From the human T2T-CHM13v2.0 reference genome, Homo sapiens, in NCBI RefSeq assembly GCF_009914755.1, contig NC_060933.1: a stretch of DNA of 64,000 nt; one strand, 5' to 3'. Positions 1 to 64,000 of this stretch are shown here, in pieces. Each line of letters opens with the position of its first letter. Position 1 is the first letter of the stretch. The notes beneath the pieces were generated by a model, which was not told where the DNA came from, did no database searches, and was given only the letters and a program-made list of their open reading frames with translations. The translations under genes were made by a program, and so were the position numbers.

Positions 1-40
1 AGCGTCATTGATTCTAGGCATTTCAGCAAAGAAAATTAGG

Positions 41-68
41 ATATATAGATATAGATATAGATATAGAT
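41..68. repeat. (ATATAG)n microsatellite
   Basis: Direct tandem ATATAG units. Confidence 0.85.
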
Positions 69-519
69 TTCTACGGATACCTACAGCATTAGCCCAACTC
101 CGTCAAGGCTCTTTTTTTGCCTTGCTCCCTTTCACCTTGTTGTCTCCATCTTCTGCAGTGAAACAGCACTTCCAACAGCATCAATACTTTCTCAACCATT
201 TGTTCACTTGCTTAATTCCACTATACACATAAATTGGTTTCAAAATGTTTACACCAACATCACTACAAAATAACAAACCTACACAAGAGTCCAGGATTTG
301 TTTGCAATGTTCTTTTCTTCCTAGACAGAAGGTGTACAGTCATATTCTTCATTTCAATGGGTACTTTAATGAATTCTTTCTTGGCCCTTTCAGTGAACTT
401 ATGTTATTCATTTGAATTGCAGATAGGCTCATCTGATACTGTTTGCAATCAGTTTTAGGTTTTTTCCTCCCTAACTCTGTGGATTTCATTAATTAATTAA
501 TTACTTTTTACTTTCTAAA

Positions 520-703
520 GGAGGAACCAACAAATTTTTTTCTGTAGATTTCCAGATGGTAAATATTTTAGACTTTGTGGACCACGCAGTCTCTATTCTA
601 CTACTCAACTCTGCTGGTTTACCAATAAACCAGCAAAACCTTATTTACAGAAACAGGCAGCAGGCTGCATTTTGTCTGCAGGCCATTGTTTGCTGACACC
701 TGT
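520..703 (+). mobile_element. MER58-type hAT-Charlie DNA transposon relic
   Basis: 'tttttctgta...ccagatggtaaatattttagactttgtgg...actactcaactctgc...tttacagaaacaggc...tttgctgacacctg' resembles MER58A. Confidence 0.7.
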
Positions 704-799
704 TCTAGAACACTAAAATGCCTCTCAAAATCAAAACTATTTATAAAAGGTATATTCATAGAAATGTAACTTCTTCTACTGTCTCCTCCACATTACAGC

Positions 800-1424
800 T
801 TATTGTATTTTCCAAAGATGATCACAACATCTTCCCTCCTCATGGTCTTCTGCAACTTTGCTATTGTCTCATCAAGAGGCAGAGTCTATATCTCTACCCT
901 CTGGAATCTAGGTTGGCCCTATGACTGCTTTGACCAAAAAATGTGGTGGAAATGATGCTGTGTCAGTTTTGGTATTCTGTTTCCTGCCCCTTAGAATGTA
1001 TATTTGGGGAGCAGACATCATCATGTAATAAGCCCTCAGCCTTATTACCTAAGCCACATGTAATAACCTTAACTTCTTTGGGACCTCCATATTGTGAGGG
1101 AGACCAAACTGATGATGTAAAGAGAAAACAATGCTGCCAGCTATTTGTGCCATCCACTTCCAGGTGCCAGACATGTGAGTGAAGAAGCCATCTTGGACAC
1201 ACCCACTCCAGGAGATGCCACTCGACCCAGGCACACTGCCTCAGTTGAGTTGTCCCAGCCCTCTAGCCATTCAAACCACCCCAGTTGAGGCTTCAGATAC
1301 TATGCAGTGAAGAGCTGTTGCCCACTATGCCCTGCCAGAATTCATGACTTGTCAAATCACATAGTTGTTGAATGACTGTACCAGTTTTGGGATAATTTGT
1401 TAAACACTAAGATAACCCAGAACA
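800..1424 (+). mobile_element. Old MaLR LTR (MLT1G/H-like)
   Basis: 'ccaaagatgatcacaaca...catcaagaggcagagtctat...tgactgctttgacca...' ending 'gataacccagaaca'. Confidence 0.65.
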
Positions 1425-1456
1425 CATCCTTTTCTCCCTACCATCACCACCACCAT

Positions 1457-1873
1457 TGTATTAGTTTTCTAGGGCTGCTGTAACAAAGTACCAAAAATTA
1501 AGTGGCTTAAACAACAGAAATTTATTGTTTCACAGTTTTGGGGGCTAGACGTCCAAAATAAAGGTGTCTGTAGGGTTGGTTTCTCCTTAGGGCTGTGAGA
1601 AAAGGATGTTTTAGGTCTTTCTCCTTGGCTAGTAGATGGCCATCTTCTCCCTGCCTCTTCCAGTCACCTTCCTTCTTCATATGTCTCTGTGTTCAAGCTT
1701 CCCCTTTTCATGATGACACAAGTCATAATGAATTGGGTCCCTTTCTAATGACCTCATTTTAAAACTGATTACATCTTTAAAGACCCTATCTCCACATAAG
1801 GTCACATTTCGAGGTAGTAAGTGTTAGGACTTTAACATATGAATTTTGAAGGAACACAATTTACCTCAAAACA
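1457..1873 (-). mobile_element. MaLR LTR (MLT1B/C-like)
   Basis: Starts 'tgtattagttttctagggctgctgtaacaaagtacc...ggcttaaacaacagaaatttatt'. Confidence 0.8.
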
Positions 1874-1899
1874 ATCATTCCTGTAGGTAGTCAATTTCA

Positions 1900-4035
1900 T
1901 TTATTTTTTGTTTAATCTCCCTGTGTTGCCTTCCTGCAAAAACTAAGCAGATTTATAATTTTTTCCTCTTTCTCTTCTGTAATTTTTTTTCACTTTGCTG
2001 TTTTTTTTAAATTTAACAATATAGCCAAGAAAACACCCCATATCAATTTGTAGAGATTTTTCTCATTTTTTTTGTAGCTACATAGTATATCAATGTGTAT
2101 ATAAACCATGGTTTATTCAACCCATCTTTAGGTATCTAGGTATGTTCCAATATTTTGCAATTACAAATAATGCTGTGATGAATAGCCATGTGCTTATGTA
2201 TTTTCATTTTGTTTGAAGTGTATCTTCAGAGTAAATTCCAAAAAGTAGAATTGCTGAGTCAAAAGATAAATGTGTATATAGTTATGTAGATATTGTCAAA
2301 TTCTCTTCATAGAAATTGTGTAATTTTCTATTTCTATCAACAATTAATGTATTAAAGTTCATGTTTATCCATGGCCTCTCCAATAGAATACATTGCCAAT
2401 ATGTTTAATCTTTGCCAATCTCTTAGGTGAGAAATGTTATCTGAGTACAGTTTGAATTTGAATTTCTCTATTATGAGTGAAATTGAGTATCTTTTCATAT
2501 GTTTAAAAGTCATTTTATATGTATATGTCTGTATATGTCTTTTGTCTACGTTTACATAATTTTAAAATCTATTTCCTCTTAATTTTTATATATTAGGGGT
2601 ATTATTTCTTTATATGTTTCAATTATTTCCTCTAAATTTGTTATTTTATTTTTTATTTTGCTTGTAGTGAGTTTTTTTGCCATAAATGAAAAAATTATGT
2701 AGTTAAATTTGTTATCTTTCATTGCATCTGCATTTAGAATCATAGAAAGTGTTTTCCTATACCAAACCCATGGAGGAATCCATTTTTGTTTTCTTCTATT
2801 ACTTATATAGTTTTTTTGTTTTTTAAACATTCAGATCTTTGAACTATTTGGTTTTTAATCTTGCATATGATGTGAGGAATGGATTTAACTGTATCTTTTG
2901 CAAATAGCTATCCAATTGTCCCAGCACTATATTTTTGTTTTTTTAGGGATAGGATCTCACTGTATCATCCAGGATGGAGTGCAGGGGTATGATCATAGCT
3001 GACTGCAGCCTTGAACTCCTGGGCTCAAGAGATGCTCCTGCCTCAGCCTTCCAGGTAGCTATGACTACAGGTGCATACCACCACATCTGGCTAACTAATT
3101 TTCTTCTTTTTAATTTTTATAGAGACTGGGGTCTCACTTTGTGACCCAGGCTGGTCTCAAACTCGTGGCTTCAAGCAATCCTCCTCTTTGGCCTTCCAAA
3201 GTGCTGGGATTATAGGCATAAGCCACTGTACCGAGCCCCAACACCATTTTTAAAAAGGCTCAGTGTTATGAAATCTCACTTTCATCATACACTGGATTTC
3301 CATAAAATGCTGATTCTACTTTTAGACTTTCTTTTTTATTCCATTGGTCTGGTTATCTCTCTGTGTATCATTACACTGTTTTAATTACTGTGGCTTTGTG
3401 ACATTTTAATATCTGGTAGAGCTAGGCCCCTTTCATAGCTCTTTTTCTTCCCAGCATTTTCCCAATTATATTCTTGCATATTTATTATTTGATGTGGACT
3501 TAATTATCAAGTTGTTCCACACTAGAAAAAAGCTTTTTGGTATTTTAACTCAGGGAGAATTTATATCTTGATGATGTTGAACTGTCCAAAATAAAACAAC
3601 ATGAGGAGGAAGTATTTCATAGTTTATACAGATTTTGAACATGATTTGTTAAGTTTATTTCTAAGGTTTTTTTGTGGTTTATTTTTTAAGTTCATTTTGC
3701 TGCTATTGGTAAATTGTGCTTCCGTTAGTCCTATTTAGATATTATTTGTGTATGTGTATACTATTGGTTTTTTATATTAATTTTATATTTTGCTTTTATT
3801 GTTTGAATTAGTTTTACATTAATTATCTAGGGTTTTCCAGGTGTATTATCATGTCATCTGCAAATATAGATAATATATTTCCTTTCATGGCTCAAGTTAT
3901 TTTTTGTCTAGTTGCATTAATTAATAATTCTAATATGATGTTAAATAACCATGCAGTTAGCATGGATCTTTGCCTTGTCCCTGACCTTGGTGGGAATGTT
4001 TCTAGTGTTTCTCTATTAAGTAATATTCTTGCTTC
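1900..4035 (-). mobile_element. Ancient L1M LINE fragments, interrupted by AluJ
   Basis: T-rich degenerate antisense L1 ORF2/3' sequence ('tccaattgtcccagcac', 'atcatgtcatctgcaaata', 'ttgccttgtccctgacctt'). Confidence 0.7.
2931..3237 (-). mobile_element. AluJ
   Basis: Antisense dimeric Alu with J-type 'ctgcagccttgaactcctgggctcaag'; degenerate TSD ccagcactat/ccaacaccat. Confidence 0.9.
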
Positions 4036-4039
4036 ATGG

Positions 4040-4101
4040 CATATATGCATGTATGTATGTAAATGGATAGGTAGACATAGGTATGTGTATGTAGATATTT
4101 A

Positions 4102-4134
<33 letters not shown>

Positions 4135-4140
4135 GTATAT
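4040..4140. repeat. (TG)n(TA)n compound microsatellite
   Basis: Visible TG and TA runs. Confidence 0.85.
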
Positions 4141-4672
4141 TTGTAATTATTCTGAGCTTGATTTTAGTACTTTAGGACCTGAGTTTTCCTTCAGTTGCTT
4201 CTTAGAGCACAGCTCTCTCTCTGGCTGCACTATCCATATTTATTGCTGTAGGTTGTTGCTACAAATGGCTGCTGCTCAATGTTTAATATAAATTATCAAA
4301 GGTATGAAGGAGAAAAATGACTTAGTCTTGTGAGTGTACATCTTCAACTATTTACCCTAATGACTGCCTTGGAATTTTCTCTATTCTCTTGTCTCCATTT
4401 ATTTTGGGCTAAGATTTCCCTCAAGCCTCTCTTACCTTCATGTTTTTTTTCCCTCTAAGCTGATTTAAAGCACTCTAAGCTATTTTTGTTTCTTTTTATA
4501 CCTGATCTTGGCTATCTTTCAGGAATTCCTTCCCCTTTTTCTTTTGTTTTCCTGAATAGTCGCAAATTTATTTTATCATTTTTCAATACCCTTTTTGCCA
4601 TTTTGTGGGATTTAGGTAAGAGGAAGTGTTTACCTGCCATTTTGATTTAATGTCCTGTTTAAACTTTTCATG

Positions 4673-4784
4673 TAGGTGAACTAGTTCAGTCCTATTTGCC
4701 CAGGACTTTTCTGGGTATAGCACTGAAAGTCTTGTCTCCCAGAGAACCTTTCAGTCCCTGTAAAATAGAGGAGTTGGTCACCTT
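4673..4784. mobile_element. MER81 (hAT-Blackjack MITE)
   Basis: Terminal inverted repeats 'taggtgaacta'/'ttggtcacctta' with internal 'gcactgaaagtc'. Confidence 0.7.
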
Positions 4785-6988
4785 ATTTTCTGAGACAGTG
4801 GGAAATTTAGTTTAACTTTCTACATCTAGGTGGTTGGTCCAACAGTATCTTCTCCTACATACTCATGAATGGACAACTCAAATAACTAATGTGATAAGAA
4901 TGGTGAAAATGTTTTGAGTTTTGCTGGGAGAGGAGGAATAAAAATATATAAGAAGAGTATAGATATCCAAGAAAGATAATATTGGTATGAGGTTCAAAGA
5001 AACTATAATAGAACTATTGCCATTAGGCCATTCAGGCAGAAGGGGAACTTCAGTGTCACTTCTCATACAAATACTGAGAAAAAAATGAGATGCATTGCTG
5101 TCCCCCCATCTCCTCCCTGCCACCACACCTATCATATCCTCTATTTCAGTAATTGATTAGTTGACCCTAGGTCCACAATTTTACCATGTTATGTATCAAG
5201 GCATATATTTCTTCTACCTGTGTCAAAGCAAGGGTCTTACAACATATTTGCAGGTATGAAACCTATGGCACTTGGAAGAATCTCATATGTGCACATACTC
5301 ATATACGCATTGTCAGCCTATTAATGCTATGGAAAAGTTTTACTTGCTCTAGGCAACAAAAGTAACTCACATAATTGTGAATCAAGATAGACAAAAGCAA
5401 GAAGGTTGCCATCAATATGCAAATTAGGAATTAACTCCTTTCTATCCAGTGTTCATTTTGCCCTGCAGAATTAAGTTAGTTATATGGTCTCAGTGTATGG
5501 CCTGCAGATTTTCTAGACCAATCATGATTCAAATATTTTATTTCACTGTCTACATGACTGACATTGATCTGCCCCATATTTTGGGTTTGAAAATATGGAG
5601 ACTGTGACTAACTTAAATGTTAAACTACCACTGATCAGTGGTAAAATTTTGAACCACACAAAATGTGTTGGCGGCTATTCCCTACTGTCTTAGCATGTTC
5701 TCCTTCTTAACTCCAATGTCTTCCTTCTCATTTGCTTAACCCATGTCACAGTCATCCCTGTCTCCCTTCACCCTGATGTCTTGTCCATGAAGCACTGTCT
5801 TCTTTGCTAATGTCAATGTCAGATGATAAGACTTAAAAAACCACCTAGGAGTTCTCACAGGTAATAATGATTTTGAGAAGTAAAAGAAACCAACCAAACA
5901 AAGAAACAAACCAAACAAACTTCAGGATTTCTGGGTTCCACCTGGAAGGATGGGAGTTATGTGTTTATAGCCACAGTAGACACTGCACCAAAGCCTGCCG
6001 TGGTGGTTATACAGCTTATAGACTGTGATGTAAATTTGCCCATACAGGGATTTCTAGTGGCTGGACTTTTGTCTAAGCTGGATCAATTTGGAAAATAAAC
6101 CAAGAAGGTGTTTCAGGGAAGTATTTCCGGGCAGGGGAACCCAAAATGTGGTCAAGATGAATGAGTAAATCAAATCAGAGGGTAATATCAGGAGAATTAA
6201 GAATTGGCCCAGGTAAGGTGCAAACACAGGTTGGAGGGTAGTTCCAAGTTTAGTTTATGAAGAATGTATATGAAGATGAGGTGTGCCCTGAGCCATAATG
6301 CAGTATAATGTAAAAAAAGCTTGCCTACGGCATAATTCTGTGGAGTGATGCAAATCACTCCTGCAATTAGTGAGACAAATACTTCCAGATTAGGGTCCCA
6401 GCAAAAGTTACAATTTGTCAGCTCTTATCATAACATTGGTACTAAAATTAAAGTGTTCTAATTTTCTTACCAAATGTAAAAGTGATCAATGAAATGAAAA
6501 GTTTTGCAGTGGCTACTGTAATAGTAAGTGACAATGATAAGTGCTTAGAGTAACAGCAAGTTAACAATTAAATTTATGCTTATAGCTCAATCTCTAAAGA
6601 TATGAAAACGTTGACTGGAAGTTAGAATATATCCAAAATGACATTTAAGATGAAAGTTTATATGCCGGTGAAAATATATTACTAGAAACACATAACTTCT
6701 CTGTGCCAGCACTGTTCCAAGCACTGTATAGTAAGCACTCAGTTAATGTCATCAATAGGTTCTCAGAAACTGTGACTTTGAGGGAAATTATGTATAGGGA
6801 AATCAATTTTACCATAGGCTAATTGATATAAACAAAAGTTAAGCTCATATAGTGTATTTCTGGTCACACATGCATCATCGAATTTGTAAATAAAGACCCA
6901 AAACACTTCTAATCTTAAACATTGAAATAAATGTGAGTATACACACATTTCAGAAAGATTAATGAAAACAAGTAAGATAATTATTTAT

Positions 6989-7302
<314 letters not shown>

Positions 7303-7500
7303 TTACGCAGTAATTTTAGTTCAGGGTGTCAGGTAGCCAGAACCTATCCCTGCAGCTCAGGGCCACAGACAGGGACGACTCTGGACAGGACATGCTCACA
7401 CACAAAATCACGCTCACTCACGCAGGGACCATGTAGCCAATGAATCTAACTTGCACATCTTTTGGGATGTGGGAGGAAACCAGAGTACATGGTCAGCACC

Positions 7501-8160
7501 CATGTGGACATGGGAAGAACACACAGACTCCACGCAGACATGGGAAGGACACACAGACTCCATGCGGACATGGGAAGGACACACAGACTCCACGCTGACA
7601 TGGGAAGGACACACAGACTCCACACAGACATGGGAAGGACACACAGACTCCACACAGACATGGGAAGGACACACAGACTCCACGTGGACATGGAAAGGAC
7701 ACACAGACTCCACGCTGACATGGGAAGGACACACAGACTCCATGCAGACATGGGAATGACACACAGACTCCACACAGACATGGGAAGGACACACAGACTC
7801 CATGCAGACATTGGAAGGACACACAGACTCCACGCGGACATGGGGAGGACACACAGACTCCAAGCGGACATGGGAAGGACACACAGACTCCACGCGGACA
7901 TGGGAAGGACACACAGACTCCACGCAGACATGGGAAGGACACACAGACTCCACGCTGACATGGGAAGGACACACAGACTCCACGCGGACATTGGAAGGAC
8001 ACACAGACTCCACGCGGGCATGGGGAGGACACACAGACTCCGAGCGGACATGGGAAGGACACACAGACTCCACGCGGACATGGGAAGGACACACTGACTC
8101 CATGCAGACATGGGAAGGACACATAGACTCCACACAGACATGGGAAGCACATGCAGACAC
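7501..8160. repeat. 30-bp VNTR, 22 units (consensus CACGCAGACATGGGAAGGACACACAGACTC)
   Basis: 22 indel-free 30-bp units counted directly. Confidence 0.98.
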
Positions 8161-8845
8161 CACACAGAGAGTGGCCCTGACTGCGTGAAATTTTTTTTCT
8201 GAATTCCAAGGGAATCCATTTTTTTCCCTCATCAATGTTATAACAAAATGAAGCTAAACAAAATGACCTTATTTGAGAACTTTCTGTGTGTACATCGACA
8301 GATTTTACTCTTTTATTCAGGGAAAGCATAAAGATTCGATTCAGAGAATGAAAAATAATATAATGAAATGACTTGACAAAGTAAAGTTTTATAACTAACA
8401 AAGGAGAATCTCAGAGCACAAGTACACTTTGTGGCACCAGATGTGTCCAGGAATGTTTATGGGGGTGCCTTCTAAGTAGCGAGTGAGACAGAAAAGCTAA
8501 TAATTCAATACTACATGATGAATGCTGTGTCAGGCTGGGTAAGAGGACAGAGCCTGGGGAGTGACTAACTCCGCATGGGCAGGGAGGGGAAAGCCTTAAA
8601 GAGAAAATGACATCTGAAAAGACAGTGATTAAAAATTGAGACTTCTTTAGTTCTTTTGAGCTTTGTATAAAGAAACTTCTTAAGAAAATGGAATCTTTTA
8701 AGGGTAGTCCTTTGAAATAGGACTACGTATTTGAAACCAATTTTCCCTGAGCCACATGTCCAAATCAAATGATGACTTTCATTGTCTGAGTAAGACATGA
8801 TGTCCTCTTGATACTTAGTGGTCACTGCTATTCGGCTAATCTCTC

Positions 8846-9141
8846 GTTTTTGTTTTTTTGAGACAGGGTCTTGCTCTATTACTAGGGCTGGTGTCCAGTG
8901 GCCCAATCATGGCTCACTGCAGCCTCCACCTCCAGGGCTCAAGTGATTCTCCTGCCTCAGCCTCCCAAGCAGCTGGGACTATGGGCAAACACCACCACAC
9001 CTGGCTCTTTTTAAAATTTTTTGTAGAGACAGGGTTTTGCCATGCTGCTCAGGCTGGTCTCAAACTTCTGGGCTCAAGTGATCCTCCCGCCTCAGCCTTC
9101 CAAAGTGCTCTGATTACAGGCATGAGCCACCATGCCCAGCC
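8846..9141 (-). mobile_element. AluJ
   Basis: Antisense Alu; TSD ctattcggctaatctct/ctattcaactgatctct. Confidence 0.9.
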
Positions 9142-9239
9142 CTATTCAACTGATCTCTGTGAGCCTGCCAAAATCTATTCCTGCCACTGAAGTCACATTC
9201 TTACCAAAGTCACTTCTCTTGGTTCTTAAACTTTATTTG

Positions 9240-9760
9240 GCAACTGTACTTAGCAAATTATATAATTTGATTAAATATTTATATTTATGCTAATTGTACT
9301 TATGTAATTAGGAACTTAATTAAATGTTAAATAAGTCAATGAAATGTGAGTTTAAAAAGGTTATTATTCCTTTGAAAATATAATTGAAGCTTTGGAAGAC
9401 TGTATAAAGTCTAGTCACAATAATAAAATTCTGTTGAATTATATGTGGACAACTATAGAAGTTTGGGAAGGGGATTATAAAACTAGAAGGATTTTGAACT
9501 CAGACTGCACTAATATTATATATAAGTGTTCACAAGCATCTTCTCTAAAGTGTCTTGCATCACTTTAAAGAAACCCGAGCTCGAAATCATAGATTATGCA
9601 TCATGGATGTGATTTATGCAAGACAGATATGGAACTCCAATCAGAGTTTTGATGCACAAAGAAGAGGAAGAATGTAGCTGTATATCTAATGATTGCCAAT
9701 GAATGTAGACTTATATACTTTAAGTTCAAAATAAAAAAATGTATAGTATTTATGTATTTT
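9240..9760 (+). mobile_element. Degenerate Tigger (TcMar) fragment with CENP-B-type HTH remnant
   Basis: 'actttaaagaaacccgagctcgaaatcatagattatgcatcatggatgtgatttatgcaa' reads TLKKPELEIIDYASWM*FMQ, like pogo/Tigger transposase N-termini. Confidence 0.6.
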
Positions 9761-9769
9761 AATAATACA

Positions 9770-9941
9770 CCACATGTTGTGGCTTGCTCCTGTAGCCACA
9801 GCTACACTCAGGAGGCTGAGGTGGGAAGATCACTTGAGCCCAGGAGTTGGAGGCTGCAATGAGCTACGATTGTGCCACTGCACTTTAGCCTGGGTAATAG
9901 AGCAAGAACCTATCTCTAAAAACAAAACAAAACAAAACAAA
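9770..9941 (+). mobile_element. Alu right monomer (FRAM/AluJ) with (CAAAA)n tail
   Basis: 'gaggctgaggtgggaagatcacttgagcccaggagtt...ctctaaaaacaaaac'. Confidence 0.85.
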
Positions 9942-10159
9942 GCAATATAATTAAATAAAAATAATTTCCAGTTTAAAACTTTCTTTTTCTTAAGCAGCTA
10001 ACAAATGGATCTAATTGCATTTGAAAAAAGACCATGTACGGTACCACAAAAACCACTTATTTTTCTTCTTTAATCACGGGTGGCATCATAGTAAATACAA
10101 GCATCTGGTATGAAAAGGTATGGACATGTTTTTGCTGGTGAGTGAAAACTGATGATTAA

Positions 10160-10675
<516 letters not shown>

Positions 10676-11012
10676 GAAATTCTTATTAACCTTATCTTCG
10701 TGTTTTGTGAATGAAGTCTGGTGGGACAATGGAGCATGTACTTGAGCAGAGGAGATGCCTGTGATATGCAGTTTGATAATTCCTAGCTACCTTATTTTAA
10801 CATAGTATATCCGCTATGCCTCAGGAGTGTGGAATTCGGGTGGATCCACAGTGCATGGGAGTTCAGTGAGCCTAAAAGTGAGTACCAGCTGAGTGCATTA
10901 AACATACCTATGACTCAGTGAGTAGGGACAAAAGGCCACACTTTGCTTTCTGTTAGAACCAGAACTTGCTTTGAATATAATGGCATTCTAAGAAAGAAGT
11001 CCCAAAGAACCA

Positions 11013-11778
<766 letters not shown>

Positions 11779-12188
11779 AACCTTATAATATCTTTGCTTA
11801 CTCATGCTACCTTCCTCTGTTAGCCAACTACTTGTTCTGAAAATGATGACACAGAAAATTAAAGGTAGGACAACCAGTAGTTCTTTTAATTTCAGTGCTT
11901 CCTTCCTCATTAATAAGCTGAAGTTAGTGTTCACAGAATTCAATTATATCAAGAAGTAAAGTAAAAAGAGTTGCATTACTTTTGTGAAGCATTTCTACTG
12001 TTCTGGTGAGAATGGGATATATATGCATGTATGAGCTATGGAATATAGGTGGTACAATTTTGGTGATTCTGTATATGAGATAAATGCTCTTGTGTTTGCA
12101 TTTAAAGCTAGAATTGCAAAATATAAAGATGAGTGGCAAGATTTGTGCTAAAACTTGAAATTCAATATTTACTTAGAACATTAAATGG

Positions 12189-14480
12189 TGATATGGTTTG
12201 ACTCTGTGTCCCCACCCAAATCTCATCTTGAATTGTACTCCCATAATTCTTCCCATGTGTTGTGGGAGGGAACTGGTGGGAGATAATTTGAATCATGGGG
12301 GTGGTTTTCCCCATACTGTTCTCATGGTAGTAAATGAGTCTCATGAGATCTGATGATTTTATCAGGGATTTCCAATTTTGCATCTTTCTCATTTTCTCTT
12401 GCTGCTGCTATGTAAGAAGTGCTGTTCACCTCCCACCATGATTCTGAGGCCTCCCCAGCCATGTGGAACTGTAAGTCCAATTAAACCTCTTTTTCTTCCC
12501 AGTCTCAGGTATGTCTTTACCAGCAGTGTGAAAACTGACTAATATAGTAAATTGGTACCAGTAAAGTGGGGCATTGCTGAAAAGATACCCGAAAATGTGG
12601 AATATTGGAACTGGGTAACAGGCAGAGTTTGGAATAGTTTGGAGGATTTCAGAAGAAGACAGGAAAATTGGGGAAGTTTGGAACCTCCTAGAGACTTATT
12701 GAATGGGTTTGACTGAAAGCCTGATAGCAATATGGACAATAAAGTTCAGGCTGAGGTAGTCTCAGATGGAGATGAGGAATTTGTTGGGAACTGGAGCAAA
12801 GATGACTCTTGTTATGCTTGTTATGTTTTAGCAAAGAGACTGGCGGCATTTTGCCCCTGCCCTAGGAATTTGTGGAACTTTGAACTTGAGAGAGATGATT
12901 CAGGGTATCTGGTAGAATAAATTTCTAAGCTGCAAAGCATTCAAGAGGGAACTTGGGTGCTGTTAAAGGCATTCAGTTTTATAAGGAAAGCAGAGCATAA
13001 AAGTTCAGAAAATATGCAGCCTGACAATGTGATAGAAAAGAAAAACTCATTTTCTGAGGAGAAATTCAAGCTGGCTACAGAAATTTGTATAAGTAATGAG
13101 GGGCCAAATGTTAATCCCCAAGACAATGGGGAAAATGTTTCCAGGGCATGTCAGAGGTCTTCATGGCAGTCCATCCCATCACAGGCCTGGAGGCCTAGGA
13201 GAAAATGATTTCCTGGGCCAGGCCCAGGGTCCCTGTGCTGAGTGCAGCCTAAAGACTTGGTGCCCTGTATCCCAGATTCTCTAGCCATGGCTGAAATGGT
13301 CCCACATAGAGCTCAGGCCATGGTTTCAGAGGGAGCAAGCCCCAAGCCTTGGCAGTTTCTACGTGGTGTTGAGCCTGCAAGTGCATGGAAGTAAAAAAGT
13401 GGGGTTTGGGAACCTCCGCCTAGATTTTAAAACATGTATGGAAATGCCTGGATGCCCAGGGAGAAGTTTGCTACAGGGGTGGGGAGCTCATAGAGAGCCT
13501 CTGCTAGGACAGTGCAGAAGGGAAATGTGGGATTGGAGCCCCCACACGGAGTCCATACTGGGCCACTGTCTAGTGGAGCTGTGAGAGAGGGGTACCATAC
13601 TCCAGACCCCAGAATGGGAGATCCACTGACAGCTTGCACTGTGCACCTGGAAAAGTCGCAGACACTCAACACCAGCCCGTGAAAGCAGACAGGAGGAAGT
13701 CTGTACCCTGCAAAGCCACAGGGGTGAAACTGCCCAAGACCATGGGAACCCACCTCTTGCATCAGCGTGGCTGGGATGTGAGACCTGTAGTCAAAGGAGA
13801 TCATTTTGGAGCTTTAAAATTTGACTGCCCCACTAGATTTTGGACTTGCATGGGCCCTGTAACCACTTTGTTTTGGCCAATTTCTCCCATTTGGAATGGC
13901 TGTATTTACCCAACACCTGTACCCCCATTGTATCTAGGAAGTAACTAGCTTGCTTTTGATTTTACAGTCTCATAGGCGGAAGGAACTTGCCTTGTCTTAG
14001 ATGAGACTTTGGACTGTGGACTTTTGGGTTAATGCTGAAATGAGTTAAGTCTTTTGGGAACTGTTGGGAAGGCATGATTGGTTTTGAAATGTGAGGACAT
14101 GAGATTTGCAGGGGCCAGGGGCAGAATGATATGGTTGGCTTGTGTCCTCTCCCAAATCTCACCTTGAATTGTACTCCCATAATTCCCACATGTTGTGGGA
14201 GGGACCCGGTGGGAGATCATTTGAATCATGGGGGTGGTCTCCCCCATACTGTTCACGTGGTAGTGAATAAGTCTCATGAGATCTGATGGTTTTATCAGGG
14301 GTTTCTGCTTTTGCTTCTTCCTCATTTTCTCTTGCTGTCACCATGTAAGAAGTGCCTGTCACCTCCCGCCATGATTCTGAGGCCCCACCCAGCCATGTGG
14401 AACTATAAGTCCAATTAAACCTCTTTTTCTTCCCAGTCTCGGGTGTGTCTTTATCAACAGTGTGAAAACAGACTAATACA
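12189..14480 (+). mobile_element. Full-length THE1A MaLR (LTR 12189-12546, internal region, LTR 14127-14480)
   Basis: Two ~355-bp direct LTRs 'tgatatggtt...actaata[c/t]a' flank THE1-int; 5-bp TSD aatgg/aatag. Confidence 0.92.
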
Positions 14481-14829
14481 AATAGCAAATTAAAGACACC
14501 ACAAGAAGTTGAGAGATCACAGAAGAAAGAAAAAGTTTAACATGTTAGTACCATTAGTAGACCTTTTCTCTTGCTTTTTGAACAAGGGTCTCCACATTCT
14601 CATTTTACATGAGGCTCTACAATTCATGTAGCTGGCTTATACCTCGACACCAGGAGAAAAGCTCCTCTCAAACTATCCCTCAGATGCTGGCTTCTCTTTG
14701 GAAATCCAAGCAGGCACTGAGCTGAAGCTGAGCAGCTTCCTTCCTTCCAAAAGCCCAAGCTCCAGGAATAACCCAAACCTCAACCCAAATCAACACACAG
14801 ACTAAGACTCCACTCTCCTGTTAGAAGAA

Positions 14830-16800
14830 ACAAATGCAATGGAGATGAATGGGTTTAATTGGTTACAAAAGGCAGGTATCCCAGAGAACTCTCCTGTGAG
14901 ATTTATGAGAACTGCTGAAACTGGATGGAAACACTTATTTGAGAAAAATGCTCTTCTCAGGAGGCGTTGGAGGAAGTCTTTCTGGTTGACAATGAAACAT
15001 ACATCCCCAAAGATGGAGGTGGTGCCCTAAGGTTCCTGGTATGTCTCCCAGAAGGCCAGGGTAGAGCAAGCAGCAAGCCATTCACAAAGCTCACCACAGG
15101 GACTGGCCCTGATGGATCTGCCCAACCTCTCACCTCCAGGGACCTCTTGGGTATTGTCCAGGTGTTTCTGGCCTGGGTTCTCCCCTTGCCCCTTGGTAAT
15201 TCACTCCCTGAGTCTTTCCTTGGGTGACTCATCCAGTCCCTTTTTGTCTCCTTCTCAGGCCCGGCCCTGAGACCCCTCATTCTGTAGCATTTGGAGCCCC
15301 TTGTGGTGTGTTTTGGGCTCTTCCCCAGGCTGTGCCTGAGACCCTTCCCATGTCCTTCCTCAGCTGAGACTTTGCTGGGCTCCTCACATAGAAACTTCCT
15401 GGTGACTCCACTCAATTTCTCCCAGGTCCTCACCGCTCTGGCCCCTAAACTAAGAGGGCTTGACAGTGATGTCTGTCTTGGGCTGAGACGTCCCTGGTAA
15501 TTTGCCTTGATGCTATGCCAAGGCCAGAGACTCTTGGATCCTGCAGGCCAGACCCCTACAGTGTTAGATGTGTGTCTTTTGAAGGTGGTGCTTGGGTTGC
15601 ATCCTGAGCTCACTGCTGGGAGCAAAATGTCCAGGAAGAAGGAGACTGGAAAGTGGCCTAGGAGGCAGGGCTGGGGAGGGTTGGGAGCAGGAAGACTCAA
15701 GGAATCCTGATATTTTTGGACCACAGGGAGTAAACTCCACAAACTTTGCAGCTTCTTTTGCAACAAGAATCACTTAAGGAGCTCAATTTCAGTCAGAGTG
15801 ATAGACTGCACTTCACCCACTGCCCTACAGAAGGGTATTCCAAAGCCCTAATCTATGATGGAGAAAGGAGGATGAGTGTTGAAGTGGGGCATGGGTCTGT
15901 AGTACCAGGGCCGGATATGGGGGTGGTAACTGGCAGGGCTCCAGCCCAGAGCTGTGGCATGGCTGTGGGGTGGGAAAGTCTCTGTGAAGGGGAGTGAGTG
16001 AGCAGAGACCACTTACCTTCTTTAGTACAGAGGGGGCATGAGCTATCCCCACCTGGTTAAGCCAGAGAGGACCCTAGTGGAGAAGAGCTACCAGAGATGG
16101 GGACAATCACCCTGAGTCTCACTGTGCAGGCAGAGGACACCCTGAAGAGCTGGTTCCACACCTGTGGTGCAGGGTGTTCCATGGTTGTGGGATGCGGAGG
16201 CAGCCAAAGCCTGCGCTGCTGCTGTCGTTGCCTTTGTTGCTCCCGCAGGTTTGGATACCTGTGGTGTCTGCTTGTCAACAAGTGACTCTCAGGTATTCTT
16301 AGTCTTCATTTGGTAGCCTGACCTCAGGATTTTGGAAATGAGCCCGACTTTATGCATTTTCCTCCAAAATCCAGACGTCTCCTCTCTGGATAACTTTTCT
16401 GCAGGTGCTCCTGGACATCACAGAGTGGGAGTCTAGCAGCTTCTAGATGCCTGTTTGCAGGGCCTCCCAGAGAGAGGCCTCTAGGGAACAGCTAGAAATG
16501 AACTCTTGCAGGAGAATGGAGCGGAGAGAAGGGGGTGGAACATGTCTGTGCCAGACACTGACTCCAGGGGAGTGTGCAAGGGGCAGGTCCATGCCTGAGA
16601 CTGTAGGGAAGAAGGGACCACCCAGCTGGGCTCTCTGGAGAGGGAGCACTCAGGACAGGACACAGTAGGATTGCAGTTGAGTCCCAGGAGTCAGAGTAAA
16701 GTCTGTCCAAGAAGGAGCAGAGAGGGTGGTAGGTGCAGATCACGTCCAATGAATCAGTGAGATTCATGTGGTAAGTCAAAGTAGGTGGGAGATTGTTGTC
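14830..16800 (-). pseudogene. Decayed SPATA31/FAM75/FAM205-family pseudogene (large terminal exon remnant)
   Basis: Minus-strand translation across frameshifts gives colinear family motifs: PTVSGMD..QEFISSCSLEASLW/GGPANRHLEA..DVQEHLQK (~16620-16400); NQLF/GVLCLHSET (~16155-16112, family QLFWGLPSLHSESL); LQKKLQSLWSLLPVVQKYQDSLSLPAPNPPQ (from 15766); LPGHFAPSSELRMQPKHHLQKTHI*HCRGLACRIQESLAL (family [37 protein letters not shown]); GKGLRHSLGKSPKH..PEKETKRDWM..DSGSELPR; QKHLDNT. Multiple stops and frameshifts. The family motifs are recalled from memory; boundaries are approximate. Confidence 0.85.
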
Positions 16801-17046
16801 CTAACAGAGAAAGTGTCAGGTGGGGAGCTTGGGTCAGGGACCAAGAGAAGTTTGGTTAGGTAATAAAATCCAGTGTCTGAGTGTGTTGTGAAGCTTGAAA
16901 GGGAAGGTTAGTTATTTCCTGGTTTATATCATGCACCAATCACAGTGCAAGACATACAACAGACAATAAGGACTTGCTGAAAAAAAGCAGGGAATGAAGG
17001 AATCCTTAAACTCATAAAAATGAGCCAGGAATAGTGGCATAGATAA

Positions 17047-17571
<525 letters not shown>

Positions 17572-17689
17572 CTTTTAAGATACTTTTCCTCGGACCATTA
17601 CATCACTTGGAAATAAATTCTAGTTCCACACGTATAGTTTGTTTTCTGAATAGTGTCATTAAAAATTCTTATAAACACGAATTCACTCA

Positions 17690-17763
17690 TTTTTTTGTAT
17701 TTTTTTTAAATTATACTTTAAGTTTTAGGGTACATGTGCACAACGTGGAGGTTAGTTACATAT
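17690..17763 (-). mobile_element. Very short L1PA 3'-end stub
   Basis: 'ttatactttaagttttagggtacatgtgcacaacgtg...gttagttacatat' is the antisense L1PA terminus. Confidence 0.85.
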
Positions 17764-17849
17764 CTTATTCTTTTTCCCACCCCATCCTTCATCCATTTAG
17801 TTCTGCCCCAGCCTCTGCCACCCCAAGTAATAAATTTTTTATTAGGTTC

Positions 17850-18345
17850 TTACGTATTTTTCAGTTTTTAATGTAAAAGTAAGCAAACTCAAATACTTAA
17901 TTCTTTGCTCCTTTTGTACAAAGGATATCACATTATCTGTATTGTTTTACCTGCATTTCTGACTTGATAATAGATATTAGAAATATTTCTTTATTACTTA
18001 ACAGAGAGTACCCTCATTCTTTTTGACCAAACTGCATAGTGTTGATGGACATTTGTTTGTTTTTCCCCATCTTTTGCACTGTAAGTGATGCCACAATGAA
18101 TAACTTCATGTACACATTATTTTGCAAGTTTCCTTGTAGAATAAATCTCCATCATGACACTGCTGACTGAAAGGGCATATGCATTTGAAATGTTTATGGT
18201 TATTGCCAAAATGCCCTCCATGTACCTTGTACCAATTTATATTCACACCAGAAATACATAAGTACCTACTTCCTCATAGCTTTGCCAACAGAGTGTGTCA
18301 TTAAACTTTTTAGGTATTTGCCATTCTGAGAGGTAAAAAGTGGTA
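17850..18345 (-). mobile_element. Ancient L1M/L1ME fragment
   Basis: 'gatggacatttg...ccacaatgaataac...ttgtaccaatttatattcacaccag'. Confidence 0.6.
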
Positions 18346-19184
18346 TACAGGCATACATAATTGGTTGTACACACACACACACACCTTGTTCACTGAGATT
18401 TCTGTTAAGTGAAATAAGTGAAATAGCCCAAGATAATGTAGTGTCTTGCTCCAGCAAAAGAAATGAGAAGCCTAATTGTCTGAGGCCTACTCTTTGGAGA
18501 CAGGGGGATGAATGACACGATGTATCCAAATCATCTACAGACCTAAGCATTGCATCCTACAAATTCAGAACAAAATAAACCACCTCTCTCGTGGTGGGAA
18601 CTCCTGGAAAGGACCAGGTTGTAAATTGCTACGGAAGAACAATTTCCGGTACTCAATTCTGCAACACTGTCCATTGCTTTCACCATAAATGTCTAACGTG
18701 AATCTGTGTCTATCAACACAGCCCTACATTTTCAGATGAGATTAATCAATGTCATCACAAAAGGCCACACATGATGGTGATTTGAGGAAGGAGAGGCAGT
18801 GTAAAAAGTCAAACCAGAGCGGATTGGTGCATTTTCAGATCGTGAGCATAATTTGCATCTGTAATTTTATTCAGCAACTCCCAGATGGAGTATAGAGATA
18901 TTTCCGTTTTTGTTTATCTTGTCATAGATCGTGCTTTTGGTTAAATTAGCCCTGATAAAACTTTTCTTTACTATTTTGGCCCATCAACACTATTTTGAGT
19001 TTACAAATGTTTAGGAAACTGCTGACATTTTATAAATAACTAACTCCATTTAATTACCCTCCACTTCCAACCGTGTCCCACCACTCTAAATAAGGGAGCT
19101 TTTGTAATTTGAAATTAAACAGCTTTCTACAGTGACCCTAGTCCCAACTTTCCCCCAAAATTCAAGCTCTATTGAAATTATAAT

Positions 19185-19390
19185 AATAATTAACCTAATA
19201 TTGAGCAGTTACGAAGTATCATGCTCTTAACTTGTAAAAAATTATCAATCCTCACAGCGTTTTATGAGATAGTCATTGTTATCTCCATTTGAAGATGAGA
19301 AACTGAGGTTAAATTACTATGCCAATTATTTCTTACCTAGACATATACAGCCTGGTTTTGAATGCAGATAAGTCTTGTTCCAAAAACCGG
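19185..19390 (-). mobile_element. MIR
   Basis: Core 'atctccatttgaagatgagaaactgagg'. Confidence 0.65.
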
Positions 19391-22300
19391 AAAGTTAAAA
19401 AGTGAAAGAGATAGTATATTTCTTCAGGTCAAGTAAGTGCTTGATTTCATTCAAGTTTCATTTAGCTGACTCAGATCTCTTCCCCTCACCCAAAACATTT
19501 TGATAATTTTAAAGGCACTCATTTAATCCTACCACCATAAAACACTTTTTATGACTTTTCCATGTCCTCTTTCAGTCTTTGAACACACAAATATTTTATG
19601 TTGCTGTAATTATAGCATCATGGTAACATTTTATATTCTGCTTTTTCAATTAATAGTATATCATAAATGTTTTCCATGCTATTACATAGTATTCATAATT
19701 ATTTTAATTACTTTATAATATTCTATGCAGTTAACCTACCACATTGATTTAAGTATTCTCTTATCATTGAATTCACAACTTCATTTAAATTCTGCAGTCA
19801 TAAATAATACAGCAATAAATATTTTAATGCTTATAGCTTTATGCCGCAATTTAAATTACTTCCATAGGATAAATTTGTAGGAGTGGGTATAAGAGCATCA
19901 TATATGTCTGTCCCAATTTCTGCTACAATGGCAGTGAATGAGCAGGCCATTTTCCCCACAACCTCATTAGCAATAATAATGAACTACTTTAAAATGGTCG
20001 GGTTAATTTAGCAGAACACAATGCTATCTGGGTGTGAATTTATTTATTTGTATTTAGTTACTAAGCTGAAGGATAATTCATTTTAGAAATAAGAAGACAT
20101 GCATAAAACAATAAACAAATACATCTTCTAGCTTATATCACCCAGACTATTTTTCCCCCCAACCTAAACATTTAAGCTAGGGTCCTGAAAGTACTGAGTT
20201 TGATCTGGTAGAAATGTGTAGCCATTACATTTAGCGAGCTCTGCGTCAGGTTTCTGATTAGGCTCCAAATAGAAAAGAGTTTTCTTAGCTTTCTGTTCCC
20301 ATTAGAAAGTGATGCATTATGCTCTGACCTGGGTAACCTTGGCCCAGTGCCCCCTAAAGACTTGGACTATGTTTTCATTGCCAAGATCTCAATGTCCTTT
20401 GAGCAACACCCTCTATTAAAAGGAACTGAGGAGGTAGGAAAGAATGTGGCACAAAGGTAAAACTAGAACTCATTATCTTCAACTCAATCTAATAAGAAAA
20501 GATGCAAACAACTCCAAATTGGCACCAGAGTGAAAATCTACACTTTTCTCCACGAAAAACTACCTACATTGATTTTTTTTCTTGTACCATTAAAGGTCAG
20601 AATGAAAAATTCTTTGCCCTTTAAGATTGTCCCATAAATAGGCTATTTTTTGCTCAGAGTGAGGATTTTTCCATACAGCTCTAATAACTTATTCATTTCC
20701 TCCCCTCAGCAAACACAAACAGCTTAGGCTTTATAAACAAGCCCACTACAAAAGGAATGCCACATGGGGAGACCTTCACACTATAATTCACAAAGACAAA
20801 ATGCCTTGATACCTACTCCTTAGACTATGGAAATTACTGTACAAATCGGATAGTTTTGTCATTTTGTTCAACACACATATCACATTATCCAAATTACCTT
20901 TTTTATAGGGCATAAATAAACTGCAAAAGGACACCTCTAGACATTGCAATACCCACTCAGGGACTGCATTACATGAAAGGAAATGGACAGATGAAACTTG
21001 TGTCAATGATCATTTTTCTTCTTCACACATCAAATAAAGACATCTCCAGAGCAGTTACTATGGTGTGAAATGTCATTTTCTTGGTAATTAATGAGTAACG
21101 TCTAAGATCTACAGAGAGAGTTCTTGGAAATCTGAACGCTTTGAAAACCCTTGTGGGCCATAAATCACTGCCTTGAATTTTCACAAGCCTTTCACATTTC
21201 AAAAGTAGTATGTATGCTAGGGTCCAGAGTTGATTTTTTCCTCCCTATATGAATTCTTGTGTTTGTAGGTTGTAGTTTTTTAGAATAGAGTTAGCCCATA
21301 ATAGCTTTTACAGCAATAAAGGCAATTTTATTGAAGGCTTGCTTTATTGCTACTGAATATAACACATTTATTATCTACTTTTATTTCTCTGAGCAAAGTC
21401 TCTGAGCAATAAGGAAATCTTTGCAAATCTGTGCATTCCAAAAGTTCAGTTCAGTGCACTGAGAGTACCATGGATAACATATTCACATCCATAAAAAATT
21501 TTGAACCCTACAACTGCCTAGTTAGGGTAGATAATATTAATTTCTTTTGTAGAAGAAGAGGGTATCCCTCAGCAATGCAACAGGGTCAGCCAGATAGTAA
21601 ATAGCAGAAGAATTTAAGATTCATAGTTCCTTGCCCTTCTTGCTATAGCACCATGGCTTCACTGGGAATAATGAGCCCTCTGAAATTACAGACCAAGTTT
21701 AGGATAGAGGGTTGGGGCCAGTCCCTCTCCACATTTCACATCACTCTGCCTTGAAGCAGGTGTGGATCCAGAGTCAAGTCTTGCAAACTTCAATCTATTC
21801 CTTTGCAGACAACCCTCAGTCCTTCTAAATCATTCTAGTATGTCTTTCCACTTACATTTGGATAGCAGGACACAGATAAAGGCTACAAACTAAGTTCGTG
21901 GGCAAGTTTTAAACACTGTTTTTGCATAGCTGAAGGCAGATGGCCCAATAGCAAACACTATAGTCAGTGAAAATAGGTCATTCCTAGGAAACGTTCTGAA
22001 GACAAAAGGGCCAGGAAAGATTTGAATTTGCTCAGGTCTATGCTGGCTTAAGTTCATAGATATGTACAAGAAAAGCACACTGTGACAGTTCATTCTGATA
22101 TTCTACCCATAGAACAGAACTTGCCATAATTCAGATTCCTTTTAAATTTGAGTAAAGAGATTTATTTGCTAAGTTGCCAAATGGACTTATTGTAAAAAGA
22201 TTTCCTGGAAATTAGTTTTCTTTTGCCCTTCCCCACCCTCTCCAATCCTTTAATAGTATCATAAAATTTCTATGTATATGGGATAAGACATTCAGGAAGT

Positions 22301-22686
22301 TTATCGAAGATGTTTTTGTTCATTATTCTTTGTATAACATAGATCACAAACGTCATGGAAGAATTGAAATGACAGTAATTTATGATAAAGTATCAACGTT
22401 CAGTGTGCAATTTCTCAGTTGTTTTCAATGGGTTTCCTTCTTTTCTATACACTGTTGGGTAAGGGGAAGGACAAAGATGTGTTATTAGAGAAAACTTATC
22501 ACAGCAATTAGCAGTGGTAGAAAAGAAAATGTCCACGGAGAAAGTAAGTGCCATAACATTTAACAACTAGCAGCAACTTCTGGCAATATGATACTAATTA
22601 AATCTTGAAGGGCCTGTTTCATCCTTTAGTCTTACACAGATTGTTCTGCCCAGGCAAAATGATAACTCAGGTAGTTATATGGATAA

Positions 22687-23493
<807 letters not shown>

Positions 23494-24975
23494 AAAGATG
23501 GTGATAAGACACATAAAGTTTTCAATGTGTGTTGCTTTTTAAAAAATTATTTTAACTAAATATGTATTAACGGAGTTCACAATTCCCTCAGTACTGAAGC
23601 TTTTAGAGCCTCAACACTGTAACTGGCAGTTCTAGAATATTTTGAAAAAAAAACCTTTGCTTTTCTTTAACAAAATAAGGAAGAGGGACCCTATCTTCAT
23701 AGTATGTGAAGATACAATAATATATATTATATAAATAAAATGTTATAATACTAATATATAATATAATATTTAGGGAAATAGATTTCTTCATGTGAGTGAG
23801 AATATTGTTCCCATTTTAACTGATTTTTAAACTGCTGAAAAATGCATATTTAAGAACTATCACTTAATATGCTATAAATTATATTACATTATAGATGACT
23901 GATTATAATTGTTGAGTAATAATCAAAGCTGACATGTTCAGAATGCCATACAGGAACCTTCTGTCCTAGACTTCTACTTCCTGGAGCTTGTATGGGCTGC
24001 AACATGCAGCTTAAATGGAGAAAAAACATCAGTAGTAGGATCGGTGAAGACATATCAATGGGATAATGATATATTCAGGGATTTATAATTTGTATCTTTC
24101 ATTAAAATTTCTGCATCACAGAAATTAACACAGGGTGCTTTGCCCTTGAAAAGGCATGACCTTAATCTATGGAGGATGTGGGAAAAGCCCCTTTAGTATC
24201 TCTCCATGAACACAGACCACAGGTATCGGCCATCCAACAATGTGGTTGACTTGAAACTCCAAGTTAAAGTAAATATCCATGTGATATTTCCAGTTACTTG
24301 AATTTTTAGAGGCAACTCTAAATAGTAGGTTCTAATCTTCAGCAATTTGTTTTTACTCTTAATAACTCTATGAGCATAGGTTAATCTGGTTTGATCTAGG
24401 CTGTTGTCCCTACTATTAAGGATTTGAGATGGCATTTCATGATTAACTCCTACAATATCTCCTCTGGGGTATGTTAGACTATGTGTATGAACCACAAGCA
24501 GTGCTGAAATGGGAAACATGGAATTATTTTAATAACTATGCAAGTGTTCAATGTCCTCTCATTGCAAGGCACTTCTGGCAAGTTGTGCTGGAGCATGTGG
24601 CCTAATCCAGCAGACTCAGAGTCCACTCTGCCATCCATAGACAAAGACAGTCTTTCAAAGAACAAGACCTTCATGCTTACCTTACAGAGGAAGAGAGCAT
24701 ATCATCATAGAGCACCTTTCTTTTCTAGGAAGCAGGAATAAAGGAGAGAGCAAGGGAGATATTGTCCTTTCCCTTTACACATCTTATAATTTGAGCAAGA
24801 CACACAGAATGAAAGCTTCATCTACTAATGAGCAGGTTTTCCCCCGAGTGTGCAAGATCTCAGGGTCATACAGTAGTGTTCCTAATTGCCTCAAGGAAAC
24901 ATTTCTGAGCCCAACTATGGGTCATTGTCACACTCCTTTTTTTCTCTGGATTCAGGTTCCTGAAAATGATCTACA

Positions 24976-27385
24976 TCTGTGGTTCTCAGACGTCGGCTCC
25001 AGATCAGCAGCCTCACCATCACCTGGGAACTGATTAGACCTGCAAATTTTAGAGCCCAATCCACACTTACTGAATCAGAAACATTGGAGTTGCACTTAGC
25101 AAGATGTGTTTTGTTTTGTTTTCCTCTTTCCAACTTTTATTTTAGGCTTCAGGGGTACAGGTGCAGATGTGTTACATGGGTAAATTGTGTGTTGTGGAGT
25201 TTTGGTGTACAGATAGTTTTGTCAGTCAGGTAATCAGCATAATTCCTGACAGGTAGTTTTTCAGTTCTCATACTCCACCCTCAAGTAGGCCCCAATGTCT
25301 AGTGTTCCTTTCTTTGTGTCCATGTATACTCAGTGTTTAGCTCTTACTTATAAGTGAGAACACACAATATTTGTTTTTTTGTTCCTGCTTTAATTTGCTT
25401 AGGATAGTGACCTCTAGCTCCATCCATGTTGCTGCAGAGGACATGATCTCATTCTTTTTTATGGCTGTGTAGTATTCCATGGTATGTATGTACCACATTT
25501 GCTTTATCCAGTCCACCACTGATGGACAGCTAGGTGGATTCCATGTCTTGGCTATTACAAATAGTGCTGCAATGAATATACATATGCATGTGTCTTTATG
25601 GTAGAATGATTTATATTCCTTTGGATATACACCCAGTAATGAGATTACTGGGTTGAATGGTAGTTCTGTTTTAAGTTCTTTGAGAAATCCCCAGACTGCT
25701 TTCCACAGTTGCTGAACTGATTTACATTTCCACCAACAGTTATAAGTGTTCCCTTTTCTCCACAACTTCACCAGCACTTGTTATTTTTTTTTTTTTACTT
25801 TTTAATAATAACCATTCTGACTGGTGAGAGATCGTATCTCATTGTGGTTTTGATTTGTATTTCCCTAATGATTAGTGATACTGAAAATTTTTTCATATGC
25901 TTGTTGGCCATGTGTGTGTTGTCTTTTGAGAAGTATCTGTTCATGTCTGTTCATGTCCTTTGACTATTTTTTTTAAATGGGACTATTTGTTTTTCACTCA
26001 TTGATTTCTTTAAGTTTCTTATAGATTCTGGATACTAAGACCTTTGTCAGAGGGATAGTTTGCAAATATTTTTTCTCATTCTGTGGATTATCTGTTTATT
26101 CTATTGATTGTTTCTTTTGCTGTGGAGAAGCTCCTTAGTTTAATTATGTCCCAATGTCTATTTTTGTTTTTGTTGCAGTTGCTTTTGGAGTCTTCATCAT
26201 GGAGTCTTTGCCAGGGCCTATGTCCAGAATAGTATTGCCTAGGTTTTCTTATAGAGTTTTTATAGTTTTAGGTTTACATTTAAGTCTTTAATCCATCTAG
26301 AATTGATTTTTTATATGGTAAAATATAGAGGTCCAGTTTCAATCTTTTGCGTATAGCTAGCCAGTTTTCACAGCACCATTTACTGAATAGGGAGTCCTTT
26401 CTTCATTGCTTGTTTTTGTCTGCTTTGTCAAAGATCAGATGGTCATAGGCGTCCAGTCTTATTTCTGGGTTTTCTATGTTTTTTTTCCATTGATCTAAGT
26501 GTCTGTTTTTGTACCAGTACCATGCTGTTTTAGTTACTGTAACCTTATAACATCATTTGAAGTCAGGTAGTGTGATTCCTCCAGTTTCAATCTTTTTGCT
26601 TAGGATTGCTTTCACTATTTGGGCTTTTTTTTTTTTTGATTCCAAATGAATTTTAGAATGTTTTTCCCTAATTTTGTGAAAAATGTCATTGGTAGCTTGA
26701 TAGGAATAACATTGAATCTGTAAATTGCTTTGGGTAGTATGGCTATTTTTTATAATATTGATTCTTCCTATCAATGAGCATGGAATGTTTTTCATTTGCT
26801 TTTGTTGCCTCTGGCTTTTTTGGGCACTGTTTTGTAATTATTGTAGAGATCTTTCACCTCCCTGGTTAGCTGCATTCCTAGGTATTTTATTCTTTCTGTG
26901 GTATTTTGAATGGGATTGCATTCTAGATTTGACTCTCAGCTTGGACATTATTGTTGTACAGAAATGCTGCTGATTTTTGCACATTGATTTTGTATCCTGA
27001 AACTTTGCTTAAGTTTGTTTATCAAACCTAGGAGCCTTTGGGCAGAGACTATGGGGTTTCATAGGTATAGAATCATATCATCTGCGAAGTGAGATAGTTT
27101 GACTTCCTCTTTTCCTATTTGGGTGCCTTTTATTTCTTCCTCTTGCCTGATTGCTCTGGCCAGGACTTCCAATACTATGTCGAATAAGAGTGGTAAGAAT
27201 GAGCTCAAGGGGAATGTTTCCAGCTTTTGCCTGTTCGGGTGTGATGTAGGCTGTGGGTTTGTCATAGATGGCTCTTATTACTTTTAGGTATGTACCTTTG
27301 ATGTCTAGTTTGTTAAGGGCGATCTGTGTTTTAATGGGCCTTTCATATAATTCTGAAGTGCACTAAAGTTTGAGGAACAGTGTTC
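24976..27385 (+). mobile_element. MER5A split by an L1 insertion
   Basis: 'gtggttctcag...cagcagcctcaccatcacctgggaact...actgaatcagaaac' resumes after the L1 as 'atctgtgttttaa...aaagtttgaggaac'. Confidence 0.7.
25115..27320 (-). mobile_element. 5'-truncated L1 (L1PA13-16-like), ~2.2 kb
   Basis: Antisense 3'UTR and ORF2 C-terminus (ORF 25337-25777: CWWKCKSVQQLWKAVWGFLKELKTELPFNP). Confidence 0.9.
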
Positions 27386-27436
27386 TAGAGAAGTGTTTCT
27401 CAAAAGCAGGGGACATATGGAACTCCTGGAGATCTT

Positions 27437-27736
27437 GTTTATTTATTTTTCATTTGTTTGTTTTTCGAGACAAGGTTTTGCTCTGCTGCCCAGGCTGGAG
27501 TGCAGTGACATGATCACGGTTCACTGCAGCATCAACCTCCCAGGCTCAGGTGATCCTCCCACATCAATCTCTTGAGTAGCTGGGACTACAGGTGTGCACC
27601 ACCACGTTAGGCTAATTTTTGTATCTTTTGCAGATATGGGGTCCCACTTTGTTGCCCAGGCTAGTCTTGAACTCCTGGGTTCAAGTAATCCACCTGCCTC
27701 GTCCTCCCAAAGTGCTGGAATTACAGACATGAGCCA
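27437..27736 (-). mobile_element. AluJ inside a second MER5-type element (~27391-27820)
   Basis: Antisense Alu flanked by MER5-like 'gtgtttctcaaaa' and 'ctgcattctaacatgcttccaggtgat'. Confidence 0.85.
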
Positions 27737-28591
27737 AATGGGGCTTGAAGCTCTGCATTCTAACATGCTTCCAGGTGATACAGTGCTGCTGGCCTGTGCA
27801 CTACACTTAGAGTAGCAAGGCTTTGGGTGTTCATATTGCTCTTGGTATGTGTAGTTTGGAGAGTTTCAAACTGAGTGAATATTGCACTTGTCCTCTTCAG
27901 AAATAAGCATTAAGTTTCTTTCCCTGGGTGCCCATTGGAATCACTTCTATTACATCGTTTGTCATATTGTACTGGAATTATCTGTTTACTCTTCTGTATT
28001 CCCCTTCTGTCTATCAACGTGTTGATGGCAGGAAGCATGTCTGTTTTGCAGCAACTTTAAGTGCCTGGCATACAAAAGCCCTTTGATAATGGATGATATA
28101 GCAAGATTCTGATCTCTATAGCTATATCCACATAGCTTGTCAACAAGAGATGTATTAAAGCTTCTTGCAAGTAACTTCTCTGTTATTTTTGGCAATCTTC
28201 TGAGAGTTGTTTCCTGCCAGTTTATGATGGACTGGTTAAATCCATGAAGCTGAAAGTCTTTAAGTACAGCCAAAGTGAGATCAACTTTAGTCTTAAATGG
28301 GTATGTGTCTAGTGGAGAGTGGGAGTGAAATAAAGCTGATTTTGGCCTGGCTCCTGTTGAACTGTGACTAAGAGTTTGTTAACAGCTTTCTTTTTTTAGT
28401 TGGCGATTGTCAGTTCCCATAAGAAGCATGGTTCCAATGTGGATAGGCCTGTGTTCTATCTTCAAAAGAGGAATCTCATTTTACCCATAACAGAAGCTGG
28501 AATTCACTTCTCCCTCTGTTCAGAATAATATGGTTAATATGATGAATTATCTCTTTTTTAGCCTGCTTCCCCTTAGTTACTAAATAAAAGA

Positions 28592-28671
28592 GGATATGGA
28601 TAAAAATGGATATGGATAAAAATTTAGATGTGGATATGAATAAAAATGGATATGGATATGGATAAAAATTT
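28592..28671. repeat. Minisatellite (GGATATGGATAAAAAT)n
   Basis: About 4-5 degenerate copies visible. Confidence 0.8.
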
Positions 28672-30599
28672 GTACCTAGCCTGTGAAAACAGCCAGTATC
28701 ATATCTAAAGAATGCTGGCTAGTGAGGGCCTCTCTCCATTGCACCATCTTTCTCATGTGCCCAAAGGAATTACCTCTAATAGTATGAAGATTGGCATCAC
28801 TAAAGTAATGGCACAAGACTAAGGAGGTCTGGTAATATCCAATTGAAGTGATCTTATCTTCACTCAACACAAACAAACAAAAAACCTACTTGAGAGATTG
28901 GATCATTTGTCTGTATAGAAAGCAAGTCCTACATTAAAAGTGGCCAGTCAGCAAGAATTTAGTGAAGAATATAAAATTAAATGAAGTGGTCTAAAGTTAC
29001 CCATCATGAGTTAAAGGAAAGTTAAAGGCTTGAAAATACATCTTTGCAGATGCGAATTCTATTTATTCCATTTATAGGCTCCAATGATGCCTGGTAAAGA
29101 TCTCCAAAATTAAGAGCAGTGCCCAAAGTATTATTTACCAAAGACTAAGATAAATGCGCCTTTCTTTCACACACTACAGAGAACAGCAGGCCATATTGCA
29201 TTTTCATTAGATGTTTAATTATTATACTCCTTACAAAACATTTTCTCTGCAACTTCTAAATTCATTTCACTTGGGATCACAAGAGTTAGTCTATTGGAAT
29301 GATTTTCAGTTAAGTCCAGATTTAAATTAAGACCGTCTGACTTTCACAGATCTAGTAGTAAGTAGGAAATCTATTGTGCTATCCAGACCACCAGGACTAT
29401 AAATTGATTTGAAGCTTTGGCCCTGTAGAATGTGTTCCTCTTTGGGCAGCTGTCCAGAAACAGCAATAAAGAGGGCAATTACATTGTTTTGTAGTCATTC
29501 TCCCTCACACCAAAACATTCCATTTTCAAGTTTATATTTTACAACAAAAATCTTCCATTAATGGGGAAAAATCGTCTGATAAATCTTTATTACAGTTGTC
29601 AATGGATATTTTGCTCCTGAGAGAATTGTTAATTAAATTATGAACCTGAAAAGCCTATATCTAAAATCACTAATTGCCCCCTTTTCCCTATTTAGAGTAA
29701 GCAGCTGAGAACTGAAGAGGTAATCTTCCTTCTAGAGTTTCCAAGTAGGATCTGGAAGGAGAAAGACTCTATATTCCTTAAAAAATATACAATAGTTTAA
29801 TTTATGAGCCAAAGAATGAAAACTTTACCTGCTTATAAAACAAAAGGATGCTATCCACAGATACTACCTGGTCCTCATGAGGTTAAAGAACTGAGTGATT
29901 AAGTTTTATGTCTCAAAAGTGATGGATCATGAAAAAAGACTAGCAGGTATCTTATTCTACCTCTCTTAGAAAAGAGTAGAGGCCAGATTGGTAATTACTA
30001 GAGGGCCAAATAAACTGATAGCGCTCAGTTCTGGAAGACACCATTCATTTATTCTACAAGTCTTGCTGAATAAACAAATGGAGGAATCTCAGACAGGTTA
30101 ATCACAATCTTTAAGCATTTAGAATCCATCTTGAAGCAGCTCTTTCCATATGAGCTCACTTTTTCAGAAAACCTATCCAGTCAATATGAAAAACCAAGCG
30201 CTAACAGCTGCTTAAATTTGGGGCAGGACTTTATGATTTATTCTGATGCAACAAACAATGTAATCTAAATGAGGTATGGGAGGGAAAGAAAGTTTGGCAA
30301 CTCTGCCTATCCGGAAGCCTCCTCTCAGTGTTAATGTGAGAAAAGGAAAGAGTATTTTTATTTTCATTAAAATGCAACAAGCATCAAAGTCAGAAAATAG
30401 ATCATCTTTCCTCATGGTTAGAAGCAAACAGAAGCAGATGAGCATGTGCATTCTGCTGGGTGTTGCTGGGGCCTTTTCTAACACAGATCCATCACTTGGC
30501 ATGTGAGTCCAAGCTTGCAGGGAGAAGGAGAGGAAACCTGCCTGAGGACTGGATTGGCCACTGTCCAAGCAGGACAGGCAAGCACTATGCTAGTTCTGG

Positions 30600-31140
30600 A
30601 AGATGTTTCATTCATTCATTCTGCAAGTCTGTGTTGAATGCCTTCTGTGTACCTGGGCATTTATCAGCTCTGGGGATCAAAAGGGGAGCTAGATGTGGCA
30701 GTACTGTCAGGTTGCTCACAGCCTGAAGGAAGACAGAGATAAGCAGGCAACTGCGATACAATTCAAGTATCATATATAGAGACTTAAGAGTATATTCAGG
30801 AAGGGCCTGTCCTTCTGACTCAGGAGTTCAGGGAAAGCTTCCTAGAGGAGCTGACATCTAGACTGATACTTGAAGGAGGAATCAGTCAGGTGACACCACA
30901 GCAGTCTGGAGGCGGGGAAGAGAGAAGGGGTGGGGAATAGAGGGGAGGCAAGAGATGAAGGGGCAAAAGTATTCAAAGCATGTTCAGAGATCTAGAGGAG
31001 AAAAAGAACATAGCACATCAGGAACCAACACAAGTACAATGTGGCTGAAGCATATTCTGGGAGGAAGAAAAATAAGGCTGAAGATATTTTAAAAAATAAT
31101 ATCCTTGTAAACCACACTAAGGAGTTTCAATTACATCAAG
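30600..31140. mobile_element. L2 fragments
   Basis: 'ttcattcattcatt...tgttgaatgccttctgtgtacctgggca' and 'gggaaagcttcctagaggagctgaca'. Confidence 0.6.
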
Positions 31141-31341
31141 AGTCACAAGGCTCCATTCTAGACAGTTTTGGAATTTCCAGATAACTCGGATTCCATGGAT
31201 GAGAAACCACACCACACGCAGCCCCTCTCTAAAAGGGGCTGAAGATGTTTGTTTACATTTGTGTTTTTGCCAAGTCTATTATCAGTTCCTGGATGGCAAA
31301 AAACATTTTCGGGGTAAATGTCCCGAGCTCAGCTCGGAGGT

Positions 31342-31752
31342 GTGTAGTGGCTTGAATGGTGGTCCCCCTAAAGGACCTGTAAATGTGACCTTATTTTATT
31401 TTTTAAAAAAGATTTTTACACATGTAATTAAGTTAAGCATCTTGAGATCATTCTGAAATTAGGGTAGATCTTAAATCCAATTATTGTGTTCTTAGAACAC
31501 ATAGACACAGAGAATGCCATGTGAAGACAGAGGCAGAGATTGCAGTTTTGTTGCTAAAATCCAAAGAATGCCTAAAGTCACCAGTGGAAGAGGAAACAAA
31601 GGAGTCTCCCCTCCAGCCTTCAGAAGGAGTTATGGCTTTACCAAGACTTTCATTTCAGACTTCTGGCCTGTAAAACTGTGAAAGAATAAGTTTTTGTTTT
31701 TATAAGACACCCAATTGGTGGTAATTTTATCATGATAGCCACAGGAAACTCA
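31342..31752 (+). mobile_element. MLT1B/C MaLR LTR
   Basis: 'tgtagtggcttgaatggtggtcccc...gccatgtgaagacagaggcagagattg...gccacaggaaact'. Confidence 0.75.
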
Positions 31753-32130
31753 GAGAGTGGAAGCTATGAGAAGTCAAGGAAGATTTCTAGAAGACAGAAT
31801 GCCTGAGTGAAGACTTGAAAACAGTTAGATTGAACCAGCTGAGATGATCAGGGCATGGGGCTAGGAGGAGGATGGAAAAGAAGTAGGAACGGAAGGGCAA
31901 GTTGATATGGTGTTCAAGGAAGGGTCTTGAAAAATTAAAGGAATGATCTCGAAGATGTATTTCATACTATGAAGTAACATCAAACGTACTTATATCTAAT
32001 GTCAGATACTAAAACGTACTTGTATTTAACTCATGGTTGAGATGATTTGGCCAAAAAGAAAAGGTTTATACAAAAAGGTTGTCAAAAAGGAGTTTTGTAT
32101 ACAAATAGGTTTGGAAAATGATGTATATAC

Positions 32131-32481
32131 TGTCAGAAAACAAAATAACAACAAACTTAATTAAGATCTAGAATTGGACAACACTTATTCTGTAAGATAG
32201 AACGAACGTTCCCATGAGCTGAGAAGAAGGAACGGAATATAAAACAGACGGGTCATTTCAAAGTTAATGATTGTCTTGCCTTGTCTTGCCTGCTAAAACT
32301 GGCCTATTTGGGGATTTGCCTATTATCTCTCCCTCTCCTGATTTCTCAGAAGGTTGGATCAACAACTTAATTTTGGCTTGGTAGCACGGAACTTTAGTGT
32401 GACTCCATTTTGGTTTGGTCTATTGGGCCTAGTGCAGGAGCTCAATCCAAACCAATAACCTCCTGTAATTTTTTTTTAAAC
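32131..32481 (-). mobile_element. ERV1 LTR (MER31/MER67-type)
   Basis: 'gtgactccattttggtttggtctattgggcctagtgcaggagctca'. Confidence 0.7.
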
Positions 32482-33689
32482 AACACTATTTGTAGTTTAG
32501 GGATCCAAAGTTCAGATAACCATATTGACAGCCTGGGGAAATTCTGCACTCTATTTCCCCCCGAGTCTCAAACTTTTGTGTGTGTATATGTGTGTATGTG
32601 TGTGGAGAATAAGGAGAGCTGCACCTCCCGTCAATGTTTGGGAAACGTTGCCCCAGACTATGTTTGAGGGAGGTCAGGAAAGCCCTGCCCCGATATAAAA
32701 CCAAATGGTTCAAGCTCCTTTTTTTTTGTATTTAAAAAATAATTTTATAATTATATAATTTGTTTTTATAATTATAAATATTAACAATTTTATAATTTTT
32801 TGTAACGACAAAACTTCTTTTGTATTTTTTCATAGCTGGGAAAAGGTTATGCTGTGCTTCTAGGAGTTCACCCTTCAGGCTGACTCATCACTGACACCTT
32901 AGAAAGTGTGAAAAGCTGATCCTTTCTGTAGAATGGGCTTAAATCAGGACTAGTGTGAAAGACCATGACATACTCTGAGAAGAGCCAGGGGTCAACCTAA
33001 ACATGATGATGTGGTGGACAGCGGTGAGAATGCAGGTTGCGGAACTCCTGGAGAGACTGACAGCCAATTCTGGGTTTTGTTAGGATCTGACCTGCTCTGC
33101 AAAAGCCCACGTAGGTTGCCTTGCCGGGGGCTGACTTTTGACAAGGTGCAGTTTGCCTCTAGCTGTTTCTCCTATGCTCTTTCATTCTTCCTGTCCCTGA
33201 ACTTCTTTGATTTCTGGCCAGGCAGGTAGCCCCTTGAGTGATCCGAGAGCTTCATCTCTACCATTAGGTCCTGAGAGTGTCCTGGTCACCTGGCCTGGCT
33301 CTTTCTAGGATACTGCACTTTTTTTTTCAGGAAGGGCAGAAGATGAATGGCTTTCAGAGAATAACATTTACAGACAGTTCTGTTTGACCAAAGCAAATTG
33401 CAAGCATGCAATGATTAAGCTGCAGATAATTGAAAACAATGTTTTATTTACATAGCAACAAACCACCCCCAATCCCCTCCAACAAATCAGTGCCTGAAAC
33501 TTACATTTTATGGTAGTGATTTAAATAAAAAATAAATGATACCTAGCACCTTGGGGCAATTCATGAGTACTTGCAGATCATGGGTCCCAATTTAGCTCAC
33601 ACTGGGACTCTTGCAATCTTAACCAAAAGCAATTTACAGAAAGAATTTCTTCTCTGACAAACATTCAAAGCAATTACAATCTGATCTGT

Positions 33690-33750
33690 TTCTCTCTCTC
33701 TCTCTCTCTCCCTCTCCCTCTCTCCCTCCCTCCCTCCCTCCCTCTCTCCC
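33690..33750. repeat. (TC)n/(CCCT)n polypyrimidine microsatellite
   Basis: Visible directly. Confidence 0.9.
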
Positions 33751-35935
33751 CACCTTAGCTTAGTTTTGTGCTTGTTTGTTTTATAGATTAGGCCTGATTT
33801 TAAAGTATCTGTAAATCTTTCTCTAAGTAAAGGACAGATTGCTGATCTGTATGCAAATGATATAGTTGCCTGCCTTAAAAATTTAAGATTGACTTTGAAT
33901 TGACCCCATGCTTTATGCCTCAGAGGAAATCTATGAAAGGATATTTATAATACCTGTGGACATTGTGTACGATACCAGTGGGAGTTTTCTTCAACGGTAG
34001 ATGAATAGCAGAAACATGGGCAGACTAAAATGTGGCAGATATATGCAAAAGGGAGATTGAAACTGATTTACATAGCTGGGTATTACTTACTGTAGCTCTC
34101 TGTGGTTTCTCTATTGAATACCTAAAAATATGATAAGGTTCTGTAAAAATAAAGAACATAAAACTAAAAACGCACACATATGATAACATACTAGTTGAGT
34201 CCCAAAAAGTTTATAGCACAAATTTTATTTTTCTAAATATAGTTTTGAGAACAACTTAAACAATTTTTATAATGACCTTATTCTTACCTGGGGGCAAGCC
34301 ACAAAAATTTCGTCTATGTTGGAAGTTCATGTGCTTCAAAATACATACCTCACTGCACATCGGTTTTCAGCATTAGCCAAGACTTTTTTTTGGTTTTATT
34401 TTTTCGAAACTCTTCACATTGCCTTAAAAATTAGAATAGACAGAGCAGAACATTGACCTGGGATGAAATATGGATTTTTTTACGCTTCTCTCAAACTCAA
34501 ATTTTATTAAGGTTATTGAAAATAAGATCACTTCACTTATAAATGCCAGAGAAACCCAAAGGATAAAATTGCAGGAGATTAGCATACCTATTCTTACCCT
34601 ACAACAAACATATTTCATTCCAAACCTCAGCAATTTCTTGGGCCACACTATTTCAGAGCTACATTTTTTAGTGTTTAGTTTTTATTTCCTCAGTAGCAGG
34701 TTAGCTGTCTTGTACTCTCACATGAAAGTGTTGAAATTCTCCAGGTCATCAAGAAAATGGTTGCAGTGGAGTCTTTGTATCCTCAGGATCACCTGTGAAG
34801 TCTTACCCCCAAACATTTTGCACTCATCAGCTCACAGCGGAGCAATCCAAGTGCTAGGCCTGAGCATCCCAATAGGACCCTCACATGATTGTGGAAGTGA
34901 TGAAAGACAATGCTCTCCCATCTTTGCCCTTTGTCTCCCGCCATGAGACCCCTCTACTTACCCCCTCTTATGTCCAGGGCTCATGCTCTTTTCTGTTCCC
35001 TTTATTTAACATGAAACTATCTGATATTGTCTCATTCACTGCGTACCTAGCTGATAATAGGCACTCAATACATGATTTTATTGAATTAATAAATGAATGA
35101 TTGAATCACATACGTTCTAGTTTAGAGAGGGCTAACTAGAAAAAAAGATCAGAGAAAGAAAACAAATCACACTTGGGTCTTCCAACCCTAGTCTTTTCTT
35201 TATAGGACAAGTAGGAAGAAATGTGGCTAAGAGGAGTCGACATTTATTTTAGAAGGAGAAGAAAAAGGACAGGTAGCAAGAGTAGAAATATCTGGTAGAA
35301 ATCAAATTATTCCAGTGTCCTCCCATTTATCTGGCCGGATGTCATTATGAGGGCAAAGCACTATTCAGAAGAGAAATTCCTACAGCATGATGATGTGTTC
35401 AGTAGTGGGAGGGAAGGAAGTGGAGGTGTCTAGTGGAAATACGAGATAACTTTGTAGTGTGCACAGGTGTAGCTGTACAGGCCCCTCAGCTCTGTGGGAG
35501 AGGAACTCGGGGTTTGACAAGCCTGATGCCTTTTCTGCTAATCTGGATCCAGAATTGCCCTTTCTTTCTGTCTTTAAACTCCTGTTGGTTCCTTTGTGGT
35601 TGATGGGAGAGAACAGGGAGTCATTAAGGAGAATGAGGTTGCCTCCCGTATGGGAAAGAAGAGTTGGGGATGCCTCCATGAATGCTGTGCAGAGAAAAGC
35701 AATGAAATTTCATCACATTTCCTTTTAAAGTAGTGATCAAAATACTTTGTCTTGTGGGATGCTGTTTCTTTATTGAGAGAGTCGTGAGTTAGATAATATG
35801 CTACCTTTCTTATATGTGTCAAATACTGTACTAGGTGGGCATACCTTGCCTTCATGGAGCTTATAGTCTGATAGAGAAGATAAATATTAAGCAAGCGACT
35901 ACATAAGTAGATACAAGGTTAAAACTGTGATTAAT

Positions 35936-36584
<649 letters not shown>

Positions 36585-36930
36585 TAAGAGTTTGGAGCAG
36601 ACTTGCTGTGGAGTGATTTGAATTTTATGACATTTCTTTTATTAGAAACCAAGAGATTTTGATCCCTATTAAAGGAATTTCTGGCATTATTATTCAAATG
36701 AAGAAAAATTACAGGCTCTTACAAGACCTTCTTATCCCTCTCCAAAGTCAGGAGAGCAGCTTTCTATGCTGCCTGTGCACAGAGTGGCTACTGGGACCAG
36801 CAGTGCCAAGTTCAACCTGAAAGGTCTGGAGCCCTCTCAATGGGATTCTACATCTTTTATCCTCTGAGAAAGCAAAAAGTAACCCTAACATTCAGCAACT
36901 ATTCTAAGGCTTATGGCCAGGCCCTAGTAT

Positions 36931-37851
36931 TGTTAGAAGCTGCCCTGGCCCTCACAGGCAGGCCATGTTGTTCTCTTGCTGGATATAAACACTCTCACAG
37001 AATACCAACATCAGAGAAGATCACTCAGGCCATGATACAATGAGAAAACTCAAGACCACTTCATAATTTTGTCCAAGCCAGTGACAAAAGATCCCTATAC
37101 AACCCACAAAATACCAAACATCCCCTTTCTTGGCTAATGTGACTGATTCCTGGTTCTTAACCATTTGTAGCTTTATCTTTTCTCCAGTCTGCCCATTCTA
37201 AAGAATTATTGCTGCTTTTTGACAGCCTTCTTCAATCCAGGAGAGCCCCTGCTTTCTTCATCCCTCTCCCAAGTTCATCTGTCCTCCCTCCCTCCCTTCC
37301 TTCCTTCCCTCCCTCCCTCTCTCTTTCTCTTTCTTTTCTTCCCCTTCCTTCCTTCCTTCCTTCCTTCCTTCCTTCCTTCCTTCCTTCCTTCCTTCCTTCC
37401 TCCCTTCCTTCCTTCCTTCCTTTCTTCCTTTGTTTTCTGACAGGGTCTTTCTCTGTCAACCAGCCCAGGCTGGAGTGCAGTGGCTCAATTATAGCTTACT
37501 GCAGTCTCATACTCCTGGGCTTCAGAGTTCTGCTTCGTCCTCTTGAGTAACTGGGAAAACAGGTGCACATCACCATCCCTGTCAAATTTTTTAAATTTTT
37601 GTAGAGATGAGGTCTTGCTATGTTGCTCAATCTGGTCTCAAACTCCTGGCCTGAAGCAATCCTTCCACCTTCGGCCTCCCAAGGTGTTGAAATTACAGGT
37701 GTGAGCCACCTCATCTGGCCCTATAATTCCTTTCTAACACCCTTTTATTGAGATATCCACACCATGATGTGTCTTCTACTTCACCATTAAAACCCCAGCT
37801 CATTCAACCACATATGTGTTCCTAGGGGCCTTCGGTTGAAGGGAATTGACA
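36931..37851 (+). mobile_element. ERV1 LTR (MER90/MER110-like) interrupted by AluJ
   Basis: 'cacagaataccaacatcaga...accaaacatcccc...tcctttctaacacc...gggaattgaca'. Confidence 0.6.
37283..37720 (-). mobile_element. AluJ with expanded (TTCC)n tail (37283-37434)
   Basis: Antisense Alu preceded by a CCTT tetranucleotide array. Confidence 0.85.
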
Positions 37852-38859
37852 CTTCACTGCTCCTGAAGTGTGATAATCCTGCCTTCTATTAGATTCTTCA
37901 GGACTTTGGTCAGTGTTTTTTTTTTTTTTTTTTTTTTTTGCACACAGCTTGTGCACAATGTATATATCAGATAGATGACTGATGTAGGATTTTTATATCT
38001 GCCTATCTACCTATCGATTGATTGATCAATCAATCTATCTGTTAGGACCCTGGTGTGCTGATGAAAGAATACCCAACACAAATATTCACTAAAAGGGGTG
38101 GGGGGCGTTCATTATTTTATTTAATGAAAAAGTTTAGACTGGCTTAAGAAAAGTTTGTATTGAGGACTGAAACAACATAATAGAAATTTATTTCTCTCCA
38201 TGTCTCATTCTTTTTCATACCACATTGAGACAGTTTGTCTTTTGTGTTGGTTCTTTTACAAGCCAATCACAGTGGATCAGGAGAGTGCATTGCTTTGACT
38301 ATCCAAGATTGGGTCATATGGTCCACCTCCCCAACCCTGTATTTCGGGATGAGCCCACCAAAACTGTATGGAGCAAGAGCTGGGGAGCTGGGAACTGCCA
38401 AGGTAAAATTCATTCTGTGTTATAAATCTTATTAGAGAGGATTTGAATGGCAGTGACTAAAAGCTGGGGCAAAGAGGGTTTGGGGAGCATGACTCTTAGA
38501 AGACATGGGTTCAAGGAGTATCATAGCCATTCTATGCTTGCTTGGATAGATTGCTAGAAAGTAGGAGCGTTTAAGAGCTGTCATGGGCTTGGAAAGGAAA
38601 ATATCAGAAAAGTTCAGGGAATTTTTACTGAAGAAGACTGTGGAATCTAAAAGAAAGATTTCAATACTTAAAATATAATTATGGGAGGCCAACATTTTTC
38701 ACTGAGACATGAACACACACACACACACAAAACAGGCTTAGTGGCAGCAGGAACAAGTAAGTTAGTTTTCCCCTGCCTGCACTGCTCTGCCTGCTACTCT
38801 TCACTGCTTCCCTCCTGGTCATCCTTGGATCCAGCTAAGCAAGGCATCCTCTGGGCAAG

Positions 38860-39252
38860 CATTACAGAAAAAATCCTGGGACTCTATAGAAGAATTACCC
38901 CCCCAAACTTAGAAGGAGACGAGAGACCAAAGAATGATGTGGAGAAGTCCAGCTTGATAAGTAGATGAGTTTATTAGGACACACATACAGAGCATTCCTG
39001 GGCAGCAGCAGGTCACCTCCACAGATCTGCCCTGCCACCTGTATCTAAGGTGATTTTGAACTAATTTTCTGGCTCTTTGCCTACGGCATGCAATTAGACT
39101 GCTTTTCTTGGTATATTCCCAGATATTTACATGTTTGGGTTCTTAGGGATACCTGCTCCTGTGCTGGGCACCATGGCCTTGGCTCACCACCTGGCCTTCT
39201 GGGTTCAAGCAGCAGACATATATCCTTAATTAATCTGGTGGAGGACCTGTCA
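38860..39252 (-). mobile_element. LTR47-type ERVL LTR
   Basis: Minus strand 'gagccaaggccatggtgcccagc...gtaggcaaagagccagaaaattag...cctaataaactcatctact'. Confidence 0.7.
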
Positions 39253-39264
39253 CTCCACAGCAAG

Positions 39265-39661
39265 TGATACGGTTTGCTTCTGTGTCCCCACCCAAGTCTC
39301 ATGTTGAATTGTAATCCCCAGTGTTGGAGGTGGGGCCTGGTGGAAGGTGACTGGACCATGGGGGTGGTTTCTAAGGGTTTAGCACCGTTCCCTGAGAGCT
39401 GTCTCATAATATAGTTCTCACAAGATCTGGTTGTTTAAAAGTATGTGGCACCAACTTCCACTCTCTCTCTTCTTCCTGCTCCAGCCTTATAAGACATGCC
39501 TGCTTCCCCTTTACCTTCTGCCATGACTGCAAGTTTCCTGAGGCCTCCCCAGCCATGCTTCCTGTACAGCCTGTAGAATCATGAGCCAATTAAGCCTCTT
39601 TTCTTTATAAATTACCCAGTCTCAGGTATTTCTTTATAGCAGTGTGGAACAAACAAATACA
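39265..39661 (+). mobile_element. MSTA MaLR solo LTR
   Basis: 'tgatacggttt...gggtttagcacc...aaacaaataca'; TSD gcaag/gtaag. Confidence 0.85.
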
Positions 39662-42145
39662 GTAAGTATTCTCCAAACCCTTAAACTAGATCAGATTTCC
39701 CTGCTATAAAATTTCATAGCACCATTTCTCTTTTTTTCTTGCATACCATCGAAGTTTTAATCTCATATTTATTTATGTAGTTGTTGCTTAGTAACTATCT
39801 TCTCCTTTAGATATAAGTTCCATGAAGGCAAGGTATGCCCACCTAGATTAGTATCTGGCACATATAAGATATGCATTGGATATCATTTCAATAAAGAAAT
39901 TTATAGGCATAAACTTCCTAATGGGGTGCTTTTAAACACTATTTTACATTTCTAAGAAAGATTGTGTTGTCTTCCTCTTAAATGTAGTAAAAGATGGACA
40001 GGTATTCAGCAGCATCAAAGGCATAGCTGAAGTCTACACCCTGGCCTGAGGAGAGAAAGATGCTTCCAGCCTTGTAATCTTGAGAATTGTTATAAAATGA
40101 TTGTTTGGAATTTCTGTTTTTGGCAATGCCAGGATGCCACAGGAGATTGAGTCTAAAGTTTGCATGATCCATTTCAATCCATTTGAGCAAGAACCAAATG
40201 ACTATCATTGAGGCAACAAAATACACAAATTGCGTCCCACATACACTAATGGCTTTTTGGATTTGTTTGTCATGTCCATTTCTAGTGATATGCTTCTTTA
40301 TAACAAGGAAGCTAACTAAGTCATCTTTGACAGTTATTTTACAATCCTCACTGGGGAAGTATTAGTTTTCAAATTTCTAGTCTGTTGTGGAATGCTTTTT
40401 AAAAATACCATAAAAATAAATTACTAGTCAAATAAAATAAATATATACAAAATATGAGCCCAAGTTTTCACTAGATGAAACAAATGTCAATTTACTGTGT
40501 CATGTTGCTCAAGAAGTTTCTAACCACTGTCAGTTTTGTACTTTTCTTTTACTTGTTTTTCATGGCAACCTTACTTGAGCTGTGACTGATAATGTTGCTA
40601 TTTGCAATGGCAGAAGAATCCCAAGACACTAGTTGCAGTTTGTACATATTTGTGTGCTTCCAGCAAATTGTTTTTCTCTCTCACCCAATGAGTCTGTAAA
40701 GACAGGAAAGTCTATATCCGCAGATAAGCTTTCTGCTCACACAGTGCAATTTGAGAAGGTGTCAGGATTGCTACAATTTGGGGTTCTGCAAGACTATTTA
40801 AACATTTTTCTACCAACCATTTAATATGAAATATTCAAAAATTCAATGGAAAATACAGACGGGCCTAAAAAGAGCGTAAAATGAGCAGTACATTTTATAG
40901 TTGATACATAGAGTATAATGTACTCCATACCTGCTTTAAAAAATAAAACACATTTCTTTTAAATCTGTGGCTTTCATTTCCATTACCCTAGAATTTTAGT
41001 AAAAAGAAATGGGTTTGACTAAAGCAGGATAACATATTGCCCTCTTCCAACAAATATCAGATCATAAGAATGGTAGATGTGATGGTATGAAAATGATTTT
41101 CTTAGCTTGTGACCACTGTCACAAGACATTTCATTTCACATCATTTGATTTTATAGATTAAATATACCACTGGGATAAAATCAGATTTCCTTTGACAATC
41201 TGTGGGAGAAGGAAGAATCTGTGGGAGAACTACATTATCATAATTGTGAGGTTAAAAAAAACACACTCACAAAACAGCATCCAAGTTATCTAGTACTGGG
41301 AGACTGTAAAACTTGATTATTGCAAAGGTGGATTGGCATATTAATTAAAAATAAGACTGACATTTGAAGCATATTTCAGATTTCATGGCAAATTTCATCA
41401 TTCTAAATATAGATTCGGATTAATTATGACACATTTGGTGCTAAGCTATTTTAGAATTCAAAACACTTCCATCTTGGAATGGTTGCAGCAAATCAGGGTG
41501 TTTGATCAAGCTGCAGAGAAAAGAGGCTGGGTTTAATGCTCCAGGTCTCCTCATATTCTGCCTCTAGCTTTTCTTTTCTGTGCAGGTTAAGCTGGTAGAG
41601 TTATACAAGGTGATGGCATTTCAGTGCAAATGAAATTTGACATTTTGAGTGTAAATAAGAATGGTTTGCCTTCTTGCAGTATAAGTCACTCTTCACCAGC
41701 AGTTAAAATAAAGTGAAAACCACAGAAATGTGGGTTATTCATTTTCTTACATACACACCAAGGAATTTTACATTCAGTTATTGCCATGAACATTACTTTA
41801 TCCTTTTCTTTTTCAATTTATTGCCTCATTACAGGGATTGATAATGATATTTCTTCTGAATGACTATTATACACATACTTTTTCAACTATAGCTAGAACC
41901 TGGAGATATAACTTTTATCTTTCCTTTAGGGATATCTAAGGTAGGCACTCTTATTCTTCCTAAGATACATAAAGATTAGGAAACTTTATGATTTTTTTAC
42001 TTTTATTTTTCTAATGGTTTCGTTAGAGTAAAGAACAAAGCAGATGTAACACAACTTAATTTTCTCCCTCTCTTTAAATGAGAGAGAAATGGTGAGGGGA
42101 GGAGGTAAGAGAAAACTCAGGAAGAATCATAAAAGTTCTAAGCTG

Positions 42146-42955
42146 TCTGTTCATATCCTCATTTATGCAGCCAAAAAACACATGAAAAAATGCTCATCAT
42201 CACTGGCCATCAGAGAAATGCAAACCAAAACCACAATGAGATACCATCTCACACCAGTTAGAATGGCGATCATTAAAAAGTCAGGAAACAACAGGAGATG
42301 GAGAGGATGTGGAGAAATAGGAACACCTTTACACTGTTGGTGGGACTGTAAACTAGTTCAACCATTGTGGAAGTCAGTGTGGCGATTCCTCAGGGATCTA
42401 GAACTAGAAATACCATTTGACCCAGCCATCCCATTACTGGGTTTATACCTAAAGGATTATAAATCATGCTGCTATAAAGACACATGCACACGTATGTTTA
42501 TAGCAGCACTATTTATTCACAATAGCAAAGACTTGGAACCAACCTAAATGTCCAACAACGATAGACTGGATTAAGAAAATGTGGCACATATACACCATGG
42601 AATACTAGGCAGCCATAAAAAATGATGAGTTCATGTCCTTTGTAGGGACATGGATGAAACTGGAAAGCATCATTCTCAGCAAACTATTGCAAGGACAAAA
42701 AACCAAACACCGCATGTTCTCACGCATAGGTGGGAATTGAACAGTGAGAACACATGGACACAGGAAGGGAACATCACACACCGGGGACTGTTGTGGGGTG
42801 GGGGGAGGGAGGAGGGATAGCATTAGGAGATATACCTAATGCTAAATGACAAGTTAATGGGTGTAGCACACCAGCATGGCACACGTATACGTATGTAACA
42901 AACCTGAACGTTGTGCACATGGACCCTAAAACTTAAAGTATAATAATAATAAAAA
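42146..42955 (+). mobile_element. 5'-truncated L1PA3/4 with 14-bp 5' inversion
   Basis: ORF2 C-terminus ([36 protein letters not shown]), 3'UTR and polyA; TSD aaaagtt[c/a]taagctg at 42131-42145 and 42956-42970. Confidence 0.92.
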
Positions 42956-43024
42956 AAAAGTTATAAGCTGGAAGGAGTGCTTAAATCCAGGAATGCTTAA
43001 ATCCTGCCATTGAGACCTTTCAAC

Positions 43025-43235
43025 TCCTTCTTCAGATAAGGACAATGAAGTACAGAGAAGGTAATTTACCTAAGCTTACTGAGCTGACTAGTTACAGAGC
43101 TGAGCCTACAATATGGATCAAAACGGATGAGTTGGGTGTGTCATTTCACCTTCTGAGCTTCATTTTGTTCAACTGTAAAATCTGGCTGTTAGATTAGATC
43201 ATCTCTAAAGTCCCCTTTAGCACCAATATTTCTAG
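43025..43235. mobile_element. MIR fragments
   Basis: 'cagataaggacaatgaagtacagagaaggt' and 'ttctgagcttcattttgttcaactgtaaaat...gatcatctctaaagtccc'. Confidence 0.55.
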
Positions 43236-43365
43236 AATTGGAGTTGTCAAACATTAAGGTATACATCCTGGCTCTGTCTCTCTGTACTGGTCAGGGGGTG
43301 GTTGCTTTAACTCCTAAGCATTAGTTTTCTCACTGTGAGATACTGATTAATTAATTCAACCCATA

Positions 43366-43746
43366 TGTATTAGTTCATTTTCACACTGCTATAAATAACT
43401 GCTCAATACTGGGTAATTTATAAAGGAAAGAGGTTTAATTGATTCAGTTCATCATGGCTGGGAGGCCTCAGGAAACTTACAATCATGGTGGAAGACAAAG
43501 GGGAAGCAAGGCACCTCCTTCACAGGGTGGCAGGAATAAGAAGTGTCAAGGGAAGAGGGAAGAGCCCCTTGTAAAACCATCAGATCTTGTGAGAACTCAC
43601 TATCACAAGAACAGAATGGGGGAAACTGCCCCCATGATCCAGTAACCTCCACCTGGTCTCTCCCTTGACACAAAGGAATTGTGGGAATTGTTGGGATTAA
43701 AATTCAAGGTGAGATTTGGGTAGGGACACAAAGCCTAACCATATCA
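43366..43746 (-). mobile_element. THE1C-like solo LTR
   Basis: 'tgtattagtt...ccatatca'; perfect TSD ccata on both sides. Confidence 0.88.
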
Positions 43747-44545
43747 CCATACTGATTGAATTTCTGTCTTATGTCAGGCAGTGGAAACACAGATGGACAA
43801 GGCAGAAATGGCCTCTGTTCTCATGGAGCAGAGCATCCATTCATCCATCCATTTATTTATTTTTTCAAAAAGTATTTATTGAGTTCCTACCATTTGCTAG
43901 ACAATGTGGTATGTGCTGGAGATACATCAGAAAATATTCCTGGAGTGGAGGCAGGCAGCCAAAAAGCTAAAAAGTAGGCAGCAAGCAGCAGTAAGTATTA
44001 TGAATGGAACAAACACGAAAATGAGAGCATAATAAGGTAGAAGTTTTGTCCTTAATAAGGCTCTTAGAAAAGGCTTCCTTATAAAAGTGACATTTAAGCT
44101 GAATCTTAAAGGACAAAAAGAAACTAATCATGCAGAGTAGCAAAAAGAGCCAAATGCATCTGAATAGGGAAATCAGTGTGGCTGGTTGTAGTGGAATCAG
44201 ATGACTTTTGGAAAAATATTCAAAAGATAGACATTAAGGGCCTTAAGGATTTGGTTATTCTGAGTTCAATCAAAAGCAACTGAAGACTTGTTGGTGGTAA
44301 TGGTGGGGTACAAGTGGTAACTTCATCTGATTAATGTGTGGAACATCTGTCTGCTATTTATTGGAGCATGGATTGGAGGGGCATGAGTGGAAGTAAGAAG
44401 ACCAGTCAACAGCTTATTGCAGTAGTTCCAGCAAGATTACAATTGAGGTACAGGGAGTAGGGAGATGCAACTGATTGAGGAAACATTTTGAAGTTAGTCA
44501 AAATTTACTAATGAATTGTGTCATGACCTGAAGTGTGTCCCTAGT

Positions 44546-45307
44546 GTTATCAGCTGTATTGCATCCTCCCAAAATTCATATGTTGATGTCCTAACTCCCA
44601 GTACTTTAGGATGTGCCTATATTTGGAGATAGGATCTTTAAAGAGGTAATTAAGTTAAAAGGTGGTCATACGATGGGCCCTAATCCAATATAACTGGTGT
44701 CCTTATATGAAAAGGAAATTAGGACACAGACCGTCATAGAGAGAAGACCATGAGAAGACACAGGGAAAAGACAGCCATCTGCAAGCCAAGCAGAGAGGCC
44801 TCAAATCAAGACTAAGACTTTGATCTCAGACCTCTAGCCTCTAGAATTATGAGAAAATATATTTCTGTAGTTTAAGCCACTCAATGTGTTGTGCTTTGAT
44901 ATGACAGCCTGATATGGTTGGGCTGTGTCCCCACCCAAATCTCATCTTGAATTGTGATTCCCATAATCCCCATGAGTCATGGGAGGAATGCTGTGGTAGG
45001 TAATTGAATCATGAAGGTGTTTACCCCCATGCTGCTGTTCTCATGATAGTGAGTTCTCACAAGATCTGATGGTTTTATAAGGGGCTTTTCCCTCTTTGCT
45101 TGGCACTACTCCTTTCTCTGCCATGTGAGGAAGGATGTGTTTGCTTCCCCTTCCACCATGATTGTAAGTTTCCTGAAGCCTCCCCAGCCATGCTGGACTG
45201 TGAGTCAATTAAACCTCTTTCCTTTTTAAATTACCTAGTCTCAGGTATGTCTTTATTAGCAGTGTAAGAACTGACTAATACACAGATAGCCCTACTAAAC
45301 TAACACA
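44546..45307 (+). mobile_element. MLT1B LTR interrupted by THE1B
   Basis: 'tgttatcagctg...cccaaaattcatatgttgatgtcctaactcccag...aaactaacaca'. Confidence 0.8.
44910..45282 (+). mobile_element. THE1B-like solo LTR
   Basis: 'tgatatggttgggctgtgtccccacccaaatctcatcttgaattg...gactaataca'. Confidence 0.88.
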
Positions 45308-46158
45308 CATTTTATGTGAAAATATAAGAAAACGGTAAAACCAAGGATGGTCCCAGTGTTGGGGATATAGGTTTGGGGAGGGGAAACAGAGTTCCATTTT
45401 GGACATGCTATATTTGAGAAGTTAGTGAAGCAAAAAGGTAGAGCTGTCAATTCCTGAGTAAGCTATGTGAGTCTAAGGCTCAGGGAAGTGGGATTGGCTA
45501 GAGAAAAGTAAATATGGGTCTTTTCAGAAAAAACAACAGGAATAGATGAGATCACCAGGTAGAGGAGAGACAATGAAATGAAATTAGGTTTAGGCCTAAG
45601 CCCTAAGGAATTCCATTATTTGGAAGTCATAAGAGCAGGTTCCATAAGAAAAACTAACAAGAAGTCAAAGAGGGAGAGGGAATAATAAACATCCTGGTGT
45701 AAGAAGATAAAGAATGAGGAAGGCCAACAGTATTGAAAGTTGCCAAAGGGCAATGGAGATGAGTGAAAAATATTCAGTGCAATAGGTAACATGGTGGTTG
45801 CTGCCAATTTTAAACAACAGAAAATTGAGTGAAGTTTTAGAGGAGAAAAGCAATCTGGAATGTATTGAGTTGTACAATGGAAATGAGGAAATGGAAATAA
45901 AGCTTCCGAAAATTTGGACTAAGAATGGAACAGAGAATTGAGAAGGGGCTCAAGGAGGGTTTATTTTCTTTTTAACACAAAAGGTATTATATAATGTTTA
46001 TATGCTGATAGTAACGGAGGAGGGGAAGGACAGAAATTGATGTTATAGAACATAGAGGAGGGAACTAAGGGAAAGAAAAGTCCTAGGGAAGTTGAGAAAG
46101 TTTGGGGTCTGGAACACAGAATGGCTTAGCACACTGCTTAGTGCATAGAAACTGGCCA

Positions 46159-46687
46159 GCGAAGTAATTCAAAACATGGCACCCCAAAATCTGCCACTCT
46201 GGCATACTGACTATTTTGAATTGAAAGGACTTAAAAATAGCAGGTGCAAGAAGATCACTCTGACTTTCCTTCTGCTTCTTAAAAGTAGGAGATGAAATTC
46301 CCATGTGAAAGACGTCCTTTCTACACCAGAAGAAGAGTATCATTCTTATCATCTAGGACAAGCAATTGAGGCCTAGGGAAATCTACAAACAAACCTTGTT
46401 AAACCAACTCTTATCTTCGTGGTCACTTCTCTACCCAATTAACTATCCTAGCTCAAGCCCCTTTGCCTGGTCACATTCTCATCATTCATGACTGTTGGTC
46501 CAATTTAGCATATAAGTGTTTAACTTTGTCTTTGGGTCTTTGTTTCCTTATGAAGATTGTGCACCATGTAAAACTCGTATTAAAGAAATTTGTGTGCACT
46601 TCTCCTAATTGTATATATTATGTCAAGACATAAGGTCCAGCTAAAAAATCCCTAAGAGAGTAGAGGTAAAATTTTGCCTTCCCTACA
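46159..46687 (+). mobile_element. ERV1 LTR (MER34/MER39-type)
   Basis: 'ttcaaaacatggcaccccaaaatctgccactctggcata...ttgccttccctaca'. Confidence 0.7.
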
Positions 46688-47456
46688 TCAGTAAGTATTG
46701 AAGATTGTAACCACTTAAGGAAGCTTTTCCTTATCTTTGTATTGGCTTAGCCCAGGAAGAGATGCACTTGAAGAGGAGAATTCTGGTAGTATAGAACAGA
46801 GATGGGGTCACCAGCTTTTTCAGGTCCAATGCCTTCCTGAATATAAAATAATAAATTTAAGAAAAAAAATATTGATATTAGAACCAGCCTGAACAGGACA
46901 AAGAGGTTTGTAGAAATATTAGACAAGAGTCCTCCTGCACTGGCCCCCACTCCTCTGCACAGACACTGTGCCACTCAAAATTATCTCCCCTCTGAGTGCA
47001 AAGTGGTCCAAACCCCTGGAGAAAAATTTGGCAATGTCTAACACAATTTTCATTGCATTTGCCCTTTTACAAAGTCTCTTCTCCTCTAGAAATTTTACCC
47101 AGAAGATGCACTTTGGAATACAAAAAACAACAAAAAAAAATACATGAGATTTATCACTTTGTTATGTGAATAAACAAAATTTTGGAAACAAGATAAATGC
47201 CTACTCATAGCTATTCACTAATTGAATAAACTATATTTGCATACTATGCAGTTTATTAAAAGAAAGAGAAAGATCTTCAAGAACTAATAAAGAGTGATTT
47301 CTAGAATCTACCAATAAGTGAAAAAGGCAAAGGAGAAAAGAGTGTATATAATATGCTAAATATGCCTTATTTAAAATATATATATATATTTAAATTTCCT
47401 GTTTTTTGCAAGAAGCTACATAAGTAGTATAAACTAGAAACAAATGAAAATTATAG

Positions 47457-47860
<404 letters not shown>

Positions 47861-50715
47861 TTATAATTATTTAAGTATTTTAAATTTTAAAAATAAATAA
47901 ACAAGGATTGTAAGAACAACAAACCCTGAAATTAAATACAGGCAGAAACAGATAAATATAGCTATATATCAAATGATAACATATTCACATCAAGATAAGA
48001 ATTAGGTCAAGTTATTTATGTTTATTTTTTAGACTTTTAGGTTCAGGGGTGCATTTGCAGGTGGTGTTACATAGGTAAATTGCATATTGTGGGGCTTTGG
48101 TGTACAGAATTTTTGTCACTCAGGTGATAAGCATAGTACTTGGTAGTTTTTTGATCCTCACCCTCCTCTCACCTTCCACCCTCAAGCAGGCCCTGGTGTC
48201 TATTGTTCCCTTATTTGTGTCCATGCATACTTAATATTTAGCTCCCATTTATAAGTGAGAACATGTGGCATTTGGTTTTCTATTCCTGTGTTAATTTGGT
48301 CGGGATAATAGCCTCCAAGTTCCATCCATGTTCCTGCAAAGGACATGATCTCATAGTATTAGATGGTGCATATGTACTATATTTTCTTTATCCAGTCTAT
48401 TGCTGATAGACATCTAGGTTGATTCTAGGCCTTTGTTGTTGTGAATAGTGCTGTGATAAACATACATGTGCATGTGTCTTTATGATAAAATAATTTATAT
48501 TCCTTTGGTATATTCCCAATAATAGGATTGCTGGATTGAATGGTAATTCTGTTTTAAGTTCTGAGAAATCTCCAGACTGCTTTCCACAGTGGCTGAACTA
48601 GCAGCGTGTAAGCGGTCCCTTTTCTCTGCAAACTTGCCAGCATCTATTGTTATACTTTTTTACTTTTTAGTTATAGCCATTCTGACTGGTGTTAGATGGT
48701 ATCTCATTGTGGTTTTGATCCATGTTTCTCTAATGATTTGTTATGTTGAGGATTTTCTTCACATGCTTGTTGGCTGTGTGTATGTCTTCTTTGGAAAAAT
48801 GTCTGTTCTTGTTCTTTGCCCTCTTTTTAATGGGACTGTTTGTTTTTTGCTTATTAATTTGTTCAGGTTCCTTATAGATTCTGGATATTAGACCTTTGCT
48901 GTATGCATAGCTTGCAAATATTTTCTCCCATTCTGTAGATTTTCTGTTTACTATGTTGGTAATTTCTTCTGCTGTGCAGAAGTGCTTTAATTTAATTAGG
49001 TCCTGTTTGTCAATTTTTGTTTGTGTTGCCGTTGCTTTTGGTGTCTTCGTCACAAAGCCTTTGTCAGTGCCTATGACCAGAATGGTATTTCCTAGTTTTT
49101 TTTTTCTAGTGTTTTGGTAGTTTTACGTTTTACAGTTAAGTCTTTAGCCCATCTTGAGTTTTTTGTACATGGTGAAAGGAAGGAGCCCAGCTTCAGTATT
49201 CTGCATATAGCTAGCCAGTTACCCCAACTCCAAAGGGAGCTCTTTTTCCATTGCTTTTGTCAACTTTATTAAAAATCAGATAGTTTTAGGTGTATGGCCT
49301 TATGTCTGGGTTACCTAACCTGTTCCATTGGTCTGTGTTTCTGTTTTTGTACCAGAATTGTGCTGTCTTGTTTACTGTAGCCTTGTAGTATAGCTTCAAT
49401 TTGAGTAACGTGATGGCATCATCTTTGTTCTTTTTGCTTACGATTGCTTTGGCCATTAGGGCTCTTTTTTAGTTCCATATGAATTTTAGAATAGTTTTTC
49501 TCTAATTTTGTGGAAAAATGCTATTGGTAGTTTGATAGGAACAGCATTGAATCTGTAAATTGCTTTGGGTAGTATGGCCACTTTAACAATATTGATTCTT
49601 CCTATCCATGAGCATAGAATGTTCTTCCATTTGTTTGTGTAATCTCTTATTTCTCTGAGCAGTGTTTTGTAATTCTCATTGTAAAGATCTTTCATCTCCC
49701 TGGTTAGCTGTATTTCTAGGTATTTAATTTTTTGTGGCTATTGTGAATGGGATTTCATTCTTAATTTGGCTCTCAGCTTGGACGTTTTTGGTGTATAGAA
49801 ACACTACTGATTTTTGTACATTGATTTTGTATTCTGAAACGTTGCTGAAGTTGCTTATCAGCTTTTGGATGAGACTACTGGGTTTTCTAGGTACAGGATC
49901 ATATCATCTGCAAATAGGGATAGTTTGAGCTCCTTTTTTCCTATTTGGATGTCTTTTATTTCCTACTCTTCCCTGATTGCTTTGACTAAGAATGTTAGTA
50001 CTACTTTGAATAGGAATAGTGAGAGTGGCATCCTTGTCTTGTTCCAGTTGTCAACGAGAATGCTTCCACCTTTGCCCGATCAATATGATGTTAGCTGTGG
50101 GTTTGTCATAAGATGACTCTTATTATTTTGAGGTATGTTATTCAAGCCTAGTTTGTTGAGGATGTTTAACATAAGGTGATGTTGAATTTTATGTAAAGCC
50201 TTTTCTGTGTCTGTTGAAATGATCATGTGGTTTTTGTTTTTAGTTCTGTTAATCTAATGAATCACATTTATTGATTTGCACATGTTGAACCAGCCTTGCA
50301 TCCTAGGGATGAAACCTATTCGATCATGGTGGATTAGCTTTTTGGTGTGCTGCTGGATTCAATTTACTAGTATTTTGTTGAAGATTTTTTACATCTATGT
50401 TCATCAAGGATTTGGGCCTGAAGTTTTCTTTTTTGTTGGTATGTCTCTGCCAGGTTTTAGTATGAGGATGATGCTTGTCTCATAGAATGTGTTGGAGAGG
50501 AGTTCCTCCTCTCCAATTTTTTGGAATGGTTTCAGTAGGAATGGTACCTACTCTTCGTTATATGTCTAGTAGAATTTGGCTGTGAATCTGTCTGGGCCAG
50601 GACATTTCCTTGTTGGTAGGCTTTTAAGTACTGATTCAGTTTTGGAACTTTACTTGTTATTGATCCGTTCACAGTTTCAATTTCTTCCTGGTTCAATATA
50701 GGGAGGTTGTATGTT

Positions 50716-52369
50716 GTTGTTTTTTTTTAATTTATAAGGAAAAGAAATTTATTGGGCTCACAATGCTGCACGCTGTACAGGAAGCATGGCATTGACATCT
50801 GCTTCTAGTAAAAACCTCAGGAAGCTTCCACTCGTGGTGGAAGGTGAAGGGGAAGCATATGTGTCACATGGCAAGAGAGAAAGCAACAGAGAGACAGGAG
50901 GGATACCCACACTCTTTTAAACAATCAGCTCTTGCATGAACTAATAAAGTGAGAACTTACTCATTAGTGGTAAGATAACACCAAGCCATTCATGAGGGAT
51001 CCACCCCTATGATCCAAACACCTCCCACCAGGCCCCATTTCCAACATTGAAAATCAAATTTCAACATCAGATTTGGAGAGGAAAAATAGCCCAAATGTAT
51101 CACCCATTAAATCCAAATGAATAAAATGCCCATTGTAAATATTGCACAGAATTTGCACAGAAGGTATGCTATGGTTTGAATGTTTTTTCCCCTCCAAAAC
51201 TCATGTTGAAATTTGGTTGCCATTGTGGCGGTGATGGGAGGTGGAAATTTGGGGAGGTGATTAGGCCATAAGGGCTCCACCCTCATGGGTGGGATTAAGG
51301 CCATTTATTTTTTATTATTATACTTTCAGTTCTAGGGTACATGTGCACAATGTGCAGGTTTGTTACATATGTATACATGTGCCATGTTGGTGTGCTGCAC
51401 CCATTAACTCGTCATTTACATTAGGTGTATCTCCTAATGCTATCCCTCTACCCTCCCTCTACCCCAAGACAGGCCCCAGTGTGTGACTTTCCCCACCCTG
51501 TGTCCAAGTGTTCTCATTGTTCGATTTCCACCTATGAGTGAGAACATGCGGTGTTTGGTTTTCTGTCCTTGTGATAGTTTGCTCAGAATGATGGTTTCTA
51601 GCTTCATCCATGTCCCTACAAAGGACATGAACTCATCCTTTTCTATGGCTGCCTAGTATTCCATGGTGTATATGTGCCACATTTTCTTAATCCAGTCTAT
51701 CATTGATGGACATTTGGGTTGGTTCCAAGTCTTTGCTATTGTGAATAGTGCCTCAATAAACATACGTGTGCATGTGTCTTTAAAGCAGCAAGATTTATAA
51801 TCCTTTGGGAATATGCTCAGTAATGGGATGGCTGGGTCAAATGGTATTTCTAGTTCTAGATCCTTGAGGAATCACCATACTGTCTTCCACAATGGTTGAA
51901 CTAGTTTACAGTCCCACCAACAGTGTAAAAGTGTTCCTATTTCTCCGCATCCTCTCCAGCACCTGTTGTTTCCTGACTTTTTAATGATTGCCTTCTAACT
52001 GGTGTGAGATGGTATCTCATTGTGGTTTTGATTTGCATTTCTCTGATGGCCAGTGATGATGAGCATTTTTTCATGTGTCTGTTGGCTGCACAAATGTCTT
52101 CTTTTGAGAAGTGTCTGTTCATATCGTTTGCCCACTTTTTGATGGGGTTGTTTGATTTTTTTCTTGTAAATGTGTTTAAGTTCTTTGTAGATTCTGGACA
52201 TTAGCCCTTTGTCAGATGGGTAGATTGTAAAAATTTTCTCCCATTCTGCAGTTTGTCTGTTCACTCTGATGGTAGTTTCTTTTGCTGTGCAGAAGGTCTT
52301 TAGTTTAATTAGATCCCATTTGTCAATTTTGGCTTTTGTTGCCATTGCTTTTGGTGTTTTAGTCATGAA
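50716..52369 (-). mobile_element. L1PA5-like 5'-truncated insertion with 3' transduction (MST LTR fragments)
   Basis: L1 51305-52369, MST(+) 51167-51304, spacer, MST(-) 50729-51102 and polyT, all inside TSD ggaggttgtatgtt (50702-50715 and 52370-52383). Confidence 0.85.
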
Positions 52370-53579
52370 GGAGGTTGTATGTTTTTAGGAATTTATCCAT
52401 TTCTTGTAGGTTTTCTAATTGATCTACATAGAGGTGTTCATAATAGTCTCTGAGGGTTTTTTTAAATTTCTGTGGACTCCCCCTTTATTTTTGTAATGGC
52501 CCCCTTGTTATTTCTGATTGTATTTAGTTGGATCTTCTCTCTCTTTTTTTCTTTTTAGTCTAGTTAGCAGTCTATCAACCTTAATTATTCTTTCTCAAAT
52601 AAGCAATTCTGGTTTTGTTTTTCTTTTTATGGTTTTTCATGCCTTAATTTCATTTAGTTCAGTTCTGATTTTGTTTATTTCTTGTCCTCTGTTAGCATTG
52701 GAGTTGGTTTGCTCTTGTTTTTCTAGTTCCTTTAAGTGTAATGTTATGATGTTAATTTGAGATCTTTCTAACTTTTTGATGTGGGCATTTAACGCTATAA
52801 ACTCTCATCTTAACACCACTTTAGCTGTGTCCCAGAGATTCTGGGATCTTGTATTTTGGTTTTCATTAGTTTCAAAGAATTTCTTGATTTCTGCTTTAAT
52901 TTCATCCTTTACCCAAAAGTCATTCAGGAGCAGCTTGTTTAATTTTCATGTAATTCTAGGGTTTCAAATTGTTTTCTTTGTTTTGATTTTTACTTTTATT
53001 GCATCGTGGTCCAAGAGTGTGATTGGTATGATTTTGTTTTGCTTTTGCTTTTTTAACTTGCAGAGAATTGTTTTATGACAAATCGTGTGGTTGATTTTAG
53101 AGCATGTGCCATGTGCAGATGAAAAGAATGTATACTATGTTGTTTTGGGGCAGAGAATTCTGTAGATGTCCATTAGGTCTATTTGGTCAAGTGTCGAGTT
53201 AAGGTTCTGAATATACTTAATAATTTTCTGCCTTGTTGATTTGTTTAACATTGTCAGTGGAGTGTTGAAGTCTTCTACTACTATAGTGTGGTTATCTAAG
53301 TCTCTTAATAGGTCTCTAAAAACTTATTTTATGAATCTGAGTGCTTCAGTGTTGGGTGCATATGTATTTAGGATAGTTAAGTCTTCTTATTGAATTGAAC
53401 CCTTTACTATTATGTAATGCCTTTCTTTGTCTTTTTTGATCATTTTTGGCTTAAAGTCTGTTTTGTCTGAAATTAGCATTCCCGCCTTTTTTGTTTGTTT
53501 GTTGTCCATTTCCTTGGTAGATTTTTTTCTCCATTGCTTTACTTTGAGCCTACATGTGTCATTGCATGTGAGATGTGTC

Positions 53580-54050
53580 TGTTATGGGAACACCAAGGGT
53601 TCAGTTTAGGTCCTGCAGCTCACTGCACAGAAAGCCAATCACTGAAACAATGAGTGTTGCCAGGGAAGGAACACTGACCATCTTAAATCCGTCTCTCTGA
53701 CCAACTAAAATTAGGTGTTTATATAGCAGAAATGTACCAGCAGGAAAACAGGAATTCAGGAATTAAAGAGGGGCAAGGCAGAGGAGTTGGTCATCAGGAA
53801 GCAGGTGGTTAGTTAGGCATTCATGATGGATGAGGGGTCTGATGTCTTATTTTCTAGAAGTGGTAATCTAGTAAGTTTCAGTTCCTTGATGCTATCTGGA
53901 AGGACTGATAGTTGGTTTCCTGAGAAAGGAATTCAGATAAGACAAATGTAACTTCCTCAAGTTTCAAGCCCCGGGCTAGGGGGATCAATTTATATGTTCT
54001 TTCAAAAGAAACTATAACATCAGTTCTATGGGACAATTGGGTTGGTTTCA
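53580..54050 (-). mobile_element. ERV1 solo LTR (LTR26/LTR8-group-like)
   Basis: 'tgttatgggaacaccaagggttc...aaggaattcagataagac...gttggtttca'; 4-bp TSD tgtc/ggtc. Confidence 0.7.
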
Positions 54051-55328
54051 GGTCTCTTGAAGTCTTGAAGACAGCATGCCATTGAGTCTTGCTTTTTATT
54101 GAACTAGCCACTCTGTGCCTTTTAAGTGGGCATTTAGCCCATTTATGTTCAAGATTAGTATTAATATGTGCAGATTTGATCCTGTCATCATGATGTTAGC
54201 TTCTTGCCATGCAGACTTGACTGTGTAGTTGCTTCATAGTGTCAATTGTCTATGTACTTAAGTATGTTTTTGTGGTGGCCAGTAATGGTCTTTCTTTTCC
54301 ATATTTAGCACTCCCTTAAGGACCTCTTGTAAGGCAGGACTAATGATAACAAATTCCTTTAGCATTTGCTTGTCTGAAAAGATCTTATTTCTCCTTCACT
54401 TATGAAGCTTAGTTTTGCTAGATAGGAAATCCTTGACTGGAATTTATTTTCTTTAAGAATGCAAATATAGGACCTCAATCTCTTCTGGCTTGTAGAGTTT
54501 CTGCTGAAAGGTCCACTGTTAGTCTGATGGGGTACCATTTGTAGATTACCTGCCCCTTCTCTCTAGCTGCCTTTAAAAGTTTTTCTTTTGTGTTGACCTT
54601 GGAAAATGTGATGATGATGTGTCTTGAGGATAGTTGTCTTGTATAGAATCTCACAGGGGATATCTGCATGTCCTGATTTTGAATGCTGGCCTGTCTAGTG
54701 AGGTTGGGGAAATTTTCATGGGCAATAGACTCAAATATATTTTCCAAATTGCTTTCTTTTTCTCCCTCTCTTTCAGGGACACCAATGAATCGTAGATATG
54801 GTCTCCTTAAATAATTCCATATTTCTTGGGAGTTTTGTTTATTCTTTTTTATTTTTATTTTCTTTGGTTTTGTCTGACTGAGTTGATTTGAAGAACTAGT
54901 GTTTGATCTCTGAGATTCTTTCCACATCTAGTCTGTCATTAATACTTGTGATTTTATTATGAGATTCTTGCAGTGAGTTTTTCAACTCCATCAGTTTAGT
55001 TTGGTTCTTTCTTAAAATGGTTATTTCATCTTTCATCTCTTGTATTGTTTTATTGGATTCCTTAGATTCGTTGGATTGGGTTTTGACTTTCTCCCAAATC
55101 TTGATGATTTTTGTTCATATTGAGATTCTGAATTCTATGCCTGTCATTTCTGAATTCTGTGCCATTTCAGCCTGGTTAAGAACCAATTCTGGGGCACTAG
55201 TGTGGTTGTTTGGAGGAAAGAAGGCACTCTGGCTTTTTGAGATGCCTGTTTTTGTGCTGGTTCTTTCTCATCTGTGTGGGCTGATGTTCCTTTGATCTTT
55301 GAAGTTGCTGTCCTTTGGATGGAGTTTT

Positions 55329-55781
55329 TGCTGAGTCTGTCCTGCAGACCCTGGCCGATGGATGAAATGAGTATTCAGACATGGGTATACAGTGTAAGAG
55401 CAGCTAGGTGACTGCCTGGCTCTAGTGGCCAGAGAGCAGCCATGAGAAGCTGGAGCTGCTTGCTTTTATTCAGTGCAGGCACAATGCCAAAAACCTGGAG
55501 CCAACACAACCTGTAGGTAATTAACATTTATTGTTCGCCCTTCAGGGAATGTCAGGCGTGTGGATGATCAAAGGTCAGTTCCTGGTCAACATAAGTAAAC
55601 AAGCCTGTTGAAGATAAATTCCCCTACACTCCCTTGTACCTACTCCTTGCCCTCTGCCTCAGGGTTATAGAACAGCTGCCTTCAGCTATTCTCTCCTGGA
55701 GCTTTGCAGAGCCTTCTGACCTTTCAGAAGGCCTACTCCTTTTCCTATAGTTTCTCCCTCCACTCTGACGGATCTCCTACA
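55329..55781 (-). mobile_element. LTR22 (HERV-K HML-5) solo LTR
   Basis: Minus strand starts 'tgtaggagatccgtcagagtgg...ctataggaaaaggagtaggccttctgaaaggtcagaaggctctgc'; TSD gtttt. Confidence 0.8.
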
Positions 55782-56086
55782 GTTTTTTGCTTTTATAGTC
55801 TTTGATGCCATTGGGGATTTGTTTGTGGTATAAGGTGGGTTCAGTCAACTGGGCTTCGTTTCTGGAAGATTTCAAGGGGCCAAGGGTCAGCTCATCACTC
55901 ATGAGTTTCTTGCTGTAGACCTGTGGGCTTGCACTGAACTGCTGGCTTTATTGTTTGGCCCCTGAAGGTTAGAAACCTGCTGCACTGTGGGGACCAAGGT
56001 GTTCCCAGTCTGCTGGCAACAACACTCCAATAGGTGATGCTGGACACTGTTTGGTCTGTGCTCTTGCACTTGTGGTCAAGTGATTT

Positions 56087-56376
56087 TTGAATAAAATACT
56101 TTGGTTGTGTTTCTCCAGGAGGTTGTATAAGGACAAAAAAACAGATAGAAAATCTTAGGCTTTCCTTGGTGGGTTTGTCATTGGTAGTGATACAGATACT
56201 ATAAATACAAAATTATCTTTATACTGTAAAAAAAGCAAATGAGTAAATATATTGACATTGCTGGGAGACAGTGTTTTCATAGTGAGGACAGATTGATAGA
56301 AATATGGAGAAGAAAAAAATGAAAAGGAACCTTCTCGTATTGTATTGAAATTAATGATATCAAGCCATAGTTTAAA

Positions 56377-56414
<38 letters not shown>

Positions 56415-57210
56415 TTTCTAACTCTGTTCACTCGAAGGGTCTATAATCTAGAAGCAGTGATACTCTAATAGGAATAAACATCCTTCTGCTCATTAACATT
56501 TCTCCACTAAAGGAACTACAGATTCTTAGAGAAATGGCAGATTCCAGATTTGCACAAGGGAATGTATAAGGCAAGTTTGGGACACTTTGTGCCAGAATTC
56601 AAAGGATTGCTTGTTGATTAAAACAGACATTTGAAAAGGACAGGGAAGCTAACTTAAAGGCTACCCCACTGGCAATATTTGGGACAAGTTGAATATCAAA
56701 AGGAACAAGGATAGTTATGTTTTATAACATGCTGGATTTTTTTAAAAAGCCAGGAATCAATAGTGATTAAAACATAAATAAGTAATTCATGTGGAAGCAA
56801 GAGAGACAGTGAAGAAAAAGAAAAAGCTCTTCTTTACAGATGAATGCCAGCTAATAAATCTGGAAGGAATGGTAGAATTAGAAAATGGCCATTTTGCAAA
56901 TCCCAATGTAAACTAATTAAATCAGACAAAGATCCTCAGTGGTTCTTAAACCACTGGGGAAAAGGTTGTTGAGGATAGATATTCATGTGTTCTCAAAGTG
57001 TTACCCTAAAATTACTTATCACTTATAATGTATAATTACAGGAGTGAGATTTAGAGATTACCAACCACGTTATCAAACTTGACAACACTAAAAGTGGAAC
57101 ATACTATTGTCTCCCAGTGGGATACAATAGAAACTATGCAACATCACTCATGTAATATCCTCGTTAAAAGTGCAGAATCTGAGTCTAATCAAGAGTGAGC
57201 AATCAGACAT
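56087..57210 (+). mobile_element. Ancient L1M 3' region, continuing the ~47010-48004 fragment; includes (CA)n at 56379-56412
   Basis: Host sequence on both sides of the L1 TSD; 'tctttacagatgaatgccagctaataaat...agaaaatggccattttgcaa'. Confidence 0.6.
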
Positions 57211-58046
57211 CTTGATAGATATTTTCAAATTTTCCTCCAAAATGGTTACTTCAATTTAAACTTTCAAAATTTTACCTATTCTTTTACTATTGTCTTTGAC
57301 CTCTATGTTATTTTTTACCTATATAAAGCTTCACAGTTTTTAGTCATAGTTATCAATCTTTTACTTTCTGGCTTCTATGAAAGAAATAATTCCAGGTTCT
57401 TTATTAATCTGAGGACAGTAACGAGGTGAGAACATTTTTACTAAATTCTGTAGCATCCAGATTAGTCTGTCATGTAACTGTGAACACCCAATGTTCTATT
57501 TGACTCTAAATTTGCACTGGTTCCATGCACATTAACCAATATTTTCTTCTTCCATTTTAATCATGCCTACTCTTTATTTCTCATGTTTATCCCATACCTA
57601 CAGTAAATCTCTTCCTAATGTCTGCTTACATGAAAGATGCTGAGGAAGAAACAAACATGAAAGAGACCCAGTTTCTGCTCTCAGTTTACAGAGGAGAGGA
57701 GATGAAATGTGATTATAGGCATGGTCAATGCTGAAAGAAAGGCAAGAAAAAATGTCACAAGATTTCAGAGGAGAGATGACATCCAGCTGACAAGATTAGG
57801 AAATGCTTTGGGGAAACAGAGGTATTTAATTTGGGTCTCTAATTCTAGGTAAGATTTGTATGTATGAAAAGTGGGATAGAGAAACAGCAGGCACAAAGAC
57901 AGAGAAGGGAAACAGAGTATGTAAAAGAAACAGCTAGAAGCTCAGTTGGCCTGAAGTGTAAGGCTGCACATATAAGAGCACACGCAAGGGCAGGAGCCTT
58001 GGACCCCGGTCATTTAGTCATTAAAACTTTTTAAAAGAATGTATAC

Positions 58047-58342
58047 GACCGGGCGCAGTGGCTCACACCTGTAATCCCAGCACTTTGGGAGGCTTGAGTG
58101 GGTGGATCACTTGAGGTCAGGTGTTCAAGACCAGCTTGGCCAAAATGGTGAAACCCTGTCTCTACTAAACATATAAAAATTAGCTGAGTGAGATGGTGCC
58201 TGACTGTAATCCCAGCTACAGGGAGGCTGAGGCACAAGAATGGCTTGACCCAGGAGGCAGAGGCTGCAGTGAGCCAAGATTGCACCACCACTGCATGCCA
58301 GCCTGGGTAACACAGCAAGACCTTATCTCAGGAAAAAAAAAA
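58047..58342 (+). mobile_element. AluS
   Basis: Sense dimer with polyA. Confidence 0.92.
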
Positions 58343-60080
58343 TGTGTATAGCCATAGCAAAAAAGGAAATGCTGGGTATTGTGCAGTGTGGAGTTTTTGG
58401 AGTATAATACCATTCCAATGTTTGTCAATTCTGCTTATGGGTTTTTGTTGTTGTTATTGTTCTTATAAATCTTTTCCTCTCCATTCTTACAGTGTCCTGT
58501 TTGTCCTCAATTTTCTCAATTTAAAAATACTGGATTAGGAATTCCTGCATTTTCTTGACCTAACGAGCAATTTGGCTATGTCCAAATTGCAGGCTGCCAT
58601 TTATTGCCCTATTTTACTAAGAGTTAGTAGTGAAACTGTCTTAAAACACACTGTCGAGCAGCTCTCAACTATCTCTGAAGTGACACTTAGTCTCCTGGGC
58701 TTAAAGGCGAGCAATGACATGGTCCTTCTGCCTCTGGCTTTTGGGGCAGCCTGCGACCCTTGAAAAGGTTTCCAGTTATTTGGAGGGATGTGTAATTCTC
58801 TCAATCTAGAAGGCCAGATTTCCCCTTTGCCCGAGCACTGGAAACAAACAATTGGCTAATGTGACAGCCTCCTCACTCATCCTAGAAGTAATTGTATCAA
58901 TTTGACTTTGTGGCCTGGAGGTGGGGGATGTGAGAGTCTAATAGGATTTAAACTCCAATTCTTTTCAGCTGCTGGCTAGGATTGGTGAATGGAGATAAAT
59001 AGAACCCCTTTGCTATTTTTATAAATTCCAGCTTTGATGTAGGCTTAGATTTGAAACATCTGAAATTTCTCCAGAGATGACATATAAAAACTACAGGGAA
59101 AAGGTACAGAAAACCTACCTTGAGTTAAAGAGTTTGTCTCTGTTTCTCTTCTAGACAGTGTTTGGGGAAATGATCTCTATACGGTTTTATTATTACTGAT
59201 CACTCTGTACTCCTTCTTGAGCATTTGTCAACAAATTGCTCCAATAAAAGTACTTGTAATAAATTTCACGTGTTCTGTGGGTTCATTGCCTTGTAGGTAC
59301 AATTCTTCTCAGATATATTGCAGTTTGGTGGTTCAATGACTTTGTAATTTAAACTGTAACTTATAGAAGGAAGGAAACTGACTTATCTTCTGAAAGTAAT
59401 GACTTAAAGCTACTATATTCTGAAGACCTGAGAGTTTCATGGCTCTGTTGTTTCTGTCTTGTTTGTGTGTTCATTAGAGTGTGCTCAAACTGGAGAGGGG
59501 ATAATTGAGTCTGAGAACTGTCTCAAATCAGGAACTTTTGAAGCAACTGTGCTTATTTATGTTAGAGAAGAAAAAACAGGAGACACATGCTAACATTATT
59601 CAGATACTGCAAGTAAATATCATTAAGAGGAAATAGACTTTGATGGTATTTCCAGTAGGGCTAACCAGTAAGCACTGGAGGTAAGTTACATGGGGGCAGA
59701 TTTGAATTTAATAGAAAAATGTATTTTCTATCACTATCCAACAATGGAACAAATTGGCCAATGCTAAAAATATAGGCTGGGTAACTTTTGAGGTTATAAT
59801 TACTCTCCAACATCATTGTCAATTTTAAGTCAATTCATTCATTGACTCATTCCTGATTCATTCATTCAATTATTAATTACCTTAAGGATTTATTAGGAAC
59901 CAGTGTGTGTAAAAACAATAATGAATGACAACAGATGTGGCCCCAGGATGTGGACTGTGACTCCCTCACAGTCTGGTAGGGAGAGAAACAATGACCGAAT
60001 AATCAAGCAATGAGTGCATGATATTAAACTTGGGTAAATGTCACAAAGTGAAGGAATGTGGTCCTATGACAGCACATGCT

Positions 60081-60408
<328 letters not shown>

Positions 60409-62469
60409 CTAAACCTAGTGGTGGTGTGCTGGGTGATGTGAAGAGAGCTTTCCTGCTGATGCGATGCTGCAGTAGAAAGTTGGAAGATGAGTAAGAGTGA
60501 ATCTGGTGTGGTGGGAAGGGAGACAAGGAGAGAAAGGGAAGAAGAGGTTTCCAAGCAGCCTATCAGCAGCGTTTTGGAATCATGGTGTGAGTTTCCCAGT
60601 CTTTCCTTGAAGTAAGAATGACCTTAGGCTCTTGTTAAGTATACCAGTTTTGAGGGCCTTCCTCTGAAAGTATATCCAGTGGGCTTGGAAATGTTATCAA
60701 ACAACTTGAGTGATTTGATTCTTTAATTTATCCAATAACTTGAGTGATTGTTATCAACATAAAGGTTTCAGATGGGACATTAGCGGAATTAGAAGAAGGC
60801 CATTGTGATGGAAGCACAAAGGTTGTGGGTTGTGGGGTGAGAGGCAGGCTGTGGTCAGTGCATTTGTTTTTATCCTGAGAACATAGTAGGTTTGTAGAAT
60901 TGGTAACTAAAAATTGAGGGAATTCTTTCTTACCACTTCCATTTTCCCTGTGAATGAAGAAACAAAAATGGTTATCCGTATATAGTAGGAGAGGCTGAGC
61001 AGACATCATCACAGTTTTGAGGAAAATGGAGAAATGAGAGAGCCAGTTGGCCAGGAAAAACTAGTAGGACTGATGTGCAGAGTTGACGGCTCACTTGAGG
61101 TTAGGGATTATGGATTTATAGAGGTAACAATTTCCTCTGCAATTGTTTCTCCCCAGCAATTATCAAACTCTTAAGTTTAACTAGAGAGAAAGCCCTATTG
61201 CAGGATTGACCCAGGTTAGATGTGATAAAATACAAAGGCATAAAGAAGTTTGGGGTATGGACAAGAGTGATTTTGAAATGACGGATTATAGCTTGTAAGT
61301 TGGATAAGGAGAAAAGTAAAGAAAGGAACAGGCTGAAAGATTGCTTAACACACACGGATCCGTAGACCAGAGGCTCTGATGAGACCGAAGAGGAAACAGT
61401 TTAAAGCAATCAGTAGAGAGGCAACATTGTGGTTGATGGGTAATATGCTTGGATTTATTATTTTAAGATAGAACATTTTTACATAATATTGATGTCTACA
61501 ATATTACGGTGTCCAGGTGGGTTTCCTGGGGTTGAGTGGAGGAAAAGTTATTGGAAAAGAGACAGCTAAATAAATTAGACAGAAAATCATCTCATCCCTA
61601 CTACTGCGATTTCGGGGAATCATGGCTGGAGAAGGAGATTTTGTTCCAATGCATGACCTGTTGTTTTCTTCCACCCTGATAGTCAATGTGAGGGTGGTTG
61701 CAGGTCAGGGATTTAAGTAGGATGCTAAGACTGGTGTAGGTTATCACAAAGTACATACAACTTAGGGGTCAGGACAGTAACACATCAGGCTGGGGAGACA
61801 ACAGAAGCCAGGAGGGCACAATTACTAGAAAACAAAACACGGCAAGTGGCCAGAAGTTGATGGAAATGGTGAGAAGCTGGAAGAGCTATATACTGAGAGG
61901 AAAGAAAAAGAAAAACTTTTGAAAAATAAGAAAGCCAAGCAAAACTGGGAATTAAGACAATGACAAGATAGACAGGTGGGCAGATAGAACACACCTACAG
62001 TGAAGGAGTCACCTTGCTTTGGTTCAACCTAAGCTGTGTTATTTCCTTGTGACCCTGATGAAAACTGATCTAGATCAAGCCTGGCCTGCACGTAGCAGTC
62101 AGTGAAAACAGCTAATGGATAGGAAAATGTCTGGTTGAAAGGAATGCTTGAAAACATGTTGTCCTTTGTCATTGAAGATGGCCCTGTTATACTTCAGACT
62201 CTATATTGGGATTTGCAGCCAAAAAGAAGAATTTCTTCCTATCTTCCCTTCCCTGATGGTAGCTTATTAGCCCATAGAATTACTGGAAAATAGAACTGTA
62301 ATGCTTGGAAGTCCAGAAATAACATCTCTTCAAGGATCCGTCAGGTGAGGGCTGAAAACCAAATAAATATACGTATTCTCTCTTGCACAAAACCAGTACA
62401 TCTGAAGCTAGAAAGCTACAAGCAGTTTAGGATCTCAAGAAAAATATGGTGAAACAGCTTAAGAAATAC

Positions 62470-63128
62470 TGGATTTTGACCCAGGCAAGAAGGTAATGGT
62501 GCTCCAGAAGGCCTTGCTGTTGCCCTGTTCTGGCTGTGGCTCACATTATAGGCTGAAGAGTCCCTGGAGCCAACTAGGTGGGCCCAAGCAGAGGTGTATC
62601 CCTCTTCTAGACCATGCTTTGATATCTAAGACCCTGGAATCCCCTTTCTAAATGGTCTGACCCTACCTTTAGAGCCTGAGTGGGTCTGTTACCTCTATTA
62701 TCGCTACTAAGGACAAGATGGCGCCACTGGTGGGTATATCCTAGGCTGAGTGGTGACTAAGAAGTGGCTGTTGGTGGAGGCCATGGCTGGAACTTGTACA
62801 CGCAGCCTGGGTGTCCACATACATACAAGTATGAAAAGGAATAGGGGGTGGGAAAAGAAGGGAAGATTGTCAAAGGCCTCAGGCTAGGATCCACAAACCA
62901 GCTATCTGCACTGCCATGATCTGACTCAACTCTGAGGTGTCAAGGATTCTAAACTCAGATCTGGCCTTTCAGGCTTTATGAAATTCTATTTGTCAAGGTA
63001 GAAGGGTAGAACCTATTTTATTTAGCAGTCTATTCACTTGATTTATAACTTTTAAATATTTAGACGTATGGTACGTGATCCTCCATTTGTAAATTTGCCT
63101 AGGCCCCAAATATTTGGGACAGGCCTGG
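62470..63128. mobile_element. hAT-Tip100 relic (MER115/Zaphod-like)
   Basis: 3' part 'ttgatttataacttttaaatatttagacgtatggta...gccccaaatatttgggacaggcctg'. Confidence 0.5.
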
Positions 63129-64000
63129 GCTTCTGTTCACAAGTTATTCTAAATTCATCTAGTCCTTCATTGTAGCACTGTCTTGTGCCTATTAGTTCAT
63201 GTGTGTATCTTTCCTTTTAGACATTTTGCTCTTTAAAGCATGCCCTATTTATTTTTAAATTCCCCAGTGCATAGCTGATTGCCTCTTTACGTATAATAAG
63301 CACTCAATAAATATTTGCTGAATCAGCAAAAAGACTATGCAGTCATGAAATTTCTCTGGCTGAGGCAATGCTCTGATAAGCCTTTCTCTGTTTCTAAAAT
63401 CCCAAGGTCTCCTCCTCTTGCTTAGTCCCTCTAAATTTTATATACATATATATATTCCCTCCACAAAGCTTACTTCCCTTTTCCATTACATGTGAATGTG
63501 AGAGGCAGAGAAAAATGAATTCCTAACAGGTGGCATCAGAATTCCTTTTAGCAAGAGAAAAAGGAATTTCAGACAAATTCTTTTGTCTAAAAAAATACCA
63601 TGAAAATCCTGGTTTACTTGAGAAAATGTATGGGACCCTAGGCTGGCTGAAGTAAAGACATTACAGGGAAAGGAAGATTAATTTTGCATAAAAGATGAAG
63701 CATTTGGCATTCAGGAGGACAATCTGTTAGGAAGGAGGAAGAGAAGAGAGGAGCCAGCCAGATGGAAGACTCAAGATGACATGACCCATCTTTGTGACCA
63801 CCTCCACCCATCCAAGTAAAGACTGCTAAGTTCCCAAGTCATGTTTAATGTGTTTGTTTTTCCCTGGAAACTGAAGAAGAAAGAAATGCATTCTACATTG
63901 GAATTACATGGTGTAGAACAGAGGTAGCATGTGAGAATGCAGAACCCCAGAGATTAAGATTTTCTCTGAGAATGAATTGTCAGCTTTCTGGAAAATTTGT

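What the first reader, a model, noticed from the sequence alone, without database searches (positions are those of the whole stretch)
50702..52383. L1-mediated 3' transduction of ~580 bp, polyadenylated at an MST LTR signal
Seen on the minus strand, in order: TSD; 5'-truncated L1PA5-like sequence (52369-51320); its A-rich tail; part of an MST LTR; a ~65-bp unique spacer (51103-51166); a second MST LTR cut ~20 nt after its AATAAA (50753-50748); a new polyA (50728-50716); and the TSD ggaggttgtatgtt. The host L1 is continuous across the TSDs. Known: L1 read-through mobilises downstream flanks. Inference: these LTRs never inserted here but were copied from a donor locus, and the spacer barcodes the source L1.
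Basis: partly seen in the sequence, partly recalled or inferred. Interest (0 to 1): 0.7.

Follow-up and report, generated by a model that had tools for sequence, protein, structure and literature searches.

The report
Jumping-gene copy with vanished parent
A LINE-1 jumping gene on chromosome 9 carries 579 bases copied from the X chromosome, where no parent LINE-1 sits today, likely because that parent was lost from the population long ago; this is a clean example of a known kind of event, not a new mechanism.

Summary
A 14-bp target-site duplication frames a 1,668-bp insert: a 5'-truncated L1, an A-rich tail, 579 bp of non-L1 DNA and a second poly(A) tail 20 nt after an AATAAA. The older host L1 is contiguous across the site. 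The only close donor found is chrX:21,407,457-21,408,035 (558/579 identical, no gaps). There both MST-type LTRs are complete and have their own 5-bp TSDs, so chrX is the original. The first LTR runs unbroken across the junction, which falls exactly on a TT/AAAA endonuclease motif. This is a 'parentless' 3' transduction, a class described in dogs and primates. Most likely (0.8) the source L1 sat at that motif on a haplotype that was later lost. A template jump from a cellular RNA to L1 RNA is not excluded (0.1). No sibling was found. Divergence of 3.6% suggests roughly 15-25 Myr (rate recalled). New member of a known kind; interest 0.3.

The parts
52370..52383 (-). 5' copy of the target-site duplication (14 bp exact). 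Three further A's on its outer side give a TTTTT/AG-type endonuclease cut site, so the true TSD may be up to 17 bp.
51320..52369 (-). 5'-truncated primate L1 (end of ORF2 plus 3' UTR); L1PA5-like by recalled 3' UTR characters; 1-nt microhomology at the 5' junction
51307..51319 (-). internal A-rich tail, inferred to be the source L1's own tail
51167..51306 (+). transduced: first 140 of 342 bp of donor LTR1 (MST-type, recalled), antisense to the L1; the other 202 bp exist only on chrX
51103..51166 (.). transduced: 64-bp unique spacer carrying the inner half of each LTR's 5-bp TSD; a 106-bp query around it hits only chr9 and chrX
50729..51102 (-). transduced: donor LTR2 (MST-type, recalled), sense to the L1, cut 46 bp before its end
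50748..50753 (-). AATAAA of LTR2, the poly(A) signal used; same hexamer at this place in the donor and in 5 of 8 sibling LTRs examined
50716..50728 (-). terminal poly(A) tail, absent from the donor
50702..50715 (-). 3' copy of the target-site duplication
49000..50701 (-). older host L1 (about 80% identical to its nearest copies), downstream side of the insertion; outer limit not mapped
52384..53580 (-). older host L1, upstream side; residues next to the TSD match ORF2p 410-438; outer limit not mapped

Best explanation
A 579-bp stretch of the X chromosome was copied into chromosome 9 behind a truncated L1, likely by read-through from a source L1 that once sat at the X site and was likely lost from the population afterwards. 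Shown: the insert has a TSD, two A tails and a cut 20 nt after the second LTR's AATAAA; chrX is the original; chrX now carries no L1, and the junction lies on a TT/AAAA motif. Inferred steps: (1) a full-length L1PA5-age element inserted at that motif inside LTR1 on one X haplotype, about 15-25 Myr ago; (2) its transcript ran past its own weak poly(A) signal, through 140 nt of antisense LTR1 and the spacer, and was polyadenylated at LTR2's signal; (3) target-primed reverse transcription put a 5'-truncated copy into an older L1 on chr9; (4) the chr9 copy persisted in the lineage leading to this genome while the source allele was lost by drift or selection.
For: TSD, tails and host continuity. 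Donor 558/579 identical with sharp ends: 7 of 40 flanking bases match on each side. LTR TSDs on chrX 5/5 and 4/5. LTRs align end to end with sibling copies. No net indel at the junction: 19 of 28 siblings have the donor's length over +-30 nt, the rest differ by -8 to +6. The donor has A where 27 of 28 siblings have T, which makes TTTT/AAAA exactly at the junction; TTAAAA occurs 24 times in 15 kb there, 0.0016 per base. Ages agree: L1 part 26/1011 non-CpG differences from its relatives' majority, against 12 chr9-derived (up to 17 with the unresolved sites) of 579 in the transduced part (Fisher p=0.17 for the per-branch comparison). Missing parents are common in print: 17 of 18 and 24 of 27 dog cases; 23 of 80 validated primate cases had no donor L1 fragment within 5 kb (passages).
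Against: The source L1 was not observed, and only one human genome could be searched. The TT/AAAA motif separates this reading from a random junction but hardly from a jump guided by A-microhomology: 24 of 115 A4+ runs nearby are also TTAAAA. No sibling transduction was found, though each repeat-rich search scored only 40 candidates. Substitutions are lopsided, 12 chr9-derived against 4 chrX-derived (p=0.08). The published parentless cases are mostly still-polymorphic young insertions, not events of this age.
Confidence: 0.8

Rival explanations
1. No L1 ever sat on chrX here. L1 reverse transcriptase started on a polyadenylated cellular RNA ending at LTR2 and jumped, at the AAAA, onto the 3' tail of an unrelated L1 RNA (template jump or RNA ligation), giving a chimera that mimics a transduction.
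For: The donor is an unscarred empty site. The junction has A-microhomology. A CpG island lies about 15 kb upstream in the transcript's sense (chrX about 21,422,600-21,423,400), recalled as the MBTPS2 promoter, and could give a divergent transcript. The transduced RNA would fold a strong hairpin (z = -4.7) about 80 nt downstream of the junction, which could stall the enzyme.
Against: The chimeras I recall from the literature put the cellular RNA 5' and L1 3' (U6-L1; recalled, paper not held), the reverse of this case. No transcript through the donor was shown. The gene name was not confirmed by tools (negative). Lost parents are a documented and frequent explanation.
Confidence: 0.1
2. True 3' transduction, but the source L1 had fixed and was later removed precisely by recombination between its two TSD copies, restoring the empty site.
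For: Would leave exactly the unscarred site seen.
Against: Precise deletion is recalled as rare, and it would need a second sweep to be the allele in this genome. Loss of a never-fixed allele needs no extra event.
Confidence: 0.06
3. DNA-level copying (segmental duplication, gene conversion or break repair), or independent insertion of the LTRs on chr9, with the L1 arriving separately.
For: None beyond the absence of the L1 at the donor.
Against: One TSD frames L1 plus LTR pieces. The copy ends at a poly(A) signal with a non-templated tail. No LTR remnant lies on the L1's 5' side. The outer LTR ends and TSD halves exist only on chrX. The donor's downstream 604 bp are single-copy.
Confidence: 0.02

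Closest known systems
L1-mediated 3' transduction (Moran 1999, Goodier 2000, Pickeral 2000, Szak 2003: seen only as reference entries; signature described in passages of PMC3024322, and PMC4862182)
   Same: TSD - L1 - first A tail - flank - poly(A) signal - second A tail - TSD; the flank maps to one other locus that lacks the second tail
   Different: The source locus has no L1; the cargo is two pieces of old LTRs rather than unique sequence or exons
'Parentless' 3' transductions (PMC7980453, PMC13141329, passages; class 1 of PMC4862182, passage)
   Same: Transduced DNA maps to a site with no adjacent L1, explained by a source allele absent from the genome examined
   Different: Those cases are young, dimorphic insertions whose parent probably still segregates. 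This one is about 3.6% diverged, so the parent is probably extinct in humans.
T2T-CHM13 transduction catalogue (bioRxiv 10.1101/2021.07.12.451456, passages)
   Same: Same genome, same class: 183 high-confidence L1 3' transductions reported
Chimeric retrogenes formed by template switching or RNA ligation, such as U6-L1 (recalled; Buzdin papers seen only as reference entries)
   Same: Two unrelated RNAs joined in one TSD-flanked insertion, no parent locus
   Different: Order reversed here (L1 5', cellular 3'), and the join is at the L1's natural tail on an endonuclease motif

Membership tests
L1 3' transduction | TSD encloses both L1 and the extra DNA | tested here: met
   14-bp exact TSD
L1 3' transduction | A-rich tail after the L1 and a second, non-templated tail after the extra DNA | tested here: met
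   the donor continues as LTR where chr9 has the tail
L1 3' transduction | poly(A) signal shortly upstream of the second tail | tested here: met
   only AATAAA/ATTAAA in the 579 nt, ending 20 nt before the cut
L1 3' transduction | extra DNA maps to another locus that is the original | tested here: met
   chrX, 558/579 identical; complete LTRs with own TSDs
L1 3' transduction (with surviving parent) | a longer L1 of the same subfamily and strand directly upstream of the donor DNA | tested here: not met
   no L1 3' end in 16 kb upstream; the one L1 piece found in 26 kb is 81% identical and downstream
Parentless 3' transduction | donor is an unscarred site with no adjacent L1 | tested here: met
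Parentless 3' transduction | parent L1 present at the site in another haplotype or species | not testable with these tools
   no relatives held for this genome
L1PA5 subfamily | diagnostic 3' UTR characters against the subfamily consensus | not testable with these tools
   no repeat library; label recalled. Divergence 2.6% non-CpG from relatives fits an element younger than L1PA6, given as about 27 Myr in PMC5860796 (passage)
MST (MaLR) solo LTR | multi-copy LTR of about 340-430 bp, TG...CA ends, 5-bp TSD | tested here: met
   342 and 421 bp, TG/CA ends, 5-bp TSDs, end-to-end siblings at 76-80%; subfamily name itself recalled
Template-switch chimera | donor RNA exists without L1 and no L1 was ever at the donor | tested here: inconclusive
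   no L1 now; past presence and transcription not testable

The most novel reading that the evidence does not exclude
The insertion is not a transduction at all but an L1-made chimera: reverse transcriptase copied a cellular RNA ending at an LTR poly(A) site and jumped onto an L1 RNA's tail. If so, part of the 'parentless transduction' class never had a parent, and transduced tags can point to source L1s that did not exist.
Probability: 0.1. Interest if true: 0.6.

Novelty: new member of a known kind. Interest (0 to 1): 0.3.

Why it matters
For this locus, little: no gene is annotated in the window and the cargo is LTR debris. Its value is as a well-resolved fossil. It records a once-active L1 allele on the X that no longer exists in this genome, and locates it to the base. 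Collected genome-wide, such old parentless transductions would let one count how often active L1 sources were lost while their offspring persisted, and test lost parent against template jump. It also shows an LTR of a family dated to about 75 Myr (Table 1 of PMC1794541) still providing a working poly(A) signal tens of millions of years later.

Tried and rejected
Sibling transductions: none. The spacer query gave 2 of 2 candidates, chr9 and chrX. The last 102 bp gave no other hit above 88% among 40 scored of 1,259. Whole LTR1 gave only chr9 at high identity among 40 scored of 6,101. The donor's downstream 604 bp are single-copy, so no longer transduction was seen. Close sister L1: none; the best of 29 relatives shares 3 of the 26 chr9 differences. 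Source L1 further upstream with a deletion: no L1 3' end in 16 kb. Editing signature: none of the 12 chr9-derived changes is A>G or G>A on the sense strand, so no sign of ADAR or APOBEC action despite the hairpin. Naming the chrX gene: Pfam M50 search of the genome and a PDB search of the 25-residue exon were both negative; MBTPS2 stays recalled. A 20-residue host piece gave no PDB hit, so host continuity rests. Literature: listings showed no title or abstract start about this locus, and one search returned no paper. That does not show it is absent from print, since the T2T supplement and Szak 2003, Pickeral 2000 and Buzdin 2003 could not be read.

Full report
1. The observation. Read on the minus strand, the region is: host L1, TSD, truncated L1 (52369-51320), A-rich tail (51319-51307), 579 bp of non-L1 DNA (51306-50728), poly(A) (50728-50716), TSD, host L1. 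The TSD is a 14-bp exact repeat found only at 50702 and 52370 in the window; about 9e-5 such matches are expected by chance in the space searched. The empty site reads CCT/AAAAAC, a near-canonical L1 endonuclease target. The host is an older L1, about 80% identical to its nearest copies. Searching each flank separately gave 39 non-self hits each; 3 loci occur in both lists (C3:16.97 Mb, C9:118.53 Mb, C23:73.57 Mb), and in 3 of 3 the two flanks abut exactly. The upstream flank matches ORF2p residues 410-438. So nothing was lost or added at the target beyond the TSD.

2. The donor. The non-L1 part matches one other place over its whole length: C23 (chrX) 21,407,457-21,408,035, 558 of 579 bases, no gaps. 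The other 38 scored loci are about 76-79% family matches to LTR2 (40 scored of 8,195 candidates). A 106-bp query on the spacer finds only chr9 and chrX. Similarity stops sharply: 7 of 40 bases match beyond either end. On chrX both LTRs are whole: LTR1 is 342 bp with a 4/5 TSD, LTR2 is 421 bp with a 5/5 TSD. They align end to end with sibling copies (8 siblings for LTR2, the first 10 of 28 for LTR1). Chr9 holds only the inner TSD halves and lacks the outer 202 bp of LTR1 and the last 46 bp of LTR2. ChrX is therefore the original, and the LTRs never inserted on chr9. The LTRs are head-to-head. Only LTR2 is in the L1's sense; it supplies the only AATAAA/ATTAAA in the 579 nt, ending 20 nt before the cut. 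Five of 8 siblings have the same hexamer there.

3. The missing parent. There is none. Blast of window 49,001-54,000 against 26 kb of chrX finds no L1 3' end in the 16 kb upstream; the one L1 piece is 81% identical and 4 kb downstream. LTR1 runs on across the junction without a scar. Of 28 sibling copies (29 non-self loci fetched, the chr9 copy set aside), 19 have the donor's length over +-30 nt and the rest differ by -8 to +6. At the junction the donor has an A where 27 of 28 siblings have T, which makes TTTT/AAAA, and the copied DNA begins within those A's. TTAAAA occurs 24 times in the 15 kb upstream (0.0016 per base), so a random junction would rarely land on it. But 24 of 115 A4+ runs are TTAAAA, so the motif does not separate an L1 insertion site from a jump guided by A-microhomology.

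4. Age. Chr9 and chrX differ at 21 of 579 sites (3.6%, 95% interval 2.3-5.5%). Counting sibling bases, 12 changes fall on the chr9 branch, 4 on the chrX branch and 5 are unresolved; the imbalance is not significant (p=0.08). The L1 part differs at 26 of 1,011 non-CpG sites (2.6%) from the majority of its 29 closest fetched relatives, whose own mean is 2.6%. The two parts thus look equally old (Fisher p=0.17), as one insertion event requires. With recalled hominoid rates this is about 15-25 Myr, younger than L1PA6 (about 27 Myr; passage of PMC5860796) and in line with the recalled label L1PA5. The MST family is dated to about 75 Myr (Table 1 of PMC1794541), so the LTRs were long inactive when copied.

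5. Mechanism. Most likely (0.8): a full-length L1 inserted at the TT/AAAA in LTR1 on one X haplotype. Its RNA read through its own signal to LTR2's AATAAA, was reverse-transcribed at a nick in the older L1 on chr9 and was truncated after about 1.65 kb. The source allele was then lost. The structure, donor, direction and empty donor site are shown; the source L1, read-through and loss are inferred. Rival (0.1): a template jump from a cellular RNA onto an L1 tail. A CpG island about 15 kb upstream (recalled as the MBTPS2 promoter, not confirmed) and a strong predicted hairpin between the two LTR heads (z -4.7) keep it alive, but no transcript was shown. Rival (0.06): precise deletion of a fixed parent. 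DNA-level copying (0.02) is contradicted by the shared TSD and the tail.

6. Comparison with what is known. The layout matches the published signature of 3' transduction (passages of PMC3024322 and PMC4862182). The missing parent matches 'parentless' transductions: 17 of 18 in PMC7980453 and 24 of 27 in PMC13141329 (dog; passages), and 23 of 80 validated ape and macaque cases with no donor L1 fragment within 5 kb in PMC4862182 (passage). Those are young polymorphic events; this one is old. The T2T repeat paper catalogued 183 high-confidence L1 3' transductions in this genome (passages). Szak 2003, Pickeral 2000 and Buzdin 2003 were seen only as reference entries; they may describe old parentless human cases.

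7. Verdict. A real feature, correctly read in its anatomy, with the donor now located and one prediction overturned. It is a new member of a known kind, with no gene nearby on chr9 and no functional cargo. Interest 0.3. The open point, lost parent or template jump, is decidable from primate assemblies.

Noticed in passing
L002:2402-2873 (chrX about 21,408,359-21,408,830): Alu-like sequence with a 145-bp unit repeated 3.2 times head to tail at 96% identity, 330 bp upstream of the donor junction; looks like a recent internal tandem triplication.
   Followed up: partly
window 51044-51086 and 51184-51226: The 5' ends of the two head-to-head LTRs form an inverted repeat; the transduced RNA is predicted to fold a long hairpin (-58.9 kcal/mol, z -4.7). 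Reverse transcription passed it without rearrangement.
   Followed up: partly
window 42160-42957: A second youngish truncated L1, 91% identical to the transducing L1, on the opposite strand about 8.3 kb away: an inverted L1 pair.
   Followed up: no
window about 53585-54050: By eye, another LTR-like insertion (TG...CA) interrupts the same host L1 upstream of the finding, followed by an 8-bp tandem duplication.
   Followed up: no
L013:8600-9400 (chrX about 21,422,600-21,423,400): CpG island with a short plus-strand exon-like ORF at 21,423,036, recalled as MBTPS2 exon 1; the donor lies about 15 kb upstream of it.
   Followed up: partly
chrX 21,401,127-21,403,762 (L011): Two more LTRs related to LTR2 (about 70%) and an older L1 3' end (81%) cluster 4-7 kb downstream of the donor.
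   Followed up: no
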